In this document: positions 1-38,398 of the stretch, piece after piece
Numbering within the stretch: position 1 is the first letter of the stretch
Layout of the letters: the number at the start of each line of letters is the position of its first letter
From: a virus
Taxonomy: Duplodnaviria > Caudoviricetes
Length of the DNA stretch: 38,398 bases
Reading direction: 5' to 3' (one strand)
Virus record (IMG/VR): IMGVR_UViG_3300033406_000385
Coordinates: 1 to 38,398 of that record
The notes under the pieces: generated by a model
What the model saw: only the letters and a program-made list of their open reading frames with translations
What the model was told of the DNA's origin: nothing
The model's database searches: none
Translations under genes and position numbers: made by a program

Positions 1-726
1 TCACCCCATCAATAAACATTTTTTCGCAACATCCTCTATGGCGTCAAAATCGGGTTCGTTAATACTAATATAATCTTTATAAACACTAATTTTATAATTA
101 TTACCGTCGTTTTTGGTATTTAACTGTTTTTTCTCAAGCACAGATAAAGAAAAAATACATTCAAAGAAATCAACGTGTTCTGGCCCTAATCTTTGGATTA
201 ATAACCCGTAAAAAGGATTATGCATTGAGCTGAATTTAATATTTATATTATAGTTTTTATGACTACAACTTATGCGACGTTCGAAACTGTTAAACAATAT
301 TCTTAATTCTTTAAGCATATCTTTTGCCCCAGTATAGGTTACATTAATATTATTAAAAAGCAATTCAACCTGAACGCTATCACTCTGGCTAGTGTCCAAA
401 TCATATTGCATCGTTAAAGCAAAATTACTAAATTCATACAACTTTTTGTTTTTCAAATTAAAAACTTTTTTGTATTTATCTCTTCCGTAACGATCACAAA
501 GGATCGATTCAAAAATACCATACGCATCAACACTTTTACCTACAGTAAATGCCGTAGATATTTTCCAATTTGTATCTTTCCATCTAGAAATAATTTTAAG
601 CACGAAAAAATAATATTTAGGGCTTCTCGTATATAAAATAATGTGAAGGCCACCAATGCCAAGCATCAACGGAATCACAGAACATAACACAGTAACAATT
701 TTCGATGCGTCTTTTACCCATTCCAC
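1..726 (-). CDS. AT-rich accessory (moron) protein with N-terminal transmembrane segment, function unknown
   Basis: 241-aa ORF, GTG start with SD AAGGAGGTGG, hydrophobic residues ~10-32, lies after the lysis-cassette terminator. Confidence 0.75.
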   Translation of the reverse strand: MEWVKDASKIVTVLCSVIPLMLGIGGLHIILYTRSPKYYFFVLKIISRWKDTNWKISTAFTVGKSVDAYGIFESILCDRYGRDKYKKVFNLKNKKLYEFSNFALTMQYDLDTSQSDSVQVELLFNNINVTYTGAKDMLKELRILFNSFERRISCSHKNYNINIKFSSMHNPFYGLLIQRLGPEHVDFFECIFSLSVLEKKQLNTKNDGNNYKISVYKDYISINEPDFDAIEDVAKKCLLMG

Positions 727-816
727 AAAACCACCTCCTTTCGTGTATCATATTAATTTATTAACTGTCCGTTAGATAAATCCTGCAAAAAACTATAAAA
801 AATAATTTTCAAACAC

Positions 817-855
817 AAAAAGCCCGGCTAGCCGTATCAAAACGACTAGCCGGGC
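817..855 (-). terminator. Rho-independent terminator of the late/lysis operon
   Basis: GCCCGGCTAG...CTAGCCGGGC stem (822-855) followed by TTTTTG on the minus strand. Confidence 0.85.
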
Positions 856-861
856 ATTAAT

Positions 862-1311
862 TTATTTCCGCACCGCAAAAAATATTGCTAATACATAACC
901 GATATCTCTCTCAATTTTTAATTTATTAGTTTCCGATACCATTTCTTTGTTGTACGCTTCGAATGATTGATTTGCCTTCTGCAATGAGACTTGCGCTTGA
1001 TTTAAGTCGATCTTGGCTTGCGTCGATACGGTCCTCAACTGTATTAATTGTGCCTGCAACGTCGCCAAGTCCTGCTGATATTGTACCAGCTTGCTCTGCG
1101 CTGTCGCCAAGTCCGTTTTCGATGATTCCAAGTCCGTCAATAGCTGATTGTTGTTGATCTCCAACTGACCGAAGATCTGATCTAACCTGGTCAGCTCCGC
1201 TGGGGTTATCTCCGCCGCCATACACATTCCAGGCAATGAGACCAGCAATAACACACATAGCAATAATGAGCAAAGTTTTCTTGTCAGTAAAAATGCTTTT
1301 AATCGCTTCAA
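862..1311 (-). CDS. Putative spanin-like component: signal peptide, long coiled coil, hydrophobic C-terminal tail
   Basis: TTG start 9 nt after AAAGGGTG; N-terminal basic+hydrophobic segment; Q/L heptads; ends IGYVLAIFFAVRK; stop just before the terminator. Confidence 0.65.
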   Translation of the reverse strand: MKRLKAFLLTRKLCSLLLCVLLLVSLPGMCMAAEITPAELTRLDQIFGQLEINNNQLLTDLESSKTDLATAQSKLVQYQQDLATLQAQLIQLRTVSTQAKIDLNQAQVSLQKANQSFEAYNKEMVSETNKLKIERDIGYVLAIFFAVRK

Positions 1312-1321
1312 TCGTAATCAC
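926..1321 (-). CDS. Putative inner-membrane spanin-like protein (N-terminal TM + coiled coil)
   Basis: GTG overlaps the endolysin stop (GTGA); TM LLIIAMCVIAGLIAW after KK; heptad periodicity. Confidence 0.65.
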   Translation of the reverse strand: MITIEAIKSIFTDKKTLLIIAMCVIAGLIAWNVYGGGDNPSGADQVRSDLRSVGDQQQSAIDGLGIIENGLGDSAEQAGTISAGLGDVAGTINTVEDRIDASQDRLKSSASLIAEGKSIIRSVQQRNGIGN

Positions 1322-1893
1322 ACCCTTTCTAATCCAACAACATAATCATAAGTATTGTTCGCGCGGTTTGCGTACCCGTCGGCATATTCCGAGCAGTCAG
1401 CTGCTGCAGCATATTCATCGTGGAACAGGTCCCGCAACGTTCCCAGGCAGTTGATATCATATCCTCGTTCGGCCCGCCGTTGCAAAAATCGACTTACGAC
1501 ATAGTGCGAAGTCGGGCACCAGATACCGGCATAAATAATGCAGTCCGGATCAATAAGACCCGCGTCAATTAGTGCCGGTAAGTAACTGTTCGCGCAATCC
1601 TGGGCAAGTATCATATCCTGAGCCGCGCGTCCTTGCTCTGAGTCCAGTAGCGCGGATAAAGCATCCAATTCCCCGGCTGCCTCAATGTCGGAATAAGTCC
1701 GACCGGCAAACTGATCACCGCCGTCGATATAAGACAACAGCAAGTCACCTCTGCCGCCGATCCCTTCCCATTGGCTGCAACCCATGCTTGGATAATCACC
1801 AGCGGTTGAGCATGACACAGCGCCATACGGTCCCTCAACGCCGGTTTCTACCAGCCCGCGCGCAATCGCTTTCGTCAATTCATCCGGTGTCAT
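1318..1893 (-). CDS. Putative endolysin, lysozyme-like fold
   Basis: Directly after the holin; E-G-x-Y ... S-x-G-x-x-Q-W pattern and C-terminal GY-x-NR resemble lysozyme-superfamily muramidases. Confidence 0.65.
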   Translation of the reverse strand: MTPDELTKAIARGLVETGVEGPYGAVSCSTAGDYPSMGCSQWEGIGGRGDLLLSYIDGGDQFAGRTYSDIEAAGELDALSALLDSEQGRAAQDMILAQDCANSYLPALIDAGLIDPDCIIYAGIWCPTSHYVVSRFLQRRAERGYDINCLGTLRDLFHDEYAAAADCSEYADGYANRANNTYDYVVGLERV

Positions 1894-2312
1894 TTACTGC
1901 ACCCCTTCTCATCCCGCAACTGGATCAGCTTCTCTTTAATATATTGGGGTATGTACTCGCCATACCCCATCCGATCCACGTTCTCGATAATCGACAGCCC
2001 TTCCATGGCAGCGTAACCGAATACCGCCATGCTGCGAAAAATATGGTTCAAGCTCATCGACGTATCGAGCAAACTGGCGAAGGCAACAACCGCTAAAATC
2101 ACGATCTTTCGTTTGATCCCGGAGAAACTCCGTTGGCTGGACAACGTACCAGTCTTCCACGCCGCTATCATGCCAGTTGCATAGTCAATGCAAATCAGAA
2201 CCAGCAGCGCCTTTATTGGCGCATCCATGCCACCAACCAGCCATGAAAAAACCGCGCCGATGGCACTAAATAAAGCCATGACGCGGAGTTCGGTTTGTGT
2301 GTATTCAATCAT
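1890..2312 (-). CDS. Phage holin (Phage_holin_4_1 type)
   Basis: Motifs DYATGMIAA, G-x-x-RK, EGLSIIEN-x-x-RMG; several TM segments. Confidence 0.9.
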   Translation of the reverse strand: MIEYTQTELRVMALFSAIGAVFSWLVGGMDAPIKALLVLICIDYATGMIAAWKTGTLSSQRSFSGIKRKIVILAVVAFASLLDTSMSLNHIFRSMAVFGYAAMEGLSIIENVDRMGYGEYIPQYIKEKLIQLRDEKGCSK

Positions 2313-2326
2313 GCCGCCACCTCCAG

Positions 2327-4855
2327 TTAATAGATAATACTCCTGTCAATTCCAGCGCCATACCGATATGTGTTGATTGTACGACTTGTTTTGTCGACAA
2401 CAAATACATCCCACGCATCTTCCGTGTTTGTTCCAGTCGTGCGTGTATACGAATAGTTTCCATCTGGTGGACTTTCATAATAATCTGGATAACTACTTAA
2501 TACGGAAATCATAGGAAAGCCTAAATCCTCCGGAATTTCCATGGTATCATAGTGCGTATGCCCAAAAACATACGCTATTAAATTCATTGCACCTTGCGAT
2601 GAAAAATCAACCGAAACCGAAGTTTCACTATCGGTATAACTTGTTCCATTCTTATACGCATATAGGATTTGTTCAATTACTGCTCCGTATTTTGCAACAG
2701 TAACGCCGGTATATCGCGATCGAGTACAGTGATGGCCAAATGCAATTACATGCCAATTCGCTTCATCGCCGCCTTTACTGCTTAAATCCAAAGCAGTATT
2801 AGCAATCCATTGTAGTTGTGTCGGACTCCAGCCCCAACGCAATACAGTATCGTATGGTTGACTTGCGGAATTAGTAAATATAGCCCTAATTTTAAATTTA
2901 TCAAAATCCTGATAATAATAACCGCCGTCTGGCTCAGACGGATTAACGACAATATCATTTTGTCGAAATGGTCTAACCATTCGACTGAACCATTCATTTA
3001 TGGTTAAATCTCCCGTTGTTTGTGATCCATCAGAATCGTGGTTCCCTCGCATGCAAAATACTGGCTGCTTAATTCCATCAAAAACTTTTGCATATTCGGA
3101 CAGGTTAGTCCTAACCGTATCAATCGTCGTTTCTCCTGCGATCGAATCTCCGCCATGTACCACAAAGTCCATTTGCCCATACTTACTCATAGAGGAAATG
3201 GCTTTTAAATGATCTATGCATCCGTGCGTATCAGTTATAAAGCCGAAACACAGCTTGTTATACGTGGTTACTTGGGAAACACTGTTATTTATAGATTTCA
3301 AATCACTGGACGCGTAATCTGCAATAGCATCATCATCGTATGGTCGCTTACCATCAATCAAAAAATCGCCAAGCATAAATACCTTTTTATATGTGCGTGA
3401 GAAAAGTGCTAACAGAATTTCAGATGGACTGATAGAAGTAATCGAACTCGTTGTTCTGACTTGGAAAGTTTTAGTACTTGTATCGAATGTAAGAAGTTCC
3501 TCGCTTGAAGAAGTGATCATATTAATAGTTAAATCGACTGCTCCTGTAACATTTATACTATCTAAATACGTATTTTTCACCGCAATATTTGTTATTGCAG
3601 GGATAAATATTGTATTCGAAGCAAATCTAAAATCAATCTTCGCCCCAAGTCCTCCAATGATGCCGAAGTTACCTGCGACTACCTTCCCGCCATTTACCGT
3701 ATAAGGAGCATTAATCGTTATTTGTTTGGAAGGTAACCACAAAATACCAACCACACTAGAATAGCCTGTAAAATTAGGGATTGTAGCACCGTTGTATATT
3801 TCAAATTTAAGAGTATTGATGTTAAACGCAATTGTAAAACTCTGAAACCCTGGAACTAAAGCAGAGAAATCAACCGTATGAGATGAGAAATCCCACGCCT
3901 TAGATCCAAACCGTATTCCACCTGCGGGAACTGTTAGTATGTAATTTGTTAAATCGAAGTTAATAAATCCGCCAGCTGTGTTTATCCAAGGTGTAATCGC
4001 ATATGGTGGTACATTAGCAACCGAGCTACCTGCCGTTATGCACGGCGCTGGGACATTGATGTATTTATAGCTAATCTCAAACACACCTGCAAGAACATAC
4101 GTTTCTGGAGTTGATGCTATATCGGCAGAATATTTAACTTTAAATTGAAGTGTCGATGTATCAAAATATAACGTACAACTTGACGACACAACATTCGAAA
4201 AATCAACTGTATGTGCCGAAAATGAATATACTGTTTTCCCAATTCGTAATCCGCCTGCCGGTACGCTGATCGTTTTTGCTGTAAAATCGAAAACGAAATA
4301 ACTGCCCGCTGTATTGATTATTGGTTTAGCAGCAAGCGCAGTAATTTTAGCCGAAGTTACCGATCCATCAACAACTGGCGGTACATATGACGATTTTTGC
4401 CAACTTCCTGAGCCACTAGCACCAAGTTTGATGTAAATTCCGTTGTTTGTACTTGTGCTGTCGTTAGTTACTAAGGCCAAAATATTCGCAGCATGGGCAA
4501 GGTCAGCATCCATCAGCGCCTTGGTGGTAAACGCCACATCCGCTGTCGCTTGTGCAGATAAATTAGCTGCATTGGCTGCCGTTTCTGCTGCTGTTTTATA
4601 TGTTAATGCGTTTGTTTCACTTTCCGCCGCTGCTGAAGCTGAACTTTCCGCTGAAGCTGTTGCATTGGCTACCGCTGCGTTTATAGTTTGATCTACATTG
4701 CTTTCGGCTAATTCAGCCGCCGTTTTAGATGTTTCTGCTGCTTCTGCCGAACTTTCCGCATCGATTGCCGATGCTGCTGCAGCATTGGCTGACATTGCCG
4801 CTTGATTAATTGATGCCGTACTTCCTTTGTCCACAATAACAATTGTATCTGCCAT
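2327..4855 (-). CDS. Tail fibre/spike with C-terminal calcineurin-like metallophosphoesterase domain
   Basis: Ala-rich N-terminal coil, internal ~110-aa repeats, then DTH, GD, GNHD, HH and GHTH motifs; last gene of the tail module. Confidence 0.8.
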   Translation of the reverse strand: MADTIVIVDKGSTASINQAAMSANAAAASAIDAESSAEAAETSKTAAELAESNVDQTINAAVANATASAESSASAAAESETNALTYKTAAETAANAANLSAQATADVAFTTKALMDADLAHAANILALVTNDSTSTNNGIYIKLGASGSGSWQKSSYVPPVVDGSVTSAKITALAAKPIINTAGSYFVFDFTAKTISVPAGGLRIGKTVYSFSAHTVDFSNVVSSSCTLYFDTSTLQFKVKYSADIASTPETYVLAGVFEISYKYINVPAPCITAGSSVANVPPYAITPWINTAGGFINFDLTNYILTVPAGGIRFGSKAWDFSSHTVDFSALVPGFQSFTIAFNINTLKFEIYNGATIPNFTGYSSVVGILWLPSKQITINAPYTVNGGKVVAGNFGIIGGLGAKIDFRFASNTIFIPAITNIAVKNTYLDSINVTGAVDLTINMITSSSEELLTFDTSTKTFQVRTTSSITSISPSEILLALFSRTYKKVFMLGDFLIDGKRPYDDDAIADYASSDLKSINNSVSQVTTYNKLCFGFITDTHGCIDHLKAISSMSKYGQMDFVVHGGDSIAGETTIDTVRTNLSEYAKVFDGIKQPVFCMRGNHDSDGSQTTGDLTINEWFSRMVRPFRQNDIVVNPSEPDGGYYYQDFDKFKIRAIFTNSASQPYDTVLRWGWSPTQLQWIANTALDLSSKGGDEANWHVIAFGHHCTRSRYTGVTVAKYGAVIEQILYAYKNGTSYTDSETSVSVDFSSQGAMNLIAYVFGHTHYDTMEIPEDLGFPMISVLSSYPDYYESPPDGNYSYTRTTGTNTEDAWDVFVVDKTSRTINTYRYGAGIDRSIIY

Positions 4856-5226
4856 TACTTTGTCACCTCCGGTGATAAATATAAAACTCCCTCAGTAAAT
4901 GTTTCTACATACCCGCTGCTCGCCCAGGTAAATTGCACATCCTGTGTATAAGCTGTGCAATCGGATACGGTTGGACCTCTTGCGGGCAGGCTTGCCATTG
5001 TTGCTGCCGTCGCTTCGAGGTGATACCTCCCTTCTGCCGCGTTATCGATAACTACCGTTAATTCGGCAATAACGCCACTGTTAGCCGCCGTGCGTATCTG
5101 GCATTTCCCCGTTGCGCCGGTCAGGTCAACAGGAACGTCACCTCGCTTATATTGATACAAATCAGAATGAAAACTATCGCCTTGCTTTGCATATAAATCT
5201 AGTTTCCCCGCCAAAATCATCACCAT
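4855..5226 (-). CDS. Small tail/fibre adaptor protein (start may be ATG 5220)
   Basis: QGD...VDLTGAT..CQIR...LSPEVT pattern common in phage tail accessory proteins; position in module. Confidence 0.65.
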   Translation of the reverse strand: MVMILAGKLDLYAKQGDSFHSDLYQYKRGDVPVDLTGATGKCQIRTAANSGVIAELTVVIDNAAEGRYHLEATAATMASLPARGPTVSDCTAYTQDVQFTWASSGYVETFTEGVLYLSPEVTK

Positions 5227-7343
5227 CCTTGTGCATCATATGTAAATTCTCCAATCATATCCGCCAATGTGCTTGTGTTTTGGATTAACGCTTCAAAGCC
5301 TGTCGCCGTTACGTTGCGCCAATATACTGCTCCACCCGTTGTATTGCAATAGGCAACGAAAGTGGGGGCGCTGCTAAATGCTTCAGCAAAAGCAAAGGCG
5401 GTCCAGCCGGCCGGATCGATCGTTTTCGTCGCTCTCTCAATGCGACTTAGCGAACCAGATCCTCGAATGGTATAGGTATATTCCGTTACTTCATCCAGCG
5501 ATTGTTCATTAAAGCCAAATACATTCTGCGCCGTTAATTTGACATGTAGCGTCCGGCCGATATCCGAAGTTTGATACGGATATAAAAAACCGTCCGAGTC
5601 ATAGCGCAAAAAATCCTCATTAGCTGAATGAGCTGCTGCCGTGCTTCCGTATCTACCCCGCCGGAGTCCCGATAAGGTGTATCGTCCGGCACTAACCAGC
5701 GTGGCCGTCTCGTAGGCCATCCATTCATCACCAATGGCAATTAATGTTGCGTTAGCGTCCGCTGCATCAGCTGAAGCGCTAAGCAGTTGTGTGCTGGTGT
5801 CTGCCAGTTGCACGGTTGCCGATGTGGCACCGGCCGTAATCGTAGAAACAAGCTTGCCATATCGTCCAGGCCCATTAATCCGGCCGACCTGTGAATATTG
5901 GGTACCATCATAGGAAACCCATACACCAGCTCCGCCCCATGTCTGATTATTGACTCCGCAGGCAGCAACGCCAATATTATGGCTGCCATCGAGAAACGGT
6001 GTTTCATAAAACAATGGCGTTTGCGTGGCTCCCGGTTCAACGTTACGATCCAGCGCCCCGCGGTCCGCATCATATACGAAATATTTGGCCGGTGAATATG
6101 CACCAAAAGGCCGGTATTTCGCTTCACACTGGTACGCTTCATCACCATCCTCCGTAATGCTCTCGATAATAACAGGCAGTTTATTCAATCCCGCCGCCGT
6201 GCAGGTCAGCGTGACAATATCTCCAGGCTCTAATAAGCTGTGCATTAATCCCAGCTTGAATTTATAGGTATTGCGCCCATAGCAGCTATCCAGCGCCAAC
6301 ATTTGGGCAACATATTCCGCCCGGGCTTTGGTATGGATTTCGTGGTAGGTCACCGTTGACATTGGCCGCAGGCCGCGTTTGTTGATATCGGCCAATATCT
6401 GATAATCTACTGTTTCTGTTTCATAACTATTCGCCCGGTTGGTAAATTCGACGGTCACATGATTGTACGTCTCAGCATTGTCCGTGCGCTCCCAGGTAAC
6501 TAATTTACCGTCATCATCTTCTAGAAAATCATCTTCTGTCAGATCGTATTCCGGCGTGGTATTCGGAGTATAGGTAACGTTATTGCCGGTAATCGCTGAC
6601 TCACAGCGCGGCACAAATTTCATTTTCGACTGGCTCCAAAAAACAATGGTATTGGTCATTTCGCAAAGCCGGTTCACAATTTCATATGCCTTGGACTGAT
6701 CCGTTAATGCTTCGGTAATAAATAGGTCCGACGCTGCACAGAAGTTTTTAAAATCCGTCATGGAAGACGCATGCACGTTATCCGAAGTAAATCCAAGGTC
6801 GGCCAAAATATACTCCGTAACCGCGCCTGGGTTCACATCCGTTCCATCTCCGCTTGTCAGCAGATCGCCTTTAATCTCAAAGTTGTATTGCTGTACTGCC
6901 GCGTCCGAATCAAGATCAATATAACCGGCAACATACGCTAACCCTGAGTACGGCAGCGCATGTGTCGGCGCCACCGGTGCAGTATAGGACCAAATGGATT
7001 GCCCGTCCGTACCATCAAACAATGTCAGTCCTGCAGCCGCCAGCGTTGTTATGGTATCCGTATCAATCCATACCTGACCAACACCGGCAACCTTGCCCTC
7101 ACACAAAGCGAGTAATACCGCTGCCTTATAGGTATAGGTTACGGTTGTCGTTGATGATCCTCCGCCCTTGCCAGTGTGAGTTGTTGAAGTATTTTTAATG
7201 GTTGTGAAATTAAAGTAATCGATGATATTTGCCGATTGCCTTGACGTTCCCAGGATGACCGGAACAACAACGCCATACGTTGCCTCATTGACTTGAAATC
7301 CGGCCACGCTGCCGTTGTCGATCACCGTATTATGGTTGTTCAT
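5220..7343 (-). CDS. Tail tip/host-specificity protein (lambda J / GTA megatron-like, Phage-tail_3)
   Basis: YG..VPVI.G, LCEG, YSGLAY, LEPGD and LRRGRYGS motifs; follows the NlpC/P60 gene. Confidence 0.85.
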   Translation of the reverse strand: MNNHNTVIDNGSVAGFQVNEATYGVVVPVILGTSRQSANIIDYFNFTTIKNTSTTHTGKGGGSSTTTVTYTYKAAVLLALCEGKVAGVGQVWIDTDTITTLAAAGLTLFDGTDGQSIWSYTAPVAPTHALPYSGLAYVAGYIDLDSDAAVQQYNFEIKGDLLTSGDGTDVNPGAVTEYILADLGFTSDNVHASSMTDFKNFCAASDLFITEALTDQSKAYEIVNRLCEMTNTIVFWSQSKMKFVPRCESAITGNNVTYTPNTTPEYDLTEDDFLEDDDGKLVTWERTDNAETYNHVTVEFTNRANSYETETVDYQILADINKRGLRPMSTVTYHEIHTKARAEYVAQMLALDSCYGRNTYKFKLGLMHSLLEPGDIVTLTCTAAGLNKLPVIIESITEDGDEAYQCEAKYRPFGAYSPAKYFVYDADRGALDRNVEPGATQTPLFYETPFLDGSHNIGVAACGVNNQTWGGAGVWVSYDGTQYSQVGRINGPGRYGKLVSTITAGATSATVQLADTSTQLLSASADAADANATLIAIGDEWMAYETATLVSAGRYTLSGLRRGRYGSTAAAHSANEDFLRYDSDGFLYPYQTSDIGRTLHVKLTAQNVFGFNEQSLDEVTEYTYTIRGSGSLSRIERATKTIDPAGWTAFAFAEAFSSAPTFVAYCNTTGGAVYWRNVTATGFEALIQNTSTLADMIGEFTYDAQGW

Positions 7344-7780
7344 TATGTTTCACCTCTCAGCCTGTAAACGCCACGCAATCTGCTAGCGCCTTTACTGTCT
7401 AGCAGCAAGGCTTCATTCACATTGGATTCGATTACCCCGATATCAACGCAGGCCTGGATGATCAGCGGCCATTTCGTTACGATCCCAGCATGCGAAATAC
7501 AACGCCCAAATTGAAATACTGCGATATCACCCGGCAGCGGATCGCCGTCGATCAGATCGCAGTATTTTTGTACCCAAGCTAAATATTTTTCTTCTGACCG
7601 GTGCAAATGCCATTCCGGAGAGTACACCCCGGGTGAGCACTCCCCTGGTGAAATTAATCCTGCAGCTTCAAAAGAGGCGATCAGTAATTGTCCACAATCG
7701 ACCCCAACACCCTGGATACGAGCGCCGGAGTGATACGGAGTACCTAGCCATTTTCGTGCTTCCGTTACAACATCGCTCAT
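7343..7780 (-). CDS. NlpC/P60 tail-associated peptidase
   Basis: ARKWLGTPY, GVDC and H-AGI catalytic motifs. Confidence 0.9.
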   Translation of the reverse strand: MSDVVTEARKWLGTPYHSGARIQGVGVDCGQLLIASFEAAGLISPGECSPGVYSPEWHLHRSEEKYLAWVQKYCDLIDGDPLPGDIAVFQFGRCISHAGIVTKWPLIIQACVDIGVIESNVNEALLLDSKGASRLRGVYRLRGET

Positions 7781-8637
7781 ATTACCGTCTCCTTTAATGG
7801 AATGAATGGCGTTGACCGGTTACGCGCCAAATTATTAAATTTCGATGTGCAAACCGCCGGTGTTTTTGCGCAACCCGGGTAAATCGTAAAAGTATCACCC
7901 ACTGCCGGCAGACTGTCCAATGAAACAATGAACAAAATCCTGCCATTCGCAGCATACGAATTTTTAATGGACATGCTGCTGTCGCTCAGATCGCCGCTAG
8001 TAAACATCGCCCCTCCCAGATCATAATAACCGTCAGCAAAGGTTAGGTTCGTGTAAATTTCCTGTTTGCTGATCACCTGGGTAACGGTACCGGAAACGGT
8101 CCAGTCGGCAATATCAAGACCGCAATCGGCATCGTATAAGGTATAAGGGCAAGTTGGATAGTATTTCCGCAGAGGATAATCCACATTAAGCCGCTGCATG
8201 TACGATTTTACTTTCCAATCCATCTCTAACCCGCCGCCGCCCTCTACATCGACATAGCCGCCAAACCATTCCAACGCTCCCACAACAACGCCAGGTGCTG
8301 ACATGAAGCATTTATAGAGTGTAAGGTCGGCGTTATCAAACGCACCGTTTTGCGCTGCTTCCTGCCATGTAGCCGTGCCGATTAAATCAGTCGCATCCGA
8401 CTCAACCGTAATATCCATGGAATCGACTTCGATCTTTGCAGTCAATTTTGTCTTGCCCCGCGTAAACAGCGGACCTTTGTGTGAAAAAACGCGGCCGTCA
8501 GACAGGGTGATTGGCATGTCATAATCTGCGTAGCGCAGCACCGTTCCACTCGCTAATGTAATTTCGTATAAGTCGCATTTATGGAACACAGTAGCTGTGT
8601 GTAAGAAAGTTTTTAATTCATTCGAACAGGTTTTCAT
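7777..8637 (-). CDS. DUF2163/BR0599-family tail hub protein (lambda L-like)
   Basis: CPYTLYD..CG and YPGC.KT...C..KFNN cysteine motifs. Confidence 0.85.
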   Translation of the reverse strand: MKTCSNELKTFLHTATVFHKCDLYEITLASGTVLRYADYDMPITLSDGRVFSHKGPLFTRGKTKLTAKIEVDSMDITVESDATDLIGTATWQEAAQNGAFDNADLTLYKCFMSAPGVVVGALEWFGGYVDVEGGGGLEMDWKVKSYMQRLNVDYPLRKYYPTCPYTLYDADCGLDIADWTVSGTVTQVISKQEIYTNLTFADGYYDLGGAMFTSGDLSDSSMSIKNSYAANGRILFIVSLDSLPAVGDTFTIYPGCAKTPAVCTSKFNNLARNRSTPFIPLKETVI

Positions 8638-9206
8638 CGCACACTCACCAACTTAAAGCTGTTTAATTTGTACAAATCATACCAAACCATTTCCCAGGTC
8701 ACGGAGTCCGAAAACGCCACTCGCCAGTAATAGACAAAATCAGCGGAAAGTTTCACGCCAGCTGCCGGAGGCGTGGCAAAATACACAATACCATCATCCT
8801 CCAGCGTCACATTCACCCTATTTTCCCCTGCGTAAACAACGAGCGTTCCAGACATGATATCAAGAACAGGCTCGTAAAATGCTCCGTCGCCCCACGTCCT
8901 GAGAAGTTGAAACCGCTGCGTCGTTCCATCACCAACACCAAACAGCGTTCCTGCCTGTTGGTAATCCTCCATGTCAAGCCAAAGGAACGGCGTAAGCTGT
9001 CCATACACTTTACCAAAGAAACCGGCAATCTGATCGACCTGGCGATGATTAAGCGCCGTAAACGAACATTCCAATTCCCACTCCGGATAAGCGTGAGTAA
9101 TCAACGTTTTTCGGCGCTTGCTCCCTGACTTTTGAACAACTACATCAAACGATGGCGTTTTTTTATTGTTCCATTCCATGGATGAGATGCTAGGGAAAAT
9201 ATCCAT
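8634..9206 (-). CDS. DUF2460-family distal tail protein
   Basis: SG...R, FF....G...PF, G.GDG....FQL and F..PPAAG..L.ADF motifs; follows the tape measure gene. Confidence 0.85.
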   Translation of the reverse strand: MDIFPSISSMEWNNKKTPSFDVVVQKSGSKRRKTLITHAYPEWELECSFTALNHRQVDQIAGFFGKVYGQLTPFLWLDMEDYQQAGTLFGVGDGTTQRFQLLRTWGDGAFYEPVLDIMSGTLVVYAGENRVNVTLEDDGIVYFATPPAAGVKLSADFVYYWRVAFSDSVTWEMVWYDLYKLNSFKLVSVR

Positions 9207-9207
9207 A

Positions 9208-12117
9208 TTAAATCGTCACCCCCGCAAACTCACTTGCCTGCCGGCCGAAGTATTTTGATATTTCCCGGCCGCCGGATTTCTTCAGCCATTTTTTAACGGA
9301 ATCGCCATCGATCGCGGAAATATTGAAAGATACTTGATTGACGGATCCACTTTCACCTGAAGTAAGACCAGCCTTTTCAAATGCTTTTTTATTGAGAGGT
9401 AAAACGGCTTCTTGGTAATGCCCCTCGCCGATCTGCGCAATTGTCGGGCCGGTTGTAATTCCGCCAGTAGCCAAACCCGGGATAGACGCCATCGCGTATG
9501 AGGCAAGATTAGCCATTGCCATGCCTTCTATCGCCGGACCAGCATTCGCGCCAAATGTAGCTAACGAAACCATAGCCGCAGCCGGGGCCCAGGCTAACGC
9601 GGTAGCAGTACCTTGCGCCGTAGACTTACCAATCTGCTTTTCACCAGACTGATCGCCGAAAAGAGCCATCATTAATCGACCGGCAATCCAACTAGCAACA
9701 TAATCAGCCACTACTTTTAGCATTGTCTGTCCAAGAGTTTTAAACGCATCGTTAATGCTTGTAGTCCCGCTTAAAATATCAGATAGAGCGGTTTTTAATC
9801 CGCTAAATGCACCGGCATACAAATTGGCAACTAACTGCGCGGTTGTCTGATGTGCTGCTAAAAACGACGCCTGGTATGTATCCATCATGGTTTTTTGCGC
9901 TGAATAATTATTCATACGCTCAGCGTTTTCGGCCGTCAAGGCGGCTTTGAGCTGTGCCATACTGTTGGCAGCGTATGCTGCATCGATATTGGATTGAACG
10001 TCTTTGCAGGTAGCATAATAATTATTTAAGTCAGTCCAAGTCTGCTTTTTATAAGCAGCTATTGCATCATCTGTTGCCTTGCTGAAATTCAACCGGCCGT
10101 CATCGGTTTGCTGATATGCAATACCCAGCGAATTAAGCGTGGTAATAATATTTGATTTTTGCTTATCGTTGGCAACAGCATAGTCATTAGAAATTTTATC
10201 GAAGTAATCCGTAACTTTTTGCGCCTTATCAGCAAGATCGAACAGACTGCTGGCGGTATCTTTTTTGGATCCAGTTAAACTGCCGAGCGTAATTTCTTTC
10301 TGGATTGACATATACCCGTCACGAATAGTTTTAAAAGTATCCAGCGCTTCCTTCGCTTCTTGCTGCAAAATCTTTGTCCGCCTGGCGCTGTATACAGCAT
10401 TAATCCGTTCTTTGTCGCGCTCATAATTCTCATTCGCCGCGGCGGTTTCATCAAGCGCCGTCATCTGCTCTGTTTTCCAAATATCAAGCTGCTCCAACTG
10501 GCTTTTCGTGGTTTGAACCCATTCTTTCTCAATAGAGTCCGAAACTTGCTGAGCTTTTTTCTCTAACTTCTCCCACTCTTTTTCAGCTTCTTTAGCCGCT
10601 TTGCCGGCATCAGGATCCTTGCTGGATGTATTGCTATTAACACCATGCAATCCTGTAAATTTGGTGTTCGGCTTTGTCGTTCCCTGCCCTGTGATGCTGG
10701 AAACATCAATGCCACCAATGTGTAATTTGCTTGTTACTGCAGCCACTTTGCTCATTCCAGCCGCCAAATTGCTGAACAGTGTTTTTACGCCTTCCGGCAT
10801 GGCCTTGCTTATCAAATCAAGTAATGGCTGCATCTTATCGACAATCCACTGAATACCATCTGCAACAGCCTGTTTAATTGATTGCCATGCACTGCTGATA
10901 TATTCCGTTATCCCGGACCACACGCTACTGGTCACATCACTTACGGAATTCCAACCAGATGAAACAAACTCCATCACCGCATCGACACTTGTGCCAGCGG
11001 CCTCGGCAATGACGTTCCAATAATCAGTAAACAACTGTGAAATTGTAGACCATAATGTACTGAATAACTCACAGAGCGGCTCCCAATTGTTCCAGATTTC
11101 ATAAGCCAAAGCGCCAACTGCTGCACCGGCCGCGATGAATGGCAGCAGCGGAGCGATTGCCGCCCAAGTGCTAAGCGCGAACGCATACATGGCCGGTATA
11201 GCCGCCGCCACAATTGCCCCCGAAATAGCAAATACCGCCGCAATTGCTTCTGGCGGTATCAATCCCTGAATCGCTTCTTTTACACCAGCACCTTTGACTA
11301 CAGCGGTAAACTGCGTCAGAAAATCAGCAACGCTTTGCAGTTTTCCTTGCAAATCAAAGGCTGTAGTCAACTGGTCGCCAATGTTCTTCAACAGCATACC
11401 GGCATTATCTTTAATCGTACTTAGCAACCCTGGTACGGTCTTGCTCATTGCATCCATGCCGCCGGCAAAGTTCGTCTGCATCCCTTTCACAACAGCGTTA
11501 ATTGCGGTCGTGCTGTCAATCGCTCCCTGTTGGCATAAGCCCATAACATCAGCAATTGATATACCCATTTCGTCAGCAATGTATTTCCAGCCATTAATGC
11601 CACGTTCAGCCAGTTGGTTCATTTCCTCGGCCGATAATTTTCCTTTTGCCTGGATCTGGCCTAATGCTCTAACAACACCATCAATTGCCTCCTGCCCGCC
11701 GCCGACTAAACTGATTGCATCACCAACAGATGCCATAATAGGAATAATATCTTCAGCAGCGAACTGAAACGCCATCAGTTTTTTCGCTGACTGTATGAGC
11801 CCTGGCAATTCAAACGGCGTGTCAGCTGCGAAGGTTGCTAAATCATTGAGCATTTTTTCAGCTGCATCAGCACTGCCCAGCAACGTTGCAAATGCTGTTT
11901 TGTTCGCGGCAAAATCGCTCGACATTTTAATGGCGGCTGCGCCGGCCAAACCGCAAGCGGCTGCTAATCCAGCCAATAACCCGGCAGCTGCTCCGGACAT
12001 TTCCAGTGCATCACTGCCAAACCCGCGCCGTAATTGCCGCTGGCTGGCTGCTATTTCTCTTCGTAGTCCTGAACTGTCGCCGCCAATACGAACCAATAGT
12101 TCTGCTACTGTTGCCAA
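9208..12117 (-). CDS. Tail tape measure protein
   Basis: 969 aa, FAADTPFEL / LGQI.AKGK...EEMNQL N-terminal motif, Trp-periodic repeats, Ala-rich helices. Confidence 0.95.
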   Translation of the reverse strand: MATVAELLVRIGGDSSGLRREIAASQRQLRRGFGSDALEMSGAAAGLLAGLAAACGLAGAAAIKMSSDFAANKTAFATLLGSADAAEKMLNDLATFAADTPFELPGLIQSAKKLMAFQFAAEDIIPIMASVGDAISLVGGGQEAIDGVVRALGQIQAKGKLSAEEMNQLAERGINGWKYIADEMGISIADVMGLCQQGAIDSTTAINAVVKGMQTNFAGGMDAMSKTVPGLLSTIKDNAGMLLKNIGDQLTTAFDLQGKLQSVADFLTQFTAVVKGAGVKEAIQGLIPPEAIAAVFAISGAIVAAAIPAMYAFALSTWAAIAPLLPFIAAGAAVGALAYEIWNNWEPLCELFSTLWSTISQLFTDYWNVIAEAAGTSVDAVMEFVSSGWNSVSDVTSSVWSGITEYISSAWQSIKQAVADGIQWIVDKMQPLLDLISKAMPEGVKTLFSNLAAGMSKVAAVTSKLHIGGIDVSSITGQGTTKPNTKFTGLHGVNSNTSSKDPDAGKAAKEAEKEWEKLEKKAQQVSDSIEKEWVQTTKSQLEQLDIWKTEQMTALDETAAANENYERDKERINAVYSARRTKILQQEAKEALDTFKTIRDGYMSIQKEITLGSLTGSKKDTASSLFDLADKAQKVTDYFDKISNDYAVANDKQKSNIITTLNSLGIAYQQTDDGRLNFSKATDDAIAAYKKQTWTDLNNYYATCKDVQSNIDAAYAANSMAQLKAALTAENAERMNNYSAQKTMMDTYQASFLAAHQTTAQLVANLYAGAFSGLKTALSDILSGTTSINDAFKTLGQTMLKVVADYVASWIAGRLMMALFGDQSGEKQIGKSTAQGTATALAWAPAAAMVSLATFGANAGPAIEGMAMANLASYAMASIPGLATGGITTGPTIAQIGEGHYQEAVLPLNKKAFEKAGLTSGESGSVNQVSFNISAIDGDSVKKWLKKSGGREISKYFGRQASEFAGVTI

Positions 12118-12450
12118 TTATTTTTCACCTCCAGTCAACCCAAATTTCTCCCGAAGGTATTCTTCATCTGATTTTTTATTGACTGTTTTTATACCCGGTC
12201 TAAGCGGTTTTAACAAATCCATAGGAGTTATATTGTGTTTTAATGATTTACCTTCCAGGTTCATCAACCCGGCCACGAAATAAGCCAAGATGTTTTCTTT
12301 TTGTTCCTGGCGGAATTGATATCCTTCCAGCATACTCAGAAACTCATGCGGCTGCAGCCGCGCAAACTCCCATGGTTTTAAATCTAACGGCCCGTACGCA
12401 ATCGGCTCAGCCCATTCCAGCCAATCACTGAAGGCCGTTACGCGTTTTTT
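12118..12450 (-). CDS. gpT-like tail chaperone extension reached by -1 frameshift
   Basis: The -1 frame after A AAA AAC reads RVTAFSDWLEWAEPIAYGPLDLKPWEFARLQPHEF into ORF 12118..12333. Confidence 0.85.
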   Translation of the reverse strand, partial: KKRVTAFSDWLEWAEPIAYGPLDLKPWEFARLQPHEFLSMLEGYQFRQEQKENILAYFVAGLMNLEGKSLKHNITPMDLLKPLRPGIKTVNKKSDEEYLREKFGLTGGEK

Positions 12451-12794
12451 TCGTCACCAACCAGCGCTTCATCTGTCTGATCAGCAGCCTCTTTGCCGAA
12501 CAATCCACTCGCCACAATAGCGCGAATAATCGGTACCGCAATATCATCAATCGTGCCGCCTTCATCCAAATACTCACTGATTTTATCAGCATAGAACGCA
12601 GGAGTGACACGGCGGTTATGGTGTTTCAATCCTACTTGTAAGCCAGCTAAGCAGAAATTGATCCCAGCATTACCAGATTGGATGATTTGCTGAATAGGAG
12701 CACCCATTGCTTTTTCAAATTCAGCCAGGCGCAAGATATCAAAATAAATTGTCTGCCCTTGTTCAAACAAATCAAACGGAATTGTTTTTTTCAT
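12438..12794 (-). CDS. Tail assembly chaperone gpG
   Basis: ATG at 12794 with SD GGAGGA; lies between major tail and tape measure genes; ends EKNA at a slippery site. Confidence 0.85.
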   Translation of the reverse strand: MKKTIPFDLFEQGQTIYFDILRLAEFEKAMGAPIQQIIQSGNAGINFCLAGLQVGLKHHNRRVTPAFYADKISEYLDEGGTIDDIAVPIIRAIVASGLFGKEAADQTDEALVGDEKNA

Positions 12795-12809
12795 GTTAGT
12801 CCTCCATAT

Positions 12810-12838
12810 AAAAAAATTAGGCGGCAATTACGCCGCCT
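12810..12838 (-). terminator. Terminator/attenuator after the major tail gene
   Basis: AGGCGGC-N6-GCCGCCT stem followed by AATTTTTTT on the minus strand. Confidence 0.65.
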
Positions 12839-12844
12839 TTACTA

Positions 12845-13549
12845 TTATGCTGTCAGATTTACTGTGATGTTCAATACTGCACCGTCTCCCGTGGTGATAG
12901 CGAGGGTTTGTGTGCCAACCGTCAAGCCGCCAAGGTACGTTCCTTTGATAACCAGCGAACCAGTTGAATACGTGTAGTCCGTTGTAATTGTGAGCGCTGC
13001 TGCGCCATTTTTGACGCTGGAAACCGTAGTGGTTGCCGGCAAGATCGCAAACGTTTGATCTGAGGCTGCAGCCTTGCTAACTGTCACATAAAGCGGACTA
13101 ATGGATGGCGTGCGAGTGCTCAGCGCTCCGTTACCGCCGATTGTACCTTTCAATGTAGCTTCTCCGTCATGCGGGGTATCCATAGAAAAATCAGTCAAAC
13201 TGCCCCATCCAATTTGGTAGCTACCATCAGGATACAGCAGACGTACGTTAATTTCTGCGCTGGTCATAAATGCATATTCCAGCGCAGCAAGGCCAGCGTC
13301 TGCCAACAATACAAGGCCATCCAAATCAATGGACCACGATCGCAGACCTGCTTTGACAGACTTCCAACCTCCCGTTGTTTTATGCGATACATCAATTTCA
13401 TCCGCCGAACGGCTGAGAGATGTACCGCGCTGCCCGCCGATCAGCGTCCATACTGGCGTTTCAACTGTACCGGTATTAACCGACAATAAAAAATCTTTAC
13501 CTACTGAAGCACTGGAAACGCTCGGATTAGTTGGTAATGTAATTGCCAT
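12845..13549 (-). CDS. Major tail tube protein (TP901-1 type) with C-terminal Ig-like domain
   Basis: GKDFLL, IGGQRG.SL.RSADEID.SHK, WK....GLRSWSI motifs; beta-rich C-terminal ~85 aa. Confidence 0.9.
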   Translation of the reverse strand: MAITLPTNPSVSSASVGKDFLLSVNTGTVETPVWTLIGGQRGTSLSRSADEIDVSHKTTGGWKSVKAGLRSWSIDLDGLVLLADAGLAALEYAFMTSAEINVRLLYPDGSYQIGWGSLTDFSMDTPHDGEATLKGTIGGNGALSTRTPSISPLYVTVSKAAASDQTFAILPATTTVSSVKNGAAALTITTDYTYSTGSLVIKGTYLGGLTVGTQTLAITTGDGAVLNITVNLTA

Positions 13550-13554
13550 TTATC

Positions 13555-13959
13555 TCACACTCCTGTATTTTGAATTTTTGATACGAATGTTATAACTCCG
13601 TGATACCCTGTCGTTTCTTCCTGAAACGCTTCGAAAAAATCAACATCTTGGCTCATTGCATTAAAGCCATCATCGGATAAATCAAGCGGCCAAGCGGTAA
13701 GAACGGCTGTAATATCATTCGCAATTTCGTTGACTTCTTTTTTACCTTCGTATTCACTCCAAACATGAATCTGTAATGAAATATCCGACATGTCAACCGT
13801 CTTACTTCCCGTCTGTTTGCATGTGAACGCACCAAACGTAATGTACGGAAGTTTTGCGTTGGGTGGAACATCATCATGTACCGGAGTGGTTTGTTTTGTT
13901 GATAAAATACCGAAAACGGCTTTTTGCAAAGCCGCCATCGGTATGCGGCGTATAATCAT
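13555..13959 (-). CDS. Tail terminator (DUF3168-like)
   Basis: LQKAVF, V.D.VP....LPY..FG, QIHVWS.Y.GKKE, HGVI motifs. Confidence 0.85.
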   Translation of the reverse strand: MIIRRIPMAALQKAVFGILSTKQTTPVHDDVPPNAKLPYITFGAFTCKQTGSKTVDMSDISLQIHVWSEYEGKKEVNEIANDITAVLTAWPLDLSDDGFNAMSQDVDFFEAFQEETTGYHGVITFVSKIQNTGV

Positions 13960-14330
13960 CTCGGCCTCACCGCCTCAGCAAGCCCCTGAATTAAATTCGG
14001 TCGCTCATCCTCGAACGCGGGGCGCATTGTCGGATGCTCACGTGCAGAAGCGGGGCCTCCGTGTCCAAACTCAACTAAGTGGGCATGGGGCGCTTTTTCA
14101 CTGATTGTCCCTGTTATTGTTTGTCTGCGAAAACTGCTGACCGTGTGCCTGCGTAAGTAGCCGGTTACATTGTGAATCCGACTTGCCGCGCCTCTTTTGA
14201 TCGCCAACGTTGACTTTCTGACAACCTCTTCAATCCTCGCAGCCGTCCTGGCATCGTATCTGCTAATATTATTAAGCACAGCGTCCAATTCCGGCACGCG
14301 GAAATTAATATAAAATCCTCGGCCTGCCAT
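13956..14330 (-). CDS. HK97 gp10-family tail completion protein
   Basis: TGYLRR, AHLVEFG and P.MRPAF motifs; probable ATG at 14330. Confidence 0.85.
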   Translation of the reverse strand: MAGRGFYINFRVPELDAVLNNISRYDARTAARIEEVVRKSTLAIKRGAASRIHNVTGYLRRHTVSSFRRQTITGTISEKAPHAHLVEFGHGGPASAREHPTMRPAFEDERPNLIQGLAEAVRPR

Positions 14331-14644
14331 TATTTCACCATCTCCCTGCACACCAGGATTGTGGTTGCCCGATCGTAGTCGTATGTGTGATCGATAACGT
14401 ACGTATTGCTGCCGTAAACCGCACGCCAGCCTTTTCGCACATCGGTACGGTACCGGATCCCAATTTCACGGATTAACTCGCTGACAATCGCACCAGTCGC
14501 CTCAGCGGTTTTTAATTCCGTTTTTCGAAATTCGGCCCAAACGGTGGCGCGTGTTGTCCACACCGTAGTCCATCCTCCGGCACCGTCAGCCGTTTTAACC
14601 GGTTCTTTTAATTCAACTCGTTTGTTCATTCTGCCGATGATCAT
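14330..14644 (-). CDS. Head-tail adaptor / head closure protein
   Basis: G.MNKRV.L, DGAGG...W....TVWA and IRYR.D motifs. Confidence 0.85.
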   Translation of the reverse strand: MIIGRMNKRVELKEPVKTADGAGGWTTVWTTRATVWAEFRKTELKTAEATGAIVSELIREIGIRYRTDVRKGWRAVYGSNTYVIDHTYDYDRATTILVCREMVK

Positions 14645-14961
14645 ATGAAATCACCGCAGCAGGCAATGTGCTGCACAATCGCATCCACTGAATGTGTAAT
14701 TCTAGTGAGCGTTCCCGCAATTTCAACGCCCCTGTTTTCATACCAGTGAGCGCAAAGCATTTTAACCGCCTGATTATAAACCTCAGAACTTGTAATTGCT
14801 GAATACACCGGTGCGCCTGCTTCATCAATGCCAGTTTTAACCTGTGTTTTTCCAGTCTGCTCATTAATGTAATTTGTAGCAGCTGTGATCAGCGAAGAAA
14901 GGAAAGTATCTTCATCCGTTCCGTCAACACGCAGATAAAGTTTTAACTCTGCGACAGTCAT
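14641..14961 (-). CDS. Head-tail connector (gp6-like)
   Basis: ELKLYLRVD..DED..L..LI.AA and L.AHWYENR motifs. Confidence 0.9.
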   Translation of the reverse strand: MTVAELKLYLRVDGTDEDTFLSSLITAATNYINEQTGKTQVKTGIDEAGAPVYSAITSSEVYNQAVKMLCAHWYENRGVEIAGTLTRITHSVDAIVQHIACCGDFI

Positions 14962-14965
14962 GATC

Positions 14966-15574
14966 TTACACCATCAAGTAAGCATCAATAACTTTTCCAC
15001 TTAAAGCAGTGTTCAAATCAATTGTATTGCTTTCAAGTGCAGTTGCAGAAACGGTAACGGTTGGCGCTGTACTTTCCTTTACATTATCGGCATAAGCAGC
15101 TAAAACGGTATTGTGCGCCAACTTATACGGAAGCCCTAAAACTTCACTGAAACCAATTGCAGTTGTAGCACCGGTCCCGTCATGAGCAGGAATGGTAATT
15201 TTCGTAACGGTTTTAAATGCTTTTGTACCGGTCACCGTTCCAGGAGTATCTACGGTAAAAGCCGGCAGTGTTTCGGTAATCACTTCATCAGCATAATTCG
15301 TACCTTCAACTACAACTTGAATTGCCTTAATATCAGCGGCCGTCCCACCGGCTGTTACGGTGATTGCACGCGGCACAGCCGGACTGTTAATATTTGTTGT
15401 GATAACTTGCTGAACCCCAGTATCAATAACGGCAGCATGAACACCAGTTGTACTGGCAGCAATGGCATTAGCGGCTGGAACTTGAAAATGCGCCACATAA
15501 GAACGATTAATACGCAAGCCTTTAACATCCGTATTAATCCTGTTAAGCCGCGGATTATTACCCTTTGGAATCAT
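14966..15574 (-). CDS. Thr/Ala/Val-rich virion protein, possibly head decoration
   Basis: 202-aa beta-rich ORF between capsid and connector genes. Confidence 0.6.
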   Translation of the reverse strand: MIPKGNNPRLNRINTDVKGLRINRSYVAHFQVPAANAIAASTTGVHAAVIDTGVQQVITTNINSPAVPRAITVTAGGTAADIKAIQVVVEGTNYADEVITETLPAFTVDTPGTVTGTKAFKTVTKITIPAHDGTGATTAIGFSEVLGLPYKLAHNTVLAAYADNVKESTAPTVTVSATALESNTIDLNTALSGKVIDAYLMV

Positions 15575-15591
15575 CTTTACACCCCTCTTTC

Positions 15592-15618
15592 AAAAGTAAT
15601 GGGCGGATTGCTCCGCCC
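15592..15618 (-). terminator. Hairpin after the capsid gene (weak terminator or mRNA stabiliser)
   Basis: GGGCGGA-N4-TCCGCCC followed by ATTACTTTT on the minus strand. Confidence 0.5.
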
Positions 15619-15624
15619 CAATCA

Positions 15625-16860
15625 TTACGCTGCCGATTTAATCAAAACAAAGGCTTTAGTTGTGATAACATCGCCATCAACAATGGCATAACCCATATAA
15701 TCAGTTTTACGCTGCTTGATATGATCCTCTTGATACATGGTCATATTCTCGTTAACATTCATTGCATACCCTTTCGCAACATTGCCAATCAGAATTTCAC
15801 CGTCAGAAACGCCATCTTCTTCTTTTACCGGCAAACCGAACAGTCGGCCAACCCCACCGCCGGACAAATCAGGAACAAATAACGGACGGCCGATTTCATC
15901 AACAATGTTGGCAAGAACATTCCAAATCATATCATTTTTGGCGTAAATAGCCGAACCATTCAAATAACCAGATTTCATTTTTGCCAAAGCAGACGTTAAC
16001 TTGACATAATCAACATCAGCTGTGGTTGCATATGTAACAATTTGCGAAGTTTGTGCTTCTCCTTCCAATGTAACTGCAATACCTTTCGGCTGGGCCTTAA
16101 ACGTATCACCTTCACCGGGTTTACCCTTACCTTCAACAACAGCTTTAGCAAGCGCATTGCCCATTTTCTCAGCGATTTTGCTAGTAATGTAGGCAAGGAA
16201 AGCATCAATAGACATTTTCTTCAGCTTCCAAGAAACCGTAATATCTTTCGATAATTCACAGCCGGTTAAATTTACATCGTCGAAGGAAACAGTACCTTCT
16301 GCCGTTTCGGTATCTTCGTCATACCATGCGCCATCATCTCCGCCGGACGTTTCGCGGGTAATAGCAAGATCACCTTTAACGAAAGTCATTGCTAAATCTC
16401 CAATGATGGGATGAGCTTCACCGATTTCTTGCCAAATCCCTTGACGCACGGTTTCCGGCACAAGAACGGTATGCGTTGCTGCCGTCTGCGTGGTATTTTG
16501 GAAATCAGAGTTGATCTTGTTGAATACAGCCAATTCATTCGTATCCAACTTCGCACCCATCATGGATTTCGCAAACGCTGTGCGGTAAAGGTCCGTGTCA
16601 TTTTGTGGTTTCATCGGTGCAACCATACCGGACGGTTGCAAGTTATCAGGTTCATTCGTATCGGTAATGTCAGCAACAACAGTTTTACCTTTCATCGCCG
16701 TTAAATTAGCCGCTTCTTTTGCAATTACTTCAAAGTCAGCATCCAACTTTTCAATATCGGCACGAATCGATTTTGCTTCGTCAAGCTTTCCTTCATTCAA
16801 AAAACCTTCCGCTTTCGCAATCAATTGATTCCGTTTTTCAAGATATTGTTTCTTATTCAT
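15625..16860 (-). CDS. Major capsid protein, HK97 family, with N-terminal delta/scaffold coil
   Basis: 411 aa; LVPE, W.DE, G.G...QPKGI, GRPLF, LFGLPV and DG....KAF motifs. Confidence 0.95.
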   Translation of the reverse strand: MNKKQYLEKRNQLIAKAEGFLNEGKLDEAKSIRADIEKLDADFEVIAKEAANLTAMKGKTVVADITDTNEPDNLQPSGMVAPMKPQNDTDLYRTAFAKSMMGAKLDTNELAVFNKINSDFQNTTQTAATHTVLVPETVRQGIWQEIGEAHPIIGDLAMTFVKGDLAITRETSGGDDGAWYDEDTETAEGTVSFDDVNLTGCELSKDITVSWKLKKMSIDAFLAYITSKIAEKMGNALAKAVVEGKGKPGEGDTFKAQPKGIAVTLEGEAQTSQIVTYATTADVDYVKLTSALAKMKSGYLNGSAIYAKNDMIWNVLANIVDEIGRPLFVPDLSGGGVGRLFGLPVKEEDGVSDGEILIGNVAKGYAMNVNENMTMYQEDHIKQRKTDYMGYAIVDGDVITTKAFVLIKSAA

Positions 16861-17540
16861 TCAACTTTCCCCCTTAATTTTAAAAGCGCTAAGCGCTCAT
16901 TTTCGGCCAACACATCATTTTTATTGTTGCTATCACGCAACAAATTTTTAACTTTATTGATCACCGCAGCAGGAAGCATCGTCGCAGGTCCAGCGCTGGC
17001 GATTAATACGTTTTGCTGGTCAAACATGATCTCATCAGCAAACCCCATCTCTTTTGCTTGTTGAGCGTTAAGCCAGGTTTCCCTATCCATCATGTCCAAC
17101 AATTCTGCTTGATCGATGCCAGTTTTAAGCTGATATGCATTAGCCATCGATTTGTTGTAGTTTTCCAGCACAGCCGCTTCTTGCTGTAGATCGCGATAAT
17201 CTCCATAGATGCTACTAGAAACATTGTGGATCATAATTTGCGCTGTCGGAGCAATCATAACCCGGGTCCCCGCCATGGCAATTACGCTGGCAGCACTGGC
17301 AGCAATGCCGAAAATTTTTACGACGACATTTCCTGCATAATCTTTTAGTGCTGAATAAATTTCGGAACCAGCATATACACTTCCGCCGCCGCTGCTGATC
17401 TCAACATCAACTGCTTCGCCACTGAGGCCAGTCAGTACGCTGATAACCTTTTTAGGACTGGTCGCGTCAATACCAAACCAATCATAGACATCTTGCCAGT
17501 CATTTGGAATAATCACGCCGCTAATTTTAATTTTAGGCAC
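16857..17540 (-). CDS. ClpP-type head maturation protease
   Basis: SGGGSV, AASAAS, MIHN, ETWL.A..A...GFAD motifs; GTG at 17540 with SD GGAGGTGG. Confidence 0.92.
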   Translation of the reverse strand: MPKIKISGVIIPNDWQDVYDWFGIDATSPKKVISVLTGLSGEAVDVEISSGGGSVYAGSEIYSALKDYAGNVVVKIFGIAASAASVIAMAGTRVMIAPTAQIMIHNVSSSIYGDYRDLQQEAAVLENYNKSMANAYQLKTGIDQAELLDMMDRETWLNAQQAKEMGFADEIMFDQQNVLIASAGPATMLPAAVINKVKNLLRDSNNKNDVLAENERLALLKLRGKVE

Positions 17541-18714
17541 TCGTTCCACCTCCTTCCACAACCGCAGTATCTAAGCGGCGAATCGGCTCATCACCGCCAG
17601 CAAGCGGCCCCATGTTCAGCACCTGGCGCCATTCATTCGGCGTCAGCGCTCCGCGATCAACCATTTGCAGCAAGTTAACTTTTGTTGCCATGCTTGCATA
17701 CTGCAGATTATTAGCCGCAAACACAATGCGATTACCAAAGCCGCGTTCACGAAGGGAAAAAATCTTCCGTGTAAACTCATTTGATAATTGTATTGCAACC
17801 GGCTCAATGACCGATTCATAATAGGCATTCCAATCATCCTCAGTGAATTTCGACTGAATGATTTTTTCATTCGTACCAAAGAAGTTATAAATGCGCTGAA
17901 TTGTTTTGTCCATTTGTCCAGCGTTCGGAATATAATCTGTCGGTTTAACCTGCTCAACATCCGCCTTTGTATCCGTACCGGCCGCACCAGCAAACGAATT
18001 TTCATCAGTATCATCAATCTTCATGAAGTTCTCAACAAATTTTTGCGTTTGCTCTTTTATATCTTCCGGCCGCAACGTTTGCTTAAACTTCAGCAGCCAT
18101 TTGATAACGGAACTATTTTTTATTGCTTTTACAATGCCCTGGTCAGTAGTCACTACAATTTCCATGAGCGGAAGCAAAACGTCAATGTTACTTTCGCCAA
18201 AAATATCATTATTGCAAAAATCCTGTCGAATATGAATTACATCCGAGTAAGAATATGTAGCGGTTTTACCGTTAAGCATTGTAAAGCGTAAAAACAATTG
18301 ACGTTGTTCATCATAAAGCGCTTCAACTGAAACGGCAGGTATTGGATAAATTTCCATTGCATAACCATTATTATCCCGGTTAATGTAAGCAAATGAATTG
18401 TTGTTCATTGCCAACACTGCAACCATTTTTTCAAGCAGCATTTGACCGGTCATGTATGGATTAGGTTCTTCCAGCAATACTTTTACGTAACGGTCAGGAT
18501 TAATCTTAACTCCATCCTGCCCTTGTCTTACTTGCTGCGCTATTAGCTTGCCAACCGCCCTTGCAAACGGTCGAATGCAACTGCGCACAATGTCAGATTT
18601 ATAAACCTCGCCGTTCCAAGCATAAAACCCATTCCCGCGCTCAACAATCAATTCCGTTCTAACAACAGTAGGACTTCTGTTAAAAAATGACGCTAGCCGT
18701 TTAAATACTTTCAA
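17533..18714 (-). CDS. Portal protein (HK97 family)
   Basis: LL.EPN.YMT, VIHIR and G.LTPNEWR..LN..P..GGD motifs. Confidence 0.95.
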   Translation of the reverse strand: MKVFKRLASFFNRSPTVVRTELIVERGNGFYAWNGEVYKSDIVRSCIRPFARAVGKLIAQQVRQGQDGVKINPDRYVKVLLEEPNPYMTGQMLLEKMVAVLAMNNNSFAYINRDNNGYAMEIYPIPAVSVEALYDEQRQLFLRFTMLNGKTATYSYSDVIHIRQDFCNNDIFGESNIDVLLPLMEIVVTTDQGIVKAIKNSSVIKWLLKFKQTLRPEDIKEQTQKFVENFMKIDDTDENSFAGAAGTDTKADVEQVKPTDYIPNAGQMDKTIQRIYNFFGTNEKIIQSKFTEDDWNAYYESVIEPVAIQLSNEFTRKIFSLRERGFGNRIVFAANNLQYASMATKVNLLQMVDRGALTPNEWRQVLNMGPLAGGDEPIRRLDTAVVEGGGTSA

Positions 18715-18725
18715 TTCGTCGCCCC

Positions 18726-20399
18726 CTAAATTAAATTTAAATAGTCGTTTTTCTTATCTTGTAAAACAACAAACGCATCGATCAGCGCCATTGCACCGTC
18801 AATGCGTTTTCTATTATCTATTCCCTTTACAGGTTGAATGTTGCCGTTTAAGTCAGCCTTGATTTGAAGATTTGATAAATTCCACATATCCATCGGATTA
18901 TTGTTGAAAACAACTTTGTGTGCAGCAAGATCCCCCTTCAACGTTTTCATTGGATAAGACAACGTTTGAATCCCTTGCCTAACTTTAATCATGCTGCCTT
19001 CCCCAAACTCATACACAAATTCTTCAAGTAAAGAATCGTCAATGTGCCAAGGATCAAAACCAATCCAAGGAATATAAACATCATCTTTATCTCGTATTTC
19101 CTTGAACCATTCCAGCACACAACGTTTATCAACTTTATTACCGGCTGTTGTTCGCAATAAGCCTTGTTTTTCCCACAGCACATACGGAACATTATCACGC
19201 TCGCGCCGGTTTCCATCTGCATCCATTCGCCTGAGAACTTCTTCCGGCAGCCAATACATGGATTTTACATAAATTTTATCATCCCCCGGCCGCATGCAAA
19301 GCACTTTCGCGGCCGTAAGGTCCGTTGTTTCAGATGCATCAAAACCACCGATCCCATACCGGAAACCAATTGTTTTAAAATCAAATTCTTCCTGATTGTT
19401 TATTTCATCCCAAGTCAACCAGGCTGCTGCCGAATTTTCCGGCATATTAAAATCTTTGACCATGACGGTTGGCTTAAATGATGGATCACTTTTAGCTTTA
19501 TCAACACATTGTTGTAAAAACTGTATCGACTTGATTGTTCCAAGCCCGGGATTTGCTTTAATCCAACATTCCGGTTTGTCCCACTCTTTTTTATCATCCA
19601 ATTCATAAATGAACGGTAAAAAACGTTCATCTTTAATCTTTTTGTCAAGCACTCCGCAAGCATATTCGTATTGACTGTCAAAAATACAATCACGAACAAA
19701 CCCATTAGTAGTGATACAGAACAAAAGCGGTTGTTGCCGTGAACTCATAGATTGTTTCATCAAATCATAAATATCACGGTTCTTGATTGCAGCCAATTCG
19801 TCAATAGTTACGCCATGAGCATTTAAACCATCCAGGCTGTTGCTGTTACTGGCAAGCGGTTTTAAGATACCCATGTTGTAAGAAAAATATAAATCGCTCA
19901 TACGCTTGCGAATGTGTTTCCGCAGCATAGGCGATTGTTTAACCATCTTGTGACTATATTCAAAACCAATTTTAGCTTGATCCAACATCGTTGCAATGTT
20001 ATAAATCTCTGGTGCGCCTTCTCCGTCGCCCATCAAAAGAAACAGGTTTACCGCGGCAAGTTCGCTTGATTTGCCATTCTTACGGCCTTCAATCGTTAAT
20101 GATTCATTATACTGCCGGAAACCTGTTTCTTTGTGGACAAATCCAAATATGGCCTGAAATTTTGCTTTTTGAAATAATTCCAGTTGTAATGGTGTTCCCA
20201 TTTTGCCTTGTGCTTGCTTGCAAAATGATTCTATAAATTCAATTGGTCTATTTGCCAATTCTTCATTGAAAACCCACGGATCATATTTTTTCGGATTATC
20301 CAGTTTATCCAATAGCAGCGTATAGACTTGCTTAATTCTTCGACAGGCAATAATTTCGCCACGTATAACCTTTCTGGCGTATTCTTCAAGCGCCGTCAT
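18726..20399 (-). CDS. terL: Terminase large subunit
   Basis: Walker A GRKNGKS, Walker B IDE, ITT, W.KANP.LG and RIDG..ALI motifs. Confidence 0.95.
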   Translation of the reverse strand: MTALEEYARKVIRGEIIACRRIKQVYTLLLDKLDNPKKYDPWVFNEELANRPIEFIESFCKQAQGKMGTPLQLELFQKAKFQAIFGFVHKETGFRQYNESLTIEGRKNGKSSELAAVNLFLLMGDGEGAPEIYNIATMLDQAKIGFEYSHKMVKQSPMLRKHIRKRMSDLYFSYNMGILKPLASNSNSLDGLNAHGVTIDELAAIKNRDIYDLMKQSMSSRQQPLLFCITTNGFVRDCIFDSQYEYACGVLDKKIKDERFLPFIYELDDKKEWDKPECWIKANPGLGTIKSIQFLQQCVDKAKSDPSFKPTVMVKDFNMPENSAAAWLTWDEINNQEEFDFKTIGFRYGIGGFDASETTDLTAAKVLCMRPGDDKIYVKSMYWLPEEVLRRMDADGNRRERDNVPYVLWEKQGLLRTTAGNKVDKRCVLEWFKEIRDKDDVYIPWIGFDPWHIDDSLLEEFVYEFGEGSMIKVRQGIQTLSYPMKTLKGDLAAHKVVFNNNPMDMWNLSNLQIKADLNGNIQPVKGIDNRKRIDGAMALIDAFVVLQDKKNDYLNLI

Positions 20400-20403
20400 A
20401 CAA

Positions 20404-20775
20404 TCACCGTTTTTTCACAAAGTTCATTAATTCATCTTCACCACTACTACCGCTGCTTTCATCGTTAGGCAATAAATCCGCTAATTGCTTAATAATGCTT
20501 GCATGATTTTTAATCATGGTATTATAAATTTCAACTTCTGGAGATTTCTTTGTTCCCCATTGATTTTCACCGTTTTGATATTCGCTGATAACACCTTTAC
20601 AGTTTATTTCTTCTTGTAAGTCCTGAAGGGTGACGGCCATAAATGCGGCGTTCTCAATGAGCGATTGAACTGCTTTTTTTGTTGAATCGTTTAACTTTTT
20701 AAATATGATGTTAAGGCGGCGTTTTTCTGTTGCAACTCTTTTTTTCTTATCCAAAATTTCTTCATCTTCCCGCAT
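20404..20775 (-). CDS. terS: Terminase small subunit (P27-like)
   Basis: Directly upstream of terL; LIENAAFM, YQNG.NQ.G.K.SP motifs; SD GAGGTGA. Confidence 0.8.
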   Translation of the reverse strand: MREDEEILDKKKRVATEKRRLNIIFKKLNDSTKKAVQSLIENAAFMAVTLQDLQEEINCKGVISEYQNGENQWGTKKSPEVEIYNTMIKNHASIIKQLADLLPNDESSGSSGEDELMNFVKKR

Positions 20776-20794
20776 ATCATCACCTCACCTTCTA

Positions 20795-20890
20795 ACTACA
20801 CCCCGTCGTACCGGGTTCAGCGCGTGAAAATTGTTGCCCCTCCCCGGTCCCTGTGAATTGTGTCAAAAACGTGAAAATGGGGGGCATCAT
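20795..20890. promoter_or_regulatory. Probable cos/packaging initiation region
   Basis: GC-rich CCCCTCCCCGGTCCC core flanked by CGTGAAAAT direct repeats (20823, 20870) and a G6 run, between HNH and terS. Confidence 0.55.
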
Positions 20891-20932
20891 CCTAAATGAT
20901 AATTGTTATTTGTTATAAGTTTAAATTAATAA

Positions 20933-21223
20933 CTATCGCCTAACTAAGCGTCCATATTCATCAAACATTACATCTTCACGTAACGATCCACACTGTCCAT
21001 GAATTGTATTGTGACATCTCCGGCACAACAACATTAAGTTATCCCAACCTAATGTTATTACTGGATTGTTGATATTCTCAGGCGTAAGCCAAATTTTATG
21101 ATGGACAATTTCACCTAATCCATGACATTCTTCACATAAATGAAAAACAGAACGGGCATAAGCCGCTCTGCATTTAATCCATTGTGCTGAAGCATAGAAC
21201 CTCATAGCAAACTCTTGCGCCAT
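20933..21223 (-). CDS. HNH endonuclease (terminase-associated)
   Basis: FY.S..W, CxxC, VHH, NL..LC..CHN..H motifs; ATG at 21223 (21235 also possible). Confidence 0.92.
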   Translation of the reverse strand: MAQEFAMRFYASAQWIKCRAAYARSVFHLCEECHGLGEIVHHKIWLTPENINNPVITLGWDNLMLLCRRCHNTIHGQCGSLREDVMFDEYGRLVRR

Positions 21224-21224
21224 A

Positions 21225-21251
21225 TCACTGAGCATGATAATTAACTATCAT
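21225..21251 (-). CDS. 8-codon leader ORF MIVNYHAQ upstream of HNH
   Basis: SD GGAGGTGA 5 nt before this ATG; its TGA lies 1 nt before the HNH ATG. Confidence 0.4.
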   Translation of the reverse strand: MIVNYHAQ

Positions 21252-21268
21252 GCAGATCACCTCCGCAT

Positions 21269-21310
21269 AAAAAAGAACCTTTGAACAATGCAGTTCGAAG
21301 GTTCTTTTTT
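21269..21310. terminator. Bidirectional terminator-like hairpin
   Basis: AAAAAAGAACCTTTGAAC...GTTCGAAGGTTCTTTTTT. Confidence 0.75.
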
Positions 21311-21332
21311 ATTCACAATATCAACTGTACTA

Positions 21333-21390
21333 ATTGTACTATGTAATATAACGCATCACAAGTGCGCGTATATTGCATATAATATTGCAT
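21333..21390 (-). promoter_or_regulatory. Putative late promoter with activator-binding repeats
   Basis: -10 TACAAT (21338-21333); four related hexamers ATGCAA/ATGCAA/GCGCAC/ATGCGT at 11-12 bp period where a -35 would be. Confidence 0.55.
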
Positions 21391-21693
21391 TTACTTGACA
21401 ACTTTGTCATTCATATTATTGTCTGACATTATAATTCCAAGTTCTTCTTTAATCGTTCGTTTCAAATCATCAATCTTAACATAACCTGTTTTAATAGAAT
21501 CAAACTGGTCCGTCACCTGATCCAGCAGCCGTGTCAATCGCGCATGACCGAACCCCCATTTGTCATGGAGTATTAAGATCAGCGAAGCATATATGCCGGA
21601 CGTTGCATATTGAATACCTTCATAATACGAAGCTTCCGCAAGCAGTTTGGCACTCTTAGCAGGAACTTTCTTGCGTCTGTCCGCACGGTTCAT
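21391..21693 (-). CDS. Hypothetical phage protein
   Basis: 100-aa ORF with SD GGGGG; LHD.WGFG..RL motif typical of Firmicutes prophage proteins. Confidence 0.7.
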   Translation of the reverse strand: MNRADRRKKVPAKSAKLLAEASYYEGIQYATSGIYASLILILHDKWGFGHARLTRLLDQVTDQFDSIKTGYVKIDDLKRTIKEELGIIMSDNNMNDKVVK

Positions 21694-21705
21694 AGCATCA
21701 ACCCC

Positions 21706-22257
21706 CTAACTAAATAATTCATAGATAACTTCATCACTGAACAATGTAATCTTCAAGGCATTAATCAAGCGGTTTTTATTCCTGGTAATCGTAGAAACAT
21801 CCACTTCAAAATCATCAGCAATTTCCTCCCTGGTTTTTCCGTCAAAATATTTCATCTGAATAATTTCAAAATAAGGATCATCACGTATTTTATCAAGCGC
21901 CGCATCAATGATTGTAATAAACTTTTTCGTTACAACAATGGAAGATTCAATTGATTCAATTTTATCTTCAACTTTTTCATCTTCCGATGGTGTATTAATT
22001 AAACCGCCGTTACCCGACCAGGAAGTAATTGATTTTGATTTCTTTGACAAGCCGATTTCTAGAATTGTTTTTATTTGTTTGCGCTTATCGTCAATGGCTT
22101 CTTTGAAATTATTATAATTGTACAAAAGTCGCTCTGTTTTTTGAAATGGATTTTGCTTATTATCTTTCAATAAACTTTGGCGTTTCAATTCAGAAACAAT
22201 TGCTTTCGCTGTTTCTTCTGATGTTTTAGAAATAAATTCATTTATTTTATCGCTCAT
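21706..22257 (-). CDS. Late transcriptional activator (RinA/ArpU-like, sigma-region-4 HTH)
   Basis: TE.LLY.Y and II.MKYF.G.T.EEIA....V..STI.R motifs; last regulator before packaging genes. Confidence 0.8.
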   Translation of the reverse strand: MSDKINEFISKTSEETAKAIVSELKRQSLLKDNKQNPFQKTERLLYNYNNFKEAIDDKRKQIKTILEIGLSKKSKSITSWSGNGGLINTPSEDEKVEDKIESIESSIVVTKKFITIIDAALDKIRDDPYFEIIQMKYFDGKTREEIADDFEVDVSTITRNKNRLINALKITLFSDEVIYELFS

Positions 22258-22282
22258 GCTCTCACCTCGATTGTAAAATTTT

Positions 22283-22663
22283 AGCGGTTCAAGATACGGT
22301 ACCGGATGATTTAATTTTAACTATGCATCTGGTACCGCTACAAATCTATTAATATCAATGCTTCATAGGTTTTTACTTCCTAGCGGTACCGGATCTAGAT
22401 CGTATTTTTACTATACTTTATTTTTAAGAAACATTACTAAAGTTGTTATGTTTTTTCTCTCTTATATAAAGAAATTAAAATCATCTGGTACCATCTGGTA
22501 CCGCTACCTACAAACACACGCCGTTACTACGTTCATAGCGGTACCAGATTGCAATTGTTATCCGGTACCGTAAACTAAGTTAACATATCAATAAACCCAA
22601 TAATGATGCCGGTTTATTGCGGTACCAGATGATTTTCGATCCGGTACCGTTAACTTGAACCGC
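22283..22663. repeat. Array of 9 GGTACC-core repeats plus 2 variants around an AT-rich centre; probable replication origin
   Basis: GGTACC at 22298, 22331, 22385, 22487, 22497, 22540, 22564, 22621, 22643; consensus RCGGTACCRGAT in both orientations; intergenic. Confidence 0.85.
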
Positions 22664-22691
22664 GAATGAATAAATTCCATAAAATCAACTA

Positions 22692-22892
22692 TTATTTGAA
22701 TTCTTTTCCAGTCGATTTGTTTTTTAATTGAATTCTTTCTATTAGGTCAAAGCCGGCAAGATCAATGATATATTTTAAAATTTTAATTAGAGCATGCGCC
22801 CGTTTTTCGTCTTTCGTGATATTCTTTACTGCTTCATACGCTGTTAAGTCTTTGCAACCACTGCTGTTAAGTCTTGGATTGCGCGGGTTCAT
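22692..22892 (-). CDS. Small hypothetical phage protein
   Basis: 66 aa, N.SG..DLTAY.A and TG.EF motifs; ATGA overlap with thyX stop. Confidence 0.75.
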   Translation of the reverse strand: MNPRNPRLNSSGCKDLTAYEAVKNITKDEKRAHALIKILKYIIDLAGFDLIERIQLKNKSTGKEFK

Positions 22893-23518
22893 GATTGATC
22901 ACCAAGATTATCAAATATGAGCGGGATTTTTGTCTTTACTTCCGCCAGCAACATTGATGCAACTTCTTGCATTTGCGGATGTGCAGCCGGTGCAGTTCGC
23001 AAATTGAAAAAATGTCGCCATTCACGCAAGTTTGCTGTCATAACAATTTCTGTTTTTAAGCTGTTGGGTAAAACCGCCCTGGCCTGTTGTGCGGTTTGAT
23101 CGCTATGTAATAACTGTAAATATGATGCTTCTGCCAATTCACAAGCCATTTTCCAAACATTATACGCTCTCGTTTCTTCTTGCAAATAGCAGGGTTTAAT
23201 TACCGTTATTTCATTGCCAAAATCACCTTTACTATAATTGCAGTACCTGGTTGATTCTTGTGAATAAGAAGCAAGCCTATGCCGAACAATCTCATGACTA
23301 ACCCCACGATCACAAATGAATTTTGCAGTGAATGAAACGTGTTCAAGAACGGACTCATGACCCCGGTTTATAATGTTTTTCACAAAGGATTCAGCCGTTC
23401 CATTAGTAATATTAGCTTCAGACTTATAACATACCCGGCCGCAAAGTTCGATTTTATTCAAAATTGCGGCACCGTCAAGATTGTCCAAAAATTCAACGCT
23501 CGGTCTGATAATTTTCAT
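22889..23518 (-). CDS. thyX: FAD-dependent thymidylate synthase
   Basis: GHESVLEH, SHEIVRHR.ASYSQESTRY, ARAVLP and NLREW.HF..LR motifs. Confidence 0.95.
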   Translation of the reverse strand: MKIIRPSVEFLDNLDGAAILNKIELCGRVCYKSEANITNGTAESFVKNIINRGHESVLEHVSFTAKFICDRGVSHEIVRHRLASYSQESTRYCNYSKGDFGNEITVIKPCYLQEETRAYNVWKMACELAEASYLQLLHSDQTAQQARAVLPNSLKTEIVMTANLREWRHFFNLRTAPAAHPQMQEVASMLLAEVKTKIPLIFDNLGDQS

Positions 23519-23649
23519 TTTATATCCGTTCCTTTCGTTTCAATTTTTTCGGCGCCACATTTAGTGAGATTATTTTTTTCGCAATCTATACAACAGGTAT
23601 GAGTTTTATTGTAATGGCAAGTTGGTGCTGGGCATTTATATTTATTCAT
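23515..23649 (-). CDS. 44-aa Cys-rich protein (not in ORF track)
   Basis: MNKYKCPAPTCHYNKTHTCCIDCEKNNLTKCGAEKIETKGTDIK; overlaps both neighbours, ATGA-coupled to thyX. Confidence 0.6.
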   Translation of the reverse strand: MNKYKCPAPTCHYNKTHTCCIDCEKNNLTKCGAEKIETKGTDIK

Positions 23650-23791
23650 GATTATCTCTTCTTTCTAAATTATAATAACGCTTCGAATGATTATTATGGT
23701 ATTGCGGATCCCGGGCGGCCACGCATAACGCTGTGACTAACACACCTAAACAACCACCAATACCAGCTGCTATAGCATGGGTAACAATCAT
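23642..23791 (-). CDS. Small single-TM protein (DUF3789-like)
   Basis: MIVTHAIAAGIGGCLGVLVTALCVAAR...; 3' part of track ORF 23642..23992. Confidence 0.55.
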   Translation of the reverse strand: MIVTHAIAAGIGGCLGVLVTALCVAARDPQYHNNHSKRYYNLERRDNHE

Positions 23792-23807
23792 CAGTACCGG
23801 AAGATTG

Positions 23808-24146
23808 TCAATCCATTCGAAAACCTGCAGCAATGCTGACACATCCCTTAAATTGAATAGGAATATGCCGGCACCAGGCAAAGTCAATTTCTGCACGGCA
23901 GCCTTCACAATTACGCCAGTCTCCATAAACATGCATTTCATCAGCCAGCGATAGTAATTCAAAATACATTTGCATACTACGTATAACGTCATATTTTTCT
24001 TGATTTAAAAAACTAAAATTATGTATTGGAGAAAGCGGAACAATGTTTTGATCTTCTGCAACGGCTCTGCGCATAATTTCAGCAATCTTTTCTGTATTTT
24101 CCATTACATTGTCCCTAAGAGGATGAGAAAAATAAATTTTCTTCAT
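23808..24146 (-). CDS. DUF4406-like / nucleoside 2-deoxyribosyltransferase-like protein
   Basis: IYFSHP, P.SPIH, LL..ADE..V.GDW..xEGC..E..FA....IPI pattern. Confidence 0.75.
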   Translation of the reverse strand: MKKIYFSHPLRDNVMENTEKIAEIMRRAVAEDQNIVPLSPIHNFSFLNQEKYDVIRSMQMYFELLSLADEMHVYGDWRNCEGCRAEIDFAWCRHIPIQFKGCVSIAAGFRMD

Positions 24147-24547
24147 GTTTCATCCCCCAATCTTACCGGAATGTCCTGTAATTCAGGATGATGTTTTTCC
24201 ATATGAATGGCAAAGGAAATGTTCCACAGCGCCGCCCGTAAATGTGGTTCGTCTGTCATACCGCGAAGGTAACAAGATAAATGACGAATTCCTGAATCAA
24301 TCAAGCTATGAATTGGAATGCCCTTTTCACAATTCCGTTCACCGTATTTTTCGGCACCCTGTTCACAATGTATGGCAAGCTCATGGATCGCATCCCAGGG
24401 AAGAAGATCATACCTGCCTTTACCTTCGTGCAGATCACGAACCGCACCAGTTTCAAATTGTGTCCGGTTGCCGGAGTCAGCGATTACTGGCGCAGATGGT
24501 GGATTTGTATTCGATATTTTTCGTATTGATCCTCCATGACAATTCAT
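24143..24547 (-). CDS. DUF5664 / dATP-dGTP diphosphohydrolase-domain protein
   Basis: F.TGAVRD...GKGRYDLLP, GA.KYG.RN..KGIP, RHL and E.HL.AA.WN motifs. Confidence 0.85.
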   Translation of the reverse strand: MNCHGGSIRKISNTNPPSAPVIADSGNRTQFETGAVRDLHEGKGRYDLLPWDAIHELAIHCEQGAEKYGERNCEKGIPIHSLIDSGIRHLSCYLRGMTDEPHLRAALWNISFAIHMEKHHPELQDIPVRLGDET

Positions 24548-24687
24548 TTAAACAACCCCCATATTCCATTAATTTCAACATTTACTTTTCCACCAAAGAG
24601 CATGATCAGTAATATGGCCAGCGCAACAATCCACATGAAAGCAACTGATAAGTATTCAACCAATTTATCAATGAACTCCATAAACAT
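24544..24687 (-). CDS. 47-aa membrane protein (not in ORF track)
   Basis: MFMEFIDKLVEYLSVAFMWIVALAILLIMLFGGKVNVEINGIWGLFK; ATGA coupling to the next gene. Confidence 0.6.
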   Translation of the reverse strand: MFMEFIDKLVEYLSVAFMWIVALAILLIMLFGGKVNVEINGIWGLFK

Positions 24688-26572
24688 TATCACCGTCCTT
24701 TTTTATAAAAATCTTGTACTTCTTTCCATCAATTTTTTTTTGCGCTATTTCATAATTAAATCGTTTATTGATTTGCCGTGAAAATTCGATCTTAGACATT
24801 GCCTGCAAACTATTAGTAAGACAATATTCATGATACTTTTTGTACACGTCATTTGTCGGTTCGTTTTCAATGCCATCTTCACCGATTTCTTTGATAAAAC
24901 CGATAATAGGATTGTTGGATTCTTCATATTCCTGAAGTTCGTTTTCCACCCTGGCCGATGTCGTAAACTGGCGGTTTTCTAAAACTCGCTGTAGTCCTTT
25001 GATGCCAATATTTATTAAGTATTCAATTGGTTCAGCTTCCCGCAATTCGTATTTTATATAAGGTCTGTAATCGGGATCGTTTACGCTGAATTTTGCATCA
25101 AAGGGAATAATAATTAACCGTCTTAAAACCGCTCCGGTCTTGTCCTTAATCCTGGGGATATTGTTGGCACTGAATAGCATCTTTGAATAGTTGCTGAAAT
25201 CAAAAGGATTTTGGCCTTTGCGCTCAACATTCATTCTGTCGCCGGTAACTAATTTTTTAAAAACCGCTGCATTGGCAATAAATTCATCACCGATATCATC
25301 ACCAATGTTTGCAAGCTTTCCAAACAGTTCAGCTGTCTTGAACCTATCTCCTAATTCTTTTAGGTCCAATGCAGTGATGTTGTTTTCACCTAACAGCGTT
25401 TTTACCATATCAAGAAAAGTGCTCTTGCCGTTTGACTTGTCACCGATCAGGATGAACGCCTTGCCTAGCTCATTTCTTCTGAACATGCAATAACCAATTA
25501 CTTCTTCAAGCAGCATTCTGATTTGTTCATCGTTGCAAGCTAATTTATTAATAGTTTTATCCGCTAGTTCTGAATATGTTGCAGGATTGTAATTCCAATC
25601 AATCTTGTTCGTTATAATATTCTCATGTGAAAAATCAACAAATGAATTATCAGTAATGTTGTAAACTCCGTTATTGAAAGCAATCAAATTGGCTGCAGAT
25701 GCCGGTACGTTATCCCGAATTAAAATATCCAGGTAACTTAATACTTCAGTCCGTTTCGCTCGGTTCAAGTTTGGAATATGCCGTATCATTTCTGCTTCAA
25801 TTTCTGCCTGCCCGTTAATGTAAATGCCGTTCCTGTATAAATGTAATTGGTTGTTGATCTTGATAATGTGATTATTATTCTTTAAATACGTTGCGAACTT
25901 ATCGAACAGGAACGCCGAACCTTTGAAAAATATTGGCTTTTTAAAAGCATCATCACGCAAGATTGTTTCAATTTCCGATTCTGACAAGGGAACTTTCAGC
26001 ACATATCCGTTGATGATCCTGATTGTTTCCCTGGCTTCTTCAACCGTAAAATCATTGGATTGAAGCGTTAGGATGTAATTGAATAGCGCTTGATTCCGTC
26101 CATCCCCAGCATCCATTTCAAGAAAGTCCATACTTGTTTTTATTGGTGTCAGCCACTTTGGGACTTCTTGAATTTCCGTTTCCGGTACCTCATACAATAT
26201 TTCACGTTCTTTATTGTTAAATTTCAGAATGGAATATGAATTTCGACAGCCAAGTTTAATATCAGATTGAAGGCAGCAAGCCATCTTACATTTTGTTTTG
26301 TTTGATATGACATTTCGATTTTTAAACAAAAAGTGTTTGCCACGTGTGGTCTGATAAACTCGACATTTTAAACCCATATCACTAACAATCTTGAATAATA
26401 TTTCACTTGCTTCAAATTCATCAATATCAATCAGAATTGTTTCATCCGCTAATATGCCGGCAAACTCAGGCAATAATTTGATTTTATCGTAAGTTTTAAA
26501 ATCCGTTCTGTTTTTAATTTTCTCAATACACTGCTTGTTTTTCGTTTCAACGTATCCTTTGAAAAGCTGCAT
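24668..26572 (-). CDS. Primase-helicase (prim-pol + PriCT + D5/P4-family SF3 helicase)
   Basis: IDID, TTRGKHF, GRNQALF, Walker A GDKSNGKST, FKKLVTGD..N.ERK and LRRL motifs. Confidence 0.92.
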   Translation of the reverse strand: MQLFKGYVETKNKQCIEKIKNRTDFKTYDKIKLLPEFAGILADETILIDIDEFEASEILFKIVSDMGLKCRVYQTTRGKHFLFKNRNVISNKTKCKMACCLQSDIKLGCRNSYSILKFNNKEREILYEVPETEIQEVPKWLTPIKTSMDFLEMDAGDGRNQALFNYILTLQSNDFTVEEARETIRIINGYVLKVPLSESEIETILRDDAFKKPIFFKGSAFLFDKFATYLKNNNHIIKINNQLHLYRNGIYINGQAEIEAEMIRHIPNLNRAKRTEVLSYLDILIRDNVPASAANLIAFNNGVYNITDNSFVDFSHENIITNKIDWNYNPATYSELADKTINKLACNDEQIRMLLEEVIGYCMFRRNELGKAFILIGDKSNGKSTFLDMVKTLLGENNITALDLKELGDRFKTAELFGKLANIGDDIGDEFIANAAVFKKLVTGDRMNVERKGQNPFDFSNYSKMLFSANNIPRIKDKTGAVLRRLIIIPFDAKFSVNDPDYRPYIKYELREAEPIEYLINIGIKGLQRVLENRQFTTSARVENELQEYEESNNPIIGFIKEIGEDGIENEPTNDVYKKYHEYCLTNSLQAMSKIEFSRQINKRFNYEIAQKKIDGKKYKIFIKKDGDNVYGVH

Positions 26573-26621
26573 AGCGGTTCACCCCCTTCCTTTAAAAATT
26601 GGTGTGACGTTTACACGATAG

Positions 26622-28340
26622 TTAGAACAGAGTAGGATTGTTTTCAACTCCAAAATCTTTCAATCGCTTATTGGCTAAATCGATGTACCATTGTTTGTTT
26701 AATCTGATGTTTACTTTTACACCGTTCACTTCATCATTAAATATGAAGCAATGCTCCGGCGTATTTTCAATTTTGGCCGGCCGCCCAGTCACAGCATGAA
26801 CCTTAAAAATTCCAGCATCCAATAAGCTCGTCGAAGCAAAAACCCGCAAGCATTTTTCCTTTAGTACCTTATTGCCATGCAGCGCATGTTTGTATTTACT
26901 GCTAACCTTTGAAACCTTCTGAAATTCCTTTAGTTCGTCGCAATCGCCAATTGTTTTTTCAACCGGCATATTATGCACCATGTATTCAATCAAGGCTTTG
27001 TTTACAATTGGTAAGTCATAGTCTAGGCTTCCAAGTTTTTTAACGTAAGCTCCTTTTGATTTGTGCTTTCCTTTCGCATCAACGATGATGTAATTGTTCA
27101 CATCTTTTTGAAACACTTTTTGGTATTCATCGAATTCAAGCTGCAACCGTGTGCGCTTCTCCCACTCATAACAAATGTCGTCGATCAAATCATAATCTTC
27201 ATACTGTCGCAGCTTGATCAAAATGCCATCCGTATTTGATTGAATGATTTTACAGTACGGCTCCAGCTTTTCAATAAGATCAAGCAACAACAATTGGCCG
27301 TATATGCAAACCCTGTTTGCTTGTCGCGGATCATATAACGGATTGTTCATATCTTTCATTGCACCGTATGTTCCATTCAATACAAGCTTCAGCGGCAATT
27401 GCAGTGGATTCTTTTCAGCCTTGTATTGCAGCCTGGTATGATAGATTTCTTCGTATTTCTTAGGATCTTTCATATTTCGACTGCCAAGATTGTATTGGAT
27501 CATCAACGATGGATACAGTGACGCTACGTCCATGTTCAGATAATAGCCTTCACCATGATATTGATTAATTGCTCCATGTACGCCGCCCCAGGCGAACACA
27601 TGCGGAACACCGGCAACCATGATTTCAAGTTTTTTTTCATAATCCCGGTTGTTTGGATCCATATACCAATCAACAACATCACGATATTTTTTTATTCGCA
27701 TAGTCGATGGAAGATCAATGTCGAATTCATCATTATGGTTTTTTTTCGTAGCATCCAAAATGATTGCTGACAACTGAACTTTTGTTTTTGATAGCAAAGA
27801 CAAATCAAGTGTTCGATTCTGGCAAGCCAACTTAACCAAACCCCTATGAGCTTCAAAATCGTCTTTTCTTTGTAAAAACACTTCAATTGTCTGCTCAACA
27901 TCATGCTGGCAATATTGGATTGTTTCATCAATTTCCGCTTCCGTTAATTTCCGATCAATGTCGAATGGAACGCCAGATTCCTTAATGTTGTTTCCCATAA
28001 ACCCTTCGAATGTTTTCAATCCTCGATCCAGCGCATTCATCACATCATAATTGATCAGCGGAATTTTCCGTAATAAGCTAGAAAACTTCCAACCAGGATG
28101 ATCCTCTTTAATGATGTAATCATTGATTTTTTTCGGATCGAAACCGCATAAAATGCCTTTTAAAATCCATTGATCATAATGTTTTGAATTGAAACCAACC
28201 CAAATATCATGTTTGTACTGGTTATGAAATTTTTTCAGTTCTTCGGGATCGTTCACTATGACATAATGAAATTTTTCAATTGGATTGATGATGACAACCA
28301 ACCAATCATACTTAAACACTTCAAAATCAAAGAAAATCAT
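26622..28340 (-). CDS. Family B-like DNA polymerase with 3'-5' exonuclease
   Basis: ExoI DFE, ExoII FN...YD, ExoIII YC..DV; DVASLYPS, K...N.TYG and SNTDG polymerase motifs. Confidence 0.9.
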   Translation of the reverse strand: MIFFDFEVFKYDWLVVIINPIEKFHYVIVNDPEELKKFHNQYKHDIWVGFNSKHYDQWILKGILCGFDPKKINDYIIKEDHPGWKFSSLLRKIPLINYDVMNALDRGLKTFEGFMGNNIKESGVPFDIDRKLTEAEIDETIQYCQHDVEQTIEVFLQRKDDFEAHRGLVKLACQNRTLDLSLLSKTKVQLSAIILDATKKNHNDEFDIDLPSTMRIKKYRDVVDWYMDPNNRDYEKKLEIMVAGVPHVFAWGGVHGAINQYHGEGYYLNMDVASLYPSLMIQYNLGSRNMKDPKKYEEIYHTRLQYKAEKNPLQLPLKLVLNGTYGAMKDMNNPLYDPRQANRVCIYGQLLLLDLIEKLEPYCKIIQSNTDGILIKLRQYEDYDLIDDICYEWEKRTRLQLEFDEYQKVFQKDVNNYIIVDAKGKHKSKGAYVKKLGSLDYDLPIVNKALIEYMVHNMPVEKTIGDCDELKEFQKVSKVSSKYKHALHGNKVLKEKCLRVFASTSLLDAGIFKVHAVTGRPAKIENTPEHCFIFNDEVNGVKVNIRLNKQWYIDLANKRLKDFGVENNPTLF

Positions 28341-28361
28341 CGTTATTCACTCCAAGATTTT

Positions 28362-28403
28362 TAAATTAAAGGGGATGCAACATTTCACATCCCCTTTAAT
28401 TTA
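28362..28403. terminator. Perfect 16-bp-stem hairpin between ssb and pol
   Basis: TAAATTAAAGGGGATG-N10-CATCCCCTTTAATTTA. Confidence 0.7.
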
Positions 28404-28404
28404 G

Positions 28405-28857
28405 TTATTCAGCGTCGAACACATCCGTAATTTCAAACGTGTTAAAGCCTTTCTTTTCTCCGTATTCAACTGCATATTCAAAGTTTCCATCAATCGCTTC
28501 ATGCACGTCCATCAACAACTGTCCATATTGGCTGTATTTATTGAATTCAATATCAACACCGGATTCAAGACTTCGCAAGAACTCATTAACAATATGAATT
28601 TGAAACCCTTGTGTGATGACTTGATACATGAAAATCATTGAATTTTTGTAAGTCCCATTGAGAATTCGCATCCAGCAAACAAACATTGGATCTCCTTTTT
28701 TGGATTCACTCAGTTCAAGCTTCTCGATTTTGATTTCATATTTACCGTGTGGAACATCCTTATATTCACCATGACCGGTTTCTGCTGCTTCAGCAACATC
28801 CTTTGCCAAACCTTCCGTATCAATTGCCTTGTCAAACTTTGTGTAATCAATAGCCAT
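28405..28857 (-). CDS. Single-stranded DNA-binding protein (DUF669-like)
   Basis: VP.GKYE.KI..LE...SKKG.PM motif, acidic ends; follows the Sak4-like ATPase. Confidence 0.8.
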   Translation of the reverse strand: MAIDYTKFDKAIDTEGLAKDVAEAAETGHGEYKDVPHGKYEIKIEKLELSESKKGDPMFVCWMRILNGTYKNSMIFMYQVITQGFQIHIVNEFLRSLESGVDIEFNKYSQYGQLLMDVHEAIDGNFEYAVEYGEKKGFNTFEITDVFDAE

Positions 28858-28907
28858 TTAGCATTACCATCCTTTTTTAATATTTTATTTTGGATGAAAA
28901 ATTAGAA

Positions 28908-30512
28908 TTATTCTCCGCGTTTTCTTCTTTGTCTTGTTATCGGTTTTTGCTCAACAGGTGCAGCAGGTTCCTCAGCCGGATTTGCAACCTCGGATGTTGA
29001 CGATTCAGCCGGTTTTTCGAGTGATTTTTGTTCAACTGGTGCAGGTGTAGTTGGTTTTTTTACGCTCAAATTGGCTTCATCGTAAACTTTCATTAATTCA
29101 TCATAGTCCAGAGGAATTGTATTCGCCGTTACATTCAGCCGGCCACCGCCAAAGATCACTTCATTGGTCTTGAAATTAAGTGTCCGAACGTTATCATCAG
29201 CAATAACCCGGGCGACAATATCAACCATGCCAGCAATCTTATTGGCCGTTTTTTCCTGAAGGTTCGGCTTAATCGCAGTGATCTTGTCGCCGCCTTTTTT
29301 AGTAATGTCCTTGCTGGTGTCCTCATGGCTGATCAATATAATGTTTTCATAATCCAAGTTCATCAGGCGCTTCAACGTTGACAGGAATTCGGTTCTAACC
29401 TTATCCCAGGCGCGAAACGAATCATCAGATTCATGCGTGATCCCCATTTGGTCATACATGTATAGCCGGCAATGGTCGTAACAATCTTCAAGCAGATCAA
29501 CAACGATAGTTTTGAAATCGTTTTGTTTCTTTTCCAGTTCATCAATTGCATCTTTCAGAACTTCCCAAGCAAGCGTTTTTTTCGTCATACGACCATCAAC
29601 TGTTACGACGTTTTTAACTGCGACGTACGGAGCATCAACAAATTTAATATTGCCATCCGTATTCAACATAATTGGATCAGGAAACCGGTTTGCAAGGAAC
29701 GTCTTTCCACTAAACGGAGCACCATATAACCAAATGACCTTCTTTTCGATTTTCTCAATACTGCGTCTTTCGTTTTTTGGTAAAAGCATGTAATCCAACC
29801 CCTTTTCACATAATTCTTGATAGTCGCACCAGCGACACAAATAACTTTTTTCTTTTTCAAAATCTTTGATTTCCAAAACTTGTTTCATCCCAAGCGTGAA
29901 ATCAATTACCTTCTCAACATTAAATTCAACCGGGATAATTTTCGCTTCTGATTTTTCTAGTTCTGCAATAATCCGCTGCCGGAACTGCCGTAAATCTTCT
30001 GTTTTTTTCTGTTTGATTTGAACCTTGGGAACAAACACGAAATACATATTTTTGATTTTTTTACTTGGATTTTGTTTTTCAAAAAAATATTTGTATTCGT
30101 GTAGCTGCCCCGATTCCATATAACGATCAATGTTATTGGAATATTTGAAATCGTACAGATCAAAAGTTCCATCATCGTTTGGTGTTAACAAGTCAAGGAA
30201 CGCAATGAAATCTGAATTCATAATCTGAAGTTCATGTTTTCCATCCGGCAGTAATTTCTTAACTTTGGGAATAAGATATTCAAGTTTGATGATCTCGTTA
30301 ATGTGCATATCATCAATGATGGGAAACGAATTGCAATACTCGCGTATAGCAGTTTGAACATCCTTTTCAATCCCGGTGTGAATTGCTGTTCCTAAAATCA
30401 GCGCATTATCTGCATCTGTTGGTGCAATGGTTTTTAACTTGTCAATATATCGCAGCTTGTACTTGAATTTGCAGCTTTTAAAGCACTCAATTCTTGAATG
30501 GCTGAATTGCAC
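28908..30512 (-). CDS. PD-(D/E)XK nuclease fused to AAA_24/Sak4-like ATPase
   Basis: FSHS...F..C, GTAIH, D...DFK, C.WC.Y...C; then YGAPFSGKT, TIVVD and IILISH. Confidence 0.85.
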   Translation of the reverse strand: MQFSHSRIECFKSCKFKYKLRYIDKLKTIAPTDADNALILGTAIHTGIEKDVQTAIREYCNSFPIIDDMHINEIIKLEYLIPKVKKLLPDGKHELQIMNSDFIAFLDLLTPNDDGTFDLYDFKYSNNIDRYMESGQLHEYKYFFEKQNPSKKIKNMYFVFVPKVQIKQKKTEDLRQFRQRIIAELEKSEAKIIPVEFNVEKVIDFTLGMKQVLEIKDFEKEKSYLCRWCDYQELCEKGLDYMLLPKNERRSIEKIEKKVIWLYGAPFSGKTFLANRFPDPIMLNTDGNIKFVDAPYVAVKNVVTVDGRMTKKTLAWEVLKDAIDELEKKQNDFKTIVVDLLEDCYDHCRLYMYDQMGITHESDDSFRAWDKVRTEFLSTLKRLMNLDYENIILISHEDTSKDITKKGGDKITAIKPNLQEKTANKIAGMVDIVARVIADDNVRTLNFKTNEVIFGGGRLNVTANTIPLDYDELMKVYDEANLSVKKPTTPAPVEQKSLEKPAESSTSEVANPAEEPAAPVEQKPITRQRRKRGE

Positions 30513-30847
30513 CCGATCACCCCCATCACCAGGCTTTTAAATTCTTCAAATCCTTTCGGAAAAAGGATGATCCCAATTCCGCCGGCTTCATTGATCAGTT
30601 TGGTATTCCTTTTTTGCAGCGCTGATGCTTCTCCATTCGGTCCTTTCAGTTCAATTGAAAGGAATATTCCGTTGATACAGCAAAGCAAATCAGGTATTCC
30701 AGATTTTTGATAACCTCCGCCCCACACTTTAACGAACCAACCACAAGGATCCACCGTCATCTTATGCCCTGGAGTTCCAGCAGCATAAACGCCAACTGAA
30801 GTAAAAAACTTTTTCACTCGGTTTTCAAAGATTTTTTCTTGTGCCAT
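30434..30847 (-). CDS. VRR-NUC nuclease / Holliday junction resolvase-like
   Basis: EK.FE, GIPDL...NG.F..IELK...G..S.LQ motifs. Confidence 0.88.
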   Translation of the reverse strand: MAQEKIFENRVKKFFTSVGVYAAGTPGHKMTVDPCGWFVKVWGGGYQKSGIPDLLCCINGIFLSIELKGPNGEASALQKRNTKLINEAGGIGIILFPKGFEEFKSLVMGVIGCNSAIQELSALKAANSSTSCDILTS

Positions 30848-31308
30848 TATTTCACTTCAACTTTCACATAAGCTGATTTGCTTGAAGGTTTGGAACATGT
30901 CTTATAAATTTCAGGATAATTAGCCTTTAATTTTTTACTGTCCACGCTTGTTGAAGTAGTTGCTGCAATATAAGTAATTTTTAAAACCTCATTGTCAAAG
31001 GATTTAACGCCGTTAATTTCCATTGCCGCCTTTAATTTTTCTTTCAATTGCTTTTCATCTTCATCCAATTTCTTTTTCATGGTACAAATATTGGCAATGG
31101 ATTTAATAATTGCAGCCTGGTTGTTTTGGAAAATGAGAAGTGATGCTTGTATGTCCTCTTCAAAAACTGCATTGTCGCAACCATTTAACGGATCGTTCGC
31201 AGAAGGCGTTTTGTTGCAAGCATCTGTGCAGGTTTCTTTTTCAACGCATTGCGAACAACAAATATTTGTTTTTTTCAGTGGGCATTCGCCACTACATTTG
31301 ATGATCAT
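30847..31308 (-). CDS. Hypothetical protein, Cys-rich N-terminus + coiled coil
   Basis: C-x3-C...CC-x2-C-x5-C-x3-C; C-terminal DSKKLK..YPEIY. Confidence 0.75.
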   Translation of the reverse strand: MIIKCSGECPLKKTNICCSQCVEKETCTDACNKTPSANDPLNGCDNAVFEEDIQASLLIFQNNQAAIIKSIANICTMKKKLDEDEKQLKEKLKAAMEINGVKSFDNEVLKITYIAATTSTSVDSKKLKANYPEIYKTCSKPSSKSAYVKVEVK

Positions 31309-31475
31309 TCTTTTACATCTCCTTTCAAATCTTGTGCTATTCCATACAACAGCATTGGAAACAATGGAATTAGCACTTCGCCGCCTATGGCGTCATAACC
31401 GCGCTGCATGCCAGCCAATTCAAACATGACTGGTGTAATACAGAAACAAATTAACGTGAATATCAACCATTTCAT
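31305..31475 (-). CDS. 56-aa membrane protein with RGY.AIGGE motif (not in ORF track)
   Basis: MKWLIFTLICFCITPVMFELAGMQRGYDAIGGEVLIPLFPMLLYG...; ATGA overlaps at both ends. Confidence 0.7.
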   Translation of the reverse strand: MKWLIFTLICFCITPVMFELAGMQRGYDAIGGEVLIPLFPMLLYGIAQDLKGDVKE

Positions 31476-31651
31476 GATAAGAAAACCAGATACAAACCGT
31501 TGTCAGTATCACTTTCGCTTTTGCTAACAATCAATGATTTTTCAATTGGGTGTGCATCTTCAATCAATGATTCACGAACATCACTAACGAAAATTTCAGT
31601 TTCATCATCTTTAATTGCTTTGAGTTTTTTCTTCAATTCACCAACTGTCAC
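31472..31651 (-). CDS. 59-aa acidic protein (not in ORF track)
   Basis: SD GGAGGTGA, GTG start overlapping the helicase stop; MTVGELKKKLKAIKDDETEIFV... Confidence 0.7.
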   Translation of the reverse strand: MTVGELKKKLKAIKDDETEIFVSDVRESLIEDAHPIEKSLIVSKSESDTDNGLYLVFLS

Positions 31652-32931
31652 TTATATTCACCTCCATGATATTTTTCAAACAGATCATCTGTGTAATCTC
31701 GGCCGGATTCCAACGTTGATAACACTTCTTCTTCCACTGAATTCTTGCACATCAGATAATAATAGAAACATGTTTTTTCCTGACCGATACGGTGAATGCG
31801 CTTCTTGCTTTGCATCCAATCTTCACAACTTTGGGTAAGCGTGAAGTAAATAATCTTGTTGGCTTTCTGCAAGTTTAAGCCCTTAGCACCGGCCTGATAC
31901 TGAACAAAAGTGATTGAATCAGATTTTGTTTCATACGCTGATAAATCTTTAACTGAACCGTTCACAACTGACACCGGCCGATCTTCGGCCAACTTTTTCA
32001 TTCGGTCAAGTTCATCATTAAAGTTGTAAAACACAATCAGGCGGTCTTCTGTTGATTCAATCAAGTCTTTGAACGCTTCAAGCTTGTCCTGGTTGAAGTG
32101 CCCACAAAGCTGCCTGGCATATAATCGTTTTGTTAGTGTCGTATCACCAACCAATTCAAAATCTTCCACCGTGATTAAACTGGTTCGCATAAACTTGCGA
32201 TATTCTTTTGAAGTGTCTATTATTATTCGGTTTTCAATCTGCTTTGGTAAATCAAATACTTCTTCCGATTTCATGAATACTGCACCATGTTTGGCAAGTT
32301 TATGCTTTAGCCGGTCAACATTTTTATAACCAATAACATTTTTTCTTTTAAAACCGCTACTGCCATCTTCAACCCATTCAACATCAACATATTGCTGCCA
32401 AAATAAATCCTTTGAAATGCTCCATCCCAGCAAGTGAAGCTGTGACCACAACCGTTCATATTTTCCCGAAGTTGGAGTTCCGCTTAATAGAATTACATTA
32501 TCCGGTCGCATCTTCAGAATGAATTTTGACCGCTTAGCGGTTTCATTTTGGATGATTGATGATTCGTCAAGCATTACTGTTAAATGCTCTAATTTAAGCA
32601 ATTCAGGACGCCTAAATGACAATTCATAATTGATAATTAAAACGTGCTGCCGCCGATCAAGCCCGAAAAGATGAACGTCAACATCATATTTAAAACCTTT
32701 TTTTGTACAATCTATAATTTTTATATTTGGGTAATAGGTTTCAAAGTGATTAATCCAATCATCAATTTTTGATTTTTGGCAAATGAGCAAGTTAGTTACG
32801 GTGTCCAATTGAAGTAACTTTTCCGAACCAACAAAAGTTTTTCCAAGTCCCATGTCAAGATAATAGGCAACCCTATTTTTATCAGCGGTTTGATTCAATG
32901 CCTGTTGTTGGTGAGGGAACAAATTAATCAT
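31648..32931 (-). CDS. SNF2-like (SF2) helicase
   Basis: LFPHQ, DMGLGKT, LDES, LSGTP, GLNLQ and RIHRIGQ motifs. Confidence 0.92.
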   Translation of the reverse strand: MINLFPHQQQALNQTADKNRVAYYLDMGLGKTFVGSEKLLQLDTVTNLLICQKSKIDDWINHFETYYPNIKIIDCTKKGFKYDVDVHLFGLDRRQHVLIINYELSFRRPELLKLEHLTVMLDESSIIQNETAKRSKFILKMRPDNVILLSGTPTSGKYERLWSQLHLLGWSISKDLFWQQYVDVEWVEDGSSGFKRKNVIGYKNVDRLKHKLAKHGAVFMKSEEVFDLPKQIENRIIIDTSKEYRKFMRTSLITVEDFELVGDTTLTKRLYARQLCGHFNQDKLEAFKDLIESTEDRLIVFYNFNDELDRMKKLAEDRPVSVVNGSVKDLSAYETKSDSITFVQYQAGAKGLNLQKANKIIYFTLTQSCEDWMQSKKRIHRIGQEKTCFYYYLMCKNSVEEEVLSTLESGRDYTDDLFEKYHGGEYK

Positions 32932-33793
32932 TTACATTAATCCCTGTAATTAGTAGGAACTTTTCAGCATTAAAATTCGGAATTTCCTTGATGGTTTTTT
33001 TATCTGCAGCATCAAGCGACTTCCACCAATTAATAAATGCAGCATCCGTATTATTTACTTTCAAGTAACCGCCAACCGTCTTATATTCGGGATGTGATTC
33101 CTTCTCTTCATCCGTCATATCACTTTCCCAAACAAACTCATTTGGTCTGAAATCAATGCGGCGTAAAACGGCATATGCTCTGCTGTTTCTCCATTCTCGA
33201 AAAGTCATATTGGTTTCTAAATCGAAAATTTTAATTTTGTGTTCCTCAGTACAAAAACAACCGGTTTCACGATCAGAAATATTAAAGTCACCTGTACAAA
33301 AGTCGCTTTGATTCCTGTTGCCAGTGTTCCTGTTGCCAGTGTTGCAATCGCCAGTGTTCCTGTTGCCAGTGTTCCAATCGCCAGTGTTCCAATCGCCAGT
33401 GTTCCTGTTGCCAGTGTTCCTGTTGCCAGTGTTCCTGTTGCCAGTGTTCCTGTTGCCAGTGTTGCAATCGCCAGTGTTGCAAAGTCCGCTATTTCCTTTA
33501 CCAAGGTTTACGATGGTCAGTAATTCATTCCAAGGAATTTCCCGAACGATTTCAATTTTATTGGTGCAACTCTTATCGTCATTCTCATCTAATTTCCCAT
33601 GTGCAATTACTTCAGCAACTTTATTGTCAGGATTGAAGCTGTAGTAATTAAAGCAATTTTTGGCTTCCTTGCAAAAATGAAACCCTCTGTCGCATACGCT
33701 GGGCGTTATGTCCTGCTCGTAAATCTTGCCAACTTCATACTGAAAACCTCGGCAAGTCCAATCTGGGTTAAATACTTTAAATCCTTTTTGCAT
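32924..33793 (-). CDS. Pentapeptide (NTGxx) repeat protein
   Basis: GFKVF..DW.CRGFQYEVG...GFHFC N-terminal domain, 11 NTG repeats, C-terminal GGYLK and IPNF. Confidence 0.85.
   Translation of the reverse strand: MQKGFKVFNPDWTCRGFQYEVGKIYEQDITPSVCDRGFHFCKEAKNCFNYYSFNPDNKVAEVIAHGKLDENDDKSCTNKIEIVREIPWNELLTIVNLGKGNSGLCNTGDCNTGNRNTGNRNTGNRNTGNRNTGDWNTGDWNTGNRNTGDCNTGNRNTGNRNQSDFCTGDFNISDRETGCFCTEEHKIKIFDLETNMTFREWRNSRAYAVLRRIDFRPNEFVWESDMTDEEKESHPEYKTVGGYLKVNNTDAAFINWWKSLDAADKKTIKEIPNFNAEKFLLITGINVND
33312..33481. repeat. 15-bp tandem repeat, 11 copies, coding
   Basis: GCCAGTGTT every 15 nt from 33320 to 33470 with three 6-nt variants. Confidence 0.95.
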
Positions 33794-33890
33794 TTAACTT
33801 TTCACCCCTTAGTGATATAATTAAATTCAATACAATTTCCCTTTGCGCTCAATGGTCGTTGCAGGACCGTTGGGCGCTTTTCTTTCTGCT
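33793..33890 (+). ncRNA. Candidate ~60-nt antisense sRNA with its own promoter and terminator
   Basis: Extended -10 TGaTATAAT (33813-33821); 13-bp stem 33845-33877 whose two wobbles pair only on the + strand, then TTTTCTTT. Confidence 0.5.
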
Positions 33891-33904
33891 TGTACACATT
33901 TTCA

Positions 33905-34030
33905 TCAATCCTCAATTTCAAACGTCACGTGCTTACCTTCGTCAATGATGACGGCAATACCATGATCATAAGCCCACAAACAATCTTCCAAAGTTACCAA
34001 GTTAGCAGAATTTGGATAAGTCAATTGCAT
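33905..34030 (-). CDS. 41-aa acidic early protein (not in ORF track)
   Basis: SD AAAGGGGGTGA; MQLTYPNSANLVTLEDCLWAYDHGIAVIIDEGKHVTFEIED. Confidence 0.65.
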   Translation of the reverse strand: MQLTYPNSANLVTLEDCLWAYDHGIAVIIDEGKHVTFEIED

Positions 34031-34031
34031 T

Positions 34032-34205
34032 TTATTCACCCCCTTTCGTTATTGCAGTTTTTACCGGATTACTGAACTGGCTTAAATCAACCACTTTTGC
34101 AATAATATGAGCTATGTCTTCCAACGACTTATCGTTCGGGCTGTCGTATGCTTCCAAAATCTTTGGTGGGTTCTTTCCGGTTAAATCCAACCTGACCTTT
34201 ATCAT
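34032..34205 (-). CDS. 57-aa early protein (not in ORF track)
   Basis: SD GAGGTGA just after the cro stop; MIKVRLDLTGKNPPKILEAYDSP... Confidence 0.6.
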   Translation of the reverse strand: MIKVRLDLTGKNPPKILEAYDSPNDKSLEDIAHIIAKVVDLSQFSNPVKTAITKGGE

Positions 34206-34213
34206 CTTTCACC

Positions 34214-34405
34214 TCATACAAATAATTCCAAAGGTTTTTCTGTGATCGCCGCTAGTTTTTTTGCTATTCGCTTACTGATCGATCCGCCATTCTCAATTCC
34301 GCTCAAATAACTTTGTGTAGTTTTTAAAACTGCTGCCAATTGCTCTTGGCTAATCCCGTTGCTTTCGCGAAATTCGCGTACAATTTCAGCTGCTTGCTGC
34401 CCCAA
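34214..34405 (-). CDS. Cro-like XRE HTH protein
   Basis: R...GISQEQLA..L.TTQSYLS.IENG; TTG start with SD AAGGAGGTGA. Confidence 0.9.
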   Translation of the reverse strand: MGQQAAEIVREFRESNGISQEQLAAVLKTTQSYLSGIENGGSISKRIAKKLAAITEKPLELFV

Positions 34406-34421
34406 ATCAATCACCTCCTTT

Positions 34422-34541
34422 ATCATTATTTTTGATTATAAATTGCTCACAGGCACTATCTTATCATTTTTTATGATGTTGTCAATCAATTTTTATGATA
34501 TTTTTTATCTTTTATCCATTTTCAATATCAAGTTTTATGAT
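34422..34541. promoter_or_regulatory. Genetic switch: four ATCA-N7-TGAT operators overlapping the lytic promoter
   Basis: Operators at 34422, 34463, 34485, 34527; minus-strand TTGACA (34485-34480), 16 nt, TAAGAT with extended TG. Confidence 0.8.
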
Positions 34542-34648
34542 AAAATTTTATAAAAAATACTGATAAATACTGTATTTATTTTAAAAAAATATAGTAAAAA
34601 TTGATATTTTTTGATATAGTAAAAATAAAAGATATGGAGGCGGTAATC

Positions 34649-35041
34649 GTGCGGTTTTTGGGTGAAAAATTAGCAAAACTACTAGAAGATAGAAAACTAA
34701 CAGAAGCAGACGCCGAAAAACTAACCGGTGTAAAACAAAACGTGATTAATATGCTGAAAAATGACAAAACAAAAAACCCCAGCCAAGCCATTCTCGATAA
34801 GCTTTGCCAGGGTTTCGGAGTTAACGAATTTTATTTTTATGTTTCAGGCGAAAACGTCGCCGATTATTTTCTAACTCACATGGATATTGAAACGAGGAGT
34901 TTCGTCTTAGGCGTTAGCAATTTGTCACATATCCAATTTGCTATGAAAATGAAAAACACCGGCATTCCAGTAGAAGCACTGGAAGAAATGGTTTCTAGTT
35001 TTCGTCGTTATGCGAATTCTTACCATCCCAAAACTCAATAA
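34649..35041 (+). CDS. CI-like XRE repressor without a recognisable S24 peptidase domain
   Basis: LGEKL..LLE.R.LT......TGV.Q..I..L.N....NPS...L.KL...FGV; GTG with SD GGAGG; divergent from cro. Confidence 0.85.
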   Translation: MRFLGEKLAKLLEDRKLTEADAEKLTGVKQNVINMLKNDKTKNPSQAILDKLCQGFGVNEFYFYVSGENVADYFLTHMDIETRSFVLGVSNLSHIQFAMKMKNTGIPVEALEEMVSSFRRYANSYHPKTQ

Positions 35042-35138
35042 ATTCTTTTTCATACTGCTCGTCCACTAAATACGAACCGTCCGGCAGCCTGATCCACGCG
35101 TATCCACCAACCATATCGATCACTTTGTACTCTGGCAT
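34995..35138 (-). CDS. 47-aa acidic protein, candidate SOS-induced antirepressor (not in ORF track)
   Basis: SD AAGGGAGG; MPEYKVIDMVGGYAWIRLPDGSYLVDEQYEKEFIEFWDGKNSHNDEN. Confidence 0.7.
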   Translation of the reverse strand: MPEYKVIDMVGGYAWIRLPDGSYLVDEQYEKEFIEFWDGKNSHNDEN

Positions 35139-35162
35139 ACCCAAACCTCCCTTAATTTAACT

Positions 35163-35210
35163 CGAACAAGTGTTTGATTTTATTATACATTATATGTTTT
35201 GTGAATACAA
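35163..35210 (-). promoter_or_regulatory. Sigma-A promoter with LexA (Cheo/SOS) box over the start site
   Basis: TTGTAT (35210-35205), 17 nt, TATAAT (35187-35182); CGAACAAGTGTTTG at 35163-35176. Confidence 0.75.
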
Positions 35211-35290
35211 TATACATATCTATCCTGTACCCATTTGTATTTCACCTCCGGATGAAGATTTACATTTTCCATCATAACATTGTGTATTTT

Positions 35291-35349
35291 TTTACGCAAG
35301 CTTACGTAAGCTTACGACAGCTTACAGTAATTGTAAAAAATGCTATAGT
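35291..35349 (+). promoter_or_regulatory. Promoter of the RHH-integrase operon with four 10-bp direct repeats
   Basis: TTTACGCAAG CTTACGTAAG CTTACGACAG CTTACAGTAA; CTTACA, 17 nt, TATAGT with extended TG. Confidence 0.7.
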
Positions 35350-35367
35350 GTTTTTGAGGTGATAACA

Positions 35368-35535
35368 ATGGGCGAATTAAAAGATCGTTCTCGTATAACA
35401 ACCAGTTTACCTGATGAGCAGATAGAGATGCTCCACGAACTATCTTCCAAGACCAAAATACCTATGTCAAAATTATTCGAAGAAGCTTTGGAAGATTTGT
35501 TTGCCAAATACGTTAAAAGGAAGTGGCATGATTGA
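35368..35535 (+). CDS. Ribbon-helix-helix protein (RHH_3-like), 55 aa (not in ORF track)
   Basis: SD GAGGTGA; LKDRSRITTSL......L..LS..TKIPMSKL.EEALEDL..KY; TTGA overlap with integrase start. Confidence 0.85.
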   Translation: MGELKDRSRITTSLPDEQIEMLHELSSKTKIPMSKLFEEALEDLFAKYVKRKWHD

Positions 35536-37070
35536 ACGCAGCCATATACGCTCGCTATTCTAGCGATAAACAACGAACAGAAAGCGCGACAGCGCAAATA
35601 CAGGCTGGGCAAAGGTATTGTGCCCAGCAATCTTACACTGTTGTAAAAGAGTACGTTGATGAGGCCACTACTGGCACTAACGATGACCGTCCGGAATTTC
35701 AGCGAATGCTAACGGATGCTGCCGCCGGATTGTTTCAAGTGCTGGTTGTCCATAAAGTTGACCGTTTTGCTCGCAATCGCGAAGACGCCGCTTTTAATAA
35801 ACAAAAACTTCGCAAAGCCAAAGTCCGCCTGGAATACGTTGAACAACATCTGGACGGGTCGGCAGAGTCGGTTATCCTGGAATCTGTGCTGGAAGGCATG
35901 GCGGAATACTACTCTAAAAATCTTGCAAAAGAAACAATGAAGGGGTTAATGATGAACGCGCAAAATGCACAATTTAACGGTGGAACTCCCCCACTCGGTT
36001 ATAATGTCGATGAAAACAAAAAATATGTTATCAATGAGCATGAAGCCGAAGCGGTGCGTTTAATCTTCCGGCTCTATGCTGACGGAATGGGCTTGGCTCG
36101 CATATCAGATGAATTAACGATGCGTGGATATAAAACGAAACGCGGTGTTAAATTCGCGAAAAATAGCTTGCATGATATTTTACGCAATCACAAATATATC
36201 GGTGTTTATACGTTCGGGGCGGTATCAAAAACCGAGGAAGGAACGCGCAATACTCACCAGCAGACAACTCCAAAGATGACTATCAAAGACGCTATCCCGC
36301 CGATCATCGACAAAGACACATGGCAGGCGGTACAAAACAAACGAGAAGAGAACAAAAAACGCCGCGGGGCGAATGCCGCCAGGCGCACGTATTTATTATC
36401 CGGCCTAGTGTTTTGCGGCGAATGTGGCGCGGCTTATATCGGCAATACGTCGTCCCCACGCGGTGTGGAATACTCATCCTATGTTTGCGGCAAGCGTGAC
36501 AGAAAAAGCGGTACATGCGCCAACCAGAGTGTTCCGAAAGACGAATTAGAAAACAAGGTCGTATTGTTTGTCAAAGACTATATTTTAAAACCGGAAAACG
36601 CTGACGCTTTGGCTAATAAGTTAAATACTATTCAAAAAGAACAGTCAGTAAATATCGTAGAAGAGATTAACTCCCTTGAAAACGAAAAAAAGCAGACCGC
36701 CAAAAAAATTGACAATCTGCTTAAAGCTATCGAAGATGGATTATATTCTCCTACGATCAAAACAAACATGATCGAAAATGAAAATCGTCTAAGGCTGATT
36801 GAAAACCGATTAACAGAATTAAACACGTTGATAGGAAGATGCTTTTTGACTGGCGAACAAATCAATGCCGTATTAGATAAATTCCGAACCGTGCTGGCCG
36901 AAAGCAGTTCACAGGAAGATATTAAACAAGTATTGAACATCCTGGTAGAAAAAGTTGTGATTGAAAAACAAAAGCAGGTAGACATATCAATACATCTACC
37001 TGTTCGGGTTTTAATGGTGCCGAGGACCGGAATCGAACCGGTACGGAGCTCACGCTCCGAGGGATTTTAA
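35532..37070 (+). CDS. Large serine recombinase (integrase)
   Basis: YARYSS catalytic motif, DRPEFQRML, DRFAR, GG.PPLGY, LLSGLVFCGECG zinc ribbon, coiled coil. Confidence 0.95.
   Translation: MNAAIYARYSSDKQRTESATAQIQAGQRYCAQQSYTVVKEYVDEATTGTNDDRPEFQRMLTDAAAGLFQVLVVHKVDRFARNREDAAFNKQKLRKAKVRLEYVEQHLDGSAESVILESVLEGMAEYYSKNLAKETMKGLMMNAQNAQFNGGTPPLGYNVDENKKYVINEHEAEAVRLIFRLYADGMGLARISDELTMRGYKTKRGVKFAKNSLHDILRNHKYIGVYTFGAVSKTEEGTRNTHQQTTPKMTIKDAIPPIIDKDTWQAVQNKREENKKRRGANAARRTYLLSGLVFCGECGAAYIGNTSSPRGVEYSSYVCGKRDRKSGTCANQSVPKDELENKVVLFVKDYILKPENADALANKLNTIQKEQSVNIVEEINSLENEKKQTAKKIDNLLKAIEDGLYSPTIKTNMIENENRLRLIENRLTELNTLIGRCFLTGEQINAVLDKFRTVLAESSSQEDIKQVLNILVEKVVIEKQKQVDISIHLPVRVLMVPRTGIEPVRSSRSEGF
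36963..37002 (-). terminator. Terminator for the tRNA operon, embedded in the integrase CDS
   Basis: Minus strand CAGGTAGATGTATTGATATGTCTACCTG then CTTTTGTTTTT, 12 nt after the tRNA-Leu CCA. Confidence 0.7.
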
Positions 37071-37103
37071 GTCCCTTGCGTCTGCCAGTTCCGCCACCCC
37101 GGC
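37015..37103 (-). tRNA. tRNA-Leu(TAA)
   Basis: GCCGGGG...GGGAC TTAAAA TCCC, long variable arm, GGTTCGATTCC, encoded CCA. Confidence 0.97.
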
Positions 37104-37148
37104 ATATTCTTTGTTTACCCTGCAAACAGGGTTTGACAAAACAATTTT

Positions 37149-37223
<75 letters not shown>

Positions 37224-37229
37224 TAATTA

Positions 37230-37304
37230 TGGAGCGGAAAACGAGATTCGAACTCGCGACCCTCGCCTTGGCAAGGCGATGCTCTACCACTGAGCTACTT
37301 CCGC
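37230..37304 (-). tRNA. tRNA-Gly(GCC)
   Basis: Cloverleaf, loop TTGCCAA, encoded CCA. Confidence 0.97.
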
Positions 37305-37315
37305 ATAGTAACAAC

Positions 37316-37391
<76 letters not shown>

Positions 37392-37399
37392 AAGATGAA

Positions 37400-37476
37400 T
37401 GGCGACCCTGATCGGATTTGAACCGACGATCTCCGCCGTGACAGGGCGGCATGTTAGACCGCTACACCACAGGGCC
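37400..37476 (-). tRNA. tRNA-Asp(GTC)
   Basis: Cloverleaf, loop CTGTCAC, encoded CCA. Confidence 0.97.
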
Positions 37477-37496
37477 GTAAATCAAATCGCTTATTT

Positions 37497-37525
37497 AGTA
37501 TAAGCGAAATAGCCCCATCTGTCAA
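37497..37525 (-). promoter_or_regulatory. Sigma-A promoter of the tRNA operon
   Basis: TTGACA (37525-37520), 17 nt, TATACT (37502-37497). Confidence 0.85.
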
Positions 37526-37597
37526 CATACTTTTCGTTTCTTTTCACTACTTTTTAACAAAAATCAATCAGTTTAGGATATTCCCCTACAATGACCA

Positions 37598-38398
37598 TTA
37601 AACAAGGCCCGCTTTACTGTACAACGCATAAAAATGGTGCGTTGGGCCAACTCCATGCCCCAGCGGGAAGGAATGTTCAATTGCCATCGTCACAAATTCT
37701 TTCGCTGCTCGCACGGCATCGCTGATTGTCATTCCTTTTGCCAGTCCGGCGGCAATCGCTGAAGAAAAAGTACACCCGGTTCCATGTGTATGCGGCGTAT
37801 CAATTCGCTTATTTTCAAAGGCAATAAACTCCCGCCCGTCATATAACAGGTCACACGCATCTCCCGGCAAATGCCCGCCTTTGACGACCACATATTCCGG
37901 GCCCATTGCTTTGATCTTGACGGCTGCCTTTTCCATATCCGCTTTATTGTTTACCGGTTCGCCAATAATCTCAGCGGCTTCCAGCAAATTCGGCGTAACT
38001 ACTTTGGCCAGAGGAAACAATATCTCCTTCAACGCGCCGATTGCTTCCGGTTTTAACAGATGGCTGCCGCTTTTTGAAATCATCACCGGATCAACGACAA
38101 TGTTCGCGATATTCGTTTTCTGTAATTCCCCAGCCACTGTTTTGATGATCGTTTCATTCGACAGCATCCCGATTTTTACCGCATCTACCTGAATATCGGA
38201 ACAAACTGCACGGATTTGATCGCGGATAATTTCTTCATCCAAGTCGCGGATATTAGTAACACCACAAGTATTTTGCGCCGTGATCGCAGTAATGGCACTC
38301 ATTCCATATACACCAAGCGCGGAAAATGTTTTTAAATCCGCTTGTATTCCTGCGCCGCCGCAAGAATCGGATCCGGCTATTGTCAACGCAGTTTTCAT
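37598..38398 (-). CDS. thiD: Hydroxymethylpyrimidine/phosphomethylpyrimidine kinase (host)
   Basis: [36 protein letters not shown] and [11 protein letters not shown] motifs. Confidence 0.97.

Follow-up and report, generated by a model that had tools for sequence, protein, structure and literature searches.

The prophage described here closes its late operon with two same-strand genes, A and B, that share nearly all of their length in different reading frames, and comparative sequence analysis indicates that this pair is real, conserved, and tied to diderm hosts. Its products are probably a lipid-free analogue of the spanins, the phage proteins that disrupt the outer membrane. Negativicutes are described as lacking the Lol pathway, and their phages as descending from phages of Gram-positive Firmicutes (10.1101/606087), while the spanin types described in the literature searched depend on an outer-membrane lipoprotein. 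How the phages of Negativicutes cross the outer membrane is a question to which that literature gave no answer, and the pair occurs in at least about 30% of the Negativicutes genomes sampled (119/401).

The window, by which we mean the whole 38,398-nt stretch of DNA analyzed, is a temperate siphophage-like prophage with integrase, replication, head, and tail genes identified by PHROG matches. The late operon runs on the minus strand from the holin through a 191-aa gene, gene A, and gene B to a strong terminator, and the stop of the 191-aa gene overlaps the start of gene A. Genes A and B start 10 nt apart, B lies in the +1 frame of A, and 386 nt are common to both; the coordinates and features given by the first-pass annotation are correct. 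The elements of the locus, with the flanking host gene, are as follows.

1890..2312, minus strand: holin, 140 aa (Pfam Phage_holin_4_1, E 1.8e-31; PHROG holin, E 8e-23)
1318..1893, minus strand: putative endolysin, 191 aa, assigned by position only, no known family
926..1321, minus strand: gene A, 131 aa, GTG start, encoding an N-terminal membrane helix and a long helix
862..1311, minus strand: gene B, 149 aa, TTG start, in the +1 frame inside A
926..1311, minus strand: dual-coding overlap, 386 nt (ORF coordinates, recoding, and site constraint)
822..855, minus strand: intrinsic-terminator-like hairpin closing the late operon (14 pairs, 10 of them G-C, and a T run)
37598..38398, minus strand: host flank gene thiD (NCBIfam TIGR00097, over cut-off), used only for host placement

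Identity of thiD reaches 98% in genome G034 and 90% in genome G013 of a class sample centered on a Propionispora genome, as opposed to at most 63% in a 201-genome phylum-wide sample, and the nearest named terminases are those of Negativicutes (83%) vs. at most 70% for Clostridia and Bacilli. By these sequence identities the host is therefore a Negativicute. Both G034 and G013 carry LpxC and neither has a LolA match, in agreement with the Negativicute, non-monoderm host that had been supposed. Searches with positive controls recovered neither LolA (0/151) nor lambda-type Rz (PF03245; 0/151) from Negativicutes genomes.

The pair had been placed directly after a holin and an endolysin. This holds for the holin, on its Pfam match, and falls short for the endolysin, which is assigned by the position of the 191-aa gene. 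Pfam, PDB, and NCBIfam gave no significant match to that gene, PHROG gave a marginal one (E 0.093) to a family without assigned function, and a profile comparison with the VgrG3-like endolysins found at other loci was negative. Its relatives fill the slot before the A/B pair in seven other loci. The family is conserved, with 53–78% identity, an invariant Glu20, and an S-x-G-x-S-Q-W stretch, and may be a so far undescribed family of cell-wall hydrolases in phages of Negativicutes. Among the 74 loci with scorable upstream genes, the two closest on that side include a Pfam cell-wall hydrolase in 56, and a cell-wall hydrolase or a putative endolysin of the window's type in 63 (7 of the window's type). 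Six unrelated hydrolase families are represented (amidase_2, amidase_3, GH25, glucosaminidase, M15 peptidase, and VgrG3-like_C), and the pair accompanies several holin types as well. The remaining 11/74 loci have no endolysin among the two nearest genes, which counts against a lysis-linked, spanin-like reading; the pair lies away from the endolysin in loci L121 and L148.

Conservation of both frames was assessed in 83 loci including the window, of which 7 were viral, 2 came from genome scans, 33 were top genome-search matches, and 40 were hand-picked from the lower ranks of the 150 matches listed; 5 duplicates, 3 loci without B, and 26 weak phylum matches were left out. Below 90% identity 77 loci remain, with B proteins 18–63% identical to that of the window. 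The A frame is open over at least 70% of B in all 77, so the openness of both frames in homologues, a check that the first-pass annotation had called for, is confirmed. Synonymous recoding of B in the window left the A frame open in 0 of 1000 trials, and over the whole set 0.04 open loci were expected among 77 as against the 77 observed; the converse recoding of A gave an expectation of 0.42. This simulation is the real test, as the count of stop-creating codons (0/1669) is zero partly by construction. Fourfold sites of B differed at 129/593 positions in the overlap vs. 43/112 in the single-coded tail (p = 3e-4, 17 related pairs), the tail being an imperfect control since it is less conserved at all codon positions. 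The least variable positions are the second codon positions of B, which are the third of A. Differences in the length of the B coil follow the heptad, all 46 non-zero values among the 77 loci being 0 or 3 modulo 7. Taken together, the recoding and conservation patterns argue that both frames are genes under selection. The 72-row alignments used below omit 5 of the 77 loci, which have damaged or unclear 5' ends.

Topology of the two proteins was read from hydrophobicity and alignment patterns, and the predicted segments are listed here.

1217..1282, minus strand: membrane helix of A, residues 14-35 (22-residue uncharged run; helix in model)
938..1198, minus strand: coiled-coil helix of A, residues 42-128, with a conserved basic C-terminal motif (period 3.5; consensus and column counts)
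1216..1311, minus strand: predicted signal peptide of B, residues 1-32 (signal-peptidase-I pattern, no lipobox)
907..1203, minus strand: coiled coil of B, residues 37-135 (length differences in heptad steps)
871..903, minus strand: hydrophobic C-tail of B, residues 137-147, followed by two basic residues, just beyond the stop of A

Both proteins begin, as had been noted, with a hydrophobic run (22 and 21 uncharged residues in A and B, respectively), and the coiled coils claimed for both are borne out by a 3.5-residue hydrophobic periodicity of the family medians, the window's own B peaking at 2.35. The structure model of A consists of helices 14-35 and 42-128 (mean pLDDT 87.8). The single N-terminal membrane helix and the periplasmic coiled coil expected of an i-spanin are thus both indicated by hydrophobicity and by the model, and we infer for A an i-spanin-like topology, N-in and C-out. 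The protein is acidic overall with a basic tip. Its family matches phrog_18860, whose function is unknown, in 24/72 rows (best E 3e-52), with the window's own A not reaching E 0.001 against it.

The model of B contains helices 5-24 and 37-148 (mean pLDDT 92.4), and 50%-identity representatives include 198 of its relatives at E<=1e-10. In the 139 relatives aligned, Ala32 is present in 108 and residue 30 is C, A, V, S, or G in 132. An alanine at this place with a cysteine at -3 is the pattern of a signal-peptidase-I site. Cys30 occurs in 91/139, and the residue preceding it is G or A in 4 of the 96 scored; 35/139 have no cysteine in the 14 residues preceding the mature start. A canonical lipobox is found in 2/139 relatives and a relaxed one in 8/139, and the whole window holds only two lipobox-like matches, both far from the lysis genes. 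These patterns indicate that B is not a lipoprotein. The signal-peptidase-I-like site, the missing canonical lipobox, and the hydrophobic C-tail of 11 residues that had been described for the window's B are all evident in its sequence, and a normal SPII lipoprotein, named beforehand as an outcome that would overturn the idea, is not what the lipobox counts of the family suggest.

The uncharged run of the B tail, 11 residues in the window, has a family median of 13. The last three residues include K or R in 116/139 relatives, and 131 have no terminal aromatic residue. In 68/77 loci, A stops 49–103 nt before the stop of B, i.e., just before the codons of the tail. The N-terminal block of B is acidic and its C-terminal part basic, and the protein is almost free of proline (0.3%). 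Weak matches connect 41/72 B rows with TIGR04211 proteins, which have a signal-coil-anchor architecture. Foldseek gave no match between the B model and viral structures at E<=0.001, a comparison for which a single helix is uninformative; tblastn against 50,697 GenBank phage records gave no match at the sensitivity of a single sequence, and the ESM Atlas returned unnamed clusters only.

Matches to B were found in 157/401 Negativicutes genomes at E<=1e-8 and in 119/401 at E<=1e-13, the stricter count comprising matches above the best false positive. A 401-genome sample of the phylum, in which 86 genomes have LpxC, contains four true members, one of them the sample center, and all four are LpxC-positive. 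True members number 3/85 among LpxC-positive genomes vs. 0/315 among LpxC-negative Bacillota (p = 0.009), the genomes being phylogenetically non-independent and possibly incomplete. A second LPS-making class has B in 9/58 genomes, and the five tested all have LpxC and gave no LolA match (0/5); the 11 matches in this class are nine overlapped pairs, in one of which B has a stop, one separated pair, and one lone B. B was not found in 3/3 monoderm phages with a 65–67% identical terminase, which have holin or holin-slot genes and an amidase. All 38 weaker phylum-wide matches were inspected and rejected, most being secreted coiled-coil proteins of 380–520 aa in which the match ends before the tail of B. 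Locus L132, rejected as well, keeps both frames open over 237 nt, but its sequence is a low-complexity heptad repeat that lacks both signal and tail. Poribacteria (L012) and Phycisphaerales (L013) were not accepted as hosts, these labels belonging to 2–3-kb contigs of assembled genomes; the Negativicutes sample contains a locus almost the same as L013.

Two loci depart from the overlapped arrangement. In L125 (1084-1920; with L145 and L149), A and B are separate adjacent genes, A being recognized by a profile match (probability 96%). This separated pair, which belongs to the second diderm class, ends an eCIS cluster with an AAA ATPase, an eCIS_core protein, an AHH nuclease, and Imm11, and no holin or endolysin was recognized in the part of the contig read. 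Two metagenome scans and one viral scan found no further loci of this type, so that the layout is represented by one locus. In L123 (1414-1923), B stands alone: the surroundings are chromosomal, with an LmeA-like gene and lpxB following, a short in-frame remnant of A is left, and no intact A was found elsewhere in that genome. Three chimaeric proteins, A-like at the start and B-like at the end (P0011, P0075, and P0146), are single sequences from contigs <3 kb and were set aside as probable frameshift errors; a natural single-chain A-B fusion is the less favored explanation of them.

Unimolecular spanins, such as T1 gp11, are lipoproteins. Like B as predicted here, they are exported and have a hydrophobic stretch at the C-terminus, but each consists of a single beta-rich protein (PMC6139136), whereas A and B are two all-helical proteins without a lipobox. 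LysZ of corynephages is, like the pair, encoded last among the lysis genes, belongs to phages with a non-proteobacterial diderm host, and has a membrane helix and a long helical body, but it is a single gene product that targets lipoglycans (PMC13123898). The closest likeness is to the two-component spanins, of which P2 LysB/LysC and Shewanella LambdaSo Rz/Rz1 are of the overlapped type and lambda Rz/Rz1 of the embedded type. These too lie at the end of the lysis genes with the second gene in the +1 frame (PMC6139136; 10.1101/2024.01.23.576932), their first protein has an N-terminal membrane helix and a coiled coil as does A, and both overlapped and separated layouts occur among them, as here (77/77 overlapped, plus the one separated locus). 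The pair also has the setting of spanin genes in the phage of a diderm host, with a holin upstream, a terminator downstream, and a host class with LpxC. The differences lie mainly in B, which lacks a lipobox, is longer than the first protein, and forms a proline-free helix that ends in a hydrophobic tail; its start codon lies no more than about 60 nt from that of A and not in the 3' half of the first gene. Moreover, the hosts of the pair lack LolA. Since B does not have the lipobox that defines the outer-membrane lipoprotein of an o-spanin, the pair was not filed as a two-component spanin. At least one subunit of about 96% of known two-component spanins has a periplasmic cysteine (PMC6139136); the window's pair has none, and one is present in 36/72 A and 27/139 B relatives. 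Matches to Rz PHROGs are weak and at the level of coiled coils, in at most 11/139 B and 8/72 A rows per family, mixed with tape-measure matches, and no spanin family appears among the Pfam and NCBIfam families listed. The family phrog_18860, alike in matching A, has no link to B.

Anchors of other kinds are foreseen, and spanin-less phages listed, in PMC6139136, the accessible portion of which mentions neither Firmicutes nor Veillonella nor Selenomonas. A survey of 485 prophages of Gram-negative Firmicutes contains, in the text available, no word beginning with "span" (10.1101/606087). The Lol pathway is treated in several papers (PMC5491611; PMC10665443; 10.1101/2021.05.31.446380; PMC11784454), and certain Halanaerobiia are reported to have gained Lol genes (PMC11784454). 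No description of the A/B pair was found in the mostly open-access literature searched.

It is quite likely that the pair disrupts the outer membrane in some manner. That A and B do so as a lipid-free, spanin-like device, by the anchoring and zipping mechanism proposed here, is a narrower claim to which we lean slightly. In this mechanism, the N-terminal helix of A would anchor it in the inner membrane and a helix of ~13 nm would extend into the periplasm, and B would be exported and cut by signal peptidase I. The hydrophobic tail of B, at 11–16 residues probably too short for stop-transfer, would insert in the inner leaflet of the outer membrane, replacing the lipid of an o-spanin and dispensing with the Lol pathway. 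The basic C-terminal tip of A would first catch the acidic N-terminal tip of B across the periplasm, and after removal of the wall the two helices would zip antiparallel, bringing the anchor of A beside the tail of B so that the membranes are fused or torn. At 0.15 nm per residue, the reach of A and B is about 13 + 15 nm; the periplasm of Veillonella parvula has been measured at 24.2 nm. A crude charge score is better for the antiparallel than for the parallel arrangement in 61/72 loci, and a complex prediction for A(34-131) and B(33-149) scored 0.28 (mark 0.32), which speaks neither way on A-B binding. Several considerations count against this reading. The K or R ending the tail in 116/139 relatives is equally what the positive-inside rule would lead one to expect if the tail were anchored in the inner membrane, and we know of no route for placing a helical tail in the outer membrane of a diderm Firmicute. 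Predicted lipoprotein signals are present in 17/78 Veillonella outer-membrane proteins (PMC5491611), which counts in the same direction as the frequency of Cys30 in B. Finally, LysZ acts on glycopolymers and not on the outer membrane, and there position and a long helix proved misleading (PMC13123898).

The terminal basic residues are also the starting point of what we rank as the main rival to the lipid-free, spanin-like reading, namely that both proteins stay in the inner membrane, B lying N-out and C-in and held by its tail, and that the rod formed by A and B acts without any fusion, loosening the outer layer in the way of LysZ, e.g., by displacing OmpM tethers or envelope polymers. We consider this unlikely. 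The antiparallel charge fit would be obtained equally with both anchors in one membrane, and the weak TIGR04211 matches of 41/72 B rows point to a similar signal-coil-anchor architecture, but the hydrophobic run of the B tail, with a median of 13 residues, is short by the standard of membrane-spanning stop-transfer segments, and a rod of 13–15 nm is too short to cross a 24-nm periplasm. LysZ provides a precedent for such an activity, and type I inner-membrane proteins have been named as possible spanin parts (Kongari 2018). A lysis accessory acting at the holin/endolysin step (timing, release, or chaperoning), or a membrane pair that is unrelated to lysis and merely shares the late operon, would accommodate the loci in which the pair is away from the endolysin (L121 and L148) and the lone B of L123, and additional non-spanin lysis factors such as Lcc6 are known (10.1101/2024.01.23.576932). 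Six unrelated hydrolase families and several holin types imply, however, that the pair is not matched to one partner, and its occurrence only in LpxC-positive genomes of the sample, with none found in monoderm sister phages, makes a role of this kind distinctly unlikely.

The i-spanin topology of A and the overlap geometry of two-component spanins (PMC6139136), together with Cys30 in 91/139 relatives, could instead suggest that Cys30 belongs to a non-canonical lipobox and that B is simply an o-spanin lipoprotein of the ordinary kind, carried to the outer membrane by some route other than a known one. This is improbable given how rarely G or A precedes the cysteine (4/96) and how many relatives (35/139) have no cysteine upstream of the mature start; Ala32 in 108/139 puts the cysteine at -3 of a signal-peptidase-I site, LolA is found in 0/151 genomes, and a lipoprotein would have no need of the conserved C-tail. 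That only one gene is real, the second frame being a by-product of the composition of the first protein, draws on the coincidence of the hydrophobic segments of the two frames and is scarcely credible in view of the recoding tests and site constraints. A and B persist as separate genes in L125, where the alternative frames carry 6 and 11 stops, so open frames are not forced by the proteins themselves.

A broader proposal, for which the chances seem to us a little under even, is that the lipid-free pair represents a third class of phage membrane-fusion machine. It would be Lol-independent and encoded almost entirely in two frames of a single sequence, and its short C-terminal helix would get to the outer membrane without help and there serve as anchor or fusion peptide. 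The pair would be the general solution to outer-membrane lysis among phages of diderm Firmicutes, and a bacterial contractile injection system would also have taken it over to release its particles. If the lipid-free, spanin-like reading is right, the pair would be a new minimal fusogen, would reveal a Lol- and BAM-independent way to the outer membrane, and would offer both a means of probing the envelope of diderm Firmicutes mechanically and a marker for assigning uncultured phages to diderm hosts.

Other genes near the lysis region were recorded in the course of the analysis. In the window, an AT-rich gene of 241 aa with no family match lies beyond the late terminator (1-726, minus strand) and is likely cargo, and an 842-aa tail-region protein (2327-4855, minus strand) carries a metallophosphoesterase domain at its C-terminus (Pfam E 4.4e-9). 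L012 (43-348), L042, and L121 (1943-2215) have, immediately before the pair or the endolysin, a gene of 90–100 aa resembling the C-terminal end of NrdD. Directly after the endolysin, L003 (3637-3882), L013 (696-1001), and L002 (3594-3938) encode a small acidic coiled-coil protein that ends in a hydrophobic helix, a possible third lysis factor, and similar-looking genes are present in L032 and L039. L002, a 10.7-kb fragment without the A/B pair, also encodes after the same endolysin family a 197-aa protein (3951-4544) that begins with a membrane helix and has a beta-strand-like C-terminus with Trp as its last residue; this protein could be a single-chain alternative for outer-membrane disruption.

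What the first reader, a model, noticed from the sequence alone, without database searches (positions are those of the whole stretch)
34995..35210. LexA-controlled 47-aa gene converging on a non-cleavable cI: candidate SOS antirepressor switch
Seen: a near-consensus promoter (TTGTAT-17-TATAAT) with CGAACAAGTGTTTG over its start site, a strong SD, and an acidic, aromatic 47-aa ORF missing from the ORF track that overlaps the cI 3' end by 47 nt on the opposite strand. CI is only 130 aa with no S24 autoprotease motifs, and no ImmA-type HExxH protease gene is visible nearby. Established: the Firmicutes LexA box is CGAAC-N4-GTTYG; LexA-repressed antirepressors induce coliphage 186, N15 and Gifsy prophages. 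Inference: induction works through this small protein (CI binder or DNA mimic), possibly reinforced by antisense transcription into cI. I do not recognise the protein family.
Basis: partly seen in the sequence, partly recalled or inferred. Interest (0 to 1): 0.82.

Follow-up and report, generated by a model that had tools for sequence, protein, structure and literature searches.

The report
SOS-gated antirepressor family of Negativicutes phages
A prophage carries a real 47-amino-acid gene behind a LexA-type DNA-damage site, tail-to-tail with a short repressor that lacks a self-cleavage domain, and it likely wakes the phage by binding that repressor; the design is known from Bacillus phage phi106, but this protein family has no named relative and also sits in host chromosomes.

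Summary
In detail: ORF 34995-35138 (-), SD, CGAACAAGTGTTTG over the expected start site, 47-nt overlap with a 130-aa HTH repressor; no S24 or ImmA match in the record. The -35 is only 3/6.

The protein belongs to an unnamed family (33 of 401 genomes sampled from Anaerospora's class; 0 of 400 others from the phylum) with pN/pS 0.10-0.24. Of 42 loci, 30 lie tail-to-tail with a short repressor; 16 of those carry the box (about 1 expected), against 0 of the 12 others. The box differs by one spacer base from lexA and recA boxes of related hosts.

Best reading (0.7): a LexA-gated protein antirepressor working like phi106 AimX-AimC (Kabel 2025; PDB 9SF2 is the repressor's best PDB sequence match), without arbitrium genes. 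Binding is not shown. DNA mimicry is weakened (acidity not conserved). Antisense is weakened (overlap varies; strong hairpins follow the ORF in relatives).

Extra: phage-free chromosomal copies with the box in 8 of 8 genomes of one family, and box-less copies in satellite-like elements. This scan noted the same design before on other DNA. New variant; interest 0.48.

The parts
34995..35138 (-). 47-aa gene, putative antirepressor; conserved core residues 4-33 (Y4, W15, G21, Y23, V25, D26, E32, F33); predicted three strands plus a helix
   Evidence: pLDDT 79; pN/pS in relatives
35145..35153 (-). Shine-Dalgarno AAGGGAGGT
   Evidence: sequence
35163..35176 (.). LexA-type operator CGAACAAGTGTTTG over the expected transcription start
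   Evidence: one spacer base from lexA/recA boxes in G001 and G002; enriched upstream of relatives
35182..35210 (-). putative promoter TTGTAT-17-TATAAT (a second TATAAT at 35194-35189); inferred
   Evidence: not listed by the scanner because -35 is 3/6
34649..35041 (+). 130-aa CI-type repressor: HTH_3 plus all-helical C-terminal part, no peptidase domain; last 47 nt overlap the small gene
   Evidence: best PDB sequence hit 9SF2_A, phi106 repressor with AimX
34214..34426 (-). cro/AimL-like HTH gene (63-70 aa) heading the early replication operon, divergent from cI
34421..34565 (.). five TATCA-N7-TGATA palindromes between cro and cI, likely CI/Cro operators
   Evidence: 5 of 10 window matches lie here, 1.8 expected in the whole window; pattern was read from this region, so partly circular
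34957..34984 (-). weak hairpin and T-run just past the small gene's stop, inside cI; possible terminator
   Evidence: z -2.2; 5 of 200 shuffles as good; chance-level count
35359..35535 (+). ribbon-helix-helix gene ahead of the integrase, divergent from the small gene
35532..37070 (+). large serine integrase running into tRNA-Leu (37015-37103)

Best explanation
The 47-aa gene sits behind a LexA-type operator and tail-to-tail with a repressor that lacks a self-cleavage domain, and it likely encodes the prophage's SOS antirepressor: DNA damage would remove host LexA, and the small protein would then bind the repressor and release the cro-led early operon. Shown: the gene, box, layout, family conservation, linkage to this repressor family, and absence of S24/ImmA matches. 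Inferred: LexA binding, damage induction, direct binding to CI, and that binding is to the helical C-terminal oligomerisation part (by analogy with AimX-AimC and SinI-SinR). The conserved aromatic residues would form the fold and contact surface. Two-repeat relatives suggest it may act as a dimer.
For: Real gene family: 12 short relatives among 49 phmmer hits, the other 37 being long repeat-like proteins; pN/pS 0.10-0.24 in five groups of relatives over 32-33 codons. Linkage: 30 of 42 loci scored have a short HTH repressor tail-to-tail. Conversely, the 11 best of 28 repressor-family hits all have the small gene, 9 of them not in the training alignment, and 14 of 28 have it overall. The pair persists beside serine integrases (window, L132, L151) and tyrosine-type integrases (L125-L129, L133). 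Box: 16 of 30 convergent loci against about 1 expected from shuffles and 0 of 12 non-convergent loci; after clustering at 60% identity, 7 of 14 against 0 of 8, Fisher p 0.022. Related hosts have LexA and RecA with boxes CGAACAGGTGTTTG, CGAACGAGTGTTTG and CGAACAAGCGTTTG. No other induction route was found in the record. Precedent: phi106 has LexA box, 29-aa ORF overlapping the 3' end of short non-cleavable AimC, then divergent aimL, with protein-level antirepression shown (bioRxiv 10.1101/2025.11.23.689978). 9SF2_A is the top PDB sequence hit for the repressor (E 1e-16 profile, 4.5e-5 single).
Against: No expression, binding or induction data. 14 of 30 convergent loci have no box at 1 mismatch or fewer, so LexA is not the only input. 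12 of 42 loci have no converging repressor, although some of these are weak hits of 20-25 bits. Sequence co-variation with the repressor C-terminal part is weak (rho 0.20, Mantel p 0.057; N-terminal part -0.13). The predicted fold is beta-rich, unlike the mostly helical AimX and SinI mimics, so the binding mode cannot simply be copied from them. The repressor alignment was built from loci found through the small gene, which is partly circular. The window's own host LexA was not seen. The record is about 90% complete.
Confidence: 0.7

Rival explanations
1. The small protein is SOS-induced but acts indirectly: as an adaptor that sends CI to a host protease, or on another regulator such as Cro, the RHH protein or a host factor.
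For: Its predicted beta-rich fold is not a mimic of the repressor's helical tail. 12 of 42 loci lack a converging repressor. Chromosomal and satellite-like copies exist.
Against: Tight linkage to one repressor family in both directions. The tested precedents with this layout are stoichiometric binders.
Confidence: 0.13
2. The function is antisense transcription or polymerase collision into cI; the protein is incidental or secondary.
For: 47-nt overlap here, and overlaps of 33-95 nt in 6 of 10 prophage-type relatives.
Against: 4 of 10 have a 31-33 nt gap. Strong hairpins follow the ORF in 4 of 5 relatives folded (z -4.6 to -5.8; L145 -0.8). Protein-level purifying selection. In phi106 a recoded allele worked and a start-to-stop allele did not.
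Confidence: 0.06
3. The protein is an acidic DNA mimic that plugs the HTH domain, like Sar on SroF.
For: The window's copy has 11 acidic against 4 basic residues. Sar is a LexA-controlled precedent.
Against: 6 of 14 members counted are neutral or basic. Conserved positions are mostly aromatic or aliphatic, with only D26 and E32 acidic. The partner is an HTH repressor, not an integrase fold.
Confidence: 0.06
4. It is a recombination directionality factor or excisionase for the neighbouring serine integrase, switched on by SOS.
For: It lies between cI and the integrase cassette, and small RDFs are diverse (recalled).
Against: The family sits beside tyrosine-type integrases in L125-L129 and L133, and beside no integrase in L181, L182, L183, L185 and L193, while the repressor stays.
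Confidence: 0.03

Closest known systems
AimX-AimC-AimL 'extended arbitrium' module of Bacillus phage phi106 (Kabel et al., bioRxiv 10.1101/2025.11.23.689978; PDB 9SF2, 9IAQ)
   Same: LexA box, then a small ORF overlapping the 3' end of a short (80-140 aa) non-cleavable HTH repressor on the opposite strand, then a divergent cro-like gene ahead of replication genes. The repressor here has 9SF2_A as best PDB sequence match.
   Different: No aimR/aimP genes here: upstream lie an RHH gene and an integrase. Different bacterial class. No sequence match of this family to any PDB chain named AimX (HMMER filters may drop short weak hits). [quoted passage not shown] Also present as chromosomal and two-repeat forms.
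Sar-SroF of SPbeta-like phages (Chmielowska et al., bioRxiv 10.1101/2025.11.27.690993)
   Same: A LexA-repressed small antirepressor induces a Bacillota prophage whose repressor is not cleaved by RecA.
   Different: SroF has an integrase-like fold and Sar is a DNA mimic. Here the repressor is HTH type and acidity is not conserved.
SinI-SinR of Bacillus subtilis (PDB 1B0N)
   Same: HTH repressor with a short helical C-terminal part; the cI model aligns to SinR over 104 columns (Foldseek E 1.5e-3).
   Different: SinI is a helical mimic and not LexA-controlled (recalled). No Pfam SinI hit appeared among the 25 of 31 families listed for the repressors.
LexA-controlled antirepressors of Proteobacteria: 186 Tum, N15 AntC, Gifsy GfoA/GftA, SPC32H Ant (recalled, not read here)
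   Same: Same circuit logic: LexA loss, then antirepressor, then release of a non-cleavable repressor.
   Different: No sequence or fold match found. Different LexA motif and phylum.

Membership tests
Extended arbitrium module (AimR-AimP-AimX-AimC-AimL) | aimR and aimP upstream of the small ORF, in the same direction | tested here: not met
   Upstream lie an RHH gene and a serine integrase on the other strand. All long main-strand ORFs have other family hits or are too short for AimR. No AimR profile was run.
Extended arbitrium module (AimR-AimP-AimX-AimC-AimL) | short HTH repressor without autocleavage domain, converging on the small ORF | tested here: met
   130 aa, HTH_3 only, no PF00717
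Extended arbitrium module (AimR-AimP-AimX-AimC-AimL) | divergent cro-like gene ahead of replication genes | tested here: met
   34214-34426 HTH, then helicase, exonuclease, polymerase, primase
Extended arbitrium module (AimR-AimP-AimX-AimC-AimL) | sequence or fold homology of the small protein to AimX | tested here: inconclusive
   No AimX chain listed in PDB sequence searches at E up to 10. AimX sequences are in figures and supplements that I could not see.
LexA-controlled antirepressors (functional class) | LexA operator of the host's type on the gene's promoter | tested here: met
   Box over expected +1, matching lexA/recA boxes of related genomes and enriched in relatives. Sequence evidence only.
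LexA-controlled antirepressors (functional class) | direct binding to and inactivation of the repressor | not testable with these tools
   needs pull-down, EMSA or reporter assay
LexA-controlled antirepressors (functional class) | needed for DNA-damage induction of the prophage | not testable with these tools
   needs a lysogen and knockout
ImmR-ImmA protease switch | HExxH metalloprotease gene (PF06114) in the element | tested here: not met
   0 matches in the 90%-complete record; no HExxH in frames of 60 aa or more
Sar-type DNA mimic | conserved acidic surface | tested here: not met
   6 of 14 members counted have K+R at least equal to D+E; net composition only, surface charge not computed

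The most novel reading that the evidence does not exclude
This repressor/antirepressor pair is a portable SOS switch that Negativicutes have domesticated and satellites have borrowed. All 8 genomes of one family carry a phage-free chromosomal copy with an intact LexA box (a second-tier SOS relay, or a host-made inducer of related prophages). Box-less chromosomal copies face ATP synthase I-chain genes, including a full F1Fo operon. Satellite-like elements carry the small gene without its repressor in their early operons, where it could wake helper prophages.
Probability: 0.25. Interest if true: 0.72.

Novelty: new variant of a known kind. Interest (0 to 1): 0.48.

Why it matters
Many prophages have repressors with no visible induction mechanism. 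This gives a searchable profile for the missing switch in Negativicutes (acetogens and other anaerobes), and suggests that the AimX-AimC layout, which Kabel et al. found tightly tied to arbitrium in Bacillus, also runs on LexA alone with a different small protein. A one-gene inducer would be a handy tool for curing or inducing these prophages. The chromosomal copies raise a testable question about phage switches reused for host regulation.

Tried and rejected
Complex prediction of cI with the small protein gave no answer (score 0.01, controls not folded); it is not counted for or against. The look-up of sequencing runs listed no RNA holder; no evidence either way. Fold searches of the 47-aa model found nothing significant: PDB Foldseek, BFVD (scattered IrrE/SprT rows at E above 1 were treated as chance, so the 'dead ImmA fragment' idea was dropped), VIA-wide best Z 2.9. 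Pfam, PHROGs, ESM Atlas and PDB sequence searches gave no usable family (NblA at E 0.55-1.3 treated as chance). No tblastn match in cultured phages or plasmids, and only HTH-level repressor matches in phages. The word-index search with the single protein found nothing. Loci dropped before counting: L130 and L138 (false pattern hits); L123, L131, L135, L136, L139, L142, L143 and L144 (duplicates of other loci or of the window); 12 of the 42 match rows came without a locus, and of these one is L145 and several were read later but not added to the counts. The 39-40-aa ORFs converging on another repressor subgroup do not match this family (hhalign 0.2%). Co-variation test inconclusive.

Full report
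1. Observation. The window is a provirus record about 90% complete: a siphovirus-type prophage with head, tail, replication and lysis genes, and a serine integrase running into tRNA-Leu. The ORF is at 34995-35138 (-), 47 aa, with SD AAGGGAGGT. TTGTAT-17-TATAAT exists and the box begins 6 nt after the -10; the -35 matches only 3 of 6. The overlap with the 130-aa repressor is 47 nt. The repressor has only an HTH hit. No S24 peptidase, no ImmA-type protease and no HExxH were found in the record.

2. The gene is real. The exact protein is a called gene in three sources. phmmer over 1.84 billion representatives gave 49 hits, of which 12 are short relatives at 45-65% identity and the rest long repeat-like proteins. 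The alignment of 23 members keeps Y4, W15, G21, Y23, V25, D26, E32 and F33; the tail that overlaps cI is not conserved. In five groups of relatives, pN/pS is 0.10-0.24 over 32-33 codons, uncorrected, and none includes the window's own gene. AlphaFold2 predicts three short strands and a helix (pLDDT 79), with no significant fold match. The profile hits 33 of 401 genomes drawn from the class of G001. G001 holds L133, titled Anaerospora hongkongensis, a member of Negativicutes. None of 400 other genomes drawn from the phylum was hit. The host thiD in the window is 72-73% identical to G002 and G131 and 58-59% to the other three genomes tested, so the host is likely a Negativicute.

3. Context. Of 42 loci scored (window, 12 from pattern scans, 29 from genome searches; dropped rows are listed under Tried and rejected), 30 have a short HTH repressor tail-to-tail. 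The prophage-type repressors form one family at 25-38% identity, with an all-helical C-terminal part. Conversely, among 28 repressor-family hits the 11 best all have the small gene, and 14 have it overall. Six have a 175-aa protein whose first 45 residues align with the family (hhalign 36%, E 4e-4) and which looks two-repeat by eye. Eight have other small converging ORFs. The integrase type changes (serine or tyrosine) or is absent while the pair stays. A GAAC-N4-GTTC box with at most 1 mismatch lies within 125 nt upstream in 16 of 30 convergent loci (about 1 expected) and 0 of 12 others; by 60% clusters it is 7 of 14 against 0 of 8, p 0.022. lexA and recA of G001 and G002 carry boxes such as CGAACAGGTGTTTG, CGAACGAGTGTTTG and CGAACAAGCGTTTG, each one spacer base from the window's.

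4. Mechanism. Shown: gene, box, layout, linkage, and lack of a cleavage route. Inferred: LexA holds the promoter shut; RecA-triggered LexA cleavage lets the protein be made; it binds CI, likely at the C-terminal oligomerisation part; CI leaves the TATCA-N7-TGATA sites between cro and cI (5 of 10 window matches cluster there); and the early operon fires. Antisense is a poor general explanation: 4 of 10 prophage-type relatives have a 31-33 nt gap, and 4 of 5 relatives folded have a strong hairpin just after the ORF. DNA mimicry is weakened because 6 of 14 members counted are not acidic. Against my reading: 14 of 30 convergent loci lack the box, 12 of 42 lack the repressor, co-variation with the repressor tail is weak (p 0.057), and there are no expression or binding data.

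5. Known systems. Kabel et al. (bioRxiv 10.1101/2025.11.23.689978; I read the abstract, Results part 1 of 3, sections 9, 10, 11 and 33, and search passages) describe phi106: a LexA site, a 29-aa AimX overlapping the end of aimC by 30 bp, a short non-cleavable AimC and a divergent aimL. The protein, not the RNA, derepresses, and it forms a heterodimer with AimC. They report few close aimC/aimL homologues outside arbitrium systems in Bacillus. The repressor here has PDB 9SF2 (phi106 repressor with AimX) as its best sequence match, mainly through the HTH and linker. Chmielowska et al. (bioRxiv 10.1101/2025.11.27.690993; abstract, sections 9 and 13) describe LexA-controlled Sar. Tum, AntC and the Gifsy proteins are recalled. 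So this works like AimX-AimC but is not a member of the arbitrium module: there is no aimR/aimP, and homology to AimX was not detected. AimX sequences sit in figures and closed supplements, which could change that last point.

6. Novelty. The circuit is known. The protein family has no name in the libraries searched, and searches found no paper on it. This scan has noted the same design on other genomes (e1-3599591, e1-10148304), with no sequence look-alike to this family. The most unusual aspect is the spread beyond prophages. All 8 genomes of G131's family carry a boxed pair; the three read over 8-12 kb (L181, L182, L193) show no phage genes. Box-less chromosomal pairs face ATP synthase I-chain genes (L183, L184, L194). 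A capsid-tape measure-integrase element (L188) and a replication-gene element (L186) carry the small gene in an early operon without the converging repressor. What these copies do is untested.

7. Verdict. Observation confirmed; interpretation partly supported; best explanation at 0.7; new variant of a known kind; interest 0.48.

Noticed in passing
L181:5540-6070, L182:5857-6877, L193:5969-6947; all 8 genomes: Chromosomal copy of LexA box, small gene and converging repressor; no phage genes in the three loci read over 8-12 kb. In L182 and L193 an unknown 78-88-aa gene is divergent from the repressor.
   Followed up: partly
L184:4862-6077, L194:4739-6258, L183:5827-7665: Box-less repressor/small-gene pair whose repressor is divergent from ATP synthase I-chain genes (PF03899); in L184 and L194 a full F1Fo operon follows.
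   Followed up: partly
L188:40-8586, L186:764-6603, L192:5435-6157, L187, L195: Family members in operons of satellite-like or small mobile elements with no LexA box and no converging repressor; L188 has capsid, tape measure and integrase; L192 has two tandem copies.
   Followed up: partly
L209, L211, L212, L219, L221, L224 (for example L211:1872-2396): 175-aa protein of no Pfam family, apparently two repeats of the same small domain, converging on the same repressor family with a 4-nt overlap in most.
   Followed up: partly
L210, L220, L222, L223, L225, L226: A different 39-51-aa ORF with a WDGY motif converges on a chromosomal repressor subgroup; no profile match to the 47-aa family.
   Followed up: partly
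L124:585-947 and L132: Prophage relatives with no LexA box, where a 120-150-aa putative membrane protein and a second HTH regulator lie upstream of the small gene; possibly a different induction signal.
   Followed up: no
window 21223-21239 and 20885-20901: A perfect and a 1-mismatch TATCA-N7-TGATA site at the start of the HNH gene and upstream of the small terminase; possible repressor control of late genes, or chance.
   Followed up: no
window 35300-35330: Three GCTTAC direct repeats over a promoter-like site ahead of the RHH-integrase pair; possible RHH operator.
   Followed up: no
window 32924-33793: DUF7666 plus pentapeptide-repeat (NTGxx) protein early in the lytic operon.
   Followed up: no
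window 22889-24547: ThyX, a nucleoside deoxyribosyltransferase-like gene and a dATP/dGTP diphosphohydrolase-like gene cluster next to the phage DNA polymerase and primase.
   Followed up: no
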